A DNA stretch of 64,000 nt from Candidatus Sungiibacteriota bacterium (GTDB lineage: Bacteria > Patescibacteriota > Minisyncoccia > Sungbacterales > HO2-52-23), in assembly GCA_016181585.1 (NCBI GenBank), contig JACOYX010000015.1, positions 8,152-72,151 on the forward strand. Direction: 5' to 3'. Both the position numbers and the translations under genes were made by a program. Shown here piece after piece: positions 1-64,000 of this stretch. The notes beneath the pieces are model-generated. The model was not told where the DNA came from, ran no database searches, and saw only the letters and a program-made list of their open reading frames with translations. Numbering within the stretch: position 1 is the first letter of the stretch; each line of letters opens with the position of its first letter.

Positions 1-38
1 ATTTGACGTAGCTTTGTTTTTGTATAAAGCATAATAGG

Positions 39-66
39 AAGCGTCCCGCAAGGGACGTTTTCTTGC
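39..66 (+). terminator. intrinsic terminator of an upstream (off-window) gene
   Basis: CGTCCC-GCAA-GGGACG followed by TTTTCTT. Confidence 0.6.
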
Positions 67-90
67 TTTTTAGCATATTTCTTGTATAAT
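63..90 (+). promoter_or_regulatory. putative promoter TTGCTT-N16-TATAAT
   Basis: Hexamers read directly; the -10 abuts the left end of repeat 90..249. Confidence 0.35.
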
Positions 91-249
91 AGACTCATTG
101 CACAATAACTACATCTACTGCAATTTCATAATTTTGGCGGCAATTTCAGGACTTGTCGAGTTATTATATATGATACCCTTCCTCATTCTTCATAATTTGT
201 AGCCAAAATTATGAAATTTCGTAACGAAAGTTATTGTGCGGCAGGTCTA
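90..249. repeat. F1 nested palindromic (MITE-like) element, 160 bp
   Basis: Ends TAGACTCATTGCACAATAACT / AGTTATTGTGCGGCAGGTCTA. Second tandem motif ACATCTACTGCAAT. Inner inverted repeat AATTTCATAATTTTGGC / GCCAAAATTATGAAATT. TTCGTAACGAA hairpin. Confidence 0.8.
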
Positions 250-260
250 ATTATTTATTA

Positions 261-1418
261 ATGATAGAATTTAGGATTCTCAAACAATCGAAAAAAAGCG
301 GGGCGCGTATAGGTATTTTGAAAACTACCCATGGGGAAATAGAAACACCTTCTTTGGTGCCGGTGGCGACGCGCGCCGCCATAAAAACGCTGACAGCCCG
401 CGAAACAGAGCGCACCAAGTCGCGGATTTTAATCGCGAATACATTTCATCTGCACTTGCGCCCGGGCGAACATATCATAAAGCACGCGGGAGGTCTGCAT
501 CCGTTTATGCGTTGGAATCATCCTTTGATGACGGATTCCGGCGGTTTCCAAGTATTTAGCCTTGGGTTTGGGAAGGATATGGGCGTGGGGAAACTGTTAA
601 AAATTTTCCCCGAGGGAAACGGCGGAAAAAATAAAGAAACAGTGCGGACGCATCACCAGCCGAAGGAGATGAAAATTGCCGATGAAGGGGTTTGGTTTCG
701 CTCTCCTATAGACGGCAGGAAACTTTTTTTAGGTCCCAAGGAATCAATAAAGATACAGGAGTCGCTTGGTGCGGATATTATGTTCGCCTTCGATGAGTGC
801 ACGCCGCCCTTGGCGACGCGTCCGTACATTGAGCGTTCGCTTGCACGGACGCATGCGTGGGCAAAAATTTGTTTGGATGCGCAGAAAACAAAGCAAGCGC
901 TTTTCGGTATTGTGCAGGGATCGCATTTTAAAGATTTGCGCGAGAAAAGCGCAAAATTTATCGGGGGGCTGGGATTTCCGGGATTCGGTATCGGCGGAGA
1001 TTTAGGGTCAAGCAAGGAAGATATGCTCAAGATTCTCGATTGGACAATGCCTCATCTTGCAGAAGAGAAGCCTCGGCATCTTTTGGGCATCGGCTATCTT
1101 CAGGATATGGAAGCTATTATCAAAACAGGCATAGATCTATTTGATTGTACGGTGCCGACCCACTATGCACGACGCGGCATCGCGTTTACCGCTTTGGGAA
1201 AACTCAATCTGAATCGAACTTTTTTTTTGAAAGACAAAAAACCTCTCGATAAAAAATGCAGTTGCGAGACATGCGCGGAATATACGCGTGACTATATATG
1301 CCATCTCATGCGCGCGGGAGAAATTACAGCAATGCGGCTTTTAACATTTCACAATCTTTTTTATTTCAATACGTTTGTTGAAGGAATAAGGGATAAAATA
1401 AAAAGAGGGAAAATATGA
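261..1418 (+). CDS. tgt: tRNA-guanine transglycosylase (queuine tRNA-ribosyltransferase)
   Basis: ORF track 234..1418 (TTG); first ATG at 261 gives MIEFRIL. Catalytic DSGGFQV, GIGYLQDM and Zn site CSCETC...H are typical of bacterial Tgt. Confidence 0.93.
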   Translation: MIEFRILKQSKKSGARIGILKTTHGEIETPSLVPVATRAAIKTLTARETERTKSRILIANTFHLHLRPGEHIIKHAGGLHPFMRWNHPLMTDSGGFQVFSLGFGKDMGVGKLLKIFPEGNGGKNKETVRTHHQPKEMKIADEGVWFRSPIDGRKLFLGPKESIKIQESLGADIMFAFDECTPPLATRPYIERSLARTHAWAKICLDAQKTKQALFGIVQGSHFKDLREKSAKFIGGLGFPGFGIGGDLGSSKEDMLKILDWTMPHLAEEKPRHLLGIGYLQDMEAIIKTGIDLFDCTVPTHYARRGIAFTALGKLNLNRTFFLKDKKPLDKKCSCETCAEYTRDYICHLMRAGEITAMRLLTFHNLFYFNTFVEGIRDKIKRGKI

Positions 1419-2116
1419 AACTTCATCGTTTTTTCATGCCGTTCAATTATGCTGATGCAGAAGTTGCGCTTCATTTTGCGGATCTGGCGCACCAGTTGCA
1501 AAAAGTATTTCGCTTAGGCAATGGAGACCGTTTGGTTTTGTGCGACGGGATGCGAAACGAGGTAGTGGCGGAAATCACCGAATTGGGAAAAGAGACGGTG
1601 CGGGCAGACATTATCGAGCGGACAGTCAATAATAATGAGCCGTTAATTTCCGCGGCGCTTTATTTGGCAATTTTAAAGCGGGAAAATTTTGAGCTTGCAG
1701 TGCAAAAAGCGGTTGAAGTCGGCATAGCCGAGATTATACCGCTCACCACACAAAGGACGGTGAAATCCGGATTGAATATCGAACGTTTGCAGAAAATCGC
1801 CAAAGAGGCGGCGGAGCAGTCGGGAAGAGGGATTGTCCCGCAAGTGAAAAATATTTGCACATTTGAATCAGCGGTGCGTTCCGCGGCAAAGCAGGGCAGT
1901 GTGATTCTGTTTGACTCGAGCGGCGATGCAATAAAGAGAGCAGTACGCAAATACGCGCATAGTGTAGGTATTTTTATTGGCCCGGAAGGAGGATTTGCTG
2001 AGGAAGAGGTTTTGCTCGCGAAGCAAAATAATTTTTCTATCGCAAGTTTGGGCAAGCTTACGCTTCGCGCCGAAACAGCGGCGGCGGTGGCTTCATATTT
2101 GATAGTGCAAGGATAG
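1415..2116 (+). CDS. rsmE: 16S rRNA m3U1498 methyltransferase RsmE
   Basis: MKLHRFF N-terminus, C-terminal IGPEGGF SPOUT motif; ATGA overlap with tgt. Confidence 0.85.
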   Translation: MKLHRFFMPFNYADAEVALHFADLAHQLQKVFRLGNGDRLVLCDGMRNEVVAEITELGKETVRADIIERTVNNNEPLISAALYLAILKRENFELAVQKAVEVGIAEIIPLTTQRTVKSGLNIERLQKIAKEAAEQSGRGIVPQVKNICTFESAVRSAAKQGSVILFDSSGDAIKRAVRKYAHSVGIFIGPEGGFAEEEVLLAKQNNFSIASLGKLTLRAETAAAVASYLIVQG

Positions 2117-2169
2117 TTGTGGTATTGTTGAAAACAAGTATTTATTGGCGGATAATTTTTTAAAAATTT

Positions 2170-2694
2170 ATGGAAGGAGATAAAGTGTCATTTGTTATAG
2201 CATTGATTATTATTATCGCTATTGCGGCATTGGGATATTGGTATTTGAGCAGGGTGCCGGAAATTCCGAATATTGCGGCACCAACACCGCCTGCACCCGC
2301 TCCCGCACCGGCGCCTACTCCTGTACCACAGCCTTCGGGCGGTGTCACTCCGCCTCCGGCAAACAGTTCGCAGATACAGGTAACTATACTGAAAGAAGGG
2401 GCGGGCGAGGGTGCAAAAAAAGGAGACACAATCACCGTAAATTATACCGGTATGTTTCTTGACGGCAAAGTATTCGATTCAAGCATTCCGCGCGGACAGC
2501 CTTTTGTGTTCAATCTTGGCGCAGGAGATGTGATTCAAGGCTGGGATGCGGGGCTTGTCGGTATGAAGTTGGGTGAGAAGCGAAAATTAGTTATTCCTCC
2601 GGAACTTGCGTACGGAAGCCGCGGAGCGGGTGACGGAGCGATACCTCCCAACTCAACCTTGGTGTTTGAAGTGGAAATGCTGAAGATTAACTAG
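2170..2694 (+). CDS. membrane-anchored FKBP-type peptidyl-prolyl cis-trans isomerase
   Basis: N-terminal TM helix, Pro/Ala-rich linker, FKBP domain (VNYTGMFLDGKVFDSS, VIQGWDAGLVGMKLGEKRKLVIPPELAYG). Alternative GTG start at 2185 behind AGGAG. Confidence 0.88.
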   Translation: MEGDKVSFVIALIIIIAIAALGYWYLSRVPEIPNIAAPTPPAPAPAPAPTPVPQPSGGVTPPPANSSQIQVTILKEGAGEGAKKGDTITVNYTGMFLDGKVFDSSIPRGQPFVFNLGAGDVIQGWDAGLVGMKLGEKRKLVIPPELAYGSRGAGDGAIPPNSTLVFEVEMLKIN

Positions 2695-2711
2695 CATCAC
2701 CTGGTATCATC

Positions 2712-3032
2712 ATGATTTCTTTTGAGGAATTTCAAAAAATAGAACTTCGTGTGGCAAAAATTATTGCGGCGGATCGCGTGGAAAGTTCCGAAAAATTGCT
2801 AAAATTAAAAGTGAGTTTTGGCAATGAAGAACGCCAAGTTGTTGCGGGCATAGGAAAAGCGTACGACCCCGAAAAACTTCTCGGAAGAGAGATTGTGGTC
2901 GTTGCAAATCTTGAGCCGCGTGTGCTTATGGGGCAGGAAAGCCAAGGTATGCTCCTTGCCGCCTCTGATGAAAATGGTCCGGTGCTTCTTATTCCAGACC
3001 ATGAAGTGCCGCCCGGGGCAAAGATAAAATAA
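2712..3032 (+). CDS. tRNA-binding domain protein (CsaA / EMAP-II-like OB fold)
   Basis: FQKIELRVAKII...KLLKLKVSFG...VVAGI...VVVANLEPRVLMG.ESQGMLLAA pattern of CsaA/MetRS C-terminal domain. Confidence 0.8.
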   Translation: MISFEEFQKIELRVAKIIAADRVESSEKLLKLKVSFGNEERQVVAGIGKAYDPEKLLGREIVVVANLEPRVLMGQESQGMLLAASDENGPVLLIPDHEVPPGAKIK

Positions 3033-3051
3033 TGCGCGTATTATTAAAATT

Positions 3052-3125
3052 AAAATAAGGCAAATATCCGCGATCGCGGATATTTGCCTTATTTTAATAA
3101 TAAATCTCCGATTTCTCGGAGATTT
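3052..3125. terminator. bidirectional terminator pair between convergent genes
   Basis: 44-nt perfect palindrome AAAATAAGGCAAATATCCGCGATCGCGGATATTTGCCTTATTTT, plus AAATCTCCGA-TTTC-TCGGAGATTT. Confidence 0.8.
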
Positions 3126-3129
3126 ATGG

Positions 3130-4164
3130 TTATTTTTCAATACAAGTGTTATAAAATTCCTTTATTTTTTCCCGAAGGGATCCGCTATTCTCCATCTCTT
3201 CGATAAATTTTTCCGGAATTATCGATATGCCGTGAAGCGCTCCGAGGAGGGATCCTGTAATTGCGGCGTTTGAATCGGTGTCGCCGCCCATACGGATGCA
3301 GTCCGCGATACAGTCGAAATTTTGCGGATTTCGCAGAAAAGCGGCGTATGAGGTGCCAAGCGAATTTATGGCGGAAAAAGCCGCTTTGGTGCCTCCTCCG
3401 AAACGCATGCTGATCTGGCGCGGCGTTTCGCGTGCAAGCGAGCCGTTTTCTTTCATGGCTGAAAGCAGTGCGATTTGCCGGTAAATGGGCGTTTCGGGTG
3501 AAAGGTATTGCTCAGTAAAAATAGCGTAGGCGCTTATATTCTCCAGAAAATCATTGGGGAGTTCATGGCTCGTCTGTCGGGCAAGAAAATAAACTGCATA
3601 GGCATGAACGCATCCGGCCGCGACGGCGGCAAAAGAACGGTGGGTCATGCGGGCGTAGTCTATGCACTCCTTCAGAAATCTCAAGCGGATAAATTCTTCC
3701 GGCGCTTTTGCGCACATGCTTTCCCGAAGTCCCATGGGCGAGATTTTCATCATAATGCCGTTTCCCTCGCCATGCGGTTCCCCGGATTTTGTCCAATGTG
3801 CTTCTTCTAAAAGCCTTTGGCAGGAATTTCTGGTGGACTTCCCCCATCCACGGCCGGCACTTACTTTGTATGCATCAACGTGTTTTCTCGCGAGTATCTC
3901 CATGTCGAATTTTCCGTTGGATTCAATTAGGCTTTCCATGGTAACAAGGGTGAGCTGGGTATCGTCGCTCCACGATCCTTTTGATTTGCCCACGACATCG
4001 GGAAACGGATGGGGGTTGATGGAGGGGCAAAAATATCCGTCAAGCGTGTAGCCGACCAATTCAAGTATCTCGATTTCATCCGGTGTCATGGTTTCAAACG
4101 GAACACCGAACGCATCGCATACGCCGATTGCCATAATGCATCCCATAAATTTATCAAGGTTCAT
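3130..4164 (-). CDS. ADP-ribosylglycohydrolase family protein
   Basis: C-terminal GGDTDSNAAITGSLLGALHG and N-terminal GVCDAFGVPFE motifs of the DraG/ARH family. Confidence 0.85.
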   Translation of the reverse strand: MNLDKFMGCIMAIGVCDAFGVPFETMTPDEIEILELVGYTLDGYFCPSINPHPFPDVVGKSKGSWSDDTQLTLVTMESLIESNGKFDMEILARKHVDAYKVSAGRGWGKSTRNSCQRLLEEAHWTKSGEPHGEGNGIMMKISPMGLRESMCAKAPEEFIRLRFLKECIDYARMTHRSFAAVAAGCVHAYAVYFLARQTSHELPNDFLENISAYAIFTEQYLSPETPIYRQIALLSAMKENGSLARETPRQISMRFGGGTKAAFSAINSLGTSYAAFLRNPQNFDCIADCIRMGGDTDSNAAITGSLLGALHGISIIPEKFIEEMENSGSLREKIKEFYNTCIEK

Positions 4165-4223
4165 TGTTTCGCTCCTTCTACTGTTTACTCCATAACAGTT
4201 TTTTTAAGAAGTGTCAAACGTTT

Positions 4224-4252
4224 TTGCTTTACAAAACTTTCCCATTTATTAT
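4224..4252 (+). promoter_or_regulatory. putative promoter TTGCTT-N17-TATTAT
   Basis: Lies in the divergent region. Followed by a 9-bp hairpin (4257-4265 / 4277-4285) in the leader of gene 4326. Confidence 0.4.
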
Positions 4253-4325
4253 ACTTAAAGCAGTTAATTTAATTTAAACTGCTTTATGCTCGAAGCTATT
4301 TAGTCGAGAGTTAAAAGCCATTTTT

Positions 4326-4901
4326 ATGTTCTCACTTAAAAAAACAGTAATTATCGCCGCTGTGGCGATTGTCTTTGGGGGTTTTGGCGGATATAAAATC
4401 GGGAGCATTGCGTTTGAAGAAACGAAAGCGCCCGAGAGGATGGAAGAAAAAAAGATAACCGAGGGTGCGTTGAACCTCAAGGCAAGCCCGGCGGAAGTTC
4501 CTCTGAAGAAACCTAATCTGGTGCAGGTTCCTCCGCCTGCCCCGCAAACAAGTGCAGGCGCAGGGGAAGGCGGAAAGATTGCAATGAATGAACAAGCGGC
4601 GGGAATGAGTGTTGCCGTCGCAAACGTATCGCTCCCGGTATCCGGGTGGGTGGCGATTCACGAAGATGCGGGAGGGAAACCGGGGAAAATCCTGGGTGCG
4701 CGCCGTTTCGAGAAAGGAACGCATGCGGGTGTTGTAGAACTGCTTCGCAAAACGGAGGACGGCAAGGCATACTACGCCATGCTTCATGCCGACGATGGCG
4801 ACCGCTTGTTTGATGCAAAAAAAGATATGCCCATGAAAGATGTATCCGGTGCGGCGGTGATGGCAAAATTTAATACGGATCTGGTACCTACTTTGCAATA
4901 A
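4326..4901 (+). CDS. hypothetical membrane-anchored protein
   Basis: N-terminal TM helix, Pro-rich linker, C-terminal beta-rich domain (GWVAIHEDAGGKPGKILG). TTGCTT-N17-TATTAT promoter upstream. Confidence 0.6.
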   Translation: MFSLKKTVIIAAVAIVFGGFGGYKIGSIAFEETKAPERMEEKKITEGALNLKASPAEVPLKKPNLVQVPPPAPQTSAGAGEGGKIAMNEQAAGMSVAVANVSLPVSGWVAIHEDAGGKPGKILGARRFEKGTHAGVVELLRKTEDGKAYYAMLHADDGDRLFDAKKDMPMKDVSGAAVMAKFNTDLVPTLQ

Positions 4902-4905
4902 ATTT

Positions 4906-5202
4906 GTGAAAAAAATTTATATCAGCGCATTTATTTTCTTTGGATTTCTTCTCCAGCTTTTAATGCACGGACTGCTTGAGATTTGGTATATCAATCTTCT
5001 CCTTGCCGATTTTGGGCGATATGGATTTGGATTGGAATGGGATCAGTGGGAGTTACTGCATAATGTTTTTACTCTTGTGTTTTTAGTCGGCGGATTGTGG
5101 ATGGGGTATTCGCAAGGGAAATATTGGTGGCGCCGTATTTATGAACCGATACCGTGGTTTCGGCCGCTTCAAAAAATCAATTCAACTTCTTATACGCGAT
5201 AA
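4906..5202 (+). CDS. hypothetical small membrane protein
   Basis: GTG start; two hydrophobic helices. The 3' end overlaps the prmC ORF by 62 nt, so the boundaries of one of the two are uncertain. Confidence 0.4.
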   Translation: MKKIYISAFIFFGFLLQLLMHGLLEIWYINLLLADFGRYGFGLEWDQWELLHNVFTLVFLVGGLWMGYSQGKYWWRRIYEPIPWFRPLQKINSTSYTR

Positions 5203-5914
5203 GTATAAAGGAGACAAAACACGGCTCGTGCCGGAAGATATAAGCCGCTTAAAAAAAGGGGAGCCGGTTGATTATGTAATTGGATGGATCCCTTTCCTGG
5301 ATACGGACATTGATCTCTCAAAAAAACCGCTCATTCCGCGGTCCGAAACGGAATTTTGGGCGGGTCAAGTCATAAAAGAAATCGAAGCTTTGCGCGGACG
5401 CGATGCAAAGTTTATGTCATTGGATATTTTTGCCGGTTCCGGGTGCATTGGCACCGCGGTGCTTAAGTATTTTCCGAAAGCACGAATTGATTTTGCGGAT
5501 ATTGATCCGGAAATGATTAAGCAAATTAAAATAAACATAAAGAAAAACGGTGTCCAAAAACGAGCAAGGGTTCTGCGTTCCGACGGATTTAAAAATATAA
5601 AAAATAAATACGATTTTATCTTTGCCAATCCGCCGTATGTAAGCTCCCCGGAAATGAAAAAGTTGGCGAAGTCGGTAAAAGATTTCGAGCCGATGAATGC
5701 GCTTTTTGGCGGCAAAGACGGGCTTGAAATAATTCGGCAGTTTATTTCCGGTAGCAGGAACTTTTTAAAGGCAGGCGGAGCAGTATATATGGAATTGGGA
5801 TCGACACAAAAAAAAGCGATTGAAAAAATAGCGGAAAAAGAAAACGGGCAGGATATTAATTTTTTTAGAGATCAGTATGGGAGATGGCGTTGGATGAGGC
5901 TATTAACCAAATAG
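5141..5914 (+). CDS. prmC: release-factor glutamine N5-methyltransferase (PrmC/HemK), short form
   Basis: GEPVDYVIGW, LIPRSETE, SAM motif DIFAGSGCIG, catalytic FANPPYV. Start uncertain. Confidence 0.85.
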   Translation: MNRYRGFGRFKKSIQLLIRDKYKGDKTRLVPEDISRLKKGEPVDYVIGWIPFLDTDIDLSKKPLIPRSETEFWAGQVIKEIEALRGRDAKFMSLDIFAGSGCIGTAVLKYFPKARIDFADIDPEMIKQIKINIKKNGVQKRARVLRSDGFKNIKNKYDFIFANPPYVSSPEMKKLAKSVKDFEPMNALFGGKDGLEIIRQFISGSRNFLKAGGAVYMELGSTQKKAIEKIAEKENGQDINFFRDQYGRWRWMRLLTK

Positions 5915-5924
5915 AGTTTTAAAT

Positions 5925-5999
5925 TAGGTCTACTGCATAAAGATTTTCGTTACGAAATTTCCAGCGAGAAGACGCAGGTAAAAATTACGAGGCATATAC
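5925..5999. repeat. F1 partial element
   Basis: TAGGTCTACTGCATAAAGATTTTCGTTACGAAA. 25-nt module GGTAAAAATTACGAGGCATATACAA (5977-6001) is identical to the reverse complement of 22011-22035. Confidence 0.7.
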
Positions 6000-6000
6000 A

Positions 6001-6774
6001 ATGAGATGGTTACAAACCTCCATATACATTTTGTCCAACGCAAAAAAACCTAAAAAAAATCGTCTTGATGAATGGCTCATGCAAAGCGGGTTTGTTTCGG
6101 ACGCAAAAGCCGCTTTTATTGTGGTGACGGAGGGTCGGGTTTTTGTCGACGGGCAAAAGGCGGTGTCTCCGGCGCAGGAATTCCCCGAAACGGCAAAAAT
6201 CGAAGTTCGCGGCAGAAGAAAATATGTCGGGCGCGGCGCGGAAAAACTTGCAGGTGCAATGGAAAAATTTCAGGCGGAAGCTGACGGGAAAATTTGTGCG
6301 GATATCGGTTCTGCAACAGGCGGGTTTACGCAGGTGCTTCTGGAAAACGGCGCAAAAAAAGTATATGCGATCGACACGGCAAAAGGAAAGCTTGATTTAA
6401 AATTGCGCGAAGATCCGCGTGTCGAGGTAATGGAGGGCACCGATGTTCGTGATATTAAAAAATTGCAGGATACTCCCAAACTTGTTACGATTGACGTATC
6501 GCTGGTATCGCTCCGCAATATTTTACTTGCGGTTATGCGGCTTATGCCGCAAGGAGGCGAAGTTGTTGCTTTATTTAAACCGCAATACGAAACGCGGGAC
6601 CCTAAAATGCTTAAAGCGGGCATTGTGACGGATGACATATATCGCGAGGCTCTGTTTCAAGATTTTATCGCATGGGCACGGGAAGTCGGCTGGAAAGTGA
6701 TGCAAACCATGGTATCACCCATTCGGGGCGGAGAGGGGAATGTTGAGTATTTAATACATCTTAAAAGATTATGA
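6001..6774 (+). CDS. tlyA: TlyA-family rRNA 2'-O-ribose methyltransferase (S4 + FtsJ domains)
   Basis: RLDEWLMQSGF..S4-like N-terminus, RGAEKL, SAM motif DIGSATGGFTQ. Alternative TTG start at 6031. Confidence 0.85.
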   Translation: MRWLQTSIYILSNAKKPKKNRLDEWLMQSGFVSDAKAAFIVVTEGRVFVDGQKAVSPAQEFPETAKIEVRGRRKYVGRGAEKLAGAMEKFQAEADGKICADIGSATGGFTQVLLENGAKKVYAIDTAKGKLDLKLREDPRVEVMEGTDVRDIKKLQDTPKLVTIDVSLVSLRNILLAVMRLMPQGGEVVALFKPQYETRDPKMLKAGIVTDDIYREALFQDFIAWAREVGWKVMQTMVSPIRGGEGNVEYLIHLKRL

Positions 6775-7859
6775 TCACTTTTATTTTAATTGTCATTGTC
6801 ATCAGCGTTTTAATTCTTGTCCACGAATGGGGGCATTTTTATTCTGCGCGCAAACTGGGAGTGAAAGTCGAGGAATTTGGTATTGGGTTTTCCGGCCGCG
6901 AGTTTGGGTTTCGTTTTCCGCCGAAACTTGCGACTGTTGTAAGAAGCGGAGTGCGCTATACGCTAAACCCACTGCCCTTCGGAGGGTTTGTAAAAATTTT
7001 CGGCGAGCACGGGGAGGATGAAAATAAGCCGGAAAGTTTTGCTTCCCGTCCCATTTGGCAAAGAGTGCTTATCATCGGCGCAGGGGTGCTCATGAATTTT
7101 GTTTTGGCATGGGTGCTTTTTTCGGGCGGCGCCATTCTCGGTGTTCCGGAACTGGGAGATGAAAGCGGCGGTCCGGTGTCGATAGTGGGCGTTTTGCCGA
7201 ACTCTCCGGCAGAAAAAGCGGGGTTGAAATTTGGCGATGCTATTGTTGAAATGCGTGCGCAGGACCTGACACTTCGCGTTGAAGCGGAAAAAGACGTGCG
7301 TGATTTTATTCAAGCGTATAGGGGGGAGGAAATTATGCTTTTTGTGAAGCGCGGGCAGGAAGTGCTGGAGATAAAAGCGGTGCCGCGCGCAGAAGTTCCA
7401 GAGGGCGAAGGCCCTTTGGGGGTGGCGTTAGGCTACTTAACGCTTCGCCGCACTCCATGGTATTTGGCTCCGGTAGAGGGCGCCAAAATGCTTGGCCGCA
7501 GTACGGTTGCGGTGCTTGAGGGTTTTGGCATGCTTCTTCGCGACCTTCTTACCACCGGGAAAACATCAGCTGAGGTATCGGGCCCTGTTGGTATTTTCTT
7601 TTTTGCGGATGACACACGTATGCTCGGTATTGCCTATTTCCTGCAATTTGTCGGCATTCTTTCGGTAAATTTAGCAATACTTAATGTCCTGCCTATTCCT
7701 GCGCTTGACGGCGGGCGGCTTTTCTTTCTCCTGCTCGAGAAAATAAAAGGAACAAAAATAAATCCGCAAACGGAAAATATTGTTCATGGTATCGGTTTCC
7801 TCGTGCTTATTGTTCTCATGGTGCTTATTACCTACAAAGATATTGCGCGGCTGTTTTAA
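6771..7859 (+). CDS. rseP: site-2 intramembrane zinc metalloprotease (RseP/M50)
   Basis: HEWGHF (HExxH), PDZ segment, NLAILNVLPIPALDGG. Confidence 0.9.
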   Translation: MITFILIVIVISVLILVHEWGHFYSARKLGVKVEEFGIGFSGREFGFRFPPKLATVVRSGVRYTLNPLPFGGFVKIFGEHGEDENKPESFASRPIWQRVLIIGAGVLMNFVLAWVLFSGGAILGVPELGDESGGPVSIVGVLPNSPAEKAGLKFGDAIVEMRAQDLTLRVEAEKDVRDFIQAYRGEEIMLFVKRGQEVLEIKAVPRAEVPEGEGPLGVALGYLTLRRTPWYLAPVEGAKMLGRSTVAVLEGFGMLLRDLLTTGKTSAEVSGPVGIFFFADDTRMLGIAYFLQFVGILSVNLAILNVLPIPALDGGRLFFLLLEKIKGTKINPQTENIVHGIGFLVLIVLMVLITYKDIARLF

Positions 7860-7862
7860 AAA

Positions 7863-7935
7863 TAGACCTGCTGATTAAAGATTTTCGTGACGAAATTAGA
7901 AAAAAGCAGTAGAAAAATCTTTACGCAGTAGGTGT
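7863..7935. repeat. F1 element, 73 bp
   Basis: TAGACCTGCTGATTAAAGATTTTCGTGACGAAA ... AAAATCTTTACGCAGTAGGTGT. Confidence 0.75.
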
Positions 7936-7978
7936 ATCGGCTTTTAAAAAAAAAGTAAACAAGGTACTGTATGTATGA

Positions 7979-9307
7979 ATGAAAACCTACGATTATCTCA
8001 TTATCGGAAATGGCATAGCGGGGGTTACTGCCGCGGAAACTATCCGCGAGCATGATGCTTCGGGAACCATTGCGATCGTCTCTCACGAACCGCATGTTTT
8101 GTATTCACGCGTGCTTCTCCCCGCGTATTTAAAAAAAAGAATTCCGCGTGAAAAAGTTTTTTTACGGACACAGGAGGATTTCAATATACGCCGCATTGAT
8201 TGTTATTTGAACGAAGCAGTTGTTTTCGCGGATACGGCGAGAAAGCAGATAGATTGCGAAAGCGGCTTTTCGCTGGGGTACAACAAATTGCTTATTGCTT
8301 CGGGCGGAAGGGTGCGGGACTGGGAGCACTGCAACGGCCAAGGGATTTACCCCGTTAGAACGCCGCCGACTCTGCCGGAGGTAAAAAAAGCCGATGGGGA
8401 GTATAATGCTACCATAAGCAGGTCGCGAAGCGCTCGTTCTAACGGGGTTTACCGCCTGCAGACGCTTGATGATGCGGATGTTATATTGCGCTTGCTTCCA
8501 CATTTGCAAAGTCCGCTAGTGATTGGCGCGTCTTTTATTGGTCTCGAATTTCTTGAAATTCTCACCCTCAATAATACGCCCCCGAAAGTAGTTGTGCGCG
8601 ACACGCATTTTTTGCGGCGCCTGCTCGATAGGGCGGGCGGGGAAATGCTTCAGGCGCGTTTTGAGATGAAAGGAATTTCGGTAGAATGCCAGCAGGAAAT
8701 TGTGCGTGTCTTTCTGGAAGAAGGGAAAGTCCATATCAAAACTTCGCTTGAACGCGATTTTTCGAGCGATGCGGTTTTTCTCGGGATCGGTATCCAGCGG
8801 AACATGGAATTTCTTGCCGGTTCCGGTGTGGCAATAAACGGAGGAGGTGTCGAGACGGATGAATATCTTCGTACCAATGTAGAAAACGTATTTGCCGCTG
8901 GTGATGCGGCGGATTATATGGATGTTATCGCGAAGAAGCGCCGCATGGTAGGGAACTGGACGCATGCTTTTTTGCAGGGAAAGGCTGTTGGCCGCACGAT
9001 GGCGGGGAAGCCGGAGCTTTTTAAATCAGTGCCTGCTTATTCAATTACGAACTTCGGTTTTCAAATCACGGCGGTTGGAGAAACAGATGATGCGCTTGAA
9101 ACTTTTGTGCAATTTGATGAAGAGCGAAATCGCTATGCGCGTTTTTTTATAAAAGAAGACCATATTGCGGGGGCGGCGCTGATTAATAAATTTACCGACA
9201 AGCCGCACGTTGCTCGGCTCATTGAAACCCAATCTTCCGTGAGGGATTTTCGGGCGGAACTTCGCGATCCATTGTTTGACATACAAAAGATACCAATAGT
9301 AGAATAG
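7979..9307 (+). CDS. FAD/NAD(P)-dependent pyridine nucleotide-disulfide oxidoreductase (ferredoxin/rubredoxin-reductase-like)
   Basis: YDYLIIGNGIAGVTAAE dinucleotide fold, VIGASFIGLEF second fold, AAGDAA. Carries a 34-codon in-frame insertion (see repeat 8346..8455). Confidence 0.85.
   Translation: MKTYDYLIIGNGIAGVTAAETIREHDASGTIAIVSHEPHVLYSRVLLPAYLKKRIPREKVFLRTQEDFNIRRIDCYLNEAVVFADTARKQIDCESGFSLGYNKLLIASGGRVRDWEHCNGQGIYPVRTPPTLPEVKKADGEYNATISRSRSARSNGVYRLQTLDDADVILRLLPHLQSPLVIGASFIGLEFLEILTLNNTPPKVVVRDTHFLRRLLDRAGGEMLQARFEMKGISVECQQEIVRVFLEEGKVHIKTSLERDFSSDAVFLGIGIQRNMEFLAGSGVAINGGGVETDEYLRTNVENVFAAGDAADYMDVIAKKRRMVGNWTHAFLQGKAVGRTMAGKPELFKSVPAYSITNFGFQITAVGETDDALETFVQFDEERNRYARFFIKEDHIAGAALINKFTDKPHVARLIETQSSVRDFRAELRDPLFDIQKIPIVE
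8346..8455. mobile_element. F4 110-nt palindromic element inserted in frame in the oxidoreductase CDS
   Basis: TTTACCCCGTTAGA ... CTAACGGGGTTTACCGC. 13-nt perfect inverted repeat (8350-8362 / 8435-8447). Flanking GGATTTACC / GGGTTTACC duplication. Same length and ends as 49628..49737. Confidence 0.7.
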
Positions 9308-10072
9308 ATGCATATTATAATAAATTTAATTAACATGTTTTTTATGGAAGAATCCAACAATGAAGGCAACGCACAGGCAGTGAATAGCAATAATACCCCA
9401 AGTCCATTCCTTATTCCCGGCGCTATTGTCGTGTCCGGCGTTTTGATAGCGGGCGCGATTATATATACCAACTCCTTCGGGGCGCCTGCGGGCGGCAACA
9501 ATCTTGCCGGAGCAGGCACGGCGCCCATTATCAAAGAAGATCTCTCCGACAATGACCCAATGCTCGGTAGTCCCGAAGCGCCGGTTACTGTTGTTGAGTT
9601 TGCCGACTTCCAATGTCCGTTTTGCGGAAAATTTTTTAAAACAGTAATGCCCCAGCTTACGGAAAAATATATAAAAACAGGAAAGGTTAAATTTGTATAC
9701 CGTGATTTCGCATTTTTGGGCGAAGAATCGGAATTTTCCGCTTCCGCCGCGGAGTGCGCCAAAGAACAGGGGAAATATTGGGAGTACCACGATTATCTGT
9801 TTGGTCATCAAAATGGAGAAAACCAAGGAGCTTTTGATAAAAAAAATCTGAAACAGTTTGCTCGCGCATTAGGTCTAAACGGAGGGCAATTTGATACATG
9901 CCTCAACAGCGATAAATATCTGGAGGAAGTGCGGAGTGATACGGAAGCGGGGCGTGCGGTTGGAGTCAGCGGAACACCCACAACGTTTGTGAATGGCAAG
10001 GCGATTGTGGGTGCGGTTCCTTTTGCCCAATTTGAGGCGGCGATTGCTGAAGCGTTAAAAAAAGCAAAATAA
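9308..10072 (+). CDS. DsbA-family thiol:disulfide oxidoreductase, membrane-anchored
   Basis: TM helix, then VVEFADFQCPFCGKF (CPFC active site). Start could be ATG 9335 or 9344. Confidence 0.85.
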   Translation: MHIIINLINMFFMEESNNEGNAQAVNSNNTPSPFLIPGAIVVSGVLIAGAIIYTNSFGAPAGGNNLAGAGTAPIIKEDLSDNDPMLGSPEAPVTVVEFADFQCPFCGKFFKTVMPQLTEKYIKTGKVKFVYRDFAFLGEESEFSASAAECAKEQGKYWEYHDYLFGHQNGENQGAFDKKNLKQFARALGLNGGQFDTCLNSDKYLEEVRSDTEAGRAVGVSGTPTTFVNGKAIVGAVPFAQFEAAIAEALKKAK

Positions 10073-10073
10073 T

Positions 10074-10310
10074 ATGACAAGCGTAACAATGTTTACAACT
10101 CCCTATTGCGCATACTGCAAAATGGCAAAGATTTTTTTTGAAAAGCATAATATTGAGTATTCGGAAAAAGATGTTGCGGCAGATACTGTGGCGCGCGATG
10201 ATATGATTAAAAAATCGGGGCAATTTGGGGTGCCGGTTTTTGAAATAAATGGGAAAATTATTATCGGGTTTGACCAGTCCCGATTGAAAGAATCGCTGGG
10301 AATTTCATGA
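10074..10310 (+). CDS. glutaredoxin-like protein (NrdH/YruB type)
   Basis: 78 aa; TTPYCAYCKMAK CxxC; GVPVFEING. Confidence 0.85.
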   Translation: MTSVTMFTTPYCAYCKMAKIFFEKHNIEYSEKDVAADTVARDDMIKKSGQFGVPVFEINGKIIIGFDQSRLKESLGIS

Positions 10311-10819
10311 GTTTTAAAAAATTTTTTCTACCGGTTATTTTTGCGGTTTTAATGGCAAGTTCGCTCTTTTTTTGGTTTCGGCGAGACAATACTACGGAAG
10401 AAATTCGCGAACGGAAAATTCCGCAAACGGAATTTCGTACGCTTGAAGGGAAAACTATCAATCTTGGCGGCGAAGATGTTCCGCTGATTGTGAATGTATG
10501 GGCGACGTGGTGCCCTTTTTGCCTGAAGGAAATGGAAAGCTTTGCGGAGCTTGAAAAAAAATTTGCAGGGAAAATTAAGGTTGTACTGGTGAATCGCGGG
10601 GAAGATGCGAGTGCAGTAATGGATTATATACATCGTATACCGCAATTGGCGAGTACAACCACGGTGGCGCTTGATGAAAAAGATGCCTTTTATTCCGCAA
10701 TCGGCGGATTTTCGATGCCGGAGACACTTTTTGTGGATGCGAAGGGGATCATTCGCTATCACAAGCGCGGACCGATGGAGTGGGAAGAAATAAAAAGGAG
10801 AGCGGAAGAGCTCCTATAA
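10307..10819 (+). CDS. TlpA/ResA-like thioredoxin-fold thiol-disulfide oxidoreductase, membrane-anchored
   Basis: TM helix; VNVWATWCPFCLKEM; 4-nt overlap with the upstream gene. Confidence 0.85.
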   Translation: MSFKKFFLPVIFAVLMASSLFFWFRRDNTTEEIRERKIPQTEFRTLEGKTINLGGEDVPLIVNVWATWCPFCLKEMESFAELEKKFAGKIKVVLVNRGEDASAVMDYIHRIPQLASTTTVALDEKDAFYSAIGGFSMPETLFVDAKGIIRYHKRGPMEWEEIKRRAEELL

Positions 10820-10824
10820 TTTTT

Positions 10825-11475
10825 ATGGATCAACAAAACGCAGCAACAGAAAATACTCCAAAACCCCAAGACAAAAAACTCCGCATGGAGCAGGCGATAA
10901 AGCGGAAGAAACGGAATCAGATTATGTGGGGCGTTGGTATCTTCGTACTTGGCGCCGCTCTTATCGGGAGCAGTTTTTGGTACGCGCGATGGAGCGAGAA
11001 AAATCTTCCCGGAGAATACTATCCTTCCGTAGGACAAGAGCATATCCCTTTGGGGCAGGAACCGCCAAAACCATATAATTCAAACCCACCTTCTTCGGGG
11101 GCGCATTTTGCGTCTCCCGCATTATGGAAAACATATGACTACGAAGTGCCCGATCAGCTTTTTATACATAATATGGAGCACGGCGGCGTTTGGATAAGCT
11201 ATCGTCCTGATGTTCCGAAAGAGACAATAGATCAGCTGACGCAAATTGCCGATGCGTTTGGCGGATCTAAAATAGTGATGGCGCCGCGTTCAGCAAATGA
11301 TGCGGATGTGGTGATTGCCGCATGGGAGCGGCTTTTGAAAATAGATGTAGAGGTGAAATTGAGCGATGCACAGATAAAAGAAATCGAGCGTTTTTATCGC
11401 GCGTTTAAAAATAAAGGTCCGGAATTTGTTCCGGACGGCATGGGAGGAGTGGATCCCAAGGAATTGATAAAATAA
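10825..11475 (+). CDS. DUF3105-domain membrane-anchored protein
   Basis: ORF track starts at 10780; ATG 10825 avoids overlap. TM helix; HNMEHGGVWISYRPD motif. Confidence 0.7.
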   Translation: MDQQNAATENTPKPQDKKLRMEQAIKRKKRNQIMWGVGIFVLGAALIGSSFWYARWSEKNLPGEYYPSVGQEHIPLGQEPPKPYNSNPPSSGAHFASPALWKTYDYEVPDQLFIHNMEHGGVWISYRPDVPKETIDQLTQIADAFGGSKIVMAPRSANDADVVIAAWERLLKIDVEVKLSDAQIKEIERFYRAFKNKGPEFVPDGMGGVDPKELIK

Positions 11476-11476
11476 T

Positions 11477-12463
11477 ATGCTTTACGACATCATTATCATC
11501 GGAGGCGGTCCCGCAGGGGCCGCGGCTGCGGTCTATGCCGCACGGAAAAAATTGAAAACACTTTTGCTCACGGAATCTTTCGGGGGGCAGTCTGTTGTTT
11601 CGGACGATATACAAAATTGGATTGGCGAACAGCATATATCCGGTTTTGATTTGGCGAAAAAAATGGAAGAGCATGTCCGCGCCTTTCCCGATTCGGTGGA
11701 GATAAAAATGCCGGAGCTTGCAAAAGGTGTGCGTGTTATTCCGTCCGAATCAAGCGGGCGTGCGAATGATTTTGAAGTTACTACCGGGCAAGGAAATATC
11801 TATACTGGGAAAGCGATCATTCTCGCTTCTGGCGCTCGCCGAAGGAAATTAAATATTCCCGGGGAAGATAAGTTTAATGGAAAGGGGGTGGCTTATTGCT
11901 CCACCTGCGACGCTCCGCTTTTTTCAGGCAAAAAAGTGGTAGTGGTGGGCGGCGGCAATGCGGGGCTTGAAGCGGTGCAGGATCTTTTCCCATATGCCGA
12001 GGAAGTCGTTTTGATGATACGAGGCGACTCGCTCAAGGGCGATCAGGTGGTGCAAGAGGAGATCAAAAAAAATCCGAAGTTGGCAGTTATTTTTAATGCA
12101 GAAATGCAGGAAGTTTTGGGCGACCGATTTGTGTCAGGCGTGCGGTATAAAGATAATAAAACGAATGAAGAGAAAACAATTGAAGCGGAAGGGGTGTTTG
12201 TAGAAATCGGTTCTGTGCCGAATTCCGAAGTGGTGAAAGATTTGGTGAAAATAGACCGATGGGGTCAGGTGGAGGTAAATACGAAACACTCGGCCACTTC
12301 GGCGCCCGGAATTTTTGCGGCTGGTGATGTGACCGACGATCCGTATAAGCAAAATAATATTTCCGTGGGAGACGGTGTGCGTGCCGCACTCGCGGCGTAT
12401 AACTATTTGCTTCAGCGCAAAAAAGAAAGCCCTGCGATGGCGAAAGAAAACGGCGGAAAATAA
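11477..12463 (+). CDS. trxB: thioredoxin-disulfide reductase
   Basis: [13 protein letters not shown], redox [23 protein letters not shown]. Confidence 0.88.
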
Positions 12464-12484
12464 AAATCCCCGAGAGGATCGCTC

Positions 12485-12724
12485 TTAGGGATTGTCGGAT
12501 GTTTTATACTTTTTTATGTTTTTCAAAATTTTCCAGTCAACCAAAAATATCCAGATAACCATGCTACCGATAATAAAAATAAACGAGCATACGATAATAG
12601 TCCACACCGAATACTTTTTGACGTTAAAAGCTTCATGGCGCCCGCCCCAGAGAATCCACATGCCTATTAAGACTCCGATAGAAAGATACAAATAAAGAAT
12701 GATTAGCAATATCGAAACAATCAT
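12485..12724 (-). CDS. hypothetical small membrane protein
   Basis: 79 aa, three hydrophobic segments, GAGG 5 nt upstream of the ATG. Confidence 0.55.
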   Translation of the reverse strand: MIVSILLIILYLYLSIGVLIGMWILWGGRHEAFNVKKYSVWTIIVCSFIFIIGSMVIWIFLVDWKILKNIKKYKTSDNP

Positions 12725-12778
12725 GGCCGCCTCAGTGTAAATAAAGTGCTTCTTCTAATTAAACAAAACTTAACCATT

Positions 12779-14011
12779 ATGTCAACTTTTCTCGAAAACA
12801 CCAAACAATTTATAAACCATGCCGCGGAAATGGCGCATATCGAGAGCGGAATGCTCGCGCGTCTTGAAAAGTCGGATCGGGTATTGGAGTTTGAAATTAC
12901 GGTAAAAAAAGGCGATGGCGCGGAGGAAAAATTTCAAGGGTGGCGAGTACAGCACAACAATGCGCTCGGGCCGTACAAAGGAGGCATCCGGTTTCATCAG
13001 GATTCCAGTCTTGATGAAGTGGAGGCGCTGGCTTCCATTATGACTTGGAAAACAGCGCTTATGGATTTGCCGTTTGGCGGCGCAAAAGGCGCGGTAAAAG
13101 TTGATCCCAAAAAGCTGACGCGCGAGGAACTTGAGGCGCTGTCGCGCGGGTATGTTCAGGCAATTTGGGAGAATCTTGGATCCTATAAAGACATTCCCGC
13201 TCCCGATGTGGGAACTACGCCCGAAATTCTCGATTGGATGACGGATGAATATTCAAAATTAACCGGCAAGTGGAGTCCGGCCGCATTTACGGGAAAATCG
13301 GTGGATAAGGGTGGCTCAAAAGGCCGCGAGATCGCAACGGGTTTCGGCGGATTTGTGGTTATCCGCGAATATCTTTTGCAAAGAAACATGGAACGCCCGA
13401 AAATTGCTATTCAGGGATTTGGGAATGTTGGGCTTCATATTGCGGAAATCCTTTATGAGCACGGGTATATGGTGACGGCACTTTCCGACTCAAAAGGTGG
13501 AATATACGGCGTGGGTGGCATTGATATTCCTGAGGCTGTGAGGGTTAAAAAAGAGCATGGGACAGTATCGCCGGCATTTTTCCCCGGGAAAAATTTTCAA
13601 TCGATATCCAATGAAGAATTACTTGAGCTTCCGGTGGATATTTTAATTCCCGCGGCGCTTGAAAATCAAATTACGGAGACAAATGCGGATAAAATAAATG
13701 CAAGAGTTATTTTGGAGCTTGCCAATGGTCCCGTAACGCCGGTGGCGGAAGCAAGGCTGGAAGCGCGCGGTATCGATATAGTGCCGGATATTTTGGCAAA
13801 TGGCGGCGGGGTAGTGGGTTCGTATTTCGAATGGATTCAGTCGCTTGAAGAAAATTATTGGGAAGCGAAACAAGTGCTTGAAAAAATAGATGCAAAAATG
13901 GTGGCGGCGTTTCGCGGCGTTTGCGAAACAAAAAAACAGCACGGCGCCAACTGGCGCATGGCGTCATATATTCGAGCGCTTTTGCGGGTGGCGGAGGCGA
14001 TGAAAAAGTAA
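12779..14011 (+). CDS. gdhA: glutamate dehydrogenase
   Basis: ORF from 12746; ATG 12779 gives MSTFLEN. KGGIRFH, GGAKGAV, IQGFGNVG. Confidence 0.92.
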   Translation: MSTFLENTKQFINHAAEMAHIESGMLARLEKSDRVLEFEITVKKGDGAEEKFQGWRVQHNNALGPYKGGIRFHQDSSLDEVEALASIMTWKTALMDLPFGGAKGAVKVDPKKLTREELEALSRGYVQAIWENLGSYKDIPAPDVGTTPEILDWMTDEYSKLTGKWSPAAFTGKSVDKGGSKGREIATGFGGFVVIREYLLQRNMERPKIAIQGFGNVGLHIAEILYEHGYMVTALSDSKGGIYGVGGIDIPEAVRVKKEHGTVSPAFFPGKNFQSISNEELLELPVDILIPAALENQITETNADKINARVILELANGPVTPVAEARLEARGIDIVPDILANGGGVVGSYFEWIQSLEENYWEAKQVLEKIDAKMVAAFRGVCETKKQHGANWRMASYIRALLRVAEAMKK

Positions 14012-14080
14012 AAACCGCATTAATGCGGTCGCGTTTCGTGATTTGCCCGTCTTTCGTGATAAGTGCTACAGTAAACGTAT

Positions 14081-15082
14081 ATGAAATCTATGAAAATCGC
14101 AATCAACGGATTTGGAAGAATTGGCCGGTCATTTTTTAGGGCGGCATACGAGGTGCAGGGTTTTGATATCGTAGCGATTAATGATCTGGCCGATACCAAA
14201 ACACTTGCTTATCTCTTAAAATACGATAGTGTTTACGGCCGTTTTCAAAAGGAATTAAAAGCTGGCGTCGGGAATATTGAAGTGGACGGAAAAAGCATAA
14301 AAGTTTTAGCAGAAAAAGATCCTGCCAGACTGCCGTGGAAAGAGATGGGTGTGGATATTGTGGTTGAATCTACTGGTTTTTTTACGTCGTCTGAAAAAGC
14401 GCGAGCGCATTTGGATGCAGGGGCAAAACGCGTGGTGATCACCGCGCCCGCTACGGGCGATGTGCAAATTCTGCTTGTCGGTGTCAATGATGATGGATTT
14501 AAAAACGCCAAGCCACTCACCTGCAATGCTTCCTGCACCACCAATTCCGCGGCACCGGTGATGGCGATAATGCTCGAAGCATTTGGCGTAAGAAAGGCCG
14601 CTATGACGACCGTGCACGGTTATACCGCGACACAAAAACTGGTAGATGGCGCGGACGGTAAAGATGTGCGTCGCGGGAGAGCGGCGGCGGTAAATATTGT
14701 GCCTTCCACTACCGGAGCGGCAGAAGCGGTTATTCAGGCAATTCCCGCGCTTAAGGGAAAATTTGACGCAATGTCGGTGCGGGTTCCCACGATTACGGGA
14801 TCTTTAAGCGTGATGAGTATTTTGTGCGATAGAAAGGTCTCTGCGGAAGAAATAAATGATGTGTTTCGAAGCGCCGCGAAGGAAACAAGATGGCGGAGTG
14901 TTTTAAAAGTTACCCAAGACCCGCTTGTATCCACTGATGTTATTGGCGAGCCATATGGCGCAATTTTTGACACCACACTCACTAAAGTTATTAATGATGA
15001 CTTTGCGCAAATTTTTTCATGGTATGATAATGAAGCTGGGTATACGGCGACCCTTATGGAGCATGTGCGTAGATTGGGGTAA
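14081..15082 (+). CDS. gap: glyceraldehyde-3-phosphate dehydrogenase
   Basis: INGFGRIGR, active-site ASCTTN. ATG 14090 (MKIAING) is an equally plausible start. Confidence 0.95.
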   Translation: MKSMKIAINGFGRIGRSFFRAAYEVQGFDIVAINDLADTKTLAYLLKYDSVYGRFQKELKAGVGNIEVDGKSIKVLAEKDPARLPWKEMGVDIVVESTGFFTSSEKARAHLDAGAKRVVITAPATGDVQILLVGVNDDGFKNAKPLTCNASCTTNSAAPVMAIMLEAFGVRKAAMTTVHGYTATQKLVDGADGKDVRRGRAAAVNIVPSTTGAAEAVIQAIPALKGKFDAMSVRVPTITGSLSVMSILCDRKVSAEEINDVFRSAAKETRWRSVLKVTQDPLVSTDVIGEPYGAIFDTTLTKVINDDFAQIFSWYDNEAGYTATLMEHVRRLG

Positions 15083-15095
15083 GGGTTGTAAAGCG

Positions 15096-15121
15096 AAAAA
15101 ACGGCGGAAGGCCGTTTTTTA
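15096..15121. terminator. bidirectional intrinsic terminator
   Basis: AAAAAACGGC-GGAA-GCCGTTTTTT between gap (+) and 15119..15454 (-). Confidence 0.75.
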
Positions 15122-15454
15122 GTTTTTGAAGAAGAAATAATGCGCGTAGCTTGTGGCAACTACCGCACTATAAATAATAATGAGTATATACAGCACATTG
15201 ATAACCAGACCCGCGAATACATATTTTCCGGATCGGTGTATCATGATGAGCATAATCGAAAGTGCGAATATAAAAAATATTGCAATAAGCTTGACTGTTA
15301 CGATAGTTGTTGTAAAAGAATATCCCGACAGAGACTGAATACAATTTATCAGAGGATTTGCTTCAAGGCCTATTAAACAGGTAGCATGAGCGTCGAGAAT
15401 GCTCAGTGCTATGAGAATTGCTGCAATGACTACAATCTTTTTTTCTTGAGGCAT
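15119..15454 (-). CDS. hypothetical membrane protein
   Basis: 111 aa, 3-4 TM helices, AAAGGAG 6 nt before the ATG. Confidence 0.6.
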   Translation of the reverse strand: MPQEKKIVVIAAILIALSILDAHATCLIGLEANPLINCIQSLSGYSFTTTIVTVKLIAIFFIFALSIMLIMIHRSGKYVFAGLVINVLYILIIIYSAVVATSYAHYFFFKN

Positions 15455-15513
15455 TTCAGGCTCCTTTCTCGGCTTAATTGTATTATATTTTAATCATTTT
15501 GTCAAACAAGCGC

Positions 15514-15542
15514 TTGCATTTTTTATTATGAATTGATAGAAT
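15514..15542 (+). promoter_or_regulatory. putative promoter TTGCAT-N17-TAGAAT
   Basis: Hexamers read directly, upstream of 15567. Confidence 0.4.
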
Positions 15543-15566
15543 AAAAAGGCAGGAAAGGGGGAAGGA

Positions 15567-15791
15567 ATGAAATTGATTTCCGAGCTTGTTTTTGCTGGAG
15601 GGAAAACGCAAAAAGAAATTGAGCGCATGCCGGTAAATAGTGAATGGCGGAAGTCTCGCGAGTTTATTTGCAAGCGATGCGAGGGACCGGCATATTTCCA
15701 CCCCATGACAGATTGGATTTGGGGGTGTGTCACATGCGGCACTACAACGCGCTCGATTATGACGTATTTTCATCTTGAAATTTCGCGGTAG
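15567..15791 (+). CDS. small zinc-ribbon protein
   Basis: 74 aa, CKRC...CVTC pairs, purine-rich SD (GGGGGAAGG), TTGCAT-N17-TAGAAT promoter upstream. Confidence 0.55.
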   Translation: MKLISELVFAGGKTQKEIERMPVNSEWRKSREFICKRCEGPAYFHPMTDWIWGCVTCGTTTRSIMTYFHLEISR

Positions 15792-15864
15792 CAAATTTGC
15801 TGCCGCTTTATTATTCCTTTTTGTCAATCTTTGCTTTTTACCGATTTTCGTTTAAAATAACTTT

Positions 15865-17127
15865 ATGCGCCAATCTCAGCTTTTCACTAAAACAAGAAAA
15901 GACGCCCCGAAAGGCGAGGTTTCAAAGAACGCAGATCTTTTGATTCGCGGCGGTTTTATTCACAAAGAAATGGCAGGGGTGTATGCGTATTTGCCGTTGG
16001 GGCTTCGGGTTGTAGAAAAGATTAAGCAAATTATTCGTGAAGAGATGAATAATATTGGCGGGCAAGAGATAATAATGACCGCGCTTCAACGTAAGGAATT
16101 GTGGGAGATGACCGATCGCTGGGATGATGCCAATGTTGACGTCTGGTTCAAAGCAATGCTTAAAAGCGGTACTGAAGTTGGTTTTGGGTGGTCGCACGAG
16201 GAACCTATTACCGACATGATGAAACATTATCTCAATAGTTACCGAGACTTGCCCATATATGTCTACCAATTTCAGACAAAGCTCCGCAATGAATTGCGTG
16301 CGAAGAGTGGTATTATGCGTGGCCGAGAATTTGTAATGAAGGATATGTATTCATATACGGCAAATACGGAAATGCACGAAAAATTTTATGCAGGTGTTAT
16401 TGATGCGTATCACCGAGTGTTTGAGCGCATTGGGTTGGGTGACCGAACGTTTCTCACGTTTGCTTCGGGTGGCTCGTTTACGCAATTTAGTCATGAATTT
16501 CAAACGCTGACTGATGTTGGTGAAGATACGATATATTTGCATCGAACAAAAAAACTTGCAATAAACCAAGAAGTACTTACGCCCGAAGTTATGTCACAGC
16601 TCGGAGTTTCGCGCGAAGATCTTGAAGAGGTGCGGGCAGTAGAAGTTGGAAACATTTTTAACTTTGGCGAGGTGAAATCAAAACAGCTCGGGTTATTTTA
16701 TCGAGACGAACAAGGCAATGAAAAGCCAGTAATATTGGGTTCATACGGTATTGGCATCACACGCCTTATGGGAACGATTGTTGAAATTCTTGCTGACGAA
16801 AAAGGTCTCGTGTGGCCGGAGAGCATAGCCCCCCATAAAGTGCATTTAATTGAGCTTTCTGCAAAAGACGATGCGGCGCGGCAAACCGTGAAAAAAGCGG
16901 CCGAAGAGTATTACGCAAAATTGCTTGCGCGAGGAATCGAGGTGTTATACGATGACCGTGCGGACCGTTCCGCCGGAGAAAAATTTGCCGATTCTGATTT
17001 GATCGGCATACCATGGCGCGTAGTGGTAAGCGAGAAAACATTGGCGCAGAAGATCATAGAAGTGAAAAAACGCGCGGAGAAAGAAGCAAGATTGTCGACA
17101 TTTGAACATTTCATCGAAGAGTTATAA
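15865..17127 (+). CDS. proS: prolyl-tRNA synthetase, short form without INS editing domain
   Basis: MRQSQLF.KT.K, class II motifs, anticodon-binding C-terminus. 420 aa. Confidence 0.93.
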   Translation: MRQSQLFTKTRKDAPKGEVSKNADLLIRGGFIHKEMAGVYAYLPLGLRVVEKIKQIIREEMNNIGGQEIIMTALQRKELWEMTDRWDDANVDVWFKAMLKSGTEVGFGWSHEEPITDMMKHYLNSYRDLPIYVYQFQTKLRNELRAKSGIMRGREFVMKDMYSYTANTEMHEKFYAGVIDAYHRVFERIGLGDRTFLTFASGGSFTQFSHEFQTLTDVGEDTIYLHRTKKLAINQEVLTPEVMSQLGVSREDLEEVRAVEVGNIFNFGEVKSKQLGLFYRDEQGNEKPVILGSYGIGITRLMGTIVEILADEKGLVWPESIAPHKVHLIELSAKDDAARQTVKKAAEEYYAKLLARGIEVLYDDRADRSAGEKFADSDLIGIPWRVVVSEKTLAQKIIEVKKRAEKEARLSTFEHFIEEL

Positions 17128-17160
17128 AAGCCACCAGATTCGTTCTGGTGGCATGTATTT
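17127..17160. terminator. hairpin terminator between proS and a convergent sORF
   Basis: GCCACCAGA-TTCGT-TCTGGTGGC. Confidence 0.6.
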
Positions 17161-17374
17161 AGTCGTCTAAATCATCAATGCCCGATGTATAGAGCAATCG
17201 AAACCCTTGGGCGAGTCTCTTTTGAAAATTGGAATATGTCGGCAGGGACGGCGGATCTTCATCATCTTGCAATGCTGGTCCTCTGCACGATGAACAAATT
17301 CTACCCTTTATTTTCGGATCCACCGGTTCTCCGCATATCTTACACTCAAGTTTACGCAACCATTTTCTTGCCAT
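17159..17374 (-). CDS. small zinc-ribbon protein
   Basis: ORF track 17159..17428; internal ATG 17374 (MARKWLRKLECKICG...CSSC) avoids overlap with the mreB start. Confidence 0.5.
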   Translation of the reverse strand: MARKWLRKLECKICGEPVDPKIKGRICSSCRGPALQDDEDPPSLPTYSNFQKRLAQGFRLLYTSGIDDLDD

Positions 17375-17421
17375 AATCTCCCACTCTGGTGCTAACTGTA
17401 TAGTTATATAAAACAAAAAAA

Positions 17422-18480
17422 ATGTCAATGTTTGAAAAATTATTCGGAAAATTTGCGCACGATATCGGCATAGACCTGGGTACGGCCAATACTCTGGTGT
17501 ATGTTCGCGGAAAAGGGATTGTGATCAACGAACCTTCGGTAGTGGCGATCAACCAGAAAACCGGACAGATTGTTGCGATTGGCGAAGAGGCAAAACGCAT
17601 GGTAGGGCGCACTCCTGCCTATATTACCGCGATCCGTCCTTTGGTGGCGGGGGTGGTTTCGGATTTTGAGGTGACGGAAGAAATGCTCAAATATTTTATC
17701 CGCAAAGTGCATGAAAAAACCTTTAGCATGCTGGCGCGTCCCATGGTGGTGATCGGTATTCCTTCGGGAATTACTGAAGTGGAAAAACGTGCGGTTGAGG
17801 ATGCCGCAAAAAACGCCGGTGCGCGGGAAGTTTTTTTAGTGGAGGAGCCGATGGCGGCCGCTATAGGTGTGCGTCTTCCGGTGCAGGAGGCGGTGGGTTC
17901 GATGATTGTGGATATTGGCGGCGGCACGACCGATATCGCAGTCATTTCTCTTGGCGGGATTGTGGTCTCAAAAGATTTGAAGATAGCGGGAGACAAACTG
18001 AACGACGATATTATCCGCTTTGCCCGCGAGGAATTTAAACTGCTTTTGGGAGAGCGGACGGCAGAAGACATTAAAATCGCAATCGGTTCGGCATATGAAC
18101 TTCCCGAAGGGTATGAAGCCACCATGCGGGGAAGGGATTTGGTAACGGGGCTTCCGCGGGAAATTTTAGTAGATGATGCCGATATCCGCCGTGCCATACG
18201 GCATTCTATTCATATTTTGGTAAATGCCATTAAAGGCGCTATCGAAGAGACACCGCCGGAGCTGGTGGCGGATATTATGCATCGCGGCATTACCCTCGTG
18301 GGCGGCGGGTCTCTTTTGCGGGGACTTGACCGATTGATACACGAAGAGACCAAAATTCCGGTGAGGGTTGCGGAAGATCCGTTGTCGTCCGTAGTGCGGG
18401 GAACGGGGATTATTCTTGAGGATATCGAATCGGTGAAAAATGTGCTGGCAAAAATTGAAAACGAAACGGCAATTTTGTGA
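17422..18480 (+). CDS. mreB: rod-shape protein MreB
   Basis: IGIDLGTANTLVY, DIGGGTTDIAV, actin fold throughout. Confidence 0.95.
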   Translation: MSMFEKLFGKFAHDIGIDLGTANTLVYVRGKGIVINEPSVVAINQKTGQIVAIGEEAKRMVGRTPAYITAIRPLVAGVVSDFEVTEEMLKYFIRKVHEKTFSMLARPMVVIGIPSGITEVEKRAVEDAAKNAGAREVFLVEEPMAAAIGVRLPVQEAVGSMIVDIGGGTTDIAVISLGGIVVSKDLKIAGDKLNDDIIRFAREEFKLLLGERTAEDIKIAIGSAYELPEGYEATMRGRDLVTGLPREILVDDADIRRAIRHSIHILVNAIKGAIEETPPELVADIMHRGITLVGGGSLLRGLDRLIHEETKIPVRVAEDPLSSVVRGTGIILEDIESVKNVLAKIENETAIL

Positions 18481-18609
18481 TTTTAAGTGTTGTCTCCGCT
18501 TGGCATTGCGCTTTCTCGATACGCTCGGCCGCTTCTCAAAATTGTCTCGGAAGCGTAACGCCTAGCTTAGACATGCCAACTAGATGTATTGATCGACTTT
18601 TTAAAATCA
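18478..18609. repeat. F5 palindromic element between mreB and mreC
   Basis: Outer TGATTTTAA / TTAAAATCA. Core ACGCTCGGCCGCTTCTCAAAATTGTCTCGGAAGCG. Confidence 0.6.
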
Positions 18610-18634
18610 CAAAATTACTGTTTGTGGGGGTGGT

Positions 18635-19402
18635 ATGGTGAAGAGGAATATGAATATGAACCGAAAAAAGAGTTGGGGAAAATATATTTTGTTTCTGCTC
18701 TTTCTGCTGGCGGCAGGAGGAATTTTTATTTTTTGGGGTTTTTCAATACGGGGAATATTGATGAAAGGAATATCGCCGCTATTTCGCTTATCTGTCTATC
18801 TCGGTGGATATGATGCGGGAAGTGAAGAAAAAGAGAGGATACGGCGAGTGTACGAAGTAAGAGCAGAAGAGTATGAAAAAGAAATCGAGTCGTTGCATCG
18901 CTTGCTCGATATGAAAGCGCGGATCAAAACAAAATCACAGGTCGCTGGTATACTGTGGTACGGCAAAGAATTTGGTCGGGAGTTTTTGGTTGCAGACAAA
19001 GGAAAAGATGCAGGCATCGAAATCGGGGATATTGCGGCGGATGCAGAAGGATTTATCATAGGAACCATTCGTGAGGCGGGAGAGAATTTCTCCAAAATTT
19101 CTGTGGCGTCCAATGCCGGTGAAGTATATGAAATAAATTTCTTACCGGCGGAAGGCAAGGCGCTGGCCAGAGGGTTTGGCGCGCGCACATTTGGAATAGA
19201 ACTTATTCCTTCCGATTTTACCGTGAGAAGGGGGGATTTTATCTTGTTGAGAGAAACCGGCGGGCATTTGTTTTTTCTTGGAGAAGTTGTGCGTGAGGAA
19301 CCTAGCGGAGGCGCGGCGCTTAAACAGGCGCGTGCAGTGCTTCTTGCTGATCCTTCAAGCGTATCGCATGTTTTAATTGTAAAAGTAAAGCCTCCTCTAT
19401 GA
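18635..19402 (+). CDS. mreC: rod-shape protein MreC
   Basis: TM helix, coiled coil, beta-barrel domain; position after mreB. Confidence 0.75.
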   Translation: MVKRNMNMNRKKSWGKYILFLLFLLAAGGIFIFWGFSIRGILMKGISPLFRLSVYLGGYDAGSEEKERIRRVYEVRAEEYEKEIESLHRLLDMKARIKTKSQVAGILWYGKEFGREFLVADKGKDAGIEIGDIAADAEGFIIGTIREAGENFSKISVASNAGEVYEINFLPAEGKALARGFGARTFGIELIPSDFTVRRGDFILLRETGGHLFFLGEVVREEPSGGAALKQARAVLLADPSSVSHVLIVKVKPPL

Positions 19403-19914
19403 AAACCTTTTTCATTTTAATCAGTATAGCGTGTGCATTTTTAATTGAAAGTGCTCTAGCAAGAATTTTGCCGGTTATCACCTTTGCTCCACCGCTCACT
19501 CTGCTTACTGTTTTTTATTGGCTGTGGCACGGAGAGAAAAAAGATTACTTGGCGATTATCGCGTCAGCCGGATTTTTTTTGGAGAGCGTGTCACTGTTTT
19601 TCCCAGGAAGTTATGTTGTGGTATTATTGACATTGAGTTTTTTTACTCCGGTATTGAAGCGCTATGCGGCCAATCAGGGCTCTTTACGGGTTCAGACTGC
19701 GGTATTCGCACTTTTTCTTTTTTTTACGGCGACGATTATGGATCTTTATATGTTTTTTGCCGGAAAAATATACGGTCTGGATATTCCGGTTGGATGGCGG
19801 CGTACGGAGCTTTTTATGTGGATGGCGGTATGGCCGCTGGTGTATGTGCTTTTTCTTAATTTTATATTAAGGCCTATTGCAGTCACGTGGCCGTTTAGCT
19901 TCATGCGTTACTAA
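19399..19914 (+). CDS. mreD: MreD-like membrane protein
   Basis: 171 aa polytopic protein; 4-nt overlap with mreC; called by synteny. Confidence 0.55.
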   Translation: MKTFFILISIACAFLIESALARILPVITFAPPLTLLTVFYWLWHGEKKDYLAIIASAGFFLESVSLFFPGSYVVVLLTLSFFTPVLKRYAANQGSLRVQTAVFALFLFFTATIMDLYMFFAGKIYGLDIPVGWRRTELFMWMAVWPLVYVLFLNFILRPIAVTWPFSFMRY

Positions 19915-19923
19915 ATTTATTCC

Positions 19924-21894
19924 ATGTTTTTCAAAAAACGCTATGCAAAATATTCGCTCGATGCGCATGAGATTTTAGCGGATTCAATGGGGTTTGACTC
20001 ACTTCGATCGCAAGAGTATCTCGAAGGGAAAATTGAGCGGCCTATCGGCCCGCGCGCCCCGCTTGTTTTTATTTTGGCGATCGGTTTGGGGATTTTATAT
20101 CTCGGAGCTGAAGCCGCTTCTCTTCAACTGAAAGAAGGGGGTGATCTTTTTGCAAAATCTCAAGAGAATCGTTTTGTGGTGCGCACTGTTTTCCCGCCGC
20201 GTGGGGTTATATACGACGCGGAACATAAGCCGTTTGTGGACAACGTGCCTTCGCTCGGATTGGTGTTTGAAAAAAATGAATTTATCCGGAGCGGAAAAGC
20301 CGATGTGGAATTTATTGTCAGGGAATTGGGCGTGCTTCTGCATAAGGAAAAAAGTTTTTTTTATGAAATCGGATTTCCGGAAGACGGGGACAAAAGCAAG
20401 CTTCCCCCGAATATTTTTATTGTGCGTGATTTGACACCGGAGGAAGTGGTTGCGATTGCGACGCGGCTCGACGGGCTCCCGGGGGTGAAAGTATATGAAG
20501 GATACCGCCGTGTGTATCGCGAGCCGTATGCATGGTCGCATCTCATTGGATTTATCGGCAAGGTTTCAAAAGAAGACCTTGAAAGAACACCGGAGCTTTC
20601 CCGTGAGGAATTCGTGGGCAAAGGAGGTATTGAGGCGTTTTATGATCCTTTGCTTCGCGGGCAGAGCGGCAAAAAAATAGTTGAAATCGATTCGGCCGGC
20701 AGAGAAACGCGCTATCGCCTGGCGGAAGATCCGAAGGACGGCGATTCGCTGGAACTTACCATAGACAGCGAACTTCAGCGCGTGTCGTATAACTTGCTCC
20801 AAAGTTATACGGAAGGCAGGTTTGGCGCGAGTGTCGTAGTTTTAGATCCGAAAACCGGAGCGGTTCGTGCGCTTTTGAGCTATCCCGGATTTGATTCCAA
20901 TAAATTTGGATTAAATCTTACTAAAAAGGAATTTGATGCGACTATTGAAAATTCGCTTCAGCCGCTGTTTAATCGAGCCGTTAGCGGAGAATTTCCTTCG
21001 GGATCGGTGCTGAAACCTATGGTTGCGGCGGCGGCATTGGAAGAGCATCTGATAGATCCCAAAAAGAAAATTTATGATGACGGCGCACTTAAAATTCCGA
21101 ACCCTTACAAACCCGGCGAGTTTTCTATTTTCAAAGATTGGCGCGCGCACGGTTGGGTGGATTTTTATGATGCCATTGCTTTTTCCGCAAACGTGTATTT
21201 TTATATGATCGGTGGCGGATATGGCGATCAAAAAGGACTCGGCATACAAAAGCTGAAAGAATACGCTTTGCGCTTCGGTCTTGGCGTAAAATCAGGGATC
21301 GATATTCCCGGAGAAAAAAGTGGTTTTTTCCCCGACCCCGATTCAAAGGCAAAACAAGAACCCAATGACCCGACTTGGCGGATTGGTGATACTTATAATA
21401 CTTCAATTGGGCAGGGCGGAGTGAAAGTAACTCCTCTACAGATGGCATCGCTTACGGCGGCGATCGCAAATGGAGGCGTGCTTTATAAACCATTTATTTT
21501 AAACAAAGCGTTGGACGCGGAAGGGAATATTGTGAAAGGCGCCGGAGCTTCCATGGTTCGCGATAATTTGGTGAGCAAAGAAAGCCTGCGGCATGTGGTG
21601 GAAGGAATGCGCCAGACGGTAACCGTGGGTACGGCAAGGCGGCTCGCGAGTTTGCCGGTATCGGCAGGAGCCAAAACCGGTACAGCGCAAGCGGGAGCGG
21701 GAAAACCGCATGCGTGGGTGACGGTATTTGCTCCGCTTGAAAATCCGGAAGTGGTGGCAGTAGTTATGGTGGAGCATGCCGGCGAGGGTTCGACCGTTGC
21801 GGTTCCGATTATGCATGATATACTGGAGTGGTATTTTACGCATAAGAGCGATCAGAAGTTGCCTATTGCGACCTCGACGGATGAAATTCAATAA
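19924..21894 (+). CDS. mrdA: penicillin-binding protein 2 (elongasome transpeptidase)
   Basis: SGSVLKP (SxxK), SAN, KTGTA; N-terminal TM. Confidence 0.9.
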   Translation: MFFKKRYAKYSLDAHEILADSMGFDSLRSQEYLEGKIERPIGPRAPLVFILAIGLGILYLGAEAASLQLKEGGDLFAKSQENRFVVRTVFPPRGVIYDAEHKPFVDNVPSLGLVFEKNEFIRSGKADVEFIVRELGVLLHKEKSFFYEIGFPEDGDKSKLPPNIFIVRDLTPEEVVAIATRLDGLPGVKVYEGYRRVYREPYAWSHLIGFIGKVSKEDLERTPELSREEFVGKGGIEAFYDPLLRGQSGKKIVEIDSAGRETRYRLAEDPKDGDSLELTIDSELQRVSYNLLQSYTEGRFGASVVVLDPKTGAVRALLSYPGFDSNKFGLNLTKKEFDATIENSLQPLFNRAVSGEFPSGSVLKPMVAAAALEEHLIDPKKKIYDDGALKIPNPYKPGEFSIFKDWRAHGWVDFYDAIAFSANVYFYMIGGGYGDQKGLGIQKLKEYALRFGLGVKSGIDIPGEKSGFFPDPDSKAKQEPNDPTWRIGDTYNTSIGQGGVKVTPLQMASLTAAIANGGVLYKPFILNKALDAEGNIVKGAGASMVRDNLVSKESLRHVVEGMRQTVTVGTARRLASLPVSAGAKTGTAQAGAGKPHAWVTVFAPLENPEVVAVVMVEHAGEGSTVAVPIMHDILEWYFTHKSDQKLPIATSTDEIQ

Positions 21895-21930
21895 ACAACT
21901 GTTTGACTTTTATTTTTTAAGTCTGCATAA

Positions 21931-22102
21931 TAGACTTGCTCCCTAATAACAAATCTACTGCAATTCCAGAATTTTGGCTGAGACTTGGTAAAAATTTCTC
22001 GACAGATACCTTGTATATGCCTCGTAATTTTTACCAAGTCTCGCCTAAAATTCTGTCCCGACGCGTCGGGATCGTAACGAATGTTATTAGGGAGCAAGTC
22101 TA
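21931..22102. repeat. F1 composite element, 172 bp
   Basis: TAGACTTGCTCCCTAATAAC + AAATCTACTGCAATTCC ... GTTATTAGGGAGCAAGTCTA. Inner ~30-bp arms CAGAATTTTGGCTGAGACTTGGTAAAAATT / AATTTTTACCAAGTCTCGCCTAAAATTCTG. Confidence 0.85.
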
Positions 22103-22136
22103 ATGAATCTCACCTTTTAATTCTAATTATTTTTTT

Positions 22137-22589
22137 ATGGAATATGTATCCGAAGAAGGGTTAAGCAAGCTTAAGCAGGAGCTGAACGAATTAAAAACGG
22201 CGCGGCGCAAAGATATCGCAGTGCGCCTGGAGCACGCAAAGTCGCTGGGAGATTTGTCGGAAAACGCGGAGTACCAAGAGGCAAAAGAAGAGCAATCGCT
22301 TCTTGAGTCGGAAATTGCGGAGCTTGAAGAGACTATCCGCAATGCGGTGCTCATTCAAAAAACGAATGATACTGATCGCGTAAGAGTGGGTTCCACGATC
22401 AGAGTGAATTCGGTGCATGGTGATGAGACATTTACTATTGTGGGTTCGGAAGAAGCGGATCCGGTGGGAGGGAAAATTTCCAATGAATCGCCCCTCGGCA
22501 AATCTTTCTTAAACAGAAAACCGGGAGACAAAGTTGAAGTAAAAACTCCGGGAGGGCTTACCCTCTATGAAATAGCGGAGATACAGTAG
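22137..22589 (+). CDS. greA: transcription elongation factor GreA
   Basis: LGDLSENAEYQEAKEEQ coiled coil, C-terminal FKBP-like domain. Confidence 0.93.
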   Translation: MEYVSEEGLSKLKQELNELKTARRKDIAVRLEHAKSLGDLSENAEYQEAKEEQSLLESEIAELEETIRNAVLIQKTNDTDRVRVGSTIRVNSVHGDETFTIVGSEEADPVGGKISNESPLGKSFLNRKPGDKVEVKTPGGLTLYEIAEIQ

Positions 22590-22607
22590 ATATACTGACC
22601 ACAGGTT

Positions 22608-22636
22608 AAAACCGCGTCTCTCGACGCGGTTTTATG
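22608..22636 (+). terminator. intrinsic terminator after greA
   Basis: AAAACCGCGTC-TCTC-GACGCGGTTTT. Confidence 0.8.
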
Positions 22637-22677
22637 ATTTATGTTATTGTAATTGAAGCATCTTGAAAGGAGTGAAT

Positions 22678-23862
22678 ATGAAAAAATATCGGCACATTCC
22701 GCATGTTGTTGCGGTACATCAAAAGGAATGGGGCATGATTGATCCGCTAATGGTGATTTCAAATTGTGACCATGGCGGGTGTATATATCAAACCGCGGCG
22801 GATCAAAGAGATAAGATTAAACTGATTTTTGGAAATAAGGTGATGGCGGAAGTCCACTATATGTCCGATAAGAATATTGCTTTATCACCTGACGGTAAAA
22901 AACTCGCTCTTTGTAATATGGATTCGGAACAGAAATATGTCGTGTCGATAAACGGAGAAGTGAAATATGAAGTATTGTCTGATAGTGTATATTCAATTGA
23001 ATGGCTTGATAACGAGCGTCTTGTGTGGCAAGGATGGAATAAATATGAATCCAACCATGATGCCAAAGGCACGCGCTATTTCCTGGACGGCAAAGATGTT
23101 ACCGGAACATTGCGCATGGAGCACTTTTTGGATGAGAGGATGACACGCATGGTTGCGGTTGAAGAAGATGGTATTCAATATGTAATTCGGGCAGATGGCA
23201 GTGTTTCAGAAAAAGTGCCGGCTGGAGCGAATGTACCTCAAGATCATAGTTTTGACGAGTGGAACAGCACACTGTTTAATCGAAAAAACAATGCGGCACC
23301 CAGGACATACTGTAATGAGGATTTAGATAAAATCGAGATTATATTCGATCAAGCAGGCACACTTCAGTTTGATACGATCGGGTATAATCATGGTGTTCAT
23401 TTTATGTTCAATAATGACGGAAGCAAGGTTGCGTGTATTGGCATCAGATATTCGCCTCTTGCCAGGAAAGTGGGCATATTTATAAACAAAGCATTACGCG
23501 ATATGGATGAAAGTAAGTGGTGGAATCATTTATGGGGATGGCCTGCCGCGTTGCTTTTCAATCCGTATTTTGGCCCAGGGCATATCTTGGTGGAATTAAC
23601 CAAACGGTGGTATCCGGTAAATAATGGTCATGTCTGGCAAAAAGGATATATGTTTGCGTACGATCATTTTTATACATCTCTTGATCAGCTTGCAGTGCAA
23701 GTGCAAGAGGGACAAAAATGGCGTGTTGTGATTGATGAGGATGAAGGGCCTTTGTTCGATAGGGTTTATAATCCGCGATGTCTCGATCGAAATGGCCCGA
23801 AACTTTTTTATCTTGGTTTATCCAGCGATACGTTTTATCAAGTAGAAGTGCCGCTTGCATAG
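22678..23862 (+). CDS. hypothetical protein, beta-propeller-like repeats
   Basis: AAAGGAG SD before ATG 22678 (track start 22663). Repeated SPDGKK.A / NNDGSKVA strands; W-rich. No family recognised. Confidence 0.65.
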   Translation: MKKYRHIPHVVAVHQKEWGMIDPLMVISNCDHGGCIYQTAADQRDKIKLIFGNKVMAEVHYMSDKNIALSPDGKKLALCNMDSEQKYVVSINGEVKYEVLSDSVYSIEWLDNERLVWQGWNKYESNHDAKGTRYFLDGKDVTGTLRMEHFLDERMTRMVAVEEDGIQYVIRADGSVSEKVPAGANVPQDHSFDEWNSTLFNRKNNAAPRTYCNEDLDKIEIIFDQAGTLQFDTIGYNHGVHFMFNNDGSKVACIGIRYSPLARKVGIFINKALRDMDESKWWNHLWGWPAALLFNPYFGPGHILVELTKRWYPVNNGHVWQKGYMFAYDHFYTSLDQLAVQVQEGQKWRVVIDEDEGPLFDRVYNPRCLDRNGPKLFYLGLSSDTFYQVEVPLA

Positions 23863-23867
23863 AACGC

Positions 23868-23896
23868 AAACCCGTTTTCAAAACGGGTTTTCTTAA
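23868..23896 (+). terminator. intrinsic terminator
   Basis: AAACCCGTT-TTCAA-AACGGGTTTTCTT. Confidence 0.8.
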
Positions 23897-23904
23897 TATC
23901 TTGT

Positions 23905-23933
23905 TTGCGAATTTCCACATTTTTTTGTATAGT
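23905..23933 (+). promoter_or_regulatory. putative promoter TTGCGA-N17-TATAGT
   Basis: Between terminator 23868..23896 and the lysS ATG. Confidence 0.45.
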
Positions 23934-23942
23934 ATATTCATT

Positions 23943-25400
23943 ATGGCATTTGAAGAGATCCGCAATGAGCGGATAAAAAAACTAGGAATTCTGCGCGAAC
24001 AGGGAATAGATCCCTATCCTTCGGCAGTGGCGCGCACGCACGAAATTGCGGAAGCCATAAAAAAGTTTTCGGCGCTTTCGCGTTCAAAAAAAGCGGCGGT
24101 TATTGCGGGGCGGATAACGGCAAAGCGCGAGCATGGCGGTTCAATGTTTTTGGATATTCAAGATGGCACGGGCGCTCTGCAAGTGTTTTTTAAAGAAGAC
24201 GTTTTGAACGTTGAATACAAACTAGCCGTAGAGACGCTTGATATCGGCGATTTTGTTGAAGTTTCCGGAAAACCGTTTCAAACCAAACGGGGAGAAAAAA
24301 CAATAGAGGCGAGCCAGTGGAAAATGCTTGCAAAATCGTTGCGGCCTTTGCCGGAAAAGTGGCATGGTCTTCAGGATGTGGAAGAGCGTTTTCGCAAGCG
24401 GTATCTGGATTTGGTAATGAGCGAAGATGTTCGCAGGAGATTTACTCTCCGTTCTCTTACCGTGCGTGCAATTCGCAATTTTTTTGATAGTGAAGGATTT
24501 TTGGAAGTGGAAACGCCGCTTCTGCATCCGATTGCCGGCGGGGCGCTCGCCAAGCCTTTTATGACTCACCACAATGCGCTGGATATTGATTTATACTTGC
24601 GCGTGGCGCCGGAACTTTATTTGAAGCGGCTTTTGGTGGGAGGGTTTGATCGGGTATATGAGCTCGGAAAAAGTTTTAGAAACGAAGGGATTGATCCTTC
24701 GCATAATCCTGAATTTACTTCAATTGAGTGGTATGCGGCGTATTGGGACGAAAACAAAATGATGGAAAATGTGGAAGAATGCATGCGCAGTATTTTAAAA
24801 GAGGTGGGGCTGGGGAGCGGGGTTATGTTTGATGGAAAAGAAATTAATTTTGAAAATCCGTTTACGCGGATTGAATTTAAGGAAGTGCTCAAGCGCTATG
24901 CGCTGATTACGGACTATGATCGCGAAACGCGGGATTCGCTCGCGACCCGCGCGCGCCAGCTTGGCGTTGACGCAAAGGCGCACGAATCTAAAGGAAAAAT
25001 TGCGGATGAGATTTATAAAAAAGTATGCCGGCCGTATTTAGTGCAACCCACGTTTATCACGCGCCATCCATTGGATATTTCTCCATTGGCAAAAAAATCG
25101 GAAAAATCGGATGAAGTGCGGCGTTTTCAACTTATTGCGGGGGGACTTGAGATCGTTAATGCATTTGCGGAGCTGAATGATCCGTTGGATCAAAAAAACC
25201 GGCTTGAGGATCAGACGAAAATGAAAGAGGGTGGTGAAGAAGAGACGCATCCTTTCGACGAAGATTTTGTGGAGGCGCTGGAGTATGGGATGCCGCCGGC
25301 GGCCGGTTCCGCAATTGGCATCGATCGCTTAATTATGCTTTTGACGGATACGAAGAATATCAAGGAGGTTATATTATTTCCGACAATGAGGCCGAAATAG
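23943..25400 (+). CDS. lysS: lysyl-tRNA synthetase, class II
   Basis: ORF from 23778; ATG 23943 gives MAFEEIRNERIKKL. OB fold plus class II motifs (FRNEG, GIGIDRL). Confidence 0.95.
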   Translation: MAFEEIRNERIKKLGILREQGIDPYPSAVARTHEIAEAIKKFSALSRSKKAAVIAGRITAKREHGGSMFLDIQDGTGALQVFFKEDVLNVEYKLAVETLDIGDFVEVSGKPFQTKRGEKTIEASQWKMLAKSLRPLPEKWHGLQDVEERFRKRYLDLVMSEDVRRRFTLRSLTVRAIRNFFDSEGFLEVETPLLHPIAGGALAKPFMTHHNALDIDLYLRVAPELYLKRLLVGGFDRVYELGKSFRNEGIDPSHNPEFTSIEWYAAYWDENKMMENVEECMRSILKEVGLGSGVMFDGKEINFENPFTRIEFKEVLKRYALITDYDRETRDSLATRARQLGVDAKAHESKGKIADEIYKKVCRPYLVQPTFITRHPLDISPLAKKSEKSDEVRRFQLIAGGLEIVNAFAELNDPLDQKNRLEDQTKMKEGGEEETHPFDEDFVEALEYGMPPAAGSAIGIDRLIMLLTDTKNIKEVILFPTMRPK

Positions 25401-25409
25401 CATAAAAAT

Positions 25410-25862
25410 ATGAATTCTAAAAAGAAGGAATTTGGAGTATATCAGGTGGGGCAGAAGATTTTACTGCATCGTGCGGACGGCAAGGTTTTGATTTTGCGCT
25501 TAAAAAGCGGCAGATTTGATTTGCCTGGCGGGAGGATAGATAATATAGAATATCGCATGCCGCTTGAGAAAATTTTGGCGCGCGAGATTAGGGAGGAGCT
25601 TGGCGGGGAAGTGAAATATAAACTTGGACCCACGGCATTCCAATATCATTTTCCGCATAAAAACGGAGGGATTTTCCAGACAGTATATGAAGCCGATTAT
25701 TTAGCGGGCGAGATAAAACTTTCCTCCGAACACCGATCGTTTATGTGGGTGAGTCCGGAATCATTTCGTTTCCATCGGAAAGATTTTCCGGTATTTGCAA
25801 CATATCTCGGGTTTAAAAAATATTTTCAAAAATATCATGAAGGAGAAAATACCGCAAAATAA
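25410..25862 (+). CDS. NUDIX hydrolase
   Basis: Nudix box GGRIDNIEYRMPLEKILAREIREELG. Confidence 0.85.
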   Translation: MNSKKKEFGVYQVGQKILLHRADGKVLILRLKSGRFDLPGGRIDNIEYRMPLEKILAREIREELGGEVKYKLGPTAFQYHFPHKNGGIFQTVYEADYLAGEIKLSSEHRSFMWVSPESFRFHRKDFPVFATYLGFKKYFQKYHEGENTAK

Positions 25863-26005
25863 AAAACTGCAAGAGGACACAAGCTTTGAGGAGTTTGTCG
25901 GGCGAGCCGAAATTCATCAGCTTGATAAAGAGATGGGAAAGGAGGAAGGTGGTATATAGTTTAATTTTCCGAGCGGCGAGAAGCGAGCCGCTCGCGGTTA
26001 TCTCT

Positions 26006-27388
26006 ATGTTGGACATAAACTTTATCCGTGAAAATCCGGAAAAAGTAAAAGAAGGGCTCAAAAAAAAAGGAGTCGATATTGACATTGAAAATTTGTTGAA
26101 GCTAGATGAAGCGCGGCGTGAGAAGATCAAAGAAGTCGACGATCTGCGTGCGAAACAAAATGTTATTTCAGAGGAAATTGCCAGGCTTCAGAGAGAGGAG
26201 AGAAATATAAAAATCAATGAATCTAAAGAGCTAAAAAATTTACTGCAAACTGCGGAGCGCGAGCGAAGTCAATTTGAAGAAGAATTTACGGCCGAAATGT
26301 ACAAATTGCCCAATCTTCCTTTTGAAGATGTGCCTGCAGGGAAGGATGAGACAGAAAACATTGTTTTGTGGGAGGATGGTGAAAAACCAGTTTTTTCTTT
26401 TACGCCAAAAGATTATGTCACACTGGGAGAAGAACTTGATTTGATTGATACCAAGCGTGCAGCAAAAATATCTGGTTCGCGATTCGGATATTTAAAGCAC
26501 GAAGCGCCCTTATTGGAATTTGCTCTTGTCCAATATATCATGAAAAATCTCTCAGACCGTGTCTGGGTTCGGGAAGCGTGCAAGTTTGCAAATAATACCA
26601 AAATATTAAATCACCAGAGTATTTATTATAAAGATGCAACACACAGAATATTGCCGGAAGACAAAACTTTTATCCCTTTGGTTCCTCCCGTCATGATTAA
26701 GCCTGAAGTGTTTCGCGCAATGGGCAAACTTGATCCTGGTCAAGAAGAAGAGAGATATTTTATTCCCAAAGATAATCTTTACTTAGTGGGCAGTGCTGAG
26801 CATAGTGTGGGACCTCTTCATATGGATGAAACACTGGACGAAGAAAAGCTTCCTCATCGGCACATCGCGTTTTCTACATCGTTTAGACGGGAAGCCGGAT
26901 CATATGGCAAAGATACCAAGGGAATCTTGCGTGTCCATCAGTTTGATAAACTGGAAATGTTTTCTTATGTGCATCCCGAATTGTCTCGAGTTGAGCATGA
27001 CCTTTTTTTGGCAATTCAGGTTAAACTGATGCGCGAACTCAGGCTTCCTTTTCAAGTTATGTTGATTTGTGCGGGGGATATGGTGTGGACTGATGCCAAA
27101 CAATACGATATCAATACATGGCTTCCCGGGCAAAATGGCGGCAAAGGAGAATATAGAGAAACTCATTCCACTTCAAACTCTACAGATTTTCAAGCTCGGC
27201 GTCTTAACGCAAAATTCCGAAACAGTGATGGGAAAACTCATCTATTGCACACGATAAACGGCACTGCGTTCGCCATTGGGCGGACGATTATCGCCATTCT
27301 TGAAAATTATCAGCAAGCGGACGGCTCGGTAAAAATTCCGGAGGCGCTTCAGCCGTTTATGCATGGTATTAAAGAAATACGGAGATAG
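26006..27388 (+). CDS. serS: seryl-tRNA synthetase
   Basis: ATG 26006 gives canonical MLDINFIRENPE. In-frame GTG 25949 directly behind AGGAGG is an alternative start. Class II motifs. Confidence 0.93.
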   Translation: MLDINFIRENPEKVKEGLKKKGVDIDIENLLKLDEARREKIKEVDDLRAKQNVISEEIARLQREERNIKINESKELKNLLQTAERERSQFEEEFTAEMYKLPNLPFEDVPAGKDETENIVLWEDGEKPVFSFTPKDYVTLGEELDLIDTKRAAKISGSRFGYLKHEAPLLEFALVQYIMKNLSDRVWVREACKFANNTKILNHQSIYYKDATHRILPEDKTFIPLVPPVMIKPEVFRAMGKLDPGQEEERYFIPKDNLYLVGSAEHSVGPLHMDETLDEEKLPHRHIAFSTSFRREAGSYGKDTKGILRVHQFDKLEMFSYVHPELSRVEHDLFLAIQVKLMRELRLPFQVMLICAGDMVWTDAKQYDINTWLPGQNGGKGEYRETHSTSNSTDFQARRLNAKFRNSDGKTHLLHTINGTAFAIGRTIIAILENYQQADGSVKIPEALQPFMHGIKEIRR

Positions 27389-28354
27389 ATGAATATTATC
27401 CAAAAAATCAAAGATACATTGAAGTCCCCACACAAACCGAGTGTGGGGTTTTATGAAACAGCGCAAAAATATACGGTAAGTTTTTCCGCTGAAATCCGCA
27501 ACAATGATTCCGAAGAGCGTTCTTGCCGCATTGTGTTTCCTATTCCATTTTCCGATGCTTTTCAGGAATGCGGGGATGTGCTTTTTTTTCCGCAGGGAAA
27601 TGTTCGTGCGCACGATCCTGTGCACAATAACACCTATGCCTATTGGAAGATACTCCTTGCGCCTAAAAATACGGCAGTGATCCGGGAAAATTTTGAAGTG
27701 CTCGCGCGTCCGCGCCGTATCGCGTTTGATGAGGTGAGGGGTACACTTGAGGATTATGCCGCGTTTGATCAAACTCTTGTCGGGCGCCATATGCACAGCA
27801 ATCGATTTGTTAGCGGCGAAGATGAAAGGATTAAAAAAATTGCAGGCGCGATTGCGGGTAGCGAAAAAAATATCGCAAAAATAATCACCAGCATAAACAA
27901 ATACACCATTTCTCGGTTGTTTTATGGAAACCCTATCAAGGGACTTTATTCCTTTTCGGATGCGCTGGAGAAAGAAAAAGTGGATTGCGGCGGTTTTGAT
28001 ACTCTGCTGGTCTCTCTTCTCATAGCGGCAGGGGTTCCTGCACGCGTGGTCTCCGGATTTTTTGCCGGATATCCTGGAAACTCCATGCATGCATGGGCTG
28101 AAGCCTTGCTTCCGGACGGAAGGTGGTTTCCGCTTGATCCTTCAATAGAAAAATTATCGGGTGAAAAGAAAACCAAAAAATCCGGAAGGGCTGGCTTTAC
28201 GGGAAGCGATCGCATAGCGCTTTCGGTGGGCTGTGATATACGGATTATTGTCGATGGCGTTGAGCATCAAATTGATATTTTGCAAAACCCCGTTATTTTT
28301 GCGGATGGCAGGGAAAAAGATTTTTCGCTACGCGTTAATTTTTCTACGCAATAG
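27389..28354 (+). CDS. transglutaminase-like cysteine protease superfamily protein
   Basis: Cys-His-Asp core: VDCGGF, SMHAWAE, FPLDPS. The TAG stop lies inside repeat 28352..28425. Confidence 0.8.
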   Translation: MNIIQKIKDTLKSPHKPSVGFYETAQKYTVSFSAEIRNNDSEERSCRIVFPIPFSDAFQECGDVLFFPQGNVRAHDPVHNNTYAYWKILLAPKNTAVIRENFEVLARPRRIAFDEVRGTLEDYAAFDQTLVGRHMHSNRFVSGEDERIKKIAGAIAGSEKNIAKIITSINKYTISRLFYGNPIKGLYSFSDALEKEKVDCGGFDTLLVSLLIAAGVPARVVSGFFAGYPGNSMHAWAEALLPDGRWFPLDPSIEKLSGEKKTKKSGRAGFTGSDRIALSVGCDIRIIVDGVEHQIDILQNPVIFADGREKDFSLRVNFSTQ

Positions 28355-28425
28355 ATCCGTCCCCTAATAACAAATCTACTGCAATTCCGGAATTTCGTAA
28401 CGAAAGTTATTAGGGGGCAGGTCTA
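28352..28425. repeat. F1 minimal unit, 74 bp
   Basis: TAGATCCGTCCCCTAATAAC AAATCTACTGC AATTCCGGAATT TCGTAACGAAA GTTATTAGGGGGCAGGTCTA. Its first TAG is the stop codon of CDS 27389..28354. Confidence 0.85.
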
Positions 28426-28438
28426 ATCAAAACAGTAA

Positions 28439-29683
28439 ATGGAAAAACCCATATTTACATCTTTGTCTCCCAATGTTGAAGGCGATGATATACTGCGATC
28501 ACTTATCTATTTTTGCATGCCGTGGAAATGGCGAACGGGGAGTTATCCGGCAAAAATTGAAGAGGAATTTCGTGTTCGGCTCGGCGTGCCATTTGCCTAT
28601 TCATTTGAGAGCGGACGCAGTGCGCTCTGTGCTATTTTAAATCAACTCGGGCTTCGTTCGGGTGATGAAGTTATCGTGCAAGCGTTTACTTGTGTTGCGG
28701 TTCCCAATGCCGTGCTGTGGGCCGGCGCGAAACCTGTTTATGCGGATATCGACGCCCGGACATTCAACATATCTTTGGGCGAATTTGAAAAAAAAATTAT
28801 GCCGCATACCCGCGCGGTGATTATCCAGCATACGTTTGGTTTTCCCGCAGATATGCAAAAAATTATTGCAATCGCGCATGCGCATAATATTTTTGTGATA
28901 GAGGACTGTGCGCATGCGCTGGGGGTTTTTTATCAAGGCCGGCCGATGGGCACGTTCGGGGATGCCGCTTTTTTTAGTTTTGGCCGCGATAAGGTGCTCT
29001 CTTCGGTGTTTGGGGGAGTTGCGGTGACACGCGACGAAGCGCTCGGGGGAAAACTGGCATCTTTCCAAAAAACGCTTCCAAAAGCAAATCTTTCTTGGGC
29101 GGCAAAACAGATAATTCATCCGGCGCTTACCGCTTTTATCCGTTCAACGCATTGCAAATGTGCCGGGAAAATAGGCAAGATTTTTTTGAAGTTTTTGCTG
29201 GGATTGCGGATTATCACCAAAGCGGTTATGCCCGAAGAAAGAAAGGGTGGCCAGCCTCGGTGGATTTTGCGCCAAATGCCAAATGCGCTTGCGGCGTTTG
29301 CTTATTATCAAATGCAAAAACTCGAGCGTTTTAATAGCCATCGAAGAAAAATTGCTTTGCGTTACCGCGAACTTCTGGCGGGTATTTTGGCACAACCCCT
29401 AAACCCGGATGCCATCTATCTTCGCTATGCTATTCGCCTGCCGAATAAAGAAAATATTTTTTTGAAAGCAAAAAAGCGCGATATATTTTTAGGAGACTGG
29501 TATGGGCAGGGAGTGGCGCCAGCAGGAGTGGATTACCGCGCAATAGGATATGATCCCGCTTCATGCCCTGAAGCTGAAAAGGCGGCGCGAAAAGTTATTA
29601 ATTTGCCGACGGATATACATATTGGCGAAAAGGAGGTTGAAAGAATTGTAAAATTTTTGAGAAATAATACCGAATTAGTCTAA
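28439..29683 (+). CDS. DegT/DnrJ/EryC1/StrS-family PLP aminotransferase
   Basis: Family-wide pattern incl. IEDCAHALG and FSFGRDK (PLP lysine). Confidence 0.88.
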   Translation: MEKPIFTSLSPNVEGDDILRSLIYFCMPWKWRTGSYPAKIEEEFRVRLGVPFAYSFESGRSALCAILNQLGLRSGDEVIVQAFTCVAVPNAVLWAGAKPVYADIDARTFNISLGEFEKKIMPHTRAVIIQHTFGFPADMQKIIAIAHAHNIFVIEDCAHALGVFYQGRPMGTFGDAAFFSFGRDKVLSSVFGGVAVTRDEALGGKLASFQKTLPKANLSWAAKQIIHPALTAFIRSTHCKCAGKIGKIFLKFLLGLRIITKAVMPEERKGGQPRWILRQMPNALAAFAYYQMQKLERFNSHRRKIALRYRELLAGILAQPLNPDAIYLRYAIRLPNKENIFLKAKKRDIFLGDWYGQGVAPAGVDYRAIGYDPASCPEAEKAARKVINLPTDIHIGEKEVERIVKFLRNNTELV

Positions 29684-29790
29684 TTGTTCTAATAGACCTG
29701 CTGATTAAATCCCGATGATCCAATATGAAAAACCAAAAAATTACAGACATTAGATGTTTTAGCATTTTGTAATTGATTAGAACAATTAGA
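29679..29790. repeat. F1-containing palindromic element, 112 bp
   Basis: Outer inverted repeat TCTAATTGTTCTAAT / ATTAGAACAATTAGA enclosing TAGACCTGCTGATTAAA. Overlaps the stop of the DegT gene. Confidence 0.7.
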
Positions 29791-29809
29791 TCCATTAGAA
29801 ATTGTACAC

Positions 29810-30850
29810 ATGTATTTGATTTCAGAAGTAAAATCAAAAGAGCTTTGGGATAGTTTTCTTGCCGAGGCCAAGCCTCATACTTTTTTACACTCATGGAATT
29901 GGGGAGAATTTCAGCGTGAGTCTGAAGTGAACATTTGGCGGTTTGGCGTTTACAACGGCAACAGGCTTACCGCATTAATGCTTGTTTTGCGCATTGATGC
30001 GCGGCGAGGATCTTTTTTATTTTGTCCGCATGGGCCAATTTTTTTGGATCAAGAATCAGGAATAAGGAATCAAGCGGTTGAGTTTGTGTTCAAAGCATTG
30101 GTTGTTCGCTTAAAGGAACTTGCCAAAAAAGAAAATGTCGGTTTTATCCGCATAAGTTCTTTATTGTCAGATTCTTCGTATCATAGGTCGCTTTTTTATA
30201 ACCTTGGATTTCGGCGATCGCCGATTCATATGCATCCGGAACGCGCATGGATGCTTGATTTATCGCGGTCTGAAGACGAATTATTAAAAAGCATGCGCAA
30301 ACAGACGCGTCATTGTATTCGAAATGCCGCTATGGCAGGAGTTGCGGTCAGCCAAAGTACCGATTCGCGCGATATTGGCGAATTTTACAAAATCTACAAG
30401 GCAACGGTGGCGCGGCAGGATTTTGTGCCGTTTTCCCGCGAATATCTTGAAAAAGAATTCTCTCTATTTGCAAAAGACGGACAAGCGGCGGTTTTTCTGG
30501 GGAGATATAACGGAGAGGTGATATCCGGCGCCATTGTGATATTTGCTAATGGTTCGGGGTTTTACCATCACGGCGCTTCGAATCCGCAATTTGCAAAAGT
30601 GCCTGCGGCGCATCTCCTGCAGTGGGAAATTATCCGCGAAGCTAAAAAACGCGGCTTTTTGTGGTATAATTTCTGGGGAGTGGCGCCTGAAAATGCAGTG
30701 CGGCACCCTTGGGCTGGACTCTCGCTTTTTAAAAAGGGATTTGGCGGCTCAAGCGAAGAATATATTCCTGCACAAGATCTTGTATTGAAACCAGTGTATT
30801 GGATAACCTATTGTGTTGAGCGAATAAGAAGATGGAAGAGGGGACTTTAA
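29810..30850 (+). CDS. FemAB-family peptidoglycan interpeptide-bridge aminoacyltransferase
   Basis: HSWNWGEF N-terminus, GAS..FAK..A..LLQWEIIREAKKRG, YNFWG. Confidence 0.85.
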   Translation: MYLISEVKSKELWDSFLAEAKPHTFLHSWNWGEFQRESEVNIWRFGVYNGNRLTALMLVLRIDARRGSFLFCPHGPIFLDQESGIRNQAVEFVFKALVVRLKELAKKENVGFIRISSLLSDSSYHRSLFYNLGFRRSPIHMHPERAWMLDLSRSEDELLKSMRKQTRHCIRNAAMAGVAVSQSTDSRDIGEFYKIYKATVARQDFVPFSREYLEKEFSLFAKDGQAAVFLGRYNGEVISGAIVIFANGSGFYHHGASNPQFAKVPAAHLLQWEIIREAKKRGFLWYNFWGVAPENAVRHPWAGLSLFKKGFGGSSEEYIPAQDLVLKPVYWITYCVERIRRWKRGL

Positions 30851-30855
30851 TAATG

Positions 30856-30968
30856 CAAAAAGCAAAATGACAGTTCAAAATGTTAAAATTATATAAATTC
30901 ATTCCGCCCGCCCGCGGCGGGCTGGATACCAAACTTTCACTTTCATTTTTATATTTTAATTTTTTAAC
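30856..30968. repeat. F2 element (AT-rich AAAATG arms + GC hairpin)
   Basis: Arms GCAAAATGACAGTTCAAAATGTTAAAATT / CTTTCATTTTTATATTTTAATTTTT. Core CCGCCCGCCCGCGGCGGGCTGG. Confidence 0.6.
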
Positions 30969-31862
30969 GTGCGCAATCGCGTTGTCTATAATCCGCGTGA
31001 GCGGAAGAAGTATAAACAGCCTTCTAAAATACGTTGGAAGGCTCTTTTGGCTGCCGCGATACTGCTTGCGCTCACGGCAGGGGTTGTTTATACAATTCGT
31101 CTCCCGCGTTTTCAAATAGGCATCATTTCGATTTCAGGGAATCAAGCAGTGAATGAAGAAATAATTCGCGGAAGCATTACTGATTTGATCCAAGGAAACT
31201 ATGCTTTTATTCTCCCGCGAAGTTTTGTTTTGTTTTTGCAGGAGGAAGAAATTGCCTCAGCGCTTAAAAAAGATTTTCCGCTTATTGAGCATGCGGAAGT
31301 GAAAAAGCAATATCCCGATTCTCTGGCCGTCCATATTACCGAGCGGAAGCTTTTTGCTATTTTTTGCAACGGAGGCGTTGAGCCAAAAAAAGAAATTTCC
31401 AATATTGGCACCTCGTCCCCCGAAACAGCAGTGAATGCAAAAGAGAGCGGCGAAGGGGAGATCCAATGCGTTTATATCGACAAAAACGGGTTTGCGTACG
31501 ATACGGCGCCTCGTTCTTCCGGCACTCTGATCACCCGCATTACGGCGTCTCAAAAGGAGCTTCCCGTGCCGTCGCAAGTGATGGGCGGAGAGCTTGTAAA
31601 GAAGATGGAATATATCGCCGCGTATCTGCCGGAAACCATCCAAGAGCGCGTCGCGGGTTTTGAATTTATCCCCGAAATTCGCGGCGAATTCAAGGTGAAA
31701 ACGCGCACCGGCTTCACGCTTCTTTTGAGGGAAGAGGACGATCCGGAAAAGATGCTCAAGATTTTAAAAACGGTGCTTGAAAGCGAGGTGAAGGATAAAA
31801 GAAAGGCGCTGGATTATGTGGATTTGAGGTTTGGAAATAAAGTTTTTTTTAAGTGGAAATAA
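30969..31862 (+). CDS. ftsQ: FtsQ/DivIB-like cell-division protein (POTRA)
   Basis: GTG start, basic N-terminus, TM helix, I..I.ISGN POTRA start. Confidence 0.65.
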   Translation: MRNRVVYNPRERKKYKQPSKIRWKALLAAAILLALTAGVVYTIRLPRFQIGIISISGNQAVNEEIIRGSITDLIQGNYAFILPRSFVLFLQEEEIASALKKDFPLIEHAEVKKQYPDSLAVHITERKLFAIFCNGGVEPKKEISNIGTSSPETAVNAKESGEGEIQCVYIDKNGFAYDTAPRSSGTLITRITASQKELPVPSQVMGGELVKKMEYIAAYLPETIQERVAGFEFIPEIRGEFKVKTRTGFTLLLREEDDPEKMLKILKTVLESEVKDKRKALDYVDLRFGNKVFFKWK

Positions 31863-31872
31863 AATTTTGTAT

Positions 31873-32026
31873 GCGGCTTTCTCGGCATTGTCTTTCTGCG
31901 GTCCGCTTGTCCGCCCAGCGGCGGACTCGCTAAGGGATCGTCGGGTTTTCATGCGAGTACGCATGAACCATGCAAACCCGACGATCCAATTACCGCAGAA
32001 AGACAATGCCGAGGTCGCTATTTTTA
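31873..32026 (+). ncRNA. candidate ~150-nt Y-shaped structured RNA or elaborate ftsQ 3' terminator
   Basis: 21-bp perfect closing stem (31881-31901 / 31993-32013). Two arms: GTCCGCC-CAGC-GGCGGAC (31909-31926) and a 13-bp stem (31936-31948 / 31974-31986) capped by CATGCG-AGTA-CGCATG. Followed by TATTTTT. Strand tentative. Confidence 0.45.
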
Positions 32027-32067
32027 CATTTTCTTTCCTGTTGTGTGTGGATGATGTGATGATTGGA

Positions 32068-32100
32068 AGAAAAAAATCAGCCCTATCCGTGGATAGGGCT
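32068..32100 (-). terminator. intrinsic terminator of the ncRNA candidate
   Basis: Minus strand: AGCCCTAT-CCACGG-ATAGGGCT followed by GATTTTTTT. Confidence 0.8.
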
Positions 32101-32442
32101 TTAAACGTTTTTACCTCTTCTTTCAAGAAAGAGCAAAAAATGGGCGAGGCGCTGTTATGTGGGAAGCGCTATCAGCGGCCTCGCCCGCGATCAGCCGATC
32201 AGACTCTTGGGCATTATTATCCCAGGAGATATCGGCTGGAGCCACCTACTCCCGCCATGCGCGTACAAAAAATATGGCCGGGGAGTAGATGAAAGGACAC
32301 GAGTCGGGCGGCGCATGAGCGTATCGCCCGACTCTGCAAAAGGAACCCGGTTTCAGGTTATTTTCCACCATCCGGGTGTGAGACGTTGAGTCTCGCCTTT
32401 CCCGCTTATCGCTAAGACGAGATATTCCTTTCGCCTTAGAAC
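32068..32442 (-). ncRNA. candidate ~375-nt structured ncRNA, class unknown
   Basis: Bounded by promoter TTGACT-N17-TATACT (32477..32449) and terminator 32100..32068. GC-rich. Perfect hairpins at 32142-32188, 32192-32238, 32246-32289, 32301-32334, 32345-32377, 32380-32394. No credible ORF. Confidence 0.6.
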
Positions 32443-32448
32443 CTCTCC

Positions 32449-32477
32449 AGTATAGCGCATTCCTATAAATAAGTCAA
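32449..32477 (-). promoter_or_regulatory. sigma70-type promoter TTGACT-N17-TATACT
   Basis: Reverse complement of 32441..32480 reads cacTTGACTtatttataggaatgcgcTATACTggagagg. Confidence 0.6.
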
Positions 32478-32561
32478 GTGAAATTTGGTATCATAGCAAA
32501 AAATGGCTTAGATAAGGCATTTTAGTATCTTCTCGACAAACTCGAAAAGTATTCACAAATA

Positions 32562-34373
32562 TTACGGCAATTTATATATAAATATTGAAGTTCCGGCGCG
32601 CGCGACGGGTTCGTATGGCTGAAGCCAGATATACGAATCTTCCGGTCCGCGGAAAAATCCGGGTGCGGTGTTTCCAAAAGTGCCCTGTTGGAATGTAGCG
32701 GAAATTGCAAACCAGCCGGATGCGGGACCTTTCGAAGATTGCCACGGCACAAACTTATCTCCCAAATAATATTTCGGATTGCTCCCGCCGAAATAATCCA
32801 CGGCAATAGTTTCTATGTTATTTTCTTCCACGAATTTGCGAAGGCGCAATAAGTCTTGCCCCCAATCGTAGTTGGAGTCAACCGCGATCTTGTATCCGTT
32901 TTTAGTGCCTCCGGCGAGTTCGTTGTAGAAACTCAAGAAATACGGATATGTTGCGATGGTTTCTGCGATAAGCCACAACACTAGTAAAGCAATCAAGCCG
33001 TATTTCGGTATTGTCGCAATAAATCTCCGCGAGAGCTCAAGAAAAACACTCATCATATTTTTTGGATTTACGGTAATGTGCATTTCCACCCATTCGGCGA
33101 GTTTTTTTCCTACCAAAAAATAAATAAAAGGAAACGTAGGGAGCACATGGCGCACCCCGATATTCAGCGGAGATATGACCGAACTTGCCCAATAGAGTGT
33201 AATAAACGAAATTGCGGAAAATTCGGTAAAGTGGGAGTGTATCCATTCTCCAATATCCGGCAATCCGTAGCCTGTTTTTTTGCGGCGGATATTTTGTATG
33301 CCGATCCAAAGCGCAAGGATCGTCAAAAGATGAAACGGCAGAGGCTCTTTATACAAATACATTACCGGAAAATATATACGGGATCCTGCGGCAGAAACTT
33401 CTCCCAAAAAATATGCCGTGTTTCCTCCGCTGGCACGCTGGGTTACCATCAAAAATCCTAGCATATATTGCCCGAGCGGGCGGGTGGCGGGATGCCGGAT
33501 GAAAAAAAGATCCAGCGAAGCAAGCGTTTTATTCGGATAAGATTCTAAAATAGCCTCCGTGTCGCGTAGTTGCTTTTCTTGCGGATAGTGCAGTACCAGC
33601 GGAATATATGCAATCCAGATAATCGCAATGCCAATACATCCGATTGCCGCTGTTTTTCCGGCAAGCGCAAAAAAATGTTTTATGCGTGCGTGCATGCGAA
33701 TTTGCGGTAGGGTAAGTGTCCACGTCAAAAGCATGATTCCATACAGCGGGATCAGGAGTACGAGTGAATATTTTAAAAGCTCTGCCATGCCGAAAAGTAA
33801 TCCGGCAATAAAAGTATTTTTCCATGTCGGATTTTCAAGAAACTTTAAAAACGCAATGAACCCGATAAAAAAGCCGAACGCCGCGCCGAGGTCGGTGGTA
33901 ACTAAGCGGCCATGCGCGAGAATGGTGGGGGAAAATGCAAAAAATATAAGGGTAAAAAGCGCGGTAAGGGGACCGAAGCGTTCGCGGGTCCAGCGCCACA
34001 AAAGCATAGCGAAAAAAAGCGTCAAGAGAATAAAAGGAACGCGCGACCAGAAAATTATGGCATCAGCGTTATTTCCGGATTCATATAAAAATATGCGGCC
34101 ATGATCCCACTGTCCGTTTATATCGCTCTGCCAAGCGCGAGTATCGGTGGGGAAATAGGGATTCACGGCAAGTTCCGCAAAAAGCGCGGAAACCATTTTC
34201 AAAAGCGGCGGATGTTCCGGATTGAGCCGTCCGTCAATTTGGGTGACATACCCGAACCCCGCGGGAATATGGGCAAGCTCATCCATGGTTGCCGAGTCGT
34301 TCCAGACCGATCCGAAAAGGAGAAGTGCTGTTAGGATAAGAATATAGGTAAGTGGTGATTTAAGTATGTGCAT
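32562..34373 (-). CDS. GT39/PMT-like (ArnT-type) lipid-carrier-dependent glycosyltransferase
   Basis: 603 aa polytopic; N-terminal loop MDELAHIPAGFGY (DE motif). Confidence 0.8.
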   Translation of the reverse strand: MHILKSPLTYILILTALLLFGSVWNDSATMDELAHIPAGFGYVTQIDGRLNPEHPPLLKMVSALFAELAVNPYFPTDTRAWQSDINGQWDHGRIFLYESGNNADAIIFWSRVPFILLTLFFAMLLWRWTRERFGPLTALFTLIFFAFSPTILAHGRLVTTDLGAAFGFFIGFIAFLKFLENPTWKNTFIAGLLFGMAELLKYSLVLLIPLYGIMLLTWTLTLPQIRMHARIKHFFALAGKTAAIGCIGIAIIWIAYIPLVLHYPQEKQLRDTEAILESYPNKTLASLDLFFIRHPATRPLGQYMLGFLMVTQRASGGNTAYFLGEVSAAGSRIYFPVMYLYKEPLPFHLLTILALWIGIQNIRRKKTGYGLPDIGEWIHSHFTEFSAISFITLYWASSVISPLNIGVRHVLPTFPFIYFLVGKKLAEWVEMHITVNPKNMMSVFLELSRRFIATIPKYGLIALLVLWLIAETIATYPYFLSFYNELAGGTKNGYKIAVDSNYDWGQDLLRLRKFVEENNIETIAVDYFGGSNPKYYLGDKFVPWQSSKGPASGWFAISATFQQGTFGNTAPGFFRGPEDSYIWLQPYEPVARAGTSIFIYKLP

Positions 34374-34384
34374 GATTATTAGAC

Positions 34385-36094
34385 TTATTCAAAATTCCTT
34401 AGCATCATAAAATCCTCCGGCACCCATGTTTTCAACAGAGGATTTTGTTTTTGGATGCGTGTGACAAGTGACATATCTTCCCCATTGGTGATAAAGATGG
34501 CGGTTTTTTCGTCGGCTGATATGCTTGAAAAGAGAGTATCGCTCACTTGAGCCGGTGCCAGGTACTCAATATTTTTCGCGCGGCGGCTTTCTTCGGTAAA
34601 AGAGCCGGACAAAAACATTACGGTTTGCGCAGGCATGGAAATACCGCGTACTTCGACACCGGAGTTATTGACTACGATATATTTTTTTATGTCGGGCGGC
34701 AGAGAGTTGAGATAATTTCCCATGTGGGCGAGATCGGTGGCAAATGCAGAGTAAGTATTCGGATTAGGCCCCCAACTGAAAAAATAGATATAGTATGTTT
34801 GAAAAGGAATCACCAAAAAGATGACGGCAAGGAAAAAAGAAAGTTCGCGCTGGATGCGGGAAATTTTCTGGCGCAGTTCTGAAAAATCTTCCTTTTTTCG
34901 TGAAAGCCAATTATACAATCCATAATAGAGCGATGTGGTGCCGAATGCGGCGAGAATCATGACCGGAGGAATGGTGCCGATAGCGCGAAGTGCGTGTGGA
35001 AGTCCCTCGCGCGTGAGCGTTGCGGGAAGCGTCATCATCATAAACCACACCAGCAAAATTCCCATTTCCCACTTAGCGGTTCCACTGCCAAGCGGGTTTG
35101 GGGTTTTGGCCTTTTTAAAAGGCGCAAGAAATGCAAAAAATATTCCGAGGGCAAACGAAGCCGCCACAAGCGGGTGGAGCTGGGGCGCACAATTGAAATT
35201 GTGCCGCCAATTGCAATCGCCCGAGAAAAAATACATGCCCAGTATCGACAAATTGGAGCGCATAAATTCTTTTATGGGGGAACCGGCGGAAAAAATCGAA
35301 ACTTGTTCGCTTCGTCCCACAAAATCTTGCGGATTTTGCAAAAAATAAATGCCGATAGGGAGTGCGGTGATAAAGGTAATAAAAAGAAACAGCGCCGCTG
35401 TACAAGGAGCGCAGTTTTTTATTATGGTGCTGGCGGTAAGTTTTCTCTCACGGAGCCATTGCCACAAGTACCAAATAATCGGCACTGCAATCACAAACGG
35501 CATAAAGCGGAAAGCGATATAGGTATGGAATCCAAGGCCCATGAAAATGCCGCCAAAAACCAAAGCGGAAATTTTCCCTGTGCGCAGTCCTTTCAAAAGA
35601 AAATAAAGCGCAAAGGTTGCAAAAAAGGGAACGGAAATCGCGCGAAACCCTATGCGGGAGAAATTGACGTGCCAATAATTTGTTGCGAGAAAAAAGGCAG
35701 AGAGAATTGCGACCAATTGTCCATACTCCAATCCGAATGCATGTTTTTGATCCTCTGTTCCTGATTTCCTGTCTCTGAAAAGTTCTTTTGCCAGAAGATA
35801 TATTCCTAAAATCGTTAACGTTCCGAATATGCCGGACACAGTGCGCAATGCCCATGCGGTATTGCCGAAAAGCCAGACCGAAAGCGCCTGGATATTAATA
35901 AAAAATCCCTCACGCCCATTGTTTTCAGGATAAAACCACTTAAATTCCCCGGTAGAGAGCGCTTCAAGAGCGTTGGAGCCATTCATTGCTTCGTCCGGAT
36001 AGAGCCCAAGCGGGAATTCTCCAATCCACCAAAAACGCAAAAACGCGCCGATAATGAGTACTGCTATAAGAAGTGTGAATTCTTTATTTTTCAT
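34385..36094 (-). CDS. GT39/ArnT-like glycosyltransferase
   Basis: 569 aa polytopic; LYPDEAMNGSNALE loop. Tandem with 32562..34373. Confidence 0.8.
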   Translation of the reverse strand: MKNKEFTLLIAVLIIGAFLRFWWIGEFPLGLYPDEAMNGSNALEALSTGEFKWFYPENNGREGFFINIQALSVWLFGNTAWALRTVSGIFGTLTILGIYLLAKELFRDRKSGTEDQKHAFGLEYGQLVAILSAFFLATNYWHVNFSRIGFRAISVPFFATFALYFLLKGLRTGKISALVFGGIFMGLGFHTYIAFRFMPFVIAVPIIWYLWQWLRERKLTASTIIKNCAPCTAALFLFITFITALPIGIYFLQNPQDFVGRSEQVSIFSAGSPIKEFMRSNLSILGMYFFSGDCNWRHNFNCAPQLHPLVAASFALGIFFAFLAPFKKAKTPNPLGSGTAKWEMGILLVWFMMMTLPATLTREGLPHALRAIGTIPPVMILAAFGTTSLYYGLYNWLSRKKEDFSELRQKISRIQRELSFFLAVIFLVIPFQTYYIYFFSWGPNPNTYSAFATDLAHMGNYLNSLPPDIKKYIVVNNSGVEVRGISMPAQTVMFLSGSFTEESRRAKNIEYLAPAQVSDTLFSSISADEKTAIFITNGEDMSLVTRIQKQNPLLKTWVPEDFMMLRNFE

Positions 36095-36110
36095 AGGAGT
36101 GATATACTTA

Positions 36111-36163
36111 AGACCTATCGCACTACGAAAGTTATTGAAGCTGTCTTTTTGTGCAGTAGGTCT
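36111..36163. repeat. F1 short element, 53 bp
   Basis: AGACCTATCGCAC TACGAAAGTTATT ... GTGCAGTAGGTCT. Confidence 0.75.
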
Positions 36164-36192
36164 TTATAGTATATTTATAATACAGAACTCCT

Positions 36193-36618
36193 ATGGATAC
36201 AACTAAAAGCCAAGAAGCGAATAATGCGCTTCAAGAAGAGATTCGCGTGCTTGAGCAAAAACTTGAACAAAAAAAACAAGAAGCGGGCGATGCGAACAAG
36301 GAAAAGCCTGAAAAAGAAATATTTCGCGAGGTACTGAAGGAGCACGTTGAATCGGTGCGAACACCGTCTGCTTCCACACCGTCTTTTCCTGCTTCTGCAG
36401 TGCCATTGCAGCCAGTATTGAAATCTGATGATAAAGCGAAAGCGGCGCAGGACGAGGAAATTCGCGCATTGGTGGAACTCGCACTGGCGAAATCTGTCGA
36501 ATACGCAGTACGTTTGGCGGAAAAAGAAAGTCCGTATCTTCTGGACGAATTACACGATCATTTGGCGGATGAATATTATGACAAGTTAGTACAACTGCGT
36601 AAAATTAATACCTTTTAA
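36193..36618 (+). CDS. hypothetical acidic coiled-coil protein
   Basis: 141 aa, E/K-rich helix, Pro/Ser linker. No family recognised. Confidence 0.55.
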   Translation: MDTTKSQEANNALQEEIRVLEQKLEQKKQEAGDANKEKPEKEIFREVLKEHVESVRTPSASTPSFPASAVPLQPVLKSDDKAKAAQDEEIRALVELALAKSVEYAVRLAEKESPYLLDELHDHLADEYYDKLVQLRKINTF

Positions 36619-36623
36619 TTTAA

Positions 36624-39083
36624 GTGGATCCCTATACTCTTTTTCTTCTCTATCTTGGTTTTATCGCCATCGTGGTGTGTGCCATCGCGATATTGCTTTT
36701 TCGTTTGCGTGTGGTGCGCCGCGGTGTGGTGAGTCGTTCGCTCAATCTCGAATTGATCAGTGTCCGCTTTGCTCCGCGTGAAGCCGCACAGAACGCTTCC
36801 CAACAAAACGACAATCTTCAGCAGGCACGGGAAAAAATCGCGCTCATGGAGCAATGCTTCGTGAATCTGCACCAAATTCGGGATTCATTTTTGCGTACGG
36901 TCATGTACGGCAAGCCTGTGTTTGGTTTGGAGCTTACCATTCCTGCGGCAAGCGAGGAGTTGGCTTTTTATATCGCGGTTCCGCGCCGTTTTGCGCGTAC
37001 GGCTGAAAAAGTGATTCAAGGCATTTTCCCCGATGCCCATCTTGAAATTTCCAAGGACTACAATATTTTCAATCCAAATGGCGTTGCGGTGGGGAGTCGA
37101 ATTAGGCTGAAGGAAAATAGCTTCTATCCCATTCGCACTTATCAAAAACTTGAAGGCGATCCCATGCGTGCGGTTACCAATGTTTTCACAAAACTTGCGC
37201 GCGAAGGCGAAGGCGCCGCTTTGCAAATCATTGCATATCCGGCGCCGGCAAAGTGGAAAGCCAAATTAAAAAAGCATGCAAAAAATATTTTTCAAGGTAA
37301 ACCGAATTACAATGCGCTGGGAAAGGCGGTGCGTGCCGTGGAAGTAGTTACCGGCACCGGCGCGCCCTTGCAAAACCAGCAGCAACAGATGAATATGCAA
37401 CAGCGCATTACGCCGCTTGAGGAGGAAAAAGTGCGTGCGATGGAGGGTAAAGCGGGAAAGGCGCTTTTTGAAACCAATATACGCATTGTCGCATCTGCGG
37501 CGGATATCCCGCGCGCAGAAGCTATTTTGCAGTCTCTTGAAGTTGCTTTTGCGCAATTTACCGACCCCAATCTCAATGGATTTTCAGTGGAGCGCTTGCA
37601 TAATAAATCTCTTAAAAATCTTCTTTTTAATTTTTCGTTTCGCATATACGACGGTCGCTCGCGCGCCGTTTTAAGCACCGAAGAACTTACCTCGATTTTC
37701 CATTTTCCGAATGTGACGATCGAGACGCCCCATATTAAAAGTATGAAAGCAAAGGAAGCGCCGGCTCCGGTAAATGTGCCGGGTGAAGGACTTCTCCTGG
37801 GCTATAATACGTTTCGAGGGGAGAAGCGTGATATTCGTCTTTCAGACGATGATCGCCGGCGGCACTTATATATAATCGGGCAAACCGGCACAGGAAAGAC
37901 TTCTTTTATGAAAACGCTCATTCAGCAGGATATTATGGAAGGCCGCGGGGTCTGCTACATCGATCCGCATGGGCAGGACATCGAAGATATTTTAGCCATG
38001 ATTCCGCGCCACCGCGCGCAGGATGTGATTTACTTTAATCCCGGGGATATCGAGCGGCCGATGGGGCTTAATTTTCTTGAATACGATACTAATTTTCCCG
38101 AGCAGAAAACATTTATCGTGAACGAACTTTTCAGTATTTTTCAAAAGCTCTACGGCGCGGTGCCCGAATCTTTGGGGCCGATGTTTGAACAATATTTTCG
38201 CAATGCGACCATGCTCGTGATGGACGATCCGCAGTCGGGCAATACCCTTCTTGAAATTTCACGAGTTATGTCGGACAAGGATTTTCGAGACCTTAAACTT
38301 TCGCGCGCTAAAAATATTGTAGTGAAAAACTTTTGGACTGAAGTTGCGGAGAAAGCGGGCGGCGAAGGTGAGCTTCGCAATATGGTGCCGTATATCACAT
38401 CAAAATTCGATGTGTTTTTGGCAAACGAAATTATGCGGCCGATCGTGGCGCAGGAAAAATCCGCTTTTAATTTCCGCGACATCATGGACAGCCGCAAGAT
38501 TTTTCTGGTCAATCTTTCAAAAGGGCGTCTTGGGGATATTAATTCCTCGCTTATAGGGCTCATTATTATCGGGAAAATTTTGATGGCCGCTTTTTCCCGT
38601 GTGGATATCGCGGATCAGGAGAGACGGCAGGACTTCTATTTATATATCGATGAATTTCAAAATGTTACGACCGATTCCATTGCGACTATCCTCTCCGAAG
38701 CGCGGAAGTTCCGTCTCGATCTTACGATTGCGCATCAATTTGTGGGACAGCTTCAGGAAAATATCAAAAAGGCGGTTTTTGGCAATGTCGGCTCCATGGC
38801 TTCGTTTCGCATCGGTGCGGATGACGCTGAATTTATTTCCAAACAATTCAAGCCGATTTTCAGCGAGCAGGATTTGTTGAATCTAGACAACTACAATTGC
38901 TATATAAAGCTTTTGGTGGGCGGACAGACGGCTCCTGCGTTTAGCATGAAGACCTATCCTACGGCAAAAGGAGATCGGGAAGCCGCTGAAATCATAAAAG
39001 AAATTTCCCGCACTAAATACGGAAAACCGCGGGAAGAGGTCGAGCAAGATGTGATGGAAAGGTATGAAAAGCAAGCGGTTTAG
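36624..39083 (+). CDS. membrane-anchored TraD/VirD4-like (type IV coupling protein / HerA-FtsK superfamily) P-loop ATPase
   Basis: GTG start, N-terminal TM, Walker A IIGQTGTGKTS, Walker B LYIDEFQN, AHQ motif. Confidence 0.75.
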   Translation: MDPYTLFLLYLGFIAIVVCAIAILLFRLRVVRRGVVSRSLNLELISVRFAPREAAQNASQQNDNLQQAREKIALMEQCFVNLHQIRDSFLRTVMYGKPVFGLELTIPAASEELAFYIAVPRRFARTAEKVIQGIFPDAHLEISKDYNIFNPNGVAVGSRIRLKENSFYPIRTYQKLEGDPMRAVTNVFTKLAREGEGAALQIIAYPAPAKWKAKLKKHAKNIFQGKPNYNALGKAVRAVEVVTGTGAPLQNQQQQMNMQQRITPLEEEKVRAMEGKAGKALFETNIRIVASAADIPRAEAILQSLEVAFAQFTDPNLNGFSVERLHNKSLKNLLFNFSFRIYDGRSRAVLSTEELTSIFHFPNVTIETPHIKSMKAKEAPAPVNVPGEGLLLGYNTFRGEKRDIRLSDDDRRRHLYIIGQTGTGKTSFMKTLIQQDIMEGRGVCYIDPHGQDIEDILAMIPRHRAQDVIYFNPGDIERPMGLNFLEYDTNFPEQKTFIVNELFSIFQKLYGAVPESLGPMFEQYFRNATMLVMDDPQSGNTLLEISRVMSDKDFRDLKLSRAKNIVVKNFWTEVAEKAGGEGELRNMVPYITSKFDVFLANEIMRPIVAQEKSAFNFRDIMDSRKIFLVNLSKGRLGDINSSLIGLIIIGKILMAAFSRVDIADQERRQDFYLYIDEFQNVTTDSIATILSEARKFRLDLTIAHQFVGQLQENIKKAVFGNVGSMASFRIGADDAEFISKQFKPIFSEQDLLNLDNYNCYIKLLVGGQTAPAFSMKTYPTAKGDREAAEIIKEISRTKYGKPREEVEQDVMERYEKQAV

Positions 39084-39100
39084 TTTTGGGTGATGATGTA

Positions 39101-39241
39101 ATGGGGATGCAATATAAAAATATACAAAAAGAACTTGATGCGTATCTTCGCAAATTTGCCGAGCTCGAAAAAGAAAAGGAGCGGATTTTGGCGCAATATA
39201 AAAAATATCTTGAGGCGATAAAGAGAAGAAAAAGTCATTAG
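39101..39241 (+). CDS. possible 46-aa coiled-coil sORF
   Basis: Own translation: MGMQYKNIQKELDAYLRKFAELEKEKERILAQYKKYLEAIKRRKSH. Weak SD; the stop lies in the F1 repeat half-site. Below the ORF-track cutoff. Confidence 0.35.
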   Translation: MGMQYKNIQKELDAYLRKFAELEKEKERILAQYKKYLEAIKRRKSH

Positions 39242-39253
39242 GGGACAGGTCTA
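39234..39253. repeat. F1 solo right end
   Basis: GTCATTAGGGGACAGGTCTA versus GTTATTAGGGGGCAGGTCTA at 28406. Confidence 0.6.
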
Positions 39254-39267
39254 TAGTCAGCAACCAT

Positions 39268-40773
39268 ATGCGTGAAGGAATTTTTGGAGAAAAAAATAAA
39301 TTGCCGTTGCGCGAAAATATCCGCTCCAAGCAAAGTGTTGAAAGTTCTCCCGAGGCGTTTGTGGAGAAAGTTTCGATTTCTCCCAACATAATGCGTGCAT
39401 CTGAAATAATCACGGAACGTGTGCAAAATTTTAAGGAAAAGAGCCGAAATGAGCTTGTTGGTCTTGAGGATAAATCCGGCTTGCCGCCTGAAGGCGTGCG
39501 AGAAGCCAGAAGTAGGTCCGGTGTCCTCCAGCGTATTGACAGGCTTTTTTTGGAAGTAGATATTCTCGTGAAGGAGATAAAATCTTTTTTTATCGTGCAA
39601 TTTCCCCGCAAAGAGAAAATTTTTAATCCAGAAAAAGATCTAAAAAAAATTCGCGATCTTTCACCTGCTGATAAGAGGAAGTCCTTAGAACGATATAAAG
39701 AAAAATTGGCAGATCTTTGGGAAAAAATGGCGCTATTGCAGGATGGCGTCGTGCAGGAAATTCGCAAAAATCCCGATTTGGCGGTTGACGTCTACATGAA
39801 TTTTGTTCGTATTTTTGCGGCGCGGGAAAAGTTGGGAGAACCTTATATCGAAATTGCTAAAAATATCCTGCAGGAATATAAGGAAAAACACGATGCGATT
39901 GAGCGGGTGTTGAAACAATTTCCAAGCCAAATAGATCTTTTCAGGGAGGTATTCGGACAAGAATCTGAAGGAAAAATTGAAATTGTCAAAGGGCCAATGA
40001 TAATTTTTTTCCGATGTTACGATATCGAGGATTATGTGCGTGCTGTAGAGAGCGTGACAAAACCGAAAGAACGGCAAGCGCTGGCTTCAATAAGAACTAC
40101 CCATGCGTTGCATTTCGTCGGATCGCCAAAAATTCCGGAGCTTGCGAATACGCTCGTTATAGAGAATGCGAGCCTGCCTAATTTTCTGGAAGAAGAAAAG
40201 AGAGTTTTTGACCACGAGGAACAGCATGCAATTCATGACTTGTTTTTTAAGCATATCAATAAAATCACGCTCCGCGAGGGTTGGAAGAGATTTGAATATT
40301 TTAAAAATTCACCGGAATTCGGAATCAATCCGCAAACGAAAACATTTATGAAGGGCTATCTGCGGGCGTTCCGGCTATTTGCGGAAACAAATGCCAAAAA
40401 TGAGATATTGGCCTATAAAAAAGAAAGAGTGTCTTCGCAGATAATTTTGAACGGACTCGTTGCAACCAAAGATGAAGGTGGTTCATATGATTTTTTATGG
40501 CGGACTTCCCGTGATTGCGAAGATAGAATAGCAGATATGTTTGCAAAAAAACATGCAGACGGACGGCCAACGCCGCAAGAAGTGCGTTTTGTGCTTGATG
40601 CAAGTCATGAGGTATTCCGCGACGAATACGTGGAAATGATCGGCCGCGGCATTGCGGCGTTTGATGATCTTACGGACTACGGACTTTCGGTGGATCAAGC
40701 GATAGGATTTTTGATTGCGGTGCCGCTTGATAAATGGCAGAAAACAGTACTAAGATTCTTAAAAGAAAAATAA
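39268..40773 (+). CDS. hypothetical protein with HExxH motif
   Basis: 501 aa, helical; DHEEQHAIHD. No family recognised; start uncertain. Confidence 0.6.
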   Translation: MREGIFGEKNKLPLRENIRSKQSVESSPEAFVEKVSISPNIMRASEIITERVQNFKEKSRNELVGLEDKSGLPPEGVREARSRSGVLQRIDRLFLEVDILVKEIKSFFIVQFPRKEKIFNPEKDLKKIRDLSPADKRKSLERYKEKLADLWEKMALLQDGVVQEIRKNPDLAVDVYMNFVRIFAAREKLGEPYIEIAKNILQEYKEKHDAIERVLKQFPSQIDLFREVFGQESEGKIEIVKGPMIIFFRCYDIEDYVRAVESVTKPKERQALASIRTTHALHFVGSPKIPELANTLVIENASLPNFLEEEKRVFDHEEQHAIHDLFFKHINKITLREGWKRFEYFKNSPEFGINPQTKTFMKGYLRAFRLFAETNAKNEILAYKKERVSSQIILNGLVATKDEGGSYDFLWRTSRDCEDRIADMFAKKHADGRPTPQEVRFVLDASHEVFRDEYVEMIGRGIAAFDDLTDYGLSVDQAIGFLIAVPLDKWQKTVLRFLKEK

Positions 40774-40854
40774 AATATGCAAAAAAGTTTGCGGGGAAAT
40801 TAAATTCGCGATAGTATAACCGGATAATATTTCTCTCAAACAGTTTCTCAATAT

Positions 40855-41454
40855 ATGCTCACAAAACTTGATTATGCTATCGGAGGATTTGCGGGGTTTT
40901 TCACCGGAATTTTTTTGATACCGATGCTCTATAACCTCGGCGTGCGCGAGCCTTTCGTTTTGATGGCTTTGCCGCTTGCGGCGGCTTTGCTTTTTGCATT
41001 TGGCGTCTGGCTCGGCAAATTTCTCTCGCGCTGGGTTCCGCTTATGGGACAGCTCGCAAAATTTGCGGCAGTCGGATTTTTGAATACCGCATTGGATTTT
41101 GGGATATTGAATTTGTTGAGTGCGGCAACCGGTGTAACGGCGGGCGTAGTGGTGGGCGGCGTAAATATTCCCGGCTTCAGCGTGGCAGTGTTTAATAGTT
41201 TTTTTTGGAATAAGCTCTGGGTGTTTCGAGGACGACAGCACAGTGCGCTTTTGCAAGATTTTCCGCAGTTTTTCGCAGTCACTTTTATCGGTCTGCTTAT
41301 CAACAGCGGAATTATTGTCGCTGTTACTACGTTCGTTGAGCCTGCGTTCGGGCTTTCGGATCAGGCATGGCTCAATACCGCAAAAGCGGGGGCTACGATT
41401 GTTTCGTTTATCTGGAATTTTATCGGCTATAAATTTTTCGTGTTTAGGCGCTAG
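40855..41454 (+). CDS. GtrA-family membrane protein
   Basis: 4 TM; KFAAVGFLNTALDFGILNLL and FIWNFIGYKFFVF signatures. Confidence 0.8.
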   Translation: MLTKLDYAIGGFAGFFTGIFLIPMLYNLGVREPFVLMALPLAAALLFAFGVWLGKFLSRWVPLMGQLAKFAAVGFLNTALDFGILNLLSAATGVTAGVVVGGVNIPGFSVAVFNSFFWNKLWVFRGRQHSALLQDFPQFFAVTFIGLLINSGIIVAVTTFVEPAFGLSDQAWLNTAKAGATIVSFIWNFIGYKFFVFRR

Positions 41455-41549
41455 GTTTCTCATTTGACTTGCAATAAATTTTAAAATATGGTTTAATATA
41501 AACAGAACTCTAGGTTAAAAAATTAGAAAAGAGAAAGGTGGTATACGAT

Positions 41550-41834
41550 ATGCCGGTTACGCCAGAAATTATAGAGTGTATTTGTTGCGGGAAAAGTTTT
41601 GCGGTGTTGCGGTACGGCAGGGGTATACCCTGTCCGCACTGCAGAAACCGGCTCGATATTTTTCCGGATCCGCTTGTACAAGTTGATACGGCGTGGGGAG
41701 GCTTTACTGTGGGTTTCCTCCAACCAGGATTCATGGAGGATATGATTGCGGAAGCAATCAAAGATGGGGTCAAAACCGCCGCTGGAGAAATGCTTTCTCC
41801 AGTCAATATATTGAAAAAAATTCTGGGGAAGTAG
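41550..41834 (+). CDS. small zinc-ribbon protein
   Basis: GAAAGGTGG SD 8 nt before ATG 41550 (track start 41538). CICC...CPHC. Confidence 0.5.
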   Translation: MPVTPEIIECICCGKSFAVLRYGRGIPCPHCRNRLDIFPDPLVQVDTAWGGFTVGFLQPGFMEDMIAEAIKDGVKTAAGEMLSPVNILKKILGK

Positions 41835-41855
41835 CAAAACGAGTGATAAGACGTA

Positions 41856-41885
41856 CCGCCTAAGCAACTTGCTTAGGCGGTTTTA
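41856..41885 (+). terminator. intrinsic terminator
   Basis: CCGCCTAAGC-AACTT-GCTTAGGCGGTTTT. Confidence 0.8.
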
Positions 41886-41887
41886 GA

Positions 41888-41914
41888 TTGGCACTCTTGA
41901 CGCGAGAGTGCTAA
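41888..41914 (+). promoter_or_regulatory. CIRCE operator (HrcA binding site)
   Basis: TTGGCACTC-N9-GAGTGCTAA versus consensus TTAGCACTC-N9-GAGTGCTAA, 29 nt upstream of hrcA. Confidence 0.85.
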
Positions 41915-41942
41915 CCGATTATACTTTTCAGTAGTTATAATA

Positions 41943-42650
41943 ATGAATATGCTGAAAGATCGGCAAAAATCTATCTTGGAGGCGGCGATACTGGAGCATA
42001 TCCGCACGGCGCGCCCCGTGGCTTCGCAAGAAATCATGGAGTGTCTGCGTCTCGGGGTGAGCCCCGCTACTATCCGCAGTGAAATGCAGACTCTTGATGA
42101 AGAGGGATATTTGGAGCAGCCCCATACTTCCGCAGGGCGTGTTCCTACTGACAAGGGATATCGATTTTTTGTAGATAATGTGATCGAGCAGTCCATGCTA
42201 GAAAAAGGCGAGAAGCGGAAAATGGACGAAGTCTTTAACGCGAAGGAAGTTGATGAATTTATAAAATATTTAAGCCGGAGCGTTGCGGAAATTTCCGGAG
42301 TGTTTGCGGCGGTGGGTGCTTTTGACGACGATGTTTTTTATGACAATGGCCTTGCGGAAATTCTCGATGAGCCGGAGTTTAAAGAAGCAAGTTCTATCCG
42401 CGCATTTAGCAGGTTGGTAGATTTACTCGACGAAACCATACCCGAGCTTTTCCGCGCACATGACATAGAAGAGGAAGCGATGTTTATTGGAAGTGAGAAT
42501 CCTTTGCATGAGGCTCGGGATTATGCGATGACGGTTTCTCGCTGGCACCACCCCGAAGGGTTTGAAGGATTTGTGGCTATGGTGGGTCCCAAACGAACGC
42601 ATTATGAAAAACACATGGCGATCGTCAGGTATTTGGAAAAAATAAGATAA
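41943..42650 (+). CDS. hrcA: heat-inducible repressor HrcA (short, 235 aa)
   Basis: Winged-helix N-terminus, HTSAGRVPTDKGYRFFVD. CIRCE operator 30 nt upstream. Confidence 0.85.
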   Translation: MNMLKDRQKSILEAAILEHIRTARPVASQEIMECLRLGVSPATIRSEMQTLDEEGYLEQPHTSAGRVPTDKGYRFFVDNVIEQSMLEKGEKRKMDEVFNAKEVDEFIKYLSRSVAEISGVFAAVGAFDDDVFYDNGLAEILDEPEFKEASSIRAFSRLVDLLDETIPELFRAHDIEEEAMFIGSENPLHEARDYAMTVSRWHHPEGFEGFVAMVGPKRTHYEKHMAIVRYLEKIR

Positions 42651-42701
42651 TAAGGGGTGCGGTACTGAAGAATTTTAACGAATCTGAATATTTTAAACAT
42701 T

Positions 42702-43223
42702 ATGAATCAACACACATCACCAACAGAGCAAGATGCGGGAACTTCGAAAGAAAATACCAATGAATCCGCCCGTCTTAAGGAGGAGTTACAGCAATGCGAG
42801 TTACGCTCGAAAGAATATCTCGAGGGATGGCAGAGGGCAAAAGCTGATTTTATAAATTATAAAAGTGAGGAGGGGAAAAGGTTGGAAGACATGGCGCGGT
42901 TTATTACCACTGGCTTGATTCAGGATATATTGCCGGTGCTGGATAGTTTCGATCTTGCGTTTCAATACAAGATGCCGAAGGAAATGGAGCGCGGGGTACT
43001 GTTGATCCGTTCGCAGTTCGAGGATGTGCTGAAAAAACGCGGACTTGAAGAGATTTCGGTTGTGAAGGGAGAGCCGTTTAATCCGGAAAAACATGAAAGC
43101 ATTGGAGAAATTGCGTCAGATGTTCCGGAGGGGGCAATAGTGGAAGTATTGCAAAAAGGATATACATTGCGCGGCAAAGTTTTGCGTCCGGCGCGGGTAA
43201 GATTATCTAAAAATAACAATTAA
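42702..43223 (+). CDS. grpE: nucleotide exchange factor GrpE
   Basis: RAKADFINYK, ILPVLDSFDLA, GYTLRGKVLRPARV. Confidence 0.9.
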   Translation: MNQHTSPTEQDAGTSKENTNESARLKEELQQCELRSKEYLEGWQRAKADFINYKSEEGKRLEDMARFITTGLIQDILPVLDSFDLAFQYKMPKEMERGVLLIRSQFEDVLKKRGLEEISVVKGEPFNPEKHESIGEIASDVPEGAIVEVLQKGYTLRGKVLRPARVRLSKNNN

Positions 43224-43227
43224 TCCT

Positions 43228-43306
43228 GAATTATGAATCAAGAATTATGAATTGTGTATAAGAAATTTTTTCCATGATTCATGCTTCGTAATTCATAATT
43301 CAATTT
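43228..43306. repeat. F3 ATTCATG-heptad palindromic element in the dnaK leader
   Basis: GAATTATGAATCAAGAATTATGAATT ... CATGATTCATGCTTCGTAATTCATAATTC. Confidence 0.65.
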
Positions 43307-43308
43307 CA

Positions 43309-45216
43309 ATGTCAAAAATTTTAGGAATAGATTTGGGGACGACTAACTCCGCGATGGCGGTGATTGAACACGGCGAGCCGAAAATTATTGAGAATAAAGA
43401 GGGGAACCGCACCACTCCTTCGATTGTCGCTATTTCCAAATCCAGCGATCGTCTGGTGGGACTTTTGGCAAAGCGCCAAGCGGTAACCAATCCGAAAAAC
43501 ACCATTTTTTCGGTGAAGCGCTTGATCGGGCGCAAATTTTCAGATGCCGAAATTAAAAAAGACCGTGAGTGGCTTCCCTATGAAATTCGCGAGGCGGCAA
43601 ATGGCGGTGTTGAGGTTAAAATGAATGAAAAATGGTATCGGCCGGAAGAAATATCGGCCATGATTCTGCAAAAGCTCAAACAGGATGCGGAGGAAAAACT
43701 TGGTGAAAAAATTACGGAGGCGGTGATAACCGTTCCTGCGTATTTTGACGATGCCCAGCGCAAAGCCACGCAAGCCGCCGGAGAAATTGCGGGCTTCAAA
43801 GTACGCCGCATTTTAAACGAGCCGACGGCAGCAGCCCTTGCATATGGATTTAACAAAAAGAAAAACGAGCAGATTGTGGTATACGACTTTGGTGGAGGAA
43901 CATTCGATGTTTCCGTGCTTGAAGTAACCGAAGATACGGTGGAGGTGAAAGCGGTGGATGGCGATACGCATTTGGGAGGCGATGATTTTGACCAGCGGAT
44001 TATCAAATGGATCGCGGAGGAATATAAGAAAAGCGAAGCGATCGATCTTTCCAAAGATACGCTGGCGCTCCAGCGCTTGAAAGAGGCTGCGGAAAAAGCG
44101 AAGCACGAGCTTTCGACCACTCCGGAAACAGAAATCAATCTTCCTTTTATCACTTCAACCGCCGATGGCCCGAAGCATTTAGTTATGAAGTTCGGTCGTT
44201 CAAAGCTTGAGGAATTGGTGCATGACATGATTGAAAAATCGATTGAGATCACCAAACGTGCCGTTGTTTCGCCAGCTTCCAAGGGAGCTGGCCTTCAACT
44301 TGCCGATATTGATGAGGTTATTTTAGTGGGCGGACAGACGAGAATGCCCGCCATGATAGATGCCGTTCGCAAACTATTCAATAAAGAGCCGAATCGTACC
44401 ATTAATCCGGATGAAGTGGTGGCGATAGGTGCGGCGGTACAAGGAGGCATTTTACAGGGAGAAGTAAAAGACGTTCTGCTTCTTGATGTAACTCCGCTGT
44501 CGCTTGGCATTGAAACGCTGGGAGGTGTGATGACAAAAGTTATTGAAAAAAATACCACCGTGCCAACGGCAAAATCGCAAGTATTTTCGACGGCGGCTGA
44601 CAATCAAACTTCAGTAGAAATTTTAGTCTTGCAAGGAGAGCGGGAAATGGCGGCAGACAACAAAGTGCTTGCGCGATTTATGCTTGACGGTATTCCTCCT
44701 TCTCCTCGCGGTACTCCGCAGGTGGAAGTGACTTTTGATATTGATGCCAATGGAGTTTTGTCGGTGAAGGCGCGTGATAAAGCTACGAGCAAAGAGCAAT
44801 CGGTGCGTATCGAAGCTTCCGCTTCGCTTACAAAGGAAGAGATCGAAAAAATGAAGCGCGATGCGGAAATGCATGCGGAAGATGATCGAAAAAAGCGGGA
44901 AAGCATTGAAGCAAAAAACGTAGCGGATGCTTTGATATATACCGCAGAAAAATCGCTTCGAGACGCGGGCGCGAAGATTCCCGAAGCGATAAAAACCGAA
45001 GTGGAATCGAAAATCAGCGCACTGAAAAGCGTGAAGGAAGGCGTTGATTTCGATGCGACAAAGCGCGCCACGCAGGAGCTCTCGGCTTCGCTTCAGAAAA
45101 TAGGTGCGGAAATGTACAAAGGCGGAGAGGAGAAAAAAGCGGAGGGGAAAGAGGATGAAGGGAATGTGAAAGAGGCGGAGTTTGAGGAGAAAAAAGATGG
45201 TGAGGAGAAAAAATGA
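43309..45216 (+). CDS. dnaK: chaperone DnaK (Hsp70)
   Basis: ORF from 43252; ATG 43309 gives [22 protein letters not shown]. Confidence 0.97.
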
Positions 45217-45278
45217 TTTACTCAAAGCGCATCTTTTTCTTCACTGTTGCGGCATGGAAGTGATGACAAAAACAGAAA

Positions 45279-45314
45279 ACCAAAAAGAGCAGAGAATCTG
45301 CTCTTTTTGGTTTA
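45279..45314 (+). terminator. intrinsic terminator after dnaK
   Basis: CCAAAAAGAGCAGA-GAA-TCTGCTCTTTTTGGTTT. Confidence 0.8.
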
Positions 45315-45343
45315 TGCTGTTTATCTTTTTTTAGTTTTTTTGT

Positions 45344-45452
45344 ATAATGGGTCTGTTGTCAAATACGCTTTCTCCTGCAAATGATGAATTTCTGCCAAAA
45401 TAGCTTCAAAACTTTTTGGCTTATCTTCCAGATAGGCCTCAAAGTTTGTTCA
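45344..45452. repeat. F1b element copy A (right end degenerate)
   Basis: 67 nt (45369-45435) identical to 62219-62285. Confidence 0.85.
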
Positions 45453-45485
45453 GCAATTTTGTCTAGATTAATATAAATTATATTA

Positions 45486-46457
45486 ATGGAAAAGTCAAAT
45501 ATATATCTGAAAGAATTAATTCTTGCGGCAATTGCCGTTGCGGCGAGTATTGCGGTGTTTTGGCTGTGGAGCGGACGGGTGGCAGTGGTGCAGGGGACTG
45601 ATATCCGCGGTTATTCGGCGCTCATTTTGCCCATTGCGGGGATTTGCTTGAGCGGCGCGTTCTTTGCTTTTGCGATGCTTTTTGTACGCAATGTGCGGAT
45701 TGCGTATCTTTCTGCAGGACTGTCAGTGGGTACGCCATATCTTCTGCTTCCAGCGAGTAGCGTTGTGTTTGGCACGTTTGTGTTGAGTATTTTTTTGATA
45801 TTGTTTTCGGCGCGGCGCATGCGCAGTGAGTATGCGCTTTCAAACGGGTTTAGCATATCAAAAATTGCAAGAGAAGGACTGCCGCTTTATTTCACGGTTG
45901 CCTCACTCGTGATTTCGGTTTTTTATTTGCACCAATTGAACCAACAAAATGGCGCGGAGGCTTTGATTCCTCGCCCTGCGCTGGATTATACCCTGCGATG
46001 GCTTACCAAAAATCCGTCGCTTTTTGAATCGCTCGATGTTCCGGCAATTAATCCGGATATGTCGATTGATGAGGTTTTAAAAAACTTTCTCCAGAAAGAA
46101 TTGGAGGATGCCGGTGGTGTGAATAAAATACCGGAGCAAGAGCTATCGCGGCTTATCCTTGAACAGCGGACGGTTCTGTCGCGCCAGTACGGCATTTCAT
46201 TGCGGGGAAATGAAAAAGTAGGAGATGTTTTGAACCATGCGGTGCAAAGCTATATGGCGCGGCTTTTGGGACCATATCAGGAGTATCTGCCGTTCGCTTC
46301 CGCCGCCGCCTTTTTTCTGGCATTCAAAACCTTAACACTTCCGCTGTATTATGTTACTCTGCTTTTGAGCAATATTTTGATTAAATTGGCTTTTTATGGT
46401 AAAATTTTGAAACGAGAAAAAGAGAAAATAGAAGTAGAGCGGGTGATGCTTGCATAA
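45486..46457 (+). CDS. hypothetical polytopic membrane protein
   Basis: 323 aa, about 6 hydrophobic helices, located between dnaK and dnaJ. Confidence 0.6.
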   Translation: MEKSNIYLKELILAAIAVAASIAVFWLWSGRVAVVQGTDIRGYSALILPIAGICLSGAFFAFAMLFVRNVRIAYLSAGLSVGTPYLLLPASSVVFGTFVLSIFLILFSARRMRSEYALSNGFSISKIAREGLPLYFTVASLVISVFYLHQLNQQNGAEALIPRPALDYTLRWLTKNPSLFESLDVPAINPDMSIDEVLKNFLQKELEDAGGVNKIPEQELSRLILEQRTVLSRQYGISLRGNEKVGDVLNHAVQSYMARLLGPYQEYLPFASAAAFFLAFKTLTLPLYYVTLLLSNILIKLAFYGKILKREKEKIEVERVMLA

Positions 46458-46472
46458 AAACAGAAATAAACT

Positions 46473-47588
46473 ATGGCAAAAGACTACTACAAAGTCCTCG
46501 GTGTGCCGCGCAATGCGACCAAAGAGGAAATAAAAAAGTCCTATCGCATGCTTGCGCATAAATTCCATCCGGACAAAGGAGGCAATGAGGCTCAGTTTAA
46601 AGAAATCAACGAAGCGTACCAAGTGCTTTCGGACGAAAAAAAACGCGCTCAATACGATCAATTTGGACAAGTTTTTGAGGGTGCGGCGGGACAACAGCAC
46701 GCGGGTGCCGGCGGGTTCGAATGGCCGGGCGGCATTAAGTTTGATTTTGGCGAGGGTGGCGCCGGCGGCAGGAATTTTGCCGACTTTGACCTCTCGGATC
46801 TTTTTGAAGATTTTTTCAGCGGTGCCGGAGCTGGCGGCAGAGGAGGACGCGCGCGGGAGCGAAAAGGCAAAGATATACAAATGGAACTTGAGATCTCATT
46901 TCAAGAGTCCATTTTTGGGGCAAAAAAAGAAATAGAATTTTCAAAAATCGGCAAATGCGTCCATTGCGGCGGAACCGGAGGTGAGCCGGGTGCTAAAATG
47001 AAAACATGTCCCGCTTGCCAAGGGAAAGGTAATATCCAAAAAACACAGCGCACATTTTTGGGAGCTTTTACGCAGGTCGCCACCTGTCCTGATTGTTTTG
47101 GGAGCGGTAAAAAACCGGAGGAAGTCTGCCGGCAGTGCCGCGGCCGCGGCATCAAAGAAATGCGCGAGCGCCTGGAAATTTATGTCCCGAAAGGCATTCG
47201 CGACGGGGAAGTTTTAAAACTTACCGGAAAGGGCGAGGTATCTTTTGCCGGGAGCGTTCCGGGGGATTTGTTTATAAAAATCCGCGTGCTTCCGCATCCT
47301 GTGTTTCGCCGGCAGGGGGATGATATTGTGATGCGCCTTCCGATAAAGCTTTCACAGGCGATTCTTGGAGATACGATGACGCTTGATACGCTTGATGGGA
47401 CATTAAAAATAAAAATTCCCGAAGGCACGCAGTCGGGAGATGTTTTGAAAGTGCGCGGCAAAGGAGCTTATGCTGTATCCGGTTACGGCCGCGGGGATTT
47501 GCTGATTGAAACCAACGTCGAGATCCCGAAAAAACTTTCTAGAAAAACCAAGGAGACTGTGGAGGAACTGAAAAAAGAAGGGTTTTAG
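46473..47588 (+). CDS. dnaJ: co-chaperone DnaJ
   Basis: J domain with HPD, G/F region, four CxxCxGxG repeats. Confidence 0.95.
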
Positions 47589-47607
47589 GGATAGTTTTGG
47601 ATATATT

Positions 47608-47838
47608 GGATATATCTTTTGAAGACACGTTCGGCCGCTTCCATCGGCGTCCTCGTGAACTTAAGCGCGGCGTCCCGATTTTCCTTTATAAATTTATTTA
47701 ATGGATATCTGGAACCAATGTTTCGTCTTTCGACGGACGAACCCCCGGGAAGTTTTAAGCGCTTCGCTAAACTTCACGCTCGAGCCAAGCAGTTGGCTCA
47801 AGCCCGCGCTTCCAAATTGTCTTCAAAAGATATAATCC
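47608..47838. repeat. F5 element with a nested ~170-nt insertion
   Basis: 20-nt inverted repeat GGATATATCTTTTGAAGACA / TGTCTTCAAAAGATATAATCC. The F5 core is split: ACGTTCGGCCGCTTCC (47628-47642) ... GCGCTTCCAAATTGTCTTC (47806-47824). Confidence 0.6.
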
Positions 47839-47881
47839 CAAACTCTCAAGTTTTTTTTCGATGATGGATTGATTGAAGCAC

Positions 47882-47930
47882 AAAAACGCTTCGTCCGCTT
47901 TGCGGATAGAGGCGTTTTTTCTTTTTCTTT
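47882..47930 (+). terminator. intrinsic terminator about 300 nt after dnaJ
   Basis: AAAAACGC..TCCGC-TTT-GCGGA..GCGTTTTTTCTTTTTCTTT. Confidence 0.65.
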
Positions 47931-47994
47931 CCACGTCGCTCGGATTTTATTTCTTTTTGAGCATGTCTTGACATAATTACCCACTAAACTTATA

Positions 47995-48221
47995 AGACCC
48001 TGTTCAACATCTTTCTTCCAGAGACATTTTAGTGATATTTTGAGCCACGCTAGAAATATAATGATTTCTAACGGAGTGAGCGAAAAACCTGAAGACCGGC
48101 GAGGCGTAGCGAATAGCTACGCTGAGGATGTCTGAAGGTTTTGCAGCTGAATTAGCAAATTCATGACTTGGTCCAAAATAGCACAAAATGGAGTCGGGAG
48201 AAGAGATGTTGAACAGGGTCT
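47995..48221. repeat. 227-bp element with 18-26-bp terminal inverted repeats (F1-like ends)
   Basis: AGACCCTGTTCAACATCTTTCTTCC ... GGAGAAGAGATGTTGAACAGGGTCT. No credible ORF inside. Confidence 0.75.
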
Positions 48222-48242
48222 AAGGTTCGGCCTCGTAAGTTT

Positions 48243-49571
48243 TTATTTTGCTCGATAGCTCATTTCCCGCAACTTGTGGTGGTATTTTTTAGCGAATCGG
48301 TGGGATTCGTTGCGGACGTGCTCGAGAAAAAATTCCGCATCACGTGGAAGGGTGCGGAGCAAAATTGGTTCGGCGCGACAGGGTGTGTAGAGTTCTTCTT
48401 CGCGTTTTGCGAGTCCCACAATCATAATTTCTTTGGCAACGCCAAGCTCTTTTTGAGCGGTGTTTAGTGCTGAAAGCGCCACGCTGAGCTGTGGTTTTCC
48501 TCCGTCTATCAATATTACATCAGGATACTGCCATTCAGGATGCTGGAGACGGCGTTGAAGCACTTCCTGCATCATGGCAGAGTCATTTGGACCTAAGACT
48601 GTTTTAATTTTAAATTTTCGATACTCTGATTTTTTTGGATACCCGTTTACAAATACCACCATCGAACCGGTAGCTTCGGTGCCGGAAATATTGGATATAT
48701 CGTAGCCCTCCACACGCTTCAGGGTATTTGCGGTTTCGAGCGCCGTTTGAAGTGTTTTTTCGATATGAGCCCAGTTTCGTTTTGTGCGAAGAACTTTTTG
48801 CCGGTCAAGAGTGGTCGTATGCAAAAAGATATTTTTAAGTCCTTCAATTTGATTGCGCCGGAGCGCCGCTTTTTCAAACTGTTGGTTTTTTGCCGCTTCT
48901 TTCATTTCTTTTTTTAATTGTACAATGATTCGTTTTTTCTTGCCATTGAGTATTCCAATAATATCTTGGATATTCTTTTTATATTCCTCTTTTTTAATTT
49001 CCCACTCATGATTCATGATTCGTGATTCGTTATTCATGAATATACAGCAGTATCCAAGGCATCGGCCGATCTCGGTATTAAGGCAGGGACGCTTATGCGG
49101 CTTGAAACATGTGCAATAAGGAAAAATTTTGCGTAAAAAATGCAATACGGATTTTAATGCGGCGCCGCTGGTAAAAGGGCCGATGTGGTAAGCGATGGTT
49201 TTTGAGCTCCTGGCGGTTTGTTTTTGCGTAAACGAGCTATGGGTGATAAAAATTTTTGGAAATGCTTCGCGGGTGATGGCGGCATAAAAATAGCTCTTGT
49301 CGTCCCGAAGGACAATGTTGTACTTTGGGATATGATTTTTGATGTATTCAGCTTCCTTTATAAGTGCGTCTATTTCCGATTCCAATTCGCGCCATTCGAC
49401 ACGATCCGCTTCTGCAAGAAGCGATGTGACTTTTGTTCCGGCATTTTTCCGCCAATAGCTCGACAAGCGGCTCCGGAGATCGCGTGCTTTCCCGACATAT
49501 AGCATGTTTATACCCTTTTTAAAAAAATATATGCCTGGAGTATGGGGAATTTGTTCTGGTTTTTTCAGCAT
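48243..49571 (-). CDS. uvrC: excinuclease subunit UvrC, short form lacking C-terminal (HhH)2
   Basis: GIY-YIG (PGIYFF..YVGKA), UVR helix (FEKAALRRNQIEGL), RNase-H-like endonuclease (EGYDISN). 442 aa. Confidence 0.9.
   Translation of the reverse strand: MLKKPEQIPHTPGIYFFKKGINMLYVGKARDLRSRLSSYWRKNAGTKVTSLLAEADRVEWRELESEIDALIKEAEYIKNHIPKYNIVLRDDKSYFYAAITREAFPKIFITHSSFTQKQTARSSKTIAYHIGPFTSGAALKSVLHFLRKIFPYCTCFKPHKRPCLNTEIGRCLGYCCIFMNNESRIMNHEWEIKKEEYKKNIQDIIGILNGKKKRIIVQLKKEMKEAAKNQQFEKAALRRNQIEGLKNIFLHTTTLDRQKVLRTKRNWAHIEKTLQTALETANTLKRVEGYDISNISGTEATGSMVVFVNGYPKKSEYRKFKIKTVLGPNDSAMMQEVLQRRLQHPEWQYPDVILIDGGKPQLSVALSALNTAQKELGVAKEIMIVGLAKREEELYTPCRAEPILLRTLPRDAEFFLEHVRNESHRFAKKYHHKLREMSYRAK
49007..49040. 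repeat. F3 half-element inside the uvrC CDS
   Basis: CATGATTCATGATTCGTGATTCGTTATTCATGAA matches the dnaK-leader arm (about 25/30). Encodes FMNNESRIMNHE on the minus strand. Confidence 0.6.
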
Positions 49572-49627
49572 ATATTAATAGTATGTCAATACTCACCTAA
49601 TGACAAATCTCTAATTTTGATGTATAC

Positions 49628-49737
49628 TTTACCCCGTTAGAGATTTATATAGTACTAAACCAGTTTAAGAAAAAACCGACGTTATGCATTTATACCGCTA
49701 AGGTTTTTTCTTTCCATATCCCTAACGTGGTTTACGC
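49628..49737. repeat. F4 110-nt element, intergenic copy
   Basis: TTTACCCCGTTAGA ... CTAACGTGGTTTACGC with shared central AAAAAACCGA. Ends 2 nt before the uvrA ATG. Confidence 0.7.
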
Positions 49738-49739
49738 TT

Positions 49740-52652
49740 ATGAAGGCTTCAAAAACCCAGCAATACATATCGATCAAGGGTGCGCGGGTGCATAATCTGA
49801 AAAATATCAGTGTTGATATTCCGAAGCATAAGCTTGTGGTGATCACCGGGCTTTCCGGTTCCGGAAAATCTTCATTGGCGTTTGATACGATTTATGCTGA
49901 GGCGGAGCGGCGGTTTGTGGAATCACTGTCTTCCTATGCGCGCCAGTTTCTTGGGGTGAAAGATAAGCCGGATGTGGATTCGATTGACGGACTTTCGCCG
50001 GCGATTTCCATAGACCAGAAATCTATTTCCAAAAACCCGCGTTCAACCGTGGGAACCATTACGGAGATTTATGATTATCTCCGGATTTTATTTGCACGGG
50101 TGGGGAAGCCGTATTGTCCGAATTGCGGAAAAGCGGTGGGAAAGCAGACTGCGGATCAGATGGTAAGCGCAATTGAAAAAGTAAAAACAAAAAATGAAGT
50201 TTTAATATTGGCACCGATGGTGCGCGGAAAAAAAGGGGAGCACCACGGCATTTTGGAAGAAGTACAGCGTGCGGGATTTTTGCGCGTGCGCATCGACGGA
50301 GATATCCGCACGCTCGAGGATGCGCTTCAGGCGGTGCTCGATAAAAAGAAACAGCATTCCATCGAAGTGGTGGTTGATCGATTTTTTCTTGATGCAGATC
50401 TTGAGCGGAGCCGTATTCTGGATTCGGTGGAAAGCGCTTTAAAAATCGGCAAAGGTATTTTGATTGTGGCGAGCCGCAAAAACAGCCGCCCGCATGATGA
50501 AGACAAAATGGCGCAGGAACTTGCAGGAGATATTGTGTTTTCCGAGCACTTCGCTTGTTCCGACTGCGGCATCAATTTTCCTGCCATAGAACCGCGGACA
50601 TTTAGTTTTAATAGTCCCTATGGCGCATGTCCTGCTTGTACCGGGTTGGGTTCGACGCTTGAAGTTGATCCCGAGCTTGTATTTCCCAATAAGCGATTGA
50701 GTATTGCGGAAGGCGCGATTCGCCCGTGGGCCGCGGCGTCGCACCGGGTGGGACGGCAAAGTTGGTATTGGTGGATTTTATCCGATCTTGCGGAACGGCA
50801 TGGCTTTTCGCTTAATACGCAGCTTGAAAAACTTCCGCCTGAGGTGCTCAATCTTTTGCTCTATGGAGAAGGAAAAAAACAGGAAGGAGACAAGCGATCG
50901 GAGATTTTCGAAGGCATTGTATCGAATTTGAAACGCCGTTGGAAAGAAACCGACTCTGAATTTACGCGAGCGGAGATAGAAAGATATATGCTCGTCAAAG
51001 CATGCGAACTTTGCGGTGGCAAGCGCCTGCGAAGCGAGGCGCTGGCAGTGAAAATTGCAGGGAAATCCATTGCCAATGTTGCCGCGCTTCCTGTGGGAGA
51101 TGCTATTCCATTGTTTAAAAGCATCACGGGAGCCGGACAGACTACTTTTTCCGCCAATGAATTGAAAGTCGTGGCTCCGCTCATAAAAGAAATCGAGAAA
51201 CGGCTTGAATTTTTAAATGATGTAGGACTCGATTACTTGACGCTTGACCGCGAATCAACAACTCTTGCTGGCGGCGAGGCACAGCGGATACAGCTTGCAA
51301 CACAGATAGGCTCGCGCCTCACCGGCATTATTTATATTCTCGATGAGCCTTCGATCGGGTTGCACCCGCGCGACCACTCGCGGCTGATTAAGACGATTAA
51401 AGATCTCCGCGACCTCGGCAATTCCGTGGTGATGGTAGAGCACGATGCGGAAACCATGAGCGAGGCGGACTGGATTATCGACTTGGGGCCCGGAGCGGGG
51501 AAACATGGCGGTAAAGTGATATTCTCGGGAACGCCGAAACGGATTTTTAAGGCAAAGACCCTTACCGGCGATTATTTGTCCGGAAAAAAACACATCAAAC
51601 GCCCACTTGGAAGCTTAGCTTCCAAGTGGGAAAAAGGGGAGAAAAAATATCTTGTCATAATCGGCGCCAAGGAACATAACTTAAAAAATATCGACATAAA
51701 AATTCCGCTTGGGAAATTGGTTTGCATATCGGGGGTTTCCGGCTCCGGGAAATCGACGCTAATCAATGATATTCTCGCCAAAGCTTTGCTGGCGAAATTT
51801 TATAAAGCGCATCTCTTCCCAGGAGCTCACAAAGAAATTCTAGGAACGGAGTATCTTGATAAAGTGGTAGTGGTGGATCAGTCGCCCATCGGCAGAACGC
51901 CGCGTTCAAATCCGGTTACTTATACGGGCGCGTTCCAATTTATCCGTTCTCTCTTTGCGCAAACGCCCGAAGCGCGGGTGCGAGGATACGAAGCCGGAAG
52001 ATTTAGCTTTAATGTAAAAGGCGGTCGGTGCGAAGTTTGCGAAGGACAGGGAACAAAAAAAATAGAGATGTATTTTTTGCCGGATGTGTATGTAGAATGT
52101 GAAGAATGCCGCGGCCGGCGCTACAATCGCGAGGCGCTGGAAATTGAATATAATGGAAAAAATATTGCGGAAGTCCTTGAATTGTCGGTGGAAGAGGGGG
52201 TCGCATTTTTTTACGCAATCCCTTCCATCCATGCAAAGCTCGAAACTTTGCAGAAGGTGGGTCTTGGGTATGTGAAGCTGGGACAGCCGGCGCCCACGCT
52301 TTCCGGCGGGGAGGCGCAACGCGTAAAACTTGCCGCCGAGCTTTCGCGCCGTGACACCGGTGATACATTATATATACTTGATGAGCCGACTACGGGACTT
52401 CATTTCGAAGATGTGCAAAAACTTCTTCTGGTGCTGGACGCGTTGGTGCAGAAGGGGAATACGGTTCTTGTTATCGAGCATAATCTCGATATGCTTCGCA
52501 ATGCGGACTGGATTATTGATTTGGGGCCTGAAGGAGGCGCCAAGGGCGGTGAGCTTGTTGCCGAAGGAACTCCGGAAGATATATCAAAAGTGAAGCGGTC
52601 GTATACGGGACAGTGGCTGAAGATTAGGAAATTATCAGATTTAAGCCGATGA
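49740..52652 (+). CDS. uvrA: excinuclease subunit UvrA
   Basis: Two ABC modules ([18 protein letters not shown]), Zn modules, LSGGEAQR twice. Confidence 0.97.
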
Positions 52653-53323
52653 TTGAACAGAAAAAAATAACAGCCGGAATTTTTGCTGTATATAAACCGA
52701 AAGGGCCGACATCGCACGACATTGTGGACGAGGTGCGGCATATTACCGGAGAGAGCAGGGTGGGACATGCGGGCACCCTCGATCCCTTGGCGAGCGGGGT
52801 TTTGGTAATTGGCGTGGGGCGCGAAGCGACACGGAAATTGCAGAAAATAGTAGGAAAAGAAAAAGAATATATTGCAAAAATACGGTTCGGCGTGGAAAGC
52901 GTCACTGATGACGAAGAGGGAGAAAAAACTGAATTCGCCGTCACAGAAATTCCCAAAAGGAAACATATTAATCAGGTTTTAAAGAAGTTTGTCGGAGCTA
53001 TAACACAGGTGCCTCCGGCGTATAGTGCCGTAAAGATCGGCGGCAGGGCGGCATACAAACGCGCCCGAGCCGGACAAAAAACCGAGCTAAAGCCGCGCGA
53101 TGTTTTTGTTAAAAAAATTGTGGTAATGCGCTATGCATGGCCATTCCTTGAAATCCGTGCGGTTACCGGACCTGGGGTATACATTCGCGCACTTGCGCGC
53201 GATATTGGCCGCGCACTGGAGGTAGGCGGATATTTAGCCGAGCTTGAGCGAGTGCGGGTAGGAGAATTTAGAATGCAAAATGCTACAGCACTTGATTTTT
53301 CCGCAAAAACTCGTATACTCTAA
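52649..53323 (+). CDS. truB: tRNA pseudouridine55 synthase TruB, without PUA domain
   Basis: GHAGTLDPLASGVL catalytic Asp motif. 224 aa. Confidence 0.88.
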   Translation: MIEQKKITAGIFAVYKPKGPTSHDIVDEVRHITGESRVGHAGTLDPLASGVLVIGVGREATRKLQKIVGKEKEYIAKIRFGVESVTDDEEGEKTEFAVTEIPKRKHINQVLKKFVGAITQVPPAYSAVKIGGRAAYKRARAGQKTELKPRDVFVKKIVVMRYAWPFLEIRAVTGPGVYIRALARDIGRALEVGGYLAELERVRVGEFRMQNATALDFSAKTRIL

Positions 53324-53326
53324 TTT

Positions 53327-54079
53327 ATGCTGCACATCCAGATAGCCGCTGAAAAAATAACGGAGGTGTTCGGTTTTCCCATTACCAATGCGCTTTTGAC
53401 GAGCTGGGTGGTGTTTGCCGTGCTTACGGCACTGGTATTTTTTTTATACCGCAACATCCGCATGGTGCCTGCAGGAATTCAAAACGTGTTCGAGGCGGCG
53501 ACCGAAGCTTTTTTGGGGCTGATGGAAGGCATGTTTGGTTCGCGCGAAAAAGCGGAGCGCTATTTTCCCCTGATAGCTACAATTTTCTTTTTTGTAGTGA
53601 TTTCCAACTGGCTTGGCATTTTGCCCGGCGTGGGGTCGATTGGGTTTTTTGAGGAGCATGCGGGCGAGCATGGAGAAACTGAACGTCTTTTTGTGCCGCT
53701 TTTTCGCTCGGCGGCAAGCGATCTCAATTTTACGCTGGCGCTTGGTGTGATCGCGGTGCTTTTTGTTAATTTTCTGGGTGCGTCAGAACTTGGAATAGGG
53801 AAGCATTTGGCGAAGTATTTTTCACTTAAAAACCCTATTGACTTTTTTGTCGGCATCCTTGAATTTATTTCAGAATTTGCTAAGATGGTATCGTTTTCGT
53901 TTCGGCTCTTCGGCAACGTATTTGCGGGGGAGGTGCTTCTTGCGATTACCGGTTTTTTGGCGCCATACCTTGTGCCGGTGCCGTTTTTGGGGCTTGAAGT
54001 ATTTGTGGGGTTTATTCAGGCTTTGGTATTTGCAATGCTTACTATGGTGTTTGTGAGTATTGCGGTGAGCCAGCATTAA
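53327..54079 (+). CDS. atpB: F-type ATP synthase subunit a
   Basis: FSFRLFGNVFAGEVLL (essential Arg), 5-6 TM. Confidence 0.9.
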   Translation: MLHIQIAAEKITEVFGFPITNALLTSWVVFAVLTALVFFLYRNIRMVPAGIQNVFEAATEAFLGLMEGMFGSREKAERYFPLIATIFFFVVISNWLGILPGVGSIGFFEEHAGEHGETERLFVPLFRSAASDLNFTLALGVIAVLFVNFLGASELGIGKHLAKYFSLKNPIDFFVGILEFISEFAKMVSFSFRLFGNVFAGEVLLAITGFLAPYLVPVPFLGLEVFVGFIQALVFAMLTMVFVSIAVSQH

Positions 54080-54085
54080 TTTGCT

Positions 54086-54264
54086 TAAAATTAAAAAATC
54101 AAAATGAAAAATGACAATGTAAAATGAAAAATTGACTGCTCTTTGGTCATCCTGAAGGAGCGAAGTGACTTAGGGATACTCTTTAATACAATGAGATCCT
54201 TACGCTAGCTCAGGATGACACTTCGCATCAATTTTCCATTTTTATATTTCATTTTTAATTTATC
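54086..54264. repeat. F2 element between atpB and atpE
   Basis: Arms TTAAAAAATCAAAATGAAAAATGACAATGTAAAATGAAAAATTGA / TCAATTTTCCATTTTTATATTTCATTTTTAATTT. Core inverted repeat GTCATCCTGAAGGAGCG... / ...GCTAGCTCAGGATGAC. Confidence 0.7.
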
Positions 54265-54267
54265 TTT

Positions 54268-54495
54268 ATGGATACAGAATCAATTCGTATGTTAGCGGCA
54301 GGAGGCGTTATGGCATTAGGCGCAATTGCTCCGGCGCTTGCGATTGGCTATATGGCGGCTAAAGGTCTTGAGGCAATGGGAAGAAATCCGGAGGCTTCGA
54401 CCAAGATTCAGACGGCGATGGTGCTTTCGATTGCGTTTGCGGAGGCGATTGCTATTTATGCTTTGGTAGTGGCGTTGATAATTAAGTTTGTTTAG
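54268..54495 (+). CDS. atpE: F-type ATP synthase subunit c
   Basis: 75 aa hairpin, GRNPE loop, carboxylate in AFAEAIAIYALVV. Confidence 0.9.
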   Translation: MDTESIRMLAAGGVMALGAIAPALAIGYMAAKGLEAMGRNPEASTKIQTAMVLSIAFAEAIAIYALVVALIIKFV

Positions 54496-54566
54496 TTTTT
54501 CTTTGATTTAGTATTTCATATTTATCAATTATCAGCTGGGATTGGTGTTGATGAAGGGGATAAGGT

Positions 54567-55082
54567 ATGTCCGAACTTATTCATAATTTTGGAATAGATT
54601 GGAAACTGCTCGCGGCACAGGCGGTGAATTTTTTTGTACTCCTTATTATTTTAAAAAAATTCGCGTACGGTCCGGTATTAACCATACTGCGCCAGCGGCG
54701 GGAGCGTATTGAGCAGGGAATCAGCGATGCAGAAGCGGCTGGAGAGAAACTGCGGGAAAGTGAGCAGGAAAAGGAGCAAATTTTGAAAACGGCGCATGTG
54801 GAGGCGCTTTCTATTGTAAATACCGCGGAAGAAACCGCCAAAAAACACGGAGAAGAGATTATTGTACATGCAAATAAAAAAGTGGAAACAGTTGTTGCGG
54901 ACGCAAAACGGCTCATAGAGGAGGAAAAATCAAAAATGGGCGATGATGTGTTGCGGGGAGGACGCGAGCTTGTTCGGCTCGGCATTGTGAAGGTTTTAGG
55001 AAAGCTTCCGGCGGCGGAACGGGATGAAGTGCTTATCGAAGAAGCGCTTAAAGAACTTAAAACTATTAACGTCAGGCGATGA
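54567..55082 (+). CDS. atpF: F-type ATP synthase subunit b
   Basis: N-terminal TM plus long charged helix; operon position. Confidence 0.8.
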   Translation: MSELIHNFGIDWKLLAAQAVNFFVLLIILKKFAYGPVLTILRQRRERIEQGISDAEAAGEKLRESEQEKEQILKTAHVEALSIVNTAEETAKKHGEEIIVHANKKVETVVADAKRLIEEEKSKMGDDVLRGGRELVRLGIVKVLGKLPAAERDEVLIEEALKELKTINVRR

Positions 55083-55456
55083 AATATACCATTAAGCAAT
55101 ATGCCGAAGCGCTCTACAACGCGCTGGAAAAAAAGAAAGCCAAGGAAGCGGCAGAAATAGGGCGCAGGTTTTTTGCTGTCGTAAGAAAAAATGGCGATTC
55201 GCCGAGGATGGAGCTTATTCTCCGCGAGTTTCATAAGGAATATTTGAAACAAAAAAATCTTCGCGCGGTGAAAATTGAAATGGCATCCGCGGTGCCTGCA
55301 CGGGTGAAGCGGGAAATTAAAAATATTTTAGGCGGAGAGATTATGTTTACGGAGCAGGAAAATTCTTCGCTTGGTGCGGGCATACGGATTACGATTGATG
55401 GGGAAATCTTGATAGACGCCAGTGCCAAAAAACAGCTCGAAAAAATATATGCATAA
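55079..55456 (+). CDS. atpH: F-type ATP synthase subunit delta (OSCP), short 125-aa form
   Basis: C-terminal domain pattern (V.MASAVP...LGAGIRITIDGEILIDAS). The N-domain is only about 55-60 aa. Confidence 0.7.
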   Translation: MKYTIKQYAEALYNALEKKKAKEAAEIGRRFFAVVRKNGDSPRMELILREFHKEYLKQKNLRAVKIEMASAVPARVKREIKNILGGEIMFTEQENSSLGAGIRITIDGEILIDASAKKQLEKIYA

Positions 55457-55462
55457 GTTAAT

Positions 55463-55612
55463 TAGACCTGCTGCTTAATTATTTTCATCGCGAAATTTTC
55501 ATATTTTGAGCGAGTGTTGCAAAAATTTTGAAGCATATATAAGCGGTATATGTTGAGAAATTTTTGCAAAGCCACAGCCAAAATATGAAGATTGCAGTAG
55601 AAAAATAATTAA
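55463..55612. repeat. F1 composite element, 150 bp, between atpH and atpA
   Basis: TAGACCTGCTGCTTAATTATTTTC ... GCAGTAGAAAAATAATTAA. Inner arms ATTTTCATATTTTG / GCCAAAATATGAAGAT and GTTGCAAAAATTTT / GAAATTTTTGCAAAG. Confidence 0.8.
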
Positions 55613-55639
55613 ATTAAAGCGGAAAAAATCGGCCGTGTT

Positions 55640-57088
55640 TTGGAGGTTGGCGACGGTATCGCGAAAATTTACGGGCTTGCCGGTGCGGCTTCGCAGGAAA
55701 TGCTTTCGTTTGAAACGTCGGCCGGAGAAGTGATCGGCATTGCCTTCAATCTTGAAGAGGATTTTGTGGGAGCGGTGATTGTGGGCGATTATTCGCGCAT
55801 CAAAGAAGGGGATTTGGTAAAACCAACAGGAAAAGTGCTTTCGGTACCGGTGGGTGACGAGCTTATCGGCCGCGTACTGGATCCTTTGGGCAATCCGCAG
55901 GATGGCAAGGGTCCGGTTTTCAGCGGCAAAAAAGTGCTGGAATTATTCCCTGTGGAGCGTATGGCGCCTTCGGTTACCGCCCGCGAATCGGTTAATACGC
56001 CATTGCACACCGGCATAAAAGCGATAGACAGCATGATCCCCATCGGCCGCGGACAGCGCGAGCTTATTATCGGCGACCGGCAAATCGGCAAAACTTCCAT
56101 TGCGGTTGATACGATTATCAACCAAGGTCGCGACAAACGGTACCGCACTCCTATCTGCATTTACGCGGCGATCGGCCAAAAGGAGTCAAAAGTCGCAAAA
56201 ATAGTACAGACACTTAAAGAGCAGGGAGCGCTCGAATATACAATAGTAGTTTCAGCTCCCGCCTCAATGCCTGCCTCTCTTTGGTATTTAGCTCCCTATA
56301 CCGCTTGCGCCATTGGAGAGTATTTTATGCAAAAAGGGCAGGATGCGCTGGTAATTTATGACGATTTGTCCAAGCATGCATGGGCGTATCGCGAACTTTC
56401 TCTGCTCCTGCGCCGCCCGCCGGGCCGTGAAGCGTATCCAGGAGATATTTTTTATCTTCATTCGCGGCTTCTTGAGCGCGCGGCGAAGTTGAACAAAGAG
56501 CTTGGCGGAGGATCGCTTACGGCGCTTCCGATCATCGAGACGCAGTTGGGCGATGTGTCGGCATATATTCCCACCAACGTCATTTCCATTACCGATGGGC
56601 AGATTTATCTTGAGCCCGAACTTTTTTACAAAGGGACTCGCCCTGCGGTGAATGCGGGACTTTCGGTATCGCGCGTGGGTTCTGCAGCGCAGACGAAAGC
56701 CATGAAAAAAGTAGCCGGAAAACTGCGCCTTGAACTTGCGCAGTTCCGAGAACTTGCGGCGTTTGCGCAATTCGCTTCCGAACTCGACGAGTCAACGCGA
56801 AAGCGCCTTGTCCGCGGGCAGGTTTTGACAGAGCTTTTAAAGCAACCTGAACTTGGGCCTCTGCCGTTTGAAAAGCAAGTTGCAGTTATTTTTGCAGGAA
56901 CACAAGGATATTTTGATGCGATAGAAATTTCTCTTGTCTCGCGCCGAGCCGCTCTTTTGACGGAGTATCTCGAAAAAATGCACCGCGAAGCTATTTTGGA
57001 TGCGATCCGCGAATCGGGCGAATTGACGAAAGAAATCGAGGAAAAATTGCGTGCGGCGATCGAAGAATTTAATACTATAGAGCATTAG
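55640..57088 (+). CDS. atpA: F-type ATP synthase subunit alpha, N-terminally short
   Basis: TTG 55640 ([13 protein letters not shown]). The frame is open only back to the stop at 55610 (possible ATT 55613: IKAEKIGRV). Walker [10 protein letters not shown]. About 20-25 canonical N-terminal residues are absent. Confidence 0.93.
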
Positions 57089-57123
57089 AATACGAATAGT
57101 CTTTTCAAGCATTTTCTTAAACC

Positions 57124-58044
57124 ATGCAATCCACCCGCGACATAAAAAAACGCATTCGGTCAGTGAAAAATATCTCGCAAATTACCAAAGCGATGGAGGT
57201 TGTTTCTGCGACAAAAATGCGTAAATCACAAGAGTTTGCGATCCGCGCGCGTCCGTTCGCTACCGCCTCGCTTGAACTTTTAAATAATTTACTTCTGCGT
57301 ACCGAGACACTTCCGCCGTTTCTTATTCCCCGTCCGGTGAAAAAAACTGCAGTGCTTGTCGTAACTTCCGACAAGGGACTTGCGGGGGCATTTAATGCCA
57401 ATGTTTTGCGGAAAGCCGAAGCGCATATCGCTGGAATAAATATCCCTTACACTCTTGTAACGGTTGGGAAAAAAGCACGCGATCATTTCTTTCTTCGCAA
57501 TATCTCCATTGATAGAAGTTTTTGGGGATTTGGCGACTACACTAAAATTCAGGATACCCTGCCGGTTGCCGATTATCTTCTGAACGGATTTTCAAGCGTG
57601 GCGTGGGACGAGCTCTATGCGGTGTATACCAATTTCCGCTCGACATTGCGGCAGGAAACGGTAGTAAAAAAAATCCTCCCTGCAACGCGGGAGGGGCTTG
57701 AAGATGCGGTACGTGGAATTTTGCCGGAGCGCGGACGGTTTGCCGAGGGCGTATCGGGGGAGTCAAAATTTGCGGCGGGCTACAACTTCGAGTATGCCTT
57801 TGAACCTTCATCTGCTGAAATTCTTGAATCGCTTATTCCGCAGATTCTTCGCATGCACCTGCATCATATTATTCTTGAATCGAACGCGTCGGAACATTCG
57901 GCGCGAATGGTGGCAATGAAAAATGCTTCGGAGAGCGCCGGAGAGCTTATCACCGATCTTTCGCTGGTATACAACAAAACGCGCCAAGCGGGGATTACGC
58001 GGGAGCTCACGGAGATTACGGCAGGATCAACGTCAACTGCTTGA
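57124..58044 (+). CDS. atpG: F-type ATP synthase subunit gamma
   Basis: I..VKNISQITKAMEVVSATKMRK and C-terminal ITRELTEI. Confidence 0.9.
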   Translation: MQSTRDIKKRIRSVKNISQITKAMEVVSATKMRKSQEFAIRARPFATASLELLNNLLLRTETLPPFLIPRPVKKTAVLVVTSDKGLAGAFNANVLRKAEAHIAGINIPYTLVTVGKKARDHFFLRNISIDRSFWGFGDYTKIQDTLPVADYLLNGFSSVAWDELYAVYTNFRSTLRQETVVKKILPATREGLEDAVRGILPERGRFAEGVSGESKFAAGYNFEYAFEPSSAEILESLIPQILRMHLHHIILESNASEHSARMVAMKNASESAGELITDLSLVYNKTRQAGITRELTEITAGSTSTA

Positions 58045-58130
58045 CGTTGACGGGAGATTTTGGCGTCCCCGCGAGTCGTTAAAAATCGCCCAGGGCTTCG
58101 CCGAGGGAGCGAAGATAGGCACTGGGGAAA

Positions 58131-58149
58131 TAGACCGATCCTAATAAAA
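58131..58149. repeat. F1 solo left end
   Basis: TAGACCGATCCTAATAAAA versus TAGATCCGTCCCCTAATAAC. Confidence 0.45.
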
Positions 58150-58193
58150 TATGCCGGAGAGATTCCGACATATGAGTGCTTTTAGACGATTTT

Positions 58194-58274
58194 TTAAGGA
58201 ACTTGATTATTGCGGCAGGTGTTCCAAGCGACCCAAACGGCAAATGCTACAATTACAGCTAATGGTCCGAACAT
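58194..58274 (-). CDS. sORF-3, 26-aa hydrophobic peptide
   Basis: Own translation: AGGGGG-N5-ATG. The SD overlaps the last codons of sORF-2 and the ATG is 2 nt after its stop. MFGPLAVIVAFAVWVAWNTCRNNQVP*. Confidence 0.5.
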   Translation of the reverse strand: MFGPLAVIVAFAVWVAWNTCRNNQVP

Positions 58275-58276
58275 GG

Positions 58277-58354
58277 TTACCCCCTTATAAGTATATAAAT
58301 AATGGCAACTGTAGCCAAAGCACCGACGACGTATCGAATAGTCTCTCCGTCCAT
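58277..58354 (-). CDS. sORF-2, 25-aa hydrophobic peptide
   Basis: Own translation: TAAGGAG-N8-ATG; MDGETIRYVVGALATVAIIYILIRG*. Starts 20 nt after the sORF-1 stop. Confidence 0.5.
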   Translation of the reverse strand: MDGETIRYVVGALATVAIIYILIRG

Positions 58355-58374
58355 TTTCACTTCTCCTTAATTTC

Positions 58375-58446
58375 TTATAGGTTAAGCAATTTATATATCA
58401 CAACTCCACAAAGAACAACAAGCCCTACCAAAAGTAATGACATCAT
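58375..58446 (-). CDS. sORF-1, 23-aa hydrophobic peptide
   Basis: Own translation: AAGGAG-N11-ATGATG; MMSLLLVGLVVLCGVVIYKLLNL*. Single predicted TM helix. Confidence 0.4.
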   Translation of the reverse strand: MMSLLLVGLVVLCGVVIYKLLNL

Positions 58447-58448
58447 AA

Positions 58449-59879
<1,431 letters not shown>

Positions 59880-59880
59880 A

Positions 59881-60000
59881 ATGCAAAATTTAAAAATTAA
59901 AATGTAAAGGAAGCGTGTCGCTTCGCGGAGAATTTATATAAAAATTTATGAGCGAAACGAATACCAAATTTTTTTCATTTTGATTTTTAAATTTTTAATT
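59881..60000. repeat. F2 element between atpD and atpC
   Basis: Arms AAAATTTAAAAATTAAAATG / CATTTTGATTTTTAAATTTTTAATTT. Core GAAGCG-TGT-CGCTTC. Confidence 0.65.
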
Positions 60001-60003
60001 TCT

Positions 60004-60267
60004 ATGAAAGTTTCCATCTACTCCATTCAAAATACCCTCTATGAAGGGGATGCGGAAAAACTCATCATCAAAACGCCGATGGGGGAGATTGCGGTACTTG
60101 AAAACCACTTGCCGATAGTTTCTAAAGTCATCGGCCCGTCAGCAAAAATTATTGACAAAAATAAAAAAGAGCATACAATTAAACTATCATCCGGTTTTAT
60201 TGAGGTACGCCATCAAGAGACTGGCGGAGAAAGCCGTGTAGTCATTTTGGCGGAAGGAGAGAAATAA
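60004..60267 (+). CDS. atpC: F-type ATP synthase subunit epsilon (beta-sandwich only, 87 aa)
   Basis: ATG 60004 (MKVSIYS...) within ORF 59980..60267. G.I.VL.NH.P pattern. No C-terminal helical hairpin. Confidence 0.8.
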   Translation: MKVSIYSIQNTLYEGDAEKLIIKTPMGEIAVLENHLPIVSKVIGPSAKIIDKNKKEHTIKLSSGFIEVRHQETGGESRVVILAEGEK

Positions 60268-60273
60268 AATCTT

Positions 60274-60735
60274 ATGCTCCCTGAACCATTTCTCAAGTTC
60301 AAATATTCCATGGAGCACTACACTGCCGGAGCGTATGTGGTGCGGTGTTTCGATGACCGCGAGCAGTTTCGAAAAGGTTTTGACGATGTTATGCATACGC
60401 TCGATTTGGAGCACTACGACGGTCCGGTGTCGCTTGCCGGAGGCGCAAAAGTTCTTGCAAAACCGGAACATGAGCATATTGCCGATTTTTTTTCAGGTGA
60501 AATCGCAAAATCGGAGAAACTGCATCATACTAAGCGGGTTATACTTTTTTCCCATCATGACTGCGGCGCATGCGGAGGGTTTGCGGCGTTCGATAACGAC
60601 TACGAAAAAGAGTTTGAATTTCATAAAGAAGAATTGCATCGAAAAGCGCGGGAAAGTATTTTACAAAAATTTCCCAATATGCATATTGATTGCTTCTTTA
60701 TTGGGCACAACGGTGCACACAAATTTTCTTTTTAG
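60274..60735 (+). CDS. hypothetical protein with beta-carbonic-anhydrase-like zinc motifs
   Basis: VVRCFDDR (CxDxR) at residues 25-29 and SHHDCGACGG (HxxC) at 94-97, with an intervening LAGG. Fold assignment is tentative. Confidence 0.45.
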   Translation: MLPEPFLKFKYSMEHYTAGAYVVRCFDDREQFRKGFDDVMHTLDLEHYDGPVSLAGGAKVLAKPEHEHIADFFSGEIAKSEKLHHTKRVILFSHHDCGACGGFAAFDNDYEKEFEFHKEELHRKARESILQKFPNMHIDCFFIGHNGAHKFSF

Positions 60736-60783
60736 CGTGCCCGGAAAATTAAAATACCCCACTATCGGGGTATTTGTTATATC

Positions 60784-60854
60784 AGATCTACTGCAAATAA
60801 TGTGTTTCAGCGATTTTGGCGCGAATTTAATTTTCGCATTGTGCAATGGGTCTA
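60784..60854. repeat. F1 element, 71 bp
   Basis: AGATCTACTGCAAATAATGTG ... CATTGTGCAATGGGTCTA (the right end matches the left end of the copy at 90). Abuts the IDO-like stop codon. Confidence 0.75.
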
Positions 60855-60856
60855 CC

Positions 60857-62107
60857 TTATTTTTTTATCACTCTGCGCGGCGGCGGATGGATTAAAAAAG
60901 ATTTTGCGTGCTCGTGCAAACGCTCGAGCCATGCAAGCGGTGTTCCTCCCGTGCCGTGGGTGTCGCCAAATTCTTTAATATAGTCGCTGGCAAGAGAGAA
61001 ATGCTCCGCACGCCAATCCACTACGAACTGCGCAAGCGCGTTGTAACTCCGGACTAGCCGGGGATTTTTTTTACCGTAGAGATCAACAAACGAGCGGATA
61101 TTCCAGTGTGCAAGCGTGCTCTCTACCAGCGCGCGGTGATGGCCGGACATATACAGCCTCATTTCCGGAAAATATGGAATATGCGCAGGATACATTCCCA
61201 AAAGGGAAAGGATGGTGTGCATGAATGGTGTCTGTCCTCCGGTTTCCCCATAAAAACTCTTAGGCGTCTCACTTACTCCCTCAAACACTACATTTTTTGG
61301 AAAAATATAGAATTTACGGACACTATCGAAGTATGTGCGATAGTCACACTGCTCGCGCATGCGTTTGAATATCGCAAGAGTTGTTTCAAGCGCAATCACC
61401 GCATCCTGCATTTTCACGATAACAACATCTGTCGCCTCTTTTTTATGATCAATCAGTTCAATGAAGTGCGCGGCAATAAGCAAGTCGGTTAAGGCTGGCG
61501 CCACGGTTTTCTCGATCACCTGGTGAATATTTACAAACCACTCCTCGTCTCTGGTGCCCGTGAACGAGTGTACGAGCTTGATGTTTTTAAGCGAAATCTT
61601 TTTTGTTTTGTCGGGAATGTCGTAGTTATAAAGAGAATACAGCATATAGGAAAATGATGGAACGGTTTTTATCTCTTGCGCAACCAACCATAACGGCTTT
61701 GCAAGTTTTGCAGGTAGTATTTTTATTGAGGAATCTTTTTGCACTTCGCCCGCCGTTTCATATTCCAGTGTTTCATTGAAATATGAATGAGTCAGGATTC
61801 CCAGCATGTGCATAAGCCAATATTGCTGGCGCGTGCTAATATACCTAAAAAAGTAATAGTTCGAGATGGGTGGAAGATGCGCCAGCGTTTCTGTAATGCG
61901 TTTTTCCCGAATAAGATTCGGCAGATTGTCTGTTGCGGTTTGCAACGCTTCAAAGTATTCGGTATATAGATTGTTGAAATTCTCCATTGGAGACAATGTA
62001 AGTACTGGATTTTCAGCTAAAAAACCGAATTCCGGTGATGCATAATGCGTTTCAAGCAATGCACGAACTTGTATATTCGCCGTATCAAGCGCTTTACTGG
62101 AGTTCAT
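60857..62107 (-). CDS. indoleamine 2,3-dioxygenase (IDO/PrnB)-family haem protein
   Basis: ETGGQTPFMHTILSLLGM, FPEMRLYMSGHHRALV, WRAEHFSLASDYI...THGTGGT (proximal His region) match IDO signatures. Confidence 0.75.
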   Translation of the reverse strand: MNSSKALDTANIQVRALLETHYASPEFGFLAENPVLTLSPMENFNNLYTEYFEALQTATDNLPNLIREKRITETLAHLPPISNYYFFRYISTRQQYWLMHMLGILTHSYFNETLEYETAGEVQKDSSIKILPAKLAKPLWLVAQEIKTVPSFSYMLYSLYNYDIPDKTKKISLKNIKLVHSFTGTRDEEWFVNIHQVIEKTVAPALTDLLIAAHFIELIDHKKEATDVVIVKMQDAVIALETTLAIFKRMREQCDYRTYFDSVRKFYIFPKNVVFEGVSETPKSFYGETGGQTPFMHTILSLLGMYPAHIPYFPEMRLYMSGHHRALVESTLAHWNIRSFVDLYGKKNPRLVRSYNALAQFVVDWRAEHFSLASDYIKEFGDTHGTGGTPLAWLERLHEHAKSFLIHPPPRRVIKK

Positions 62108-62198
62108 ATGTAGCCTCTCTTTCTTTTTTAATATTATTAATGTTCAGGTACTATATAAATATACTATTTTTTAATATTTGTCAACGCGTGCGCATAAT

Positions 62199-62316
62199 GG
62201 ATCTCCTGCCAAATACCATTTCTCCTGCAAATGATGAATTTCTGCCAAAATAGCTTCAAAACTTTTTGGCTTATCTTCCAGATAGACCTCAAGGTTTTGG
62301 TATTTGGCAGGAGACC
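62199..62316. repeat. F1b element copy B, 118 bp with intact terminal inverted repeats
   Basis: GGATCTCCTGCCAAATACCA ... TGGTATTTGGCAGGAGACC. Lies between the IDO-like and dinB starts. Confidence 0.85.
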
Positions 62317-62323
62317 CATAATC

Positions 62324-63400
62324 ATGAAAATTATCGGACATCTTGATATGGACGCATTTTTCGCTTCAGTAGAGGAACGGGATCATGAATTTCTCCGCGG
62401 CTTTCCCATTGTTGTCGGCGCCGACCCAGATGAAGGGAGAGGAAGGGGGGTGGTTTCGACGGCAAATTATAAAGCGCGCAAATTCGGCATCCATTCCGCC
62501 ATGCCGATCAGTAAAGCGTGGCGGCTTGCGGAAGATGCACGAAAACGCGGTGAAGAAAAAACAATGTTTCTTGTGCCATACTTTTTACGGTATCGAGAAT
62601 CATCCGCGAAAGTATTTTCCATTTTGCGCGCGTATGCGCCGCACATAGAAGAGGCGAGCGTGGATGAGGCGTATTTCGATATCAGTTTTGCAGGATCATA
62701 TGAACAAGCGGAAATAATTTGCCTGAATATAAAAAATGAAATTCGGGAGAAAGAAAAATTAACCGCGTCAATCGGTGTCGGCCCCAATAAATTAATTGCT
62801 AAAATCGCTTCCGACCGGCAAAAGCCCGACGGTCTTACTGTGGTAGAGGAAAGCGAGGCAGAGGAATTTTTGGCGCCTCTTTCGATTCGCGTAATTCCTG
62901 GCATTGGTCCCAAAACCGAGCTTCTTTTGAATGCACAAGGAGTGAAATATATCGCGGATTTAAAACACTATTCGAAAGATAAACTTCAAACAATGCTCGG
63001 CAAAGGGGGGCTTGTATTATATGAGAAGATCAGAGGCCGGGGAAGCGCGGTTATTCAAGAAAAACCGAACATAGCTAAATCGGTAGGGGAGCAGGAAACA
63101 TTCAGCCGCGACACACTCGATTCGGTATTTATTCTCGAACGGCTTCAGGATTTATCGCGCACGGTGCTTTCTCGATTTCGGCAGGAAGGCTTTTTGGTAT
63201 TCAGTACCGTAACTATCACTGTGCGTTTCGCAAATTTTAAAACAGTTACGCGTGCGCATACGCTCGCAAAATCTGCTGAAACCGCAGAAGTTTTATATTT
63301 TGAAGCGCTTAAATTGCTTATGCCGTTTTTGGACAGCCGCGAAAATCCGAAGAAAAAGTTGATACGTTTGGTGGGAGTAAGAGTGGAAAAATTGGGGTAG
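62324..63400 (+). CDS. dinB: DNA polymerase IV (Y-family)
   Basis: ORF from 62231 runs through a repeat; ATG 62324 gives MKIIGHLDMDAFFASVE. SIGVGPNKLIAKIASD. Confidence 0.93.
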   Translation: MKIIGHLDMDAFFASVEERDHEFLRGFPIVVGADPDEGRGRGVVSTANYKARKFGIHSAMPISKAWRLAEDARKRGEEKTMFLVPYFLRYRESSAKVFSILRAYAPHIEEASVDEAYFDISFAGSYEQAEIICLNIKNEIREKEKLTASIGVGPNKLIAKIASDRQKPDGLTVVEESEAEEFLAPLSIRVIPGIGPKTELLLNAQGVKYIADLKHYSKDKLQTMLGKGGLVLYEKIRGRGSAVIQEKPNIAKSVGEQETFSRDTLDSVFILERLQDLSRTVLSRFRQEGFLVFSTVTITVRFANFKTVTRAHTLAKSAETAEVLYFEALKLLMPFLDSRENPKKKLIRLVGVRVEKLG

Positions 63401-63492
63401 GCGACAATGAAAATTTAATTCGTACAAACCTTGAAATTCTGGTATGATAATGGCAATTATTCAGTAAGCAGTGTGGTGTATAGATTAATTTT

Positions 63493-64000
63493 ATGGAATC
63501 AACATCTTCGTTATCATCGGTACCTGTGGTTAATTTACCGGAGACGCAGGGAACTTTGCCTCCGGCGCTAAAGTTTTTTGCCGATGCGTTTGCGTTTTAC
63601 AAAGCGCATTTTGCAATTATTGCCGCTATTGGTCTTGTGCCTATTGCATTGGGTGTGCTTGGCACAATAGCCGGTATTATTTCAGCGCCAGCTTCATTAA
63701 TCTTGGGATTACTTTCGTTTGTAGCGGGAATTTTTGCGTGGCTTGCGTTTTTTGATTTAGTTCGCGCGGATGGCAATCCGGAAGGCGGCACCAAAGGCGC
63801 ATATCTTCGCGGCAGAAAAATGTTTGCGCCGTATGCGATCATTTTGCTTTTGCAGAACCTTGCCGTGGTTGGCGGCGCTTTTCTTTTTATTATTCCCGGT
63901 GTTATTTTCTCTATTTTGCTTGGCCAAGCGGTGTATGCCTATATTTTTGAAAATAAAAAAGGCATGGATGCGTTGATAACCAGTTGGCATTATGTGCGGG
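63493..64000 (+). CDS. hypothetical membrane protein (5' partial, runs off the window)
   Basis: Own translation from ATG 63493: open to the window end (169 codons), several hydrophobic helices. Absent from the ORF track because there is no stop. Confidence 0.6.
   Translation, partial: MESTSSLSSVPVVNLPETQGTLPPALKFFADAFAFYKAHFAIIAAIGLVPIALGVLGTIAGIISAPASLILGLLSFVAGIFAWLAFFDLVRADGNPEGGTKGAYLRGRKMFAPYAIILLLQNLAVVGGAFLFIIPGVIFSILLGQAVYAYIFENKKGMDALITSWHYVR

Follow-up and report, generated by a model that had tools for sequence, protein, structure and literature searches.

A putative minus-strand operon for three single-pass membrane microproteins between atpG and atpD in Candidatus Sungbacteria

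In several membrane complexes, the small subunits are encoded together with their partners, such as CydX in cydABX, KdpF in kdpFABC, PetN/PetG, and the psbEFLJ operon of PSII. These subunits are single-pass peptides of fewer than 50 aa, and their genes lie beside those of the membrane complex, sometimes several per operon (psbEFLJ). The genes have the same orientation as those of their partners, are transcribed together with them, and show wide conservation. In the excludon or cis-antisense arrangements described in Listeria, where transcription is convergent, an mRNA doubles as the antisense of a neighbouring gene. Small membrane proteins that act as subunits of energy-transducing complexes have been treated as a general class in a review (PMC12648545). 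The type I toxins described in the same review are small, with a single transmembrane (TM) helix and polar or charged C-tails. The 19-aa type I toxin IbsA is reported to bind the Fo subunits a and b, and to block proton translocation (bioRxiv 10.1101/2025.05.26.656083). Another small protein, AtpTheta (atpT), is an inhibitor/regulator of the cyanobacterial FoF1 (PMC12648545).

The locus described here lies in a metagenome-assembled genome of Candidatus Sungbacteria (CPR/Patescibacteria). The whole stretch of DNA analysed, hereafter the window, is 64 kb long. It contains the atp genes on the plus strand in the order atpB, atpE, atpF, atpH, atpA, atpG, atpD, and atpC. The atpG product is a 100% match to the NCBI protein "ATP synthase F1 subunit gamma" of Candidatus Sungbacteria; the atpD product is identical to NCBI MBI2056153.1 (455 aa), and its start position agrees. 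The atpD gene has an AT-rich leader without a Shine-Dalgarno sequence. An earlier note on this DNA gave a 467-nt spacer between atpG and atpD, which is confirmed by the gene coordinates (58044/58512). The remaining atp junctions in the window are all shorter, as the note had said, but at one extreme the genes overlap and at the other the gap is about 188 nt, instead of the 35 to 180 nt given there. The features of the spacer and of the flanking genes are listed below, from atpD to atpG.

58512-59879, plus strand: atpD (F1 beta), assigned by Pfam; divergent from the small-ORF unit
58518-58513, minus strand: candidate -35 hexamer TTGACA of the small-ORF promoter; reverse complement of atpD bases 2-7 (ATG TCA AGA)
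58494-58489, minus strand: candidate -10 hexamer TATATT of the same promoter, from a consensus scan
58463-58458, minus strand: s1 Shine-Dalgarno sequence AAGGAG, 11 nt upstream of the ATG
58446-58375, minus strand: s1, 23 aa, MMSLLLVGLVVLCGVVIYKLLNL, family F1; ATG start, one TM-like helix
58369-58363, minus strand: s2 Shine-Dalgarno sequence TAAGGAG, 8 nt upstream of the ATG
58354-58277, minus strand: s2, 25 aa, MDGETIRYVVGALATVAIIYILIRG, family F2; ATG start, one TM-like helix
58285-58280, minus strand: s3 Shine-Dalgarno sequence AGGGGG, 5 nt upstream of the ATG; overlaps the final two sense codons of s2
58274-58194, minus strand: s3, 26 aa, MFGPLAVIVAFAVWVAWNTCRNNQVP, family F3; TM-like helix followed by a polar basic tail
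58173-58139, minus strand: predicted intrinsic terminator, found by scan; hairpin ATATGTCGGAATCTCTCCGGCATAT (58173-58149), then TTTTATTAGGA, with the T-tract TTTTATT
58045-58138, no strand: GC-richer part of the spacer, about 95 nt from the atpG stop to the terminator of the unit, from a sequence scan
57124-58044, plus strand: atpG (F1 gamma), PF00231; convergent with the small-ORF unit

The three antisense ORFs reported in the earlier note, each with its own Shine-Dalgarno sequence, were all confirmed in coordinates and sequence, and so was the overlap of the s3 Shine-Dalgarno sequence with the end of s2. The note had also proposed that the three are translationally coupled. This agrees with s2 and s3, since the s3 ATG begins 2 nt past the s2 stop as described, but not with s1 and s2, which are 20 nt apart. 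The gap between the s1 Shine-Dalgarno sequence and its ATG, at 11 nt, approaches the upper limit of usual spacings. If a GTG at 58470 were used as the start instead, s1 would be 31 aa long. Each peptide has a single dominant hydrophobic stretch, with a hydropathy of 2.3-3.0 over the best 15 residues, followed by a basic residue; the one TM helix per peptide claimed before is in accord with these values. All three are at most 50 aa long and have a start codon, a ribosome-binding site, and a predicted TM helix, which are the features used to define small membrane proteins. They also fall within the size class of the type I toxins (<60 aa, hydrophobic, one TM helix). The GC-richer part of the spacer (58045-58138) contains a second terminator-like site (58105-58089, minus strand), and has no counterpart in one of the relatives described below (L162). 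A plus-strand ORF of 112 aa (58151-58489) was considered as a real gene and rejected; it is kept in no relative, and is absent from the protein collection searched.

All ATG-ORFs of 18-45 aa were enumerated on both strands of the window (128 kb). Among these 565 ORFs, a Shine-Dalgarno-like motif is present in 31 and a TM-like stretch in 23, the latter defined as 15 aa averaging 2.0 or more in hydropathy. Under independence of the two properties, the expected number of ORFs with both is about 1.3 per 128 kb. Only three of the 565 do, namely s1, s2, and s3, and all of them are inside 253 nt of one strand. Judged from these counts, three such ORFs so close together would not be due to chance; the earlier note had argued likewise from three good Shine-Dalgarno sequences in a row. 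Its remark that Shine-Dalgarno sequences are rare here also holds. They are found at the first ATG of 3/51 large ORFs in the window (at most 16/51 under a generous rule), and none of the six atp genes with inspected starts (atpB, F, H, G, D, and C) has a clear one. T-rich DNA easily yields hydrophobic ORFs, and inserts concentrate at this junction (see below); the spacer might then be a non-functional relic of an old insertion that contains ORFs by chance. This explanation is hardly credible, however, because the promoter, three Shine-Dalgarno-ATG ORFs, and terminator form a combination that is unique in the window, and the arrangement recurs, with related peptides, in four diverged genomes.

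The putative small-ORF promoter, TTGACA-18-TATATT (58518-58489, minus strand), is of the sigma-70 type and near-consensus, with 11/12 positions matched. The terminator of the unit is predicted to act as such on the minus strand only. The predicted transcript is about 340 nt long, with a 5' UTR of about 20-35 nt, and the locus including the predicted promoter and terminator covers about 380 nt. The transcript has an ordinary predicted fold (z -0.11), and most of its first Shine-Dalgarno sequence is left unpaired in the centroid structure. On the plus strand, scans of the window and of the four relatives with the cassette found no terminator after atpG, and consensus scans of all five genomes found no convincing atpD promoter. 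The earlier note held that the unit splits the atp operon in two. The geometry fits this claim, with atpG convergent and atpD divergent, but the lack of an evident plus-strand terminator or atpD promoter does not. Since neither is evident, atp read-through across the cassette is probable, and from the sequence it appears more likely than two separate atp operons.

The small-ORF mRNA would be complementary over its whole length to the atpG-atpD part of a read-through atp mRNA, and its promoter would lie on the atpD start and leader. Overlap of oppositely oriented transcripts, as an excludon-like pair, is expected from this layout. As in the excludon, one transcript would be both an mRNA and the antisense of its neighbour, and mutually exclusive expression is predicted. 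The expression of the unit would probably be anticorrelated with that of the atp genes; promoter occlusion, polymerase collision, and RNA duplex formation are each possible as the cause. Unlike the excludon, the small-ORF transcript predicted here from sequence covers only intergenic atp mRNA, and no coding region.

Scans with atpG, one of genomes and one of metagenomes, gave 160 related loci. The atpG-atpD spacer has a median length of 34 nt in the 136 loci holding both genes, and is at least 300 nt long in 20 of them. The nearest GTDB species, with atpG 62-63% identical, have spacers of 13-17 nt. Closer relatives were obtained by a protein search and exact look-ups (L081, L162, L164, L165, and L166) and from the metagenome scan (L082); an exact look-up of atpD gave no further contigs. 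L081, a Logan contig, is the identical strain and the only other copy from the species, and its spacer is 100% identical. The atpG identity to the window is 86% for L162, 80% for L164, 74% for L165, 73% for L166, and 72% for L082. In L162, L164, L165, and L082, the spacers are 270-400 nt long and contain small hydrophobic ORFs on the minus strand, with a hairpin and T-tract beside the atpG end. The earlier note had proposed to check the synteny of the spacer in relatives, and antisense small ORFs of the same families are indeed present at the same junction in these four genomes. All the peptide ORFs of the relatives have a Shine-Dalgarno-type motif, mostly AAGGAGG or GGGGG; those of L164 are weaker (GGGAG and AAGGAA).

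The content of the unit is variable. The order of the ORFs is s1-s2-s3 in the window, s1-s3-s2 in L162, F2-s3 in L164, and F2-s1 in L082. The L162 s2-like ORF has no in-frame stop ahead of the terminator. The L165 unit consists of an s3-like ORF and a downstream 73-aa membrane protein of the CBU_0592 family (NCBIfam NF047864, PF26604), which fills the slot of s1 and s2 in the window. This protein differs in being multi-helix, and no window peptide is significantly similar to it. The unit-bearing set comprises five distinct genomes, four of which are short Logan or metagenome contigs.

The sister contig L166 has an 8-nt spacer and no cassette, so that the unit can be regarded as dispensable. 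The cassette is also absent from all sampled relatives with an atpG identity of 68% or less. Those at 66-68% have either an empty junction or unrelated inserts on the plus strand; such inserts include a GIY-YIG protein, a nucleoside deoxyribosyltransferase, and a 176-aa unassigned protein. In other CPR loci (L028, L033, L036, L037, L042, and L088), ORFs for small membrane proteins lie between atpG and atpD, on one strand or the other. In this phylum, the atpG-atpD junction is an insertion hot spot. The location of the unit may reflect merely a permissive insertion site, and guilt by association with the ATP synthase is weakened because the same junction takes unrelated inserts.

These observations bear on the idea, rather improbable, that the peptides act as accessory or regulatory micro-subunits in a membrane complex, be it the F-type ATP synthase or another one, and are encoded beside their target. 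The address fits, since the unit lies within the atp operon and at the same junction in five genomes, and membrane-protein ORFs occur in the spacer of the other CPR loci named above. Small single-TM subunits such as CydX, PetN, and the small subunits of PSII are well established (PMC12648545). The strand, the patchy distribution, and the turnover do not fit. A unit on the opposite strand would not be co-transcribed with atp, and its absence from L166 and from the relatives at or below 68% leaves no lineage-wide co-occurrence with atp. Shuffled content and fast divergence are unlike a subunit with a fixed binding interface, and unrelated soluble inserts (GIY-YIG and deoxyribosyltransferase) occupy the junction in relatives. 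The unit is thus antisense, limited to a narrow clade, variable in content, and dispensable, unlike the genes of CydX, KdpF, PetN, and psbEFLJ. AtpTheta, which is linked to ATP synthase regulation, resembles s1-s3 in being small. It differs in being amphipathic, without a TM helix, and encoded outside the atp operon, and has no sequence similarity to s1-s3.

The putative promoter is found in the relatives as well. The TTGACA promoter on the atpD start is present in L162, L082, and L165, with the -10 hexamer at 16-17 nt; including the window, 4/5 cassette genomes have such a promoter with 10-12/12 positions matched. L164 has the TTGACA on the atpD start, but the scan gives only a weaker alternative promoter match. 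Minus-strand hairpin and T-tract terminators adjoining the atpG end were identified by scan in L162 and L164; similar hairpins in L082 and L165 were read by eye, and are not flagged by the scan. The ATGTCAA sequence at the atpD start occurs in 7/142 related loci, and 6 of these 7 have long spacers. They are the four cassette loci, L166, L085, and L088. In L088 (atpG 56%), the TTGACA is followed by a different antisense hydrophobic ORF of 44 aa, with two hydrophobic stretches by eye. In these sequences, the ATGTCAA motif tracks the putative antisense units at the atpG-atpD junction, with L166 having the motif without a unit.

Similarity searches with blastn (spacer) and tblastn (three peptides) against 161 related loci matched only the identical contig L081. 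The peptide homologs were found only through reading of the syntenic spacers, and homology was tested by comparing the global alignment scores with those of composition-preserving shuffles. The window peptides have shuffle z values of 4.2-6.3 against their best homologs. In family F1, s1 is similar to MTEAQAVLAAGVLVLFIFTFYKLLTW of L162 (z 4.2, p 5e-4); MAVLAAGCIVLSLYIVHYLIKNW of L082 joins the family mainly via L162 (z 5.8), and its direct similarity to s1 is weak (z 2.3, p 0.023). In family F2, s2 is similar to MESDALVRIAGVIAFVAVFISLRN of L162 (z 4.5, p 3e-4). A further pair, MEDLLFFLGVAAIILALGWAFK and MEAFLYLLGLAAVIVALGWALKD (z 9), is common to L164 and L082, and the link of these ME..LGxAA..ALGWAxK peptides to s2 is only suggestive. 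In family F3, s3 is similar to MLGPLLMIVFFVTIVFVSEYRNSS of L165 (z 6.3), (M/V)LGIIIVIGFFAAMAAIANYRNTETEKSDED of L162 (z 4.7), and MLGILIVVVLFCVPIFISEYRSRNRSK of L164 (z 4.6). A leave-one-out HMM search of 39,561 six-frame fragments ranked s3 first among the non-training sequences (E 0.047), and did not recover s1 and s2. The evidence for homology of s1 and s2, from the shuffle tests and synteny, is weaker than that for s3. A search of the rest of the window and of about 1 Mb of related loci gave no further copies of the three families. The possibility that s1-s3 are fragments of a split CBU_0592-like or L088-like gene was examined and rejected (shuffle z at most 1.5).

Family-specific motifs persist from genome to genome; among them are a conserved N-terminal M-x-G and the [EN]-[YT]-[RC]-[NS] motif after the helix in F3. 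The differences at codon positions 1/2/3 are 50/38/67 in five independent homolog pairs (chi-square p 0.016), and the second position is the most conserved. Over all 11 pairs, the raw pN is 0.42 and the pS is 0.59, with a pN/pS of about 0.7; the synonymous-versus-nonsynonymous comparison suggested in the earlier note therefore indicates weak constraint. The peptides diverge fast, with about 30-40% identity where atpG is 86% identical. The codon-position and pN/pS values give the pattern of a weakly constrained coding sequence, in which the hydrophobicity (second position) is preserved.

Weak peptide constraint would also be expected if the antisense RNA or antisense transcription itself were the function, tuning atpD-atpC versus atpB-G. 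The ORFs might then only keep the RNA ribosome-covered and stable, and the peptide sequences would be incidental. The position of the promoter on the atpD start codon and leader, with transcription head-on to atp, is in keeping with such a role, as is the promoter/terminator frame that is kept while the cassette content varies. It is nevertheless doubtful, in view of the retained family-specific motifs, the conservation of the second codon position, and the strong Shine-Dalgarno sequence of every peptide ORF in a genome that otherwise rarely uses them.

Searches in Pfam, NCBIfam, PADLOC, and PHROG gave no family match for the peptides or their homologs, and the first three had no hit even close to threshold. 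All of these sequences are also absent from a collection of 15 billion proteins, in agreement with the earlier remark that the three fall below the usual length cutoffs of gene callers, and the GTG-extended s1 (31 aa) gave nothing at E up to 1e-3 among 1.84 billion representatives. As far as the collections searched show, the s1-s3 genes have never been called. They look like real small-membrane-protein genes that gene callers missed, and by their sequences they represent new microprotein families in an unusual nested antisense arrangement. Rfam gave nothing credible, either for the whole window at the gathering threshold or for the spacer at E up to 10. Phage or plasmid cargo was rejected as an origin, as tblastn gave no phage match and only noise from plasmids (E about 4), and PHROG gave no match; a mobile element was also rejected, as there are no flanking repeats around the unit. 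The literature search found no papers on antisense small ORFs in atp operons or on type I toxins in CPR.

The earlier note had likened the locus to tandem type I toxin or small-membrane-protein loci. A type I toxin-like module might be membrane-depolarising or Fo-inhibiting, with the read-through atp mRNA or an undetected plus-strand sRNA as the antitoxin. The likeness is clear in the peptides: known type I toxins (Ibs/Sib, Ldr/Rdl, Fst, TisB, ShoB, and AapA1; 19-35 aa) have one TM helix and a short polar tail, and the size, single helix, and polar or charged C-tails of s1-s3 are as in the toxins of the review (PMC12648545). The report that the 19-aa IbsA binds Fo subunits a and b (bioRxiv 10.1101/2025.05.26.656083) adds to it. 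Type I toxin genes are likewise missed by gene callers, and are covered by an antisense transcript. A full antisense partner is expected here as well, with no plus-strand terminator ahead of the cassette, and the patchy, shuffled distribution resembles that of accessory or selfish modules. Several features that define type I systems were looked for and not found, however, and this explanation is unlikely. No toxin-family match was found in Pfam, NCBIfam, or PADLOC, and s1-s3 have no sequence homology to type I toxins. Consensus scans detected no plus-strand promoter for a dedicated antitoxin RNA in the window cassette, and none is conserved in the relatives. The mRNA structure is ordinary (z -0.1) rather than one that sequesters the Shine-Dalgarno sequence; the strong Shine-Dalgarno sequences are exposed, the first being largely unpaired, and the 5' UTR is short, whereas that of type I toxin mRNAs is usually long. 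Known loci consist of tandem monocistronic toxin/antitoxin pairs, usually with one toxin gene per unit, which fits poorly with three unrelated peptides on one polycistronic mRNA. Moreover, the sole candidate antisense partner is the read-through transcript of a housekeeping operon, unlike in type I systems.

The sequence anatomy of the unit, its singularity in the window, and its conservation at this junction in a further four Sungbacteria contigs favour a different explanation. The spacer is probably (about 0.6) an autonomous minus-strand operon, encoding three different single-pass membrane microproteins that are conserved, fast-evolving, and accessory. A sigma-70-type promoter would produce an mRNA of about 340 nt with three Shine-Dalgarno-led ORFs, ending at an intrinsic terminator. 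The peptides would be translated efficiently, because strong Shine-Dalgarno sequences are present in a genome rarely using them. They would insert in the cytoplasmic membrane, probably N-out and C-in, since a basic residue directly follows each helix (positive-inside rule). The peptides might be non-essential, fast-evolving accessory membrane factors rather than core subunits of the ATP synthase, as indicated by loss of the cassette in L166, shuffling of its content, and fast sequence divergence.

A type I toxin-like or ATP-synthase-modulating role of such an operon is possible. One speculative form, with the odds clearly against it, is a polycistronic type-I-like module in which the atp read-through mRNA serves as the antitoxin. 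The antisense promoter would be built from the atpD start codon (ATGTCAA being the reverse complement of TTGACAT). While atp transcription is on, promoter occlusion and RNA duplexing would silence the peptides; on a fall in atp transcription, the three peptides would be made and would depolarise the membrane or block Fo, as IbsA is reported to do, and so keep the ultra-small symbiont in a low-energy state.

The CPR/Patescibacteria have tiny genomes, in which about half of the genes lack a known function. The locus described here suggests that a microprotein operon, conserved and probably well translated, can be skipped by gene callers even within the best-annotated operon of a CPR genome. It may provide an example of a promoter derived from the opening codons of the gene next to it, and of the shuffling, gain, and loss of small TM-peptide genes over short evolutionary distances. 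It may also serve as a test case for mutual regulation between a housekeeping operon and a nested antisense unit. As the locus is compact and cloneable, it might help to show if energy conservation in these symbionts is modulated by small membrane peptides. The significance would rise sharply if the peptides were found to target Fo or to depolarise the membrane, with atp read-through as their antisense switch.

Hairpins were found within the atp operon of the window:

54145-54226, imperfect hairpin element of 82 nt inside the 188-nt atpB-atpE spacer, GGTCATCCTGAAGGAGCGAAGTGAC...GCTCAGGATGACACTTCGC
58027-58050, perfect 10-bp hairpin with a 4-nt loop, spanning the atpG stop codon, TCAACGTCAA/TTGACGTTGA

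The 82-nt element is present in a single copy within the window, and may resemble repeat elements of other genomes. The hairpin at the atpG stop codes for GSTSTA, an atypical C-terminus. No T-tract follows this hairpin, and therefore it is no obvious terminator.

The 5' end of atpA (55585-55640) appears disrupted by comparison with the N-termini of its relatives. The relatives open with a 28-residue N-terminal stretch; whereas the start region in the window reads MKIAVEK, followed by a stop and then by frame shifts in A-runs, before a 12-residue stretch. The longest atpA ORF begins with a TTG at 55640, and about 25 N-terminal residues are missing. Possible causes are an assembly error in a homopolymer, the use of a non-canonical start, and truncation.

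The genes found downstream of the operon are as follows:

60857-62107, minus strand, indoleamine 2,3-dioxygenase family protein of 416 aa (PF01231, E 1e-45)
62231-63400, DinB/IMS-type polymerase, after the dioxygenase family gene

The dioxygenase family gene lies immediately downstream of the operon, and its presence in a CPR bacterium seems unusual.

The atpG-atpD junction was compared in related loci, including L162 (the closest distinct relative), L088, and L085:

L162 1450-1148, minus strand, ORF resembling s2, one of the peptides of the antisense cassette in the window
L088 2860-2990, minus strand, hydrophobic antisense ORF of 44 aa, MDSKYVWLGVSSVGIATAAIMGVYLTQSAYCLWALVLIPIVWGR
L085 4030-4100, minus strand, long inverted repeat, GCGAGGAGCAGCGGCGACGAAGCAATCTC...GAGATTGCTTCGCTACGCTCGC

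The s2-like ORF of L162 has no in-frame stop ahead of the terminator, and would continue antisense into atpG; the extension may be genuine, or may come from decay or an error in sequencing. The L088 ORF contains two hydrophobic stretches (by eye); its predicted promoter sits on the start of atpD, and it has a predicted terminator of its own. The atpG of this locus is only 56% identical to that of the window, and the exact 44-aa protein (P0121) is present on 14 contigs in public data. The 284-nt spacer of L085 contains the inverted repeat in place of a clear small-ORF cassette, although the ATGTCAA start of atpD is kept.

Unrelated small genes are wedged in the atp junctions of related Sungbacteria contigs (positions are those of each contig):

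L169 2942-3196, L171 2192-2467 and 3440-3850, L167 1791-2321, inserts on the plus strand
L169 1707-1919, L171 294-518, inserts on the minus strand

The inserts comprise GIY-YIG proteins of the stand-alone type, one nucleoside deoxyribosyltransferase and a protein of 176 aa, along with antisense ORFs for soluble proteins of 70-74 aa. Judged by eye alone, atpG-atpD spacer ORFs in more distant CPR loci resemble four-helix-bundle proteins, and ORFs in Chloroflexi loci resemble HAD hydrolases. Insertions into the atp operon recur, making it a hot spot for them.
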